From contig BAAFSQ010000295.1 of the NCBI GenBank assembly GCA_054661495.1, positions 1 through 12,201 of the forward strand: a stretch of DNA of 12,201 nt, written 5' to 3'. The notes under the pieces are model-generated. The model worked only from the letters and a program-made list of their open reading frames with translations, had not been told where the DNA came from and ran no database searches. Positions within the stretch are counted from its first letter, which is position 1. The number at the start of each line of letters is the position of its first letter. This document shows, one piece after another, positions 1-12,201 of this stretch. A program made the translations under genes and the position numbers. The stretch comes from Zygophlyctis sp. KS116. Lineage: Eukaryota > Fungi > Chytridiomycota.

Positions 1-197
1 AAGAAATTGCATTAGTTTTTTTAAAGGACGAAAATTCCTAGTAAAAGAATGAGCTTTCAGAAGCTTTCGAATCTTATTTAGTGTCTTTTCCAACAGATTT
101 TAGGCGGCATTCTCATCCAAATCCAACGGAATCATTCGGTGCTCTATCTACACTATTATCTTGTAAACTGGGAAATCCTTTTCCTCATTTTCCTTGA
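1..197 (+). CDS. Possible last exon(s) of an unidentified gene entering from the left edge
   Basis: Frame open 45-197 ending in TGA 195-197 (NELSEAFESYLVSFPTDFRRH...NPFPHFP*). A putative 33-nt intron 15-47 would join it in frame to EIAL. The 33-nt gap to the convergent neighbour matches other gaps, but the donor GTTTTT is atypical and no homology is recognised. Confidence 0.3.
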
Positions 198-230
198 CTG
201 TGTTCGGAACTTTTTGATGCAATTGAATCA

Positions 231-596
231 TTATATTTCTTGAATCATAACTTTACATTTCTCTTGACTGTCTTCTGAGTCTGTTGAATAATCTTGAGAT
301 GCTAAATCAGATTCAGATCCTAAATCAGATCCACTAGATAAATCACTTGAACAATCACTTGCTGATTCCTTGTATCTAATCTCTTGATCCTTCTTGTCCA
401 AAACATCAAAAATCCCAAGATGCAAATTCATTTCAATAACACTTGTCTGATCTGGAGAAATAATTTCAATGTTTGAGTCTTTAAAATCATTGGTACTATC
501 AGATTCCTTTATCCTTTGTAAGAATGCATTGCATCTGTCCATCAAAGGATTAGTTTCATTCTTGTTCAAGATCAATTGATTAGAGAGTTTGGCCAT
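231..596 (-). CDS. DUF4598 / NOPCHAP1 (C12orf45)-like protein, 121 aa, intronless
   Basis: LMDRCNAFL...NIE...VIEMNLHLGIFD pattern followed by an acidic Ser/Asp tract and a terminal IQEI. This matches the DUF4598 family as recalled. Confidence 0.7.
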   Translation of the reverse strand: MAKLSNQLILNKNETNPLMDRCNAFLQRIKESDSTNDFKDSNIEIISPDQTSVIEMNLHLGIFDVLDKKDQEIRYKESASDCSSDLSSGSDLGSESDLASQDYSTDSEDSQEKCKVMIQEI

Positions 597-631
597 TTGA
601 AAAAGTCTGAGATCAGGGTGATGTTTTAAAA
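597..631. promoter_or_regulatory. 35-nt bidirectional promoter region (DUF4598 / TFB5)
   Basis: Lies between divergent ATGs at 596(-) and 632(+). Contains TCAGGGTG at 613-620. Confidence 0.55.
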
Positions 632-852
632 ATGGTTCGAGCGGTCAAAGGAGTTGTTATTGAATGGTAAATCCCCTCTTTAACACTAGTGATGCTGCTA
701 TTAAACAGATTATTCTAGATTTGGATTCTAAAAATTCTTTTGTGATTTCAGATTTAGATGAAACACATTTATTTGTTGATGGGAATATTTTATCAGTCAT
801 CCAAGAACAATTAATAGAAATCTTGGAAGATAATACCTACAGTGCATCATAA
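632..852 (+). CDS. TFB5: TFIIH subunit Tfb5/p8, 65 aa; exons 632-666, 690-852
   Basis: Removing the 23-nt intron 667-689 gives MVRAVKGVVIECDAAIKQIILDLD...DLDETHLFV, the typical Tfb5 sequence. Confidence 0.93.
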
Positions 853-1587
853 TTATCTAATCAAAATACTTGATATAATGTTTGAAACTAATGCATGTAA
901 AGCTGATGTAATCCAATATAATAATATTCCAGTTGGTACATAAGAACTTATCGGAATCATTGAAAATGCAACAATATTTCCTAAAATTCTAAATTTTGAA
1001 GGCTGTTTAGTAGAATCAAAATAATTGTAATTTTGAAGATTAAGTAAATGAATTCCTCCAAGAGTTATTGGTAAAATAAGACTAGGATCTACTAGACTTA
1101 AATTATCTATCCATAGAAACGGAGTAGAATGATTATTACAATCAATAATATTTTTAATAGACCAAGAAATTCCCAAGAAAACAGGAAATTGTAATGCAGA
1201 TCTTCCTAGAGTTCCTAGAGGAGAACAATTATGATTTTTGTAAAGTGATTTTTTTGCATTTTGAATTTCTCTTTTATCGCACAGACTAGAGTCCCAAGAG
1301 TCAATCAAGGGTTTAATCTTTTTGTACCTTGATAGTCTAAAACGGATAGATGTTTGAAGAGGTGTAATTAAAAGGGTTCTAGTTGATAATGTTCCTAAAA
1401 TTATTGTTGTTGTCCAATCTCCAGTGAGTGAGAATATAGAATTTAGAAAAGTTTCAATCATTTCAACTCTGGACTCTGTTGTAGACCCAACCACAGCCTC
1501 TTGTTGATCTCCTTTTCTACTACTTATTATTTTACTACTAGATTTTACATTGAGAATTTCCTGAAAGAATTTCCTGAAAGAATTCAT
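853..1587 (-). CDS. COX18: Oxa1/YidC/Cox18-family mitochondrial inner-membrane insertase, about 244 aa (Cox18-like, no long C-terminal tail)
   Basis: W-x-x-TII...R-x-LLITPL, LYKNHNCSP, Q-FPVF, FLWIDNLSLVDPSLILP and LLYWITS motifs. The first in-frame ATG is at 1587 (the ORF-track start at 1599 is TTG). The N-terminus is basic and Ser-rich, like a mitochondrial presequence. Confidence 0.8.
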   Translation of the reverse strand: MNSFRKFFQEILNVKSSSKIISSRKGDQQEAVVGSTTESRVEMIETFLNSIFSLTGDWTTTIILGTLSTRTLLITPLQTSIRFRLSRYKKIKPLIDSWDSSLCDKREIQNAKKSLYKNHNCSPLGTLGRSALQFPVFLGISWSIKNIIDCNNHSTPFLWIDNLSLVDPSLILPITLGGIHLLNLQNYNYFDSTKQPSKFRILGNIVAFSMIPISSYVPTGILLYWITSALHALVSNIISSILIR

Positions 1588-1682
1588 TAGAGAAATCAAA
1601 CAGAGAGATACAACATGACTAGATTAGATATTCATGGTTGTAGACTCATAGAGCAGAATCAGGTCAAGGTGAAACCCTAAAA
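1588..1682. promoter_or_regulatory. 95-nt bidirectional promoter region (COX18 / p24) with AAACCCTAA
   Basis: Between divergent ATGs. AAACCCTAA at 1672-1680 sits immediately before the p24 ATG. Confidence 0.55.
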
Positions 1683-2315
1683 ATGAAATTTCAAATTTTG
1701 ATTTTCCTCTCAATTCTGTCAATAGTCTCTCCCTCATCCCTATATTTTTATCTTTCGGAAAGAGAACAAAAGTGTTTTTATGAAGAATTATCAGGAGGTC
1801 TTCAAGTTTTAGGACAATTCTCTACTCTAGTTTATGACTCAAAAAGTAATTCTTGGACTGAAGACCCTAGACTTAAAGTTCATATTACAGTCGATGTAGA
1901 ATCTACTCTTGCTCGTGAAACAGATAAAACTGCTGGGCCAAAGGGTATATTTAATTTTGTGGCTTCTGAATACGGAACTCACGTAATTTGTGTTTCATTT
2001 ACTGGTTCTCATGTAACAAATCATGTCAGATTTCATATGTCATTTTTTTATGGAGAAGAAGCTCAGTCTGATCATACAGGGACAGAAGTATATGATTTAA
2101 ATCACAAAATTTTAAACTTGAAATTTAGATCTGAAGGATTATTGCGTGAAATCTCTTATGCTAGAGAAAGAGAAGAAGAATTTAGAAATTTAAGTGAAGA
2201 TGTTAATAGCAAAGTAATGTGGTGGACACTATATCAATTTATTCTCTTGGGTATCGTTGTTGTTTGGCAATTGAGACATTTAAAGAGTTTCTTTGTCTCT
2301 AAAAAATTGGTTTAA
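1683..2315 (+). CDS. p24/emp24/gp25L cargo receptor (alpha/Erp1-TMED9-like), 210 aa, intronless
   Basis: Signal peptide, KCFYEEL GOLD-domain start, coiled coil REREEEFR, TM segment VMWWTLYQ, and C-terminal LKSFFVSKKLV dilysine motif. Confidence 0.93.
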   Translation: MKFQILIFLSILSIVSPSSLYFYLSEREQKCFYEELSGGLQVLGQFSTLVYDSKSNSWTEDPRLKVHITVDVESTLARETDKTAGPKGIFNFVASEYGTHVICVSFTGSHVTNHVRFHMSFFYGEEAQSDHTGTEVYDLNHKILNLKFRSEGLLREISYAREREEEFRNLSEDVNSKVMWWTLYQFILLGIVVVWQLRHLKSFFVSKKLV

Positions 2316-2329
2316 AATTATTCTAGATT

Positions 2330-3439
2330 TCAAGACTTGAAGTCTTTGATTTTCTAAAGTAAAAATAAAATTGAAATACATTTTCAATTAAACCTTTCCA
2401 ATTTTCTAAATCTAATTCTAGATCTATCAAGTTCCAATCAAATGAGAAATCTGCACTAGGCTCATCAGAGTCATCATGAAGTTCTGATAAATAAGAATGT
2501 TGGAGGATTTGATCAGCAGTTATTCGTGAATTTGGATCCCAAATCAGAATTTTCTCTAATAAATCAATCTATATTTTTAAAAATATTAATAAATACAGCT
2601 AATGAATCTAAATATGGAAATCTTTCTTTAAATGAAGGAACATGATCAGGTCTTGGTAATGAGTCTAGAAATTGTCTAGTTTCTAGAGATAGTCTTTGTA
2701 AAACATCAAGATTTGGAAATCCTAATAGACTGACTATTTTTACAAATTGATCGATATGATTTTCACCAGGAAATAGTGGGAGTCCTTCAACCATTTCTGC
2801 AAATATGCATCCAACAGACCAAATATCAATTGATTTATCATAACTTTTTCCAGAAAGCATAATTTCTGGAGCTCTATAGTACCTTGTAGAAACATATCCA
2901 GTCATTTGACCGTTTGATAATACTCGAGCAAGTCCAAAATCACAAATCTTTAAATCACAATTTTCATTCACTAGAATGTTTGATGGTTTTAGATCACGAT
3001 GTATGGCTCCTGAGGAATGAATATATTTTAAGCCACGACAGATCTGATACAGAAAACATTGAATGTATGGTGTTTCTAAAGACTGAATTTCTAATAATTT
3101 TTGTAGATCTGTTTTTAATAAATCTGTAACTAAATAACAATTGCTTGTTGGATCAATATATGCATCTAGCAAGGACAAAATATTATCATTACGAAACGAT
3201 TCCAGCAATACAAATTCCCTATAAAACCTTTTGGCCAAAACTGCATTTGTAAATGGATTTAATATTTTCTTGATTGCGACAAGCTTTTGATTGCATTGAA
3301 TCGCTGACACAACTAGCCCAAACGATCCGAATCCGATCGGTTTCAGATTAGTATATTTACTAAAATTAATCTATAGAATCTACTCTTTGGGCGTATGAAA
3401 ACAACTTCCGCACAGACTGAAAGAGTCAAAGCACTCCAT
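2330..3439 (-). CDS. HOG1: Stress-activated p38/Hog1/Sty1 MAP kinase, 343 aa; exons 3439-3384, 3359-2597, 2568-2380, 2353-2330
   Basis: GFGSFGLV, VAIKKI, HRDLKPSNIL, DFGLAR, MTGYVSTRYYRAPEIML (TGY loop), HDDSDEP docking domain and WKGLIENKIKDF. Introns 3360-3383, 2569-2596 and 2354-2379 restore one frame. Confidence 0.9.
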
Positions 3440-3506
3440 TTACACCCTAAACAGCAAAAGTTTGATGGAGTGTCTAGGGGTTTAAATAAATTTTTTTTCT
3501 GATTAA
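3440..3506. promoter_or_regulatory. 67-nt bidirectional promoter region (HOG1 / eIF6)
   Basis: Between divergent ATGs. CACCCTAAAC at 3443-3452 and the inverted CTAGGGGT at 3474-3481. Confidence 0.55.
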
Positions 3507-4324
3507 ATGGCTGTCCGTAAGCATTAAAAGATTAATCATAGGCGCACAATTTGAAAATAGTAATGACATTGGGGTCTTTTCTAAATTGACAAACTCTTAC
3601 TGCTTAGTTGCGATCGGAGGATCAGAGAATTTTTACAGTGTTTTTGAAAGTGAATTGGCTGATGTTATTCCAGTCGTTCATACATCGATCGGAGGTACAA
3701 GAATCATTGGACGATTGACTGCCGGGAATAGGCATGGACTTTTAGTTCCTAATTCAACTACCGATCAAGAGCTGCAGCATATTAGAAATGCTTTGCCAGA
3801 TTCTGTTGCAATACAAAGGGTCGAAGAAAGACTTTCGGCTCTTGGGAATGTAATCGCTTGTAATGACTATGTGGCTTTGGTACATCCAGATCTAGATAGG
3901 GAAACAGAAGAAATTATTGCAGATACTCTCAAAGTTGAAGTATTTAGACAAACAATTGCATCAAATGTATTAGTTGGAAGTTATTGTGCTTTATCAAATC
4001 AGGGAGGATTGGTTCATCCAAAAACTACTATACAAGATCAAGATGAATTATCTTCATTATTACAAATTCCATTAGTGGTAATTTTGATTTTTTTTGATTT
4101 TAGGCAGGAACAGTAAATAGAGGCTCTGATCTCATTGGTGCAGGCTTAGTGGTTAATGATTGGTCTGCATTTGCTGGAGTTGATACAACTTCAACTGAGC
4201 TTTCTGTTATCGAAAGTATTTTCAAGGTATGATAAAAGATTGTTTAATATATTAGCTGCAAGAAAGTAGACCGACGCATGTCGTTACAGAAATGAGAGAC
4301 TCATTGATTGACAGCATGACTTGA
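3507..4324 (+). CDS. TIF6: Translation initiation factor eIF6, 245 aa; exons 3507-3516, 3542-4077, 4104-4226, 4256-4324
   Basis: [23 protein letters not shown]...[11 protein letters not shown]...[10 protein letters not shown]. Introns of 25, 26 and 29 nt give the canonical 245-aa length. Confidence 0.97.
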
Positions 4325-4351
4325 GTGAATTATTTCATTTGATTAATTTTA

Positions 4352-7182
4352 TTAAAACTCAATCGGTACTTTAATAGGTTTAATATTCCAAATTCTTTCT
4401 GCATAGTCCTGAATAGAACGATCAGAACTAAAGTGACCCATACTGAGTGCTGCAAGAATCGACTTTCTGGCCCAGACATCCTTGTCTCTGAAGTCCTTGT
4501 ACACCTTCTCCATTGTATTAAGGTCTATAGCTTTATAAAGTTTAAGTCTTACAATCTTCAAAGTCTTGATTTATCAAATAATAGTCATTTCTTAACGTGG
4601 CTAACATTATAAAGAGTTTTAAGATACCGATCAATGGATCAAAGATATGAATATCTCCAAAAATCCCAGACTGAATGGCTTTAATTACTACTTCGACTTT
4701 TGGACAAGTTTTGACACCTCTGAATGTTTGCTCATGACGAATGTCTTCAACTTCATGAGCTAATCGACCGAATAAGTAAATGTTATCAGGGCCTGTGGCT
4801 TCTCCAATTTCAATATTTGCTGCATTTAAAAAACAAAATTTACCTCCATCTACAGTTCCAACTATCAGGCCTCCATTCAAAACAAACTTCATGTTTGACG
4901 TTCCAGACGCTTCCGTTCCAGCGGTGGAAATATGCTGGCTTATATCTGAAGCAGGAATTATAATTTCTAATTTTTAAGAAAATATGGCCGTACCAGCAAC
5001 AGAAACATTATAGTTTGGGATAAAAATCACTTTCAAGTAATCGCCAATCTTTTCATCATTATTTACCACGCTTGCAACGCTTGTAATCAGTTTAATGACC
5101 AGCTTAGCAATATAATATCCTGGAGCACTTTTACCAGAGAAAATAACTAGAGCAAATTAAATAATAATTGATACTTACCAACTCGCGGAACCACTTTTGA
5201 TAGAATATCTTTTTTCATAGACTTCAATTCAATATACTGATAAATAACACCCATTATGTTCATAAATTGTCGCTTATATTCATGGAGACGCTTGCACTAA
5301 GATTTAATCTAGAAATTATCCATACCTGTACATCAAAAAGTGCATTTGAAGAAACTTGAACTCCAAGTAAAGTGGAGATAAAGCTAGCCAATTTCTTCTA
5401 TTTTCTTAAAAAAATATAAAAATACCTTATTTTCAGTTTTAATTTCCATCCATTTTTTGGAAAATGCTGGATTATCGGCCTGAGGTTTCAATTTCCCTAA
5501 TAGATTTAAATCGCGAAGCCACTCTGTCCCCTTTAGAGAATCAGTTATTAATGAGCTGAGATCAGGATTTGCTTGATGTAGCCATCGTCTTGGAGTAACT
5601 CCGTTAGTAACATTAGTGAACTTTTCCTTTCCAAAAAACTCGACAAACTCCTTTAATAAAACACTCTGGACTAATTCCGAATGAAGAGCCGCCACACCAT
5701 TAATACAGTGCGATCCAACAACTGCCAAATAAGCCATTCGGACATGCTGAGGGCTACCCTCTTCGATAATCGACATTCTTTGAAGTTTTTCACGATTTCC
5801 AGGATATTGTTTTTCAACCCGTTGTAGAAAGTACAAATTGATTGCAAAAATAATCATCATATGCCTTGGCAGTAATTCCTGCATCATACTGACAGGCCAT
5901 TTTTCCAATGCCTCTGGAAGGACAGTGTGATTTGTATAAGAGTATGTATTTGTTACAATTTCCCATGCTTCATCCCATTCAATTTGTTCTTCATCTACAA
6001 GAATACGTTGCAATTCTGCAATTCCAAGAGTTGGGTGAGTATCATTCAACTGAATAGCTACCTGATTGGGGAAATCTCTCCAACTTTTGCCTGTTTTCTT
6101 AAAACGTCTAATTATATCTGCCAAAGTCGCACAAACAAAGAAATATTGCTGTTTTAAACGCAATCTAAATGCATATTAATTTAAAATTATTACTCTTTTC
6201 CTGAATAATGATTGTCATTTGGATACAGCACAGATGTAATATTTTCAGCAGCCTTTTGTTCTTCAACTGACTTATCATAGTTTCCGGCATTAAAACTTGC
6301 CAAATCAAACTCTTTAACAGGTTTTGAGCTCCAGAGTCGAATATTAATAGTATTATGAGTTCCGTATCCTGGAATTGGATAATCATACGCAACTGCAACA
6401 ACTTTTTCCGCACTTTCCCAAGTAAACTTTTCTTTTCCATCAGGTGTTTCATGCCTTATTACATGACCTCTAAATTTCACATCATATGATACATCTAATC
6501 TCGGGATTTCCCAAGCATTTCCAAAACTTAACCAATAATCTGGAAATTCTTGTTGATAACCATCGACAATCTGTTGCTGAAAGATACCATATGAATATCT
6601 AATCCCATATCCCCATGCAGGATAATTTAAAGTTGCAAGAGAATCCATAAAACAAGCAGCCAATCTTCCAAGACCACCATTTCCTAAAGCAGCATCCAGT
6701 TCTTCCTGTACTAAATCTTCGATATTAAAACCCAAACTTTCCAATGCATTCGAAAATTCTGGTTTAATTCTTAAATTCAACAGAGCATTATCCAAACTAC
6801 GACCCAACAACTACAATTAGAAATATTCATATACAAATTCCAGTGAGAGATAATAGACTCTTTTAGTATTATATTGTGTATGGCATTGTTGGGTAGCATT
6901 CCATAAATCAATCAAACGATCACGAACACTTAGAGCTGTGGCTTGATATGCAGCAAATCCATCTAAATTAGAAGCACTTCGAGCAAGTGTTTTTGAAACA
7001 TGTCGACAAATACTTATCTCTATGGACTCGATGTCATTCTTGTCCGGTCTGGAGAGTTTCTTCCAAAGTTCAGAGCGTTCTGGGGAAGGAGAGTAAGGAA
7101 CATGAACTTGAGGAAGAGTTAGACCTCTTTGTAGAGTATGTTCTTCCTTTGATTTTGTCGGTGATAATTGAATGTTTGACAT
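4352..7182 (-). CDS. GPH1: Glycogen phosphorylase, 860 aa, 10 exons; introns 6811-6834, 6165-6193, 5398-5425, 5297-5325, 5147-5178, 4967-4993, 4820-4843, 4601-4627, 4525-4552
   Basis: [48 protein letters not shown]-site [20 protein letters not shown] and FSSDRSI. The spliced length is 2583 nt, in frame. Confidence 0.96.
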
Positions 7183-7401
7183 TTAACAAACACGCCAAAA
7201 TGTTTGTTCAAAACAGACCCTTTTCCCAAGAAAAGTTGGAAAAAACAGGAAAAAATTAATACGATAGTCTCCCCATTTTAACAGTTATATTGGCTCTCTT
7301 TAAAAGGTTGGAGATTAAATGATGATTAATTTGGTTGATCAAATTCGAAACAGGTTAATAAATCCCGAATTGTTATCGGAACATATCGTTTTAAATTCCG
7401 G
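7183..7401. promoter_or_regulatory. Divergent promoter region (GPH1 / coiled-coil RING gene), the longest intergenic stretch in the window
   Basis: Non-coding gap between divergent starts, with GACCCT at 7216-7221. The right boundary depends on the 7402 ATG call. Confidence 0.45.
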
Positions 7402-9327
7402 ATGGATACAGCAAGATCATCTCATAAAGATAATTTTGAAAGTCCTGCGCAGCTTTCGTTACCAGAGCCGCCCCCAGAATTTTCAGTAGAACAGAATGTA
7501 AGAGGTGGATTTGCCCTCCGGACACTCAAGGTACAAAAAAAGAGCTAAAATCAGACATATGGAGAGTCAATGTATGATCTAAATAGAAACTTTCTTCAGG
7601 AAATAAAGAGATCACAAGAAATCATACAAAAGTTGTTAACGGAAAAACTAGAATTAAAGAGTAAATTGAAAATTCTCTAATATTTAGAGGGACTGCATCA
7701 ATCAGCTGAAAAAATAGCTCTTTATAAATCGAAATTGGATAGCAACAATCGGGTTACGAAGTCTGCGTAATTTACAAGTTATTAATGATCAGGGAAGAAT
7801 ATGAAAGAATAATTATCGAAGAGATTCATAAAAGAACTAGTCAGGAAGAATCGGGAATGGCATTACTAAAAGAGAGAGATCAGGCTTTGGAACAAGTAGA
7901 AAAGTTGAAAACGTAAGTAAGCCATTATTTGATTTTTAGACTAATAGGGATCTATTAAAACTTGTGGAAGAAAAACAATTACAAGAGAAATTGAATATAG
8001 AACAAAAGGATAAAGTGGAGGAATTGGTTCTTTTATCAAAGTACCAGAGAATTTTATAATGAATTAGTAAAAATATTTTCGAAAAGGATGAACTTCATGT
8101 GTACTTTATCAAGATTGAAAGAGAATTAACTGAATTAAAAAAGAGTATGGTAGTGGTTGGACAGAAAAATGAAGTTTTAACTCAAAAAGAATCTATGTTA
8201 AAGGAAGAGAATACTCTTTTACAAAAAAGACTTCGGTATATTCTTTATGAACTAATAATAGTGAGCTGATTGATGCTAATAAGGAAATTACGACAAATTA
8301 TCAGGCAATCAAAAAAAATCATGACTCTAAACAAAATGAATTTCAAGAAATTATGGCGGAATTAGAAGAAACCAAGAGCACACTTTCAAACGTTCATAAG
8401 CAGAAAAAAGCTGTTCAGGCAGAGCTTGGTGAAATGTCTAAAGCGGATACGGAACTGAAAGAAAAAATTAAATCTCTTGAAGTTACAATTGCAAAAAAAG
8501 ATAAGGAAATTAATCAAGCAATCACAAAGTTGAATGATACAATTTCAGATTACGAGCAAAAATTAGAACGGAAGGAAGAACAAATATGGGTTATGGGATC
8601 TCAAATCAATGAATGTATCCTTGTAGTTTTTAATTATTAGCAAATGAAGCTGCTGCAAAGGCAAAGGCCGCACTCTCAGATCAAGAACAAGCAGCAGCTT
8701 GGAAAGTCCAAAACGAAGCCCCTCAAAAAACTATTAACCTTGATGCAGATCTACTTAGTGATCTCGATAGAAAATGGCAAGCAAAAGAAAAGATACTGGC
8801 GGATGAAGTCACAAATCTTGAATCAAAACTAAAAGCTGCAGAAGATAATATTATCAGACTTAATAATCAAGTTTCAGACTTGACAAAGAGACAATTCGAG
8901 CCTCGAATGGAACGATTAAAACTGATTGAAAGAGATATTAAGAATAGGATTGAGGAGTATATTCTTGCTGAAGAGAGAATGGAAACATGCCTTTTATGTC
9001 CTCGCGACTTGCAAGTATTTAAAATTCCTCTGACATTGGTTCCTTGTGGTGTAAACAATTAATATTAATTATCTAGCATACATATTGTAAATGCTGCATT
9101 GAATCAATCGTTGAAGAAAATTACAATGTCATCAAGTGTCAAGTCTGCTCTCAAGTTGCTGATGCCGCCTATCATAATCAGCAATTAGAATCCATCACTG
9201 AACAATTCACCAGAAGAAAGACGATGGTCATCTCATTTTTAGAATGGTAAATGGCATTTGATTAAATTGTAGGTCCAAATCTCTCCGAGTTTATCTTCCT
9301 GTAGAGCAGACAAGCGACGAAAAATAA
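7402..9327 (+). CDS. Long coiled-coil protein with C-terminal RING finger (putative E3 ligase), about 560 aa; introns 7531-7554, 7661-7687, 7767-7792, 7913-7947, 8041-8067, 8236-8261, 8615-8640, 9051-9076, 9247-9272
   Basis: Nine 24-35 nt GT-AG introns join an E/K/L-rich heptad frame (1683 nt) ending in CLLCPRDLQVFKIPLTLVPCGHTYCKCC...CQVC...NQQLESI. The start codon and last intron are less certain. Without the last intron the stop is at 9248-9250. Confidence 0.75.
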
Positions 9328-10590
9328 TGTCTCGCATCGTATGCAGTCCAAATGAAGTTGAATATCTGAATGCGATTGAATTAAAAAATAAAAGGCTGAT
9401 GAGACTTGAACAAGTGAGTAAAATGGTTCCAATCCTTAGGTGCGACGACAGGATAAAGAAAATGCTCTTAAAAGGCGTCAAAAGTATAAGAAAATCGCAA
9501 GTCAAGAATGGGGAAACGTGCTGGAGGATTTGCAGGTATGCTACAGGTTACGCTGATACTCAAAGAGCAAATGGAACGCGAATAAACAGCAAGAACTTGA
9601 CAAGATGAATCAAATGTATAAAAATCATATGCTACATTTTGGAATGGCGATGAATTCAGCGATCAGTAGAGAAGAAGAAAAGGTATCATGCTATAAATTT
9701 TAATTTTTAAGCTGATAGAACAGGAGCAATTCCGGCAGCAGGTGGTAAATGACCAACAGAAGGAAAATGAACGATTTATCTCATCTTTAGAAACTGTAAA
9801 CTTTGCCAATACATTAAATGAATAGTTTAGAGTTTTAGATAAAGACAGGAAAAAGGAATACGTAGAAAAGCAAGCTCTTAAGGAGAAAATTATAGAAATT
9901 GAGAATGAAAGAGCCGTTAAGATGGCTGCAATTTTTAGGGCTCGTGTTAAAGCAGGAATAGCATACAATATTGAAATACCACATCATCCCGTAGGAAGTC
10001 ATAAATTTAACAGATCGGGTGGAGTTGGATACGATGAAACCTGCTATCATCGAAACTTTGTCGCAGTAAAATGTCAGAATCAGAGTAAAACGGAGAAAGT
10101 ACCAGATGCATGGGATCAGGCAGAAATCGCACAACAAGATCATAAGAAATTGATGCGTGAAAAACAGGCACAAATGAAGAAAATGCAGGAATTAAACATT
10201 CAAAGGACACAAATTGCTAAAAAGGCGCAGATCATGAATAAAACTAGAAAAATATTAGATCAAGAAATGAATGACATTATTGTAGATGACAGATTAAGAA
10301 GGAAAGCTAATGCGGGAGAGTTTGCTGGATTCTTTAGACAATTGTACTTTGATGTTGGAGAAAAGGATCTTGTAAAAAGATTTGAAACCCAATTTCAGAT
10401 TGGTATATTTTAAATATTCTTAATGTAAATAGAAGATGGAACTCAAAATCATGCACCACCTCGTCATTTCCCAGTCCGACCCAATCAAGAAAAAGAAAAA
10501 TCTTTAGAAAACAGTATTGAGATTGTGAAGGGAGAAAATGATCTTAAAGTATTGCCCGGACATACAATTTTCACATCAAATTCAAAGTAG
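9327..10590 (+). CDS. CEP295/Ana1 (DDC8-like N-terminal domain) centriolar protein homolog, about 372 aa; introns 9414-9439, 9536-9565, 9683-9711, 9796-9825, 10403-10432
   Basis: The spliced N-terminus CSPNEVEYLNAIELKNKRLMRLEQVRRQDKE resembles, from memory, human CEP295 LSPNEE...RRRKLRLLQVREQER. Later YH...PDA...A, D-x-x-RR and L-x-x-x-FE blocks occur in the same order. The spliced length is 1119 nt, in frame. Confidence 0.7.
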
Positions 10591-10621
10591 CAAAAGATAT
10601 CTAAATATGTATTTAAAAATC

Positions 10622-11647
10622 TTAAAACCTAATATTTTTAATGCCATTGAAAGCAGACTTTAATGCTTTTGGGTCTGCCCAAGGTGATTGAACATAATCA
10701 TCATCATCATTTTCCATTAGTTTCTATTGTTTATATAATTCAATGCACCTTGTCCACTTCCTGCTTTCGATAATAGTATGCCATCATTTCCTTTTGCTGC
10801 TGCTCAGAAACTGGAGGCTCTCTTATCGGCGCTCCTTGACCCTTCTAATTTTGAGCGCTTTAAATACTTACTCTTTGAATTTTGATTATAAGCTTTGATT
10901 TTTCATTTTTACCAACAAAGTCTGACAATAATTTTGATCTGACCAATTCCTTTCCAGCCCACCAAAGCGTAGAATCTTCAACTGGAATAACCTCCTTGGA
11001 CGCCTATATTTATCTAAAAGTAGTATTACAGCAGTTCCCGCCAATTCTTCTTTATCCTCCAAAATATCTCTGACAGTTTCTCCTTCTGGCAAACCCTGAG
11101 GATAAGCAATCATTATAGCTCCACGAATAGTATTTATTGCATCTTGAAGACTTTCTTTAGTCATAATTTTACCGAGAGAAACTAAATCCTAACGATTATA
11201 TTTTTATTAGTACCTTTGAAATTGCAGCTTCCGCATCCATTAAAGTTTTATTTATAATATCTGCATATTCTTGACAGCATGCTTTTTTTTATTTAGAAAA
11301 GATCCTACCTTTTCCAGTTCTGCGACCGGTTGGATCAGGATTTAACAAGTAACGTACACCATCGGACACAATTTCAGTTTTTTGAGATGTCTTTTCTTGC
11401 GCCAAACTTTCAATCTGTTCTTCTGTGTATCCTTGTTCAGACAGTGGTTTCAAAGGACCAAACTCTACCAGATCTTTGGCCGCTTTCACGTTATCTAAAC
11501 AAAATAGTTACCGCTTATCAGACGCTTGATTAATAGTCTTGTATTATATAGATTGGTAATCTCTGGAACTAATTCCGCAAGAGCTACCGATGCTTTAGTC
11601 TCATGAAGCAGAATAGAGTCTTCATTCTTTTTCAAGTGAAGCAACAT
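10622..11647 (-). CDS. CFAP298: Cilia- and flagella-associated protein 298 (C21orf59/Kurly/FBB18), 288 aa; introns 11483-11511, 11282-11308, 11189-11213, 11004-11029, 10845-10871, 10724-10748
   Basis: MLLHLKK, DPTGRRTG, IRGAIMIAYPQGLP, LWWAGKEL, VGKNEKSKLIIKIQ, GAPIREPPVS, MMAYYYRKQE and DDDDYVQSPWADPKALK. Confidence 0.94.

Positions 11648-12201
<554 letters not shown>

Follow-up and report, generated by a model that had tools for sequence, protein, structure and literature searches.

A TAATG overlap between the stop codon of a RING gene and the start codon of its unrelated downstream neighbour in the chytrid Zygophlyctis sp. KS116

Introduction

In the microsporidian Encephalitozoon cuniculi, genes are packed at about one per 1–2 kb with very short spacers, and poly(A) signals lie at or near stop codons. 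RACE has revealed 5′ UTRs shorter than 7 nt, promoter signals adjoining the ATG, and a mixture of mono- and polycistronic transcripts, while head-to-tail overlaps of coding sequences are very rare once start codons have been corrected, with nine cases genome-wide (PMC2803860). The nuclear bicistronic loci of green algae consist of collinear ORFs separated by a tiny distance and conserved in relatives; leaky scanning past a short ORF1 (median of 291 nt in A. protothecoides) gives access to ORF2 (PMC7896298, PMC11291117). In the hypovirus CHV1-EP713, studied in its fungal host, UAAUG joins a long upstream ORF to an ORF in another frame (PMC2699510). In mushroom-forming fungi, long reads spanned neighbouring genes, yielding polycistronic transcripts (PMC4503453). 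The same TAATG or ATGA geometry is associated with translational coupling in bacteria.

Here we analyze a 12,201-nt stretch of contig BAAFSQ010000295.1 (further referred to as the window), in which two genes unrelated to each other, both containing introns, abut within the pentamer TAATG. The locus is similar to E. cuniculi and other microsporidia in gene density, short spacers, poly(A)-type signals at stop codons, a candidate promoter signal beside the ATG, and transcripts expected to enter neighbouring genes, all of this being judged here from sequence alone. It differs in the frequency of exact TAATG overlaps, three in 212 kb, and in the retention of many ultrashort spliceosomal introns, one of them at most 80 nt upstream of the next start codon. 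The collinear ORFs, their tiny distance and its conservation in relatives resemble the algal loci, and some Auxenochlorella loci share even the overlap of the ORF1 stop with the ORF2 start. By contrast, ORF1 here is 1.7 kb long with 33 internal ATGs, and hence leaky scanning cannot apply. Unlike CHV1-EP713, the locus is cellular and nuclear and has introns, folding and conservation revealed no cis element upstream, and one relative has a 7-nt spacer. The geometry of bacterial coupling recurs across the genome, but in a eukaryotic nuclear setting where both genes have spliceosomal introns and cap-dependent expression is expected. As in mushroom-forming fungi, tandem fungal genes are possibly co-transcribed, although our case is known from DNA. 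To our knowledge, translation of the downstream ORF has not been established for the mushroom transcripts.

Results

The upstream gene (7402..9327, plus strand) is modelled as ten exons separated by nine introns of 24–35 nt. It starts at ATG 7402 and encodes a 561-aa coiled-coil protein with a C-terminal C3HC4 RING (C-x2-C-x15-C-x-H-x2-C-x2-C-x13-C-x2-C); in an exon-by-exon Pfam search, the second half of the RING gave a sub-threshold match to zf-C3HC4. The spliced translation ends with FLEW followed by SKSLRVYLPVEQTSDEK and the stop codon. The downstream gene (9327..10590, plus strand, stop codon TAG at 10588-10590) also encodes a predicted coiled-coil protein, of about 373 aa, its introns being placed at 9414-9439, 9536-9565, 9683-9711, 9796-9825, and 10403-10432. 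The genetic code is standard: the exons of the minus-strand glycogen phosphorylase gene lack in-frame stop codons, and the gene ends with TAA. A non-standard ciliate code was rejected on the same grounds, with neither TAA nor TAG in frame within these exons.

Bases 9320-9329 read aaaaaTAATG. The stop codon TAA (9325-9327) and the start codon ATG (9327-9329) have base 9327 in common, so that the overlap reported in the initial annotation can be read directly at 9325-9329 on the plus strand. The separate metagenome assembly L006, 98% identical to the window, has an identical junction, which rules out an assembly error there. Two relatives with ∼70% protein identity, L003 and L002, were also compared. 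The former keeps TAATG, and the latter has TAA, 7 nt, and then ATG; hence the stop-to-start spacing is −1 nt in the window, L006, and L003, and +7 nt in L002. Conservation of the overlap in relatives, which the initial annotation had proposed to check, was thus found in one of the two. An ortholog of the upstream gene is collinear in all three, and the order phosphorylase, RING gene, downstream gene, CFAP298, GAPDH is kept in the relatives. All related contigs retain introns and therefore represent DNA. The comparative evidence agrees with the earlier claim that the two genes have no space between them, and supports a model in which the RING gene ends with TAA at 9325-9327, the next gene begins with ATG at 9327, and the intergenic distance is zero.

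This stop codon is reached by removal of the last intron of the upstream gene (9247..9272, plus strand, 26 nt, gtaaat...ttgtag), whose donor overlaps the TAA at 9248-9250; unspliced, the ORF would end there with TGG-TAA after 544 aa. We scored introns by a model of donor, acceptor, and length, for which about 640 predicted introns served as the training set. At 12.1 nats, intron 9247-9272 has the top score in both genes (7.0–10.8 for their other introns), and scores of at least 12 occur at 0.06 per kb per strand in real sequence compared to 0.005 per kb in shuffled sequence. It also fits the ultrashort class typical of the genome (GT...AG, 23–35 nt) and matches it in the composition of donor, branch region, and acceptor. 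Introns at the same position are 24 nt long in L003 (10.8 nats) and 25 nt in L002 (10.7 nats), each being the sole candidate scoring at least 5 at the site. Although no two of these lengths (26, 25, and 24 nt) leave the same remainder on division by 3, the tail peptide is conserved, and only in the spliced frame. The best splice score, the orthologous introns, and this conservation bear out the removal of the intron in the initial gene model, and the identification of 9247-9272 as a real spliceosomal intron appears well supported.

The terminal mini-exon (9273..9327, plus strand, 55 nt) encodes SKSLRVYLPVEQTSDEK and the stop codon. Conservation extends over its codons 1–9, and the final eight codons vary; the peptide SK[ST]LRVYLP is conserved only when read in the spliced frame. 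Three-way nucleotide identity falls from 0.8 across 9269-9298 to 0.4 across 9299-9326, and the 28 nt preceding ATG 9327 form the locally least conserved stretch. Substitutions in the mini-exon are coding-like solely in the spliced RING frame: between the window and L002, three are synonymous and one is non-synonymous in this frame, compared to none and four, respectively, in the frame of the ATG. Synonymous sites of the mini-exon are not conserved beyond the level seen elsewhere, and hence no embedded promoter element is visible as extra constraint, a point against a promoter at this place.

Coding-type conservation of the downstream gene sets in exactly at ATG 9327, and we therefore take this codon to be the true start. 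The N-terminus MSR[IL]VCSPNE is conserved, with changes mostly at third positions, and no in-frame ATG occurs between the upstream in-frame stop codon (9270-9272) and 9327. An N-terminal extension from ATG 9244 through the same intron was rejected, as L002 has a stop codon and a different frame there. Searched exon by exon, the downstream gene yielded no Pfam family, and the Atlas search gave no usable lead. The label CEP295-like, which presumably goes back to an N-terminal resemblance only, thus finds no backing in either resource. Word searches with exon 5 and with a longer ortholog (P0004) retrieved only four ORF fragments, all from DNA contigs, and no full-length or transcript-derived protein; the metagenome locus scan with the exon 5 alignment gave no match.

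We then considered signals around the junction. AAATAA covers the stop codon (9322..9327, plus strand) and is a candidate poly(A) signal of the upstream gene by its position; it is present at the stop codon in the window, L003, and L002, and a canonical AATAAA follows at 9387-9392 on the plus strand. Across 111 predicted genes, AATAAA, TAATAA, and AAATAA cluster within 10 nt on either side of stop codons. On the promoter side, CGACG (9315..9319, plus strand), a CpG-rich k-mer of a type enriched in promoters of this genome, lies 12 nt upstream of the ATG, and is kept in L003, and as CGAC in L002, at a similar distance; by itself, this is weak evidence. Of the free promoters, 42% have such a k-mer in the 100 nt preceding the ATG, compared to 8% of internal coding windows. 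Four of the twelve tandem pairs predicted to overlap or to lie no more than 15 nt apart have one as well, including the pair at the junction with its CGACG, although these numbers are small and some of the twelve models are doubtful.

The initial annotation had noted ACCCT or AGGGT in head-to-head promoters and their absence near the junction. This holds: each divergent gap in the window contains one of these motifs, and none occurs between 7217 and 10839, and none within 2 kb upstream of ATG 9327, where the only promoter-type k-mer is the single CGACG. Both facts, the missing ACCCT/AGGGT and the lone CGACG, count against a promoter buried at this place. In termination-reinitiation, an upstream cis element, either a TURBS-like rRNA-complementary motif or a pseudoknot, would hold the ribosome in place after it has terminated. 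In the spliced RNA, the 100 nt upstream of the junction had no unusual folding energy in any of the three lineages (z = 0.06, 0.8, and 1.0), and no UGGGA was seen by eye upstream of the restart site.

The window has five divergent, four convergent, and one tandem junction, with gaps of 35–219 nt in the divergent and 0–31 nt in the convergent ones (0 nt at 852/853). To place these values in the genome, we used a 212-kb sample of its 12.7 Mb, in which the median gaps are 24.5 nt for convergent, 182 nt for divergent, and 78 nt for tandem neighbours. The statistics come from a home-made gene finder with known merge and split errors. Untrained, it fused the two junction genes, and when set too strictly it split real genes; an intermediate setting reproduced the 11 genes of the window. 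The errors that remained include at least one wrong split, of a gene with an NDK domain (C5 11433/11841), and two starts wrongly placed at an ATG directly before a GT donor. By these rough models, the sample contains 56 tandem pairs, about half of all predicted junctions. Hence the junction is the only tandem one in the window, as claimed initially, but not in the genome, where at least three more pairs abut. A count of further overlaps, also proposed initially, found TAATG at COG4 to HDAC (L019:4409-4413) and at CDC45 to WD40-cyclophilin (L026:1236-1240) in the 212-kb sample, and a 1-nt gap at NMD3 to a family-49 glycosyltransferase.

The spacing at COG4-HDAC is −1, −1, −1, and +2 across lineages, L028 having TAATAATG at this junction. 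At least one plausible coding overlap, of 62 nt, was found in L007. The distribution of predicted tandem gaps looks bimodal, with five pairs at −1 to +4 nt, two at 5–27 nt, and the bulk at 28 nt or more. Such bimodality could reflect selection for close stop-start spacing and speaks against plain compaction. The abutting pairs are functionally unrelated, and the arrangement does not look like operon-style co-regulation. As gaps this short occur genome-wide, hardly any space is needed for 3′ ends, and these must extend into neighbouring genes.

Discussion

We read the junction as one case of genome-wide extreme compaction. The explanation to which we give somewhat better than an even chance is that the two genes produce separate overlapping transcripts, the promoter of the downstream gene lying within the last intron and the mini-exon of the upstream one. 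Each gene would then have its own mRNA, with start and end positions as suggested by the signals described above. The mRNA of the RING gene would be cleaved and polyadenylated just past its stop codon, within the first bases of the next gene, and the downstream gene would be transcribed from a promoter and a start site located in the final ∼80 nt of the RING gene. This segment, which contains intron 9247-9272 (26 nt) and the eight variable codons at the end of the mini-exon, is for the most part under weak or no coding constraint. Transcripts reading through both genes may well exist, but would not serve as the template for the downstream protein.

The main competing explanation is a true dicistronic mRNA, capped and spliced, on which ribosomes terminate at UAA 9325-9327 and restart at the overlapping AUG. 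Reinitiation coupled to termination at UAAUG does function on fungal ribosomes (PMC2699510), and in verified bicistronic loci of Auxenochlorella the stop codon of ORF1 can overlap the start codon of ORF2 (PMC11291117). A shared mRNA would also agree with the absence of the typical promoter motif nearby, with the stop-start spacing that is tight in all lineages (−1, −1, +7 here; −1, −1, −1, +2 at COG4-HDAC), and with the peak of predicted tandem gaps at −1 to +4 nt followed by a trough at 5–27 nt. However, a long upstream ORF lowers reinitiation unless a dedicated cis element is present (PMC5972666, PMC11291117), and the ORF here has 561 codons. We found no such element: no stable structure, no UGGGA by eye, and poor conservation of the 28 nt upstream. 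That TAATG is conserved follows already from the requirement for a stop codon in one gene and a start codon in the other, the partner genes have no functional relation, the AATAAA-like signals at stop codons suggest cleavage directly after the upstream ORF, and the plausible 62-nt coding overlap in L007 cannot operate by reinitiation. Exact overlap is not required, as shown by the 7-nt spacer of L002 and by TAATAATG at COG4-HDAC in L028. Overall, we consider a dicistronic mRNA unlikely at this locus.

The same idea may be extended to a sizeable class of dicistronic tandem pairs in this genome, with reinitiation after ORFs of at least 500 codons in the absence of a virus-type tethering element; roughly 5% of the sampled tandem pairs are spaced at −1 to +4 nt. 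We regard this extension as still more doubtful than the single case. Indirect evidence leans towards a buried promoter rather than a shared mRNA with coupled translation, because AATAAA-type signals are situated at stop codons and CG k-mers upstream of abutting starts, and because the restart site has neither a structured nor a conserved element ahead of it and the upstream ORF has 561 codons. Nothing points to coupled translation as such. Leaky scanning was excluded for an ORF1 of 561 codons with 33 further ATGs in its spliced CDS.

Could the overlap be avoided altogether? If intron 9247-9272 were retained in most transcripts, the RING protein would end with TGG-TAA at 9248-9250 and the promoter would fit in a 76-nt spacer. 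Such retention would lead to an immediate stop in the window and to a stop after four codons in L003, and the tail that would be lost has no known function. On the other hand, the splice signals are the strongest of the locus and have been kept at the site in three lineages although the interiors of the intron have diverged, purifying selection acts on the tail peptide as read in the spliced frame, and L002 would read a different tail of 27 residues. Predominant retention seems improbable.

Processing of a polycistronic precursor, in which cleavage and polyadenylation would separate the two parts at the junction and a route such as trans-splicing or recapping would supply the 5′ end of the downstream mRNA, seems very improbable. 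AAATAA at the stop codon and the acceptor-like ttatcttcctgtag (window) and tttatcttccttcag (L003), 23 nt upstream of the ATG, would be compatible with it. Still, L002 lacks the acceptor-like AG, and the conserved peptide YLP is encoded at this place, which explains the pyrimidine run. We know of no spliced-leader trans-splicing in fungi, which also counts against such processing.

Least credible of all is a single fusion gene, in which an alternative splice (a second intron 9289-9314, or a 43-nt intron 9247-9289) brings the RING frame and that of the downstream gene together: although the untrained gene finder preferred joining through 9289-9314 and the frame of the ATG is open back to 9273, the former intron reaches only 3.3 nats, starts with a GTT donor, and would delete the conserved peptide VYLP, the latter is beyond the observed length range and has a GAG acceptor, L002 has no single intron capable of fusion, and substitutions in the frame of the ATG are all non-synonymous upstream of it and mostly synonymous downstream. 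A −1 frameshift at GAAAAAT was also rejected, as this sequence, read in the RING frame, is no canonical slippery heptamer and is not conserved in L002.

For annotation of compact genomes, the locus means that gene finders readily fuse or mis-start such pairs, as our own finder did. If the mRNA were truly dicistronic, the genome would contain dozens of natural examples in which ribosomes reinitiate behind a long ORF of a cellular mRNA, contrary to the usual rule that reinitiation follows short upstream ORFs; and if the sizeable class of such pairs were real, this would be cellular, genome-wide UAAUG coupling in a eukaryote. If, as we favour, the two transcripts are separate, the locus shows how far the compression of a eukaryotic genome can go, with the promoter of one gene placed in the last 26-nt intron and the weakly constrained terminal mini-exon of the previous gene, and the poly(A) site of the latter inside the first codons of the next.

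Gene Content and Genetic Code

The assembly is comprised of 1175 contigs with the total length of 12.7 Mb, and the window covers its contig (12.2 kb, G+C content ∼33%) entirely. The window is densely packed with eukaryotic genes, including those encoding an Oxa1/YidC-like insertase, a p24 protein, a protein kinase, eIF6, glycogen phosphorylase, and GAPDH. The introns are 23–36 nt long, start with GTA and end with TAG, CAG, or AAG. The ciliate code (TAA as glutamine) was ruled out by the phosphorylase gene, as the exons between its nine short introns carry no in-frame TAA or TAG, and a TAA is found at the usual phosphorylase end. AAG acceptors occur in about a fifth of predicted introns in the genome sample (in the window, e.g., 9536–9565 and 9683–9711). 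Since they are kept at orthologous introns of three related contigs from public metagenome and Logan assemblies (L002, L003, and L005), AAG is a regular 3′ splice site in this genome.

Structure of the Abutting Genes

In the spliced ORF model, the RING gene (plus strand, ATG 7402 to TAA 9325–9327, nine introns) codes for a protein with a long coiled coil and, C-terminal to it, a canonical C3HC4 RING interrupted by intron 9051–9076. With intron 9247–9272 removed, the product ends with ...FLEW|SKSLRVYLPVEQTSDEK at TAA 9325–9327; with this intron kept in, the ORF stops at TAA 9248–9250. The downstream gene (plus strand, ATG 9327 to TAG 10588–10590) contains five introns, AAG serving as the acceptor in two, and its ATG shares a base with the RING-gene stop codon, yielding TAATG at 9325–9329. 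Family searches covered single exons; in these exon-by-exon searches, the label CEP295-like, given to the downstream gene in the initial annotation, had no Pfam or Atlas support.

We scored introns by donor, acceptor, and length, using a model trained on ∼640 introns predicted in 212 kb of the genome. Intron 9247–9272 has the top score in both genes, 12.1 nats, the remaining introns scoring 7.0–10.8; a score of at least 12 arises in real sequence at 0.06 per kb per strand, vs. 0.005 in shuffled sequence. The orthologous introns in L003 (24 nt, score 10.8) and L002 (25 nt, 10.7) have diverged interiors and are the sole candidates scoring at least 5 at that site. The three lengths (26, 25, and 24 nt) all differ modulo 3, and the peptide SK[ST]LRVYLP follows in all three sequences only when the intron is removed. 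Between the window and L002, nine codons of the spliced RING frame show three synonymous and one non-synonymous change; read in the ATG frame, these changes become zero and four, respectively. The splice-site score and the relatives thus indicate that the intron is real, in agreement with the initially proposed structure.

Past ATG 9327, the first ATG after the in-frame stop 9270–9272, substitutions fall mainly in third positions (MSR[IL]VCSPNE...; 6–9 synonymous vs. 4 non-synonymous in 29 codons), and the next in-frame methionine is not conserved, being isoleucine in L003. This pattern identifies ATG 9327 as the start of the downstream gene. Fusion of the two genes via a second intron, 9289–9314, preferred by the untrained gene finder, was rejected: this candidate has a GTT donor, scores 3.3 nats, would remove the conserved VYLP, and has no counterpart in relatives. 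The sole single-intron fusion, with a 41–43-nt intron and a GAG acceptor, is not present in L002.

In two genes (window 9244–9249 and L015:9990–9995), a tryptophan codon is split as TG|GTAAAT before a tiny terminal exon. The ATG within ...A-TGG then directly abuts the donor and misleads the gene finder into a false start of the next gene.

Conservation of the Overlap

A search of public metagenome and Logan assemblies with exon 5 of the downstream gene returned four related ORFs, whose contigs we compared. All share the gene order phosphorylase, RING gene, downstream gene, a minus-strand gene (presumably CFAP298, as labelled earlier), and GAPDH. L006 is 98% identical to the window and has the same junction, which excludes an assembly error. 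L003 and L002 are more distant (∼70% identity in the downstream-gene protein, 96–97% in GAPDH). The comparison with relatives, suggested by the initial annotation, showed that TAATG is kept in L006 and L003, while L002 has TAA, seven bases, and ATG. As the window sequence appears to be an outgroup to L002, L003, and L005, the overlap is probably ancestral; judging from the L002 spacer, its exact form is dispensable.

Gene Spacing in the Genome

In a 212-kb sample, which included 40 kb from the start of each of the five largest contigs, 115 genes were predicted with a gene-finder setting that reproduces the 11 genes of the window; the statistics are rough, given the errors of the finder (at least one false split, two false starts). 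The median gaps were 182 nt for divergent (n = 27), 24.5 nt for convergent (n = 26), and 78 nt for tandem (n = 56) junctions. Hence, the strict strand alternation, with the TAATG as the only tandem junction, holds for the window and is no rule of the genome.

A count of such overlaps, also proposed initially, yielded two further exact TAATG tandem pairs in these rough gene models: COG4 and a histone deacetylase (L019:4409–4413, plus strand), and CDC45 and a WD40-cyclophilin protein (L026:1236–1240, minus strand). Predicted NMD3 and family-49 glycosyltransferase genes are separated by 1 nt (TAA t ATG; L019, about 7166–7168, minus strand), and an acyl-CoA dehydrogenase gene and its tandem neighbor by 4 nt. 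According to Pfam, the abutting partners belong to distinct unrelated families, and COG4 runs to the end of its C-terminal domain. Two related lineages (L027 and L029) retain the COG4–deacetylase TAATG, the third, L028, having TAATAATG. At another locus (L007:5145–5206, minus strand), a protein whose N-terminus carries an F-box-like motif (MNLPPELWLKISEH...) seems to start in a different frame within the final 20 codons of its upstream neighbor, possibly a true coding overlap of 62 nt.

At 850–855, the plus-strand gene 632–852 directly abuts the end of the minus-strand Oxa1-like gene at 853, with zero spacer. For the other convergent pairs of the window, the gaps are 14, 27, and 31 nt, and therefore 3′ ends must overlap the neighbor's coding sequence in antisense.

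Promoter and 3′-End Signals

As the initial annotation stated, each of the five divergent gaps in the window contains ACCCT/AGGGT. These gaps account for about 4% of the sequence and for 6 of the 14 occurrences, and the window scan found none between 7217 and 10839, around the junction. The top upstream k-mers in the 212-kb sample are CGCGT/ACGCG, GTCCGA/TCGGAC, and CGTCG/CGACG, the strongest motifs being (A/T)CGCGT and GTCCGA/TCGGAC (z up to 12). Free-space promoters carry at least one top k-mer within 100 nt of the ATG in 42% of cases, vs. 8% of internal coding windows; among predicted tandem pairs with gaps of at most 15 nt, the count is 4 of 12, including CGACG at 9315–9319. The CFAP298/GAPDH bidirectional promoter (11660–11700) carries TCGGAC, AGGGT, ACGCGT, and GACCCT within 57 nt.

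AATAAA, TAATAA, and AAATAA pile up on the stop codons of 111 predicted genes in the sample, the first two being concentrated within 10 nt on either side (e.g., phosphorylase TAATAAA, about 4349–4355, minus strand), which suggests very short 3′UTRs. AAATAA overlaps the RING-gene stop in the window, L003, and L002.

Expression of the Downstream Gene

The favored explanation is ordinary, extremely compacted expression from overlapping monocistronic transcripts. The main alternative is a dicistronic mRNA with termination–reinitiation at UAAUG. It is kept alive by the apparently bimodal tandem gaps (five predicted pairs at −1 to +4 nt and two at 5–27, the bulk being at least 28). Reinitiation after long ORFs normally requires a tethering element. 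The spliced RNA upstream of the junction shows no unusual structure in any of the three lineages analyzed (z = 0.06 to 1.0), and the 28 nt preceding ATG 9327 are the least conserved stretch nearby. UAAUG reinitiation is known on fungal ribosomes from the hypovirus CHV1 (PMC2699510). Conservation of TAATG needs no coupling, as the stop and start codons already fix all its bases. Leaky scanning, the mechanism shown for green-algal bicistrons with a short ORF1 (PMC11291117), is excluded, as the upstream CDS here is 1.7 kb long with 33 further ATGs.

Compacted monocistronic expression is favored because the upstream RNA shows no unusual structure and low conservation, the partner genes are functionally unrelated, the junctions tolerate spacers of 2 and 7 nt, and a plausible coding overlap of 62 nt, that of the F-box protein, is seen at least once elsewhere. 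The downstream promoter would lie inside the ∼80 nt upstream of ATG 9327, in intron 9247–9272 and the variable tail; strong coding constraint is lacking in about 54 of these 80 nt. The nearest documented analogue of such compacted expression is Encephalitozoon cuniculi (PMC2803860).
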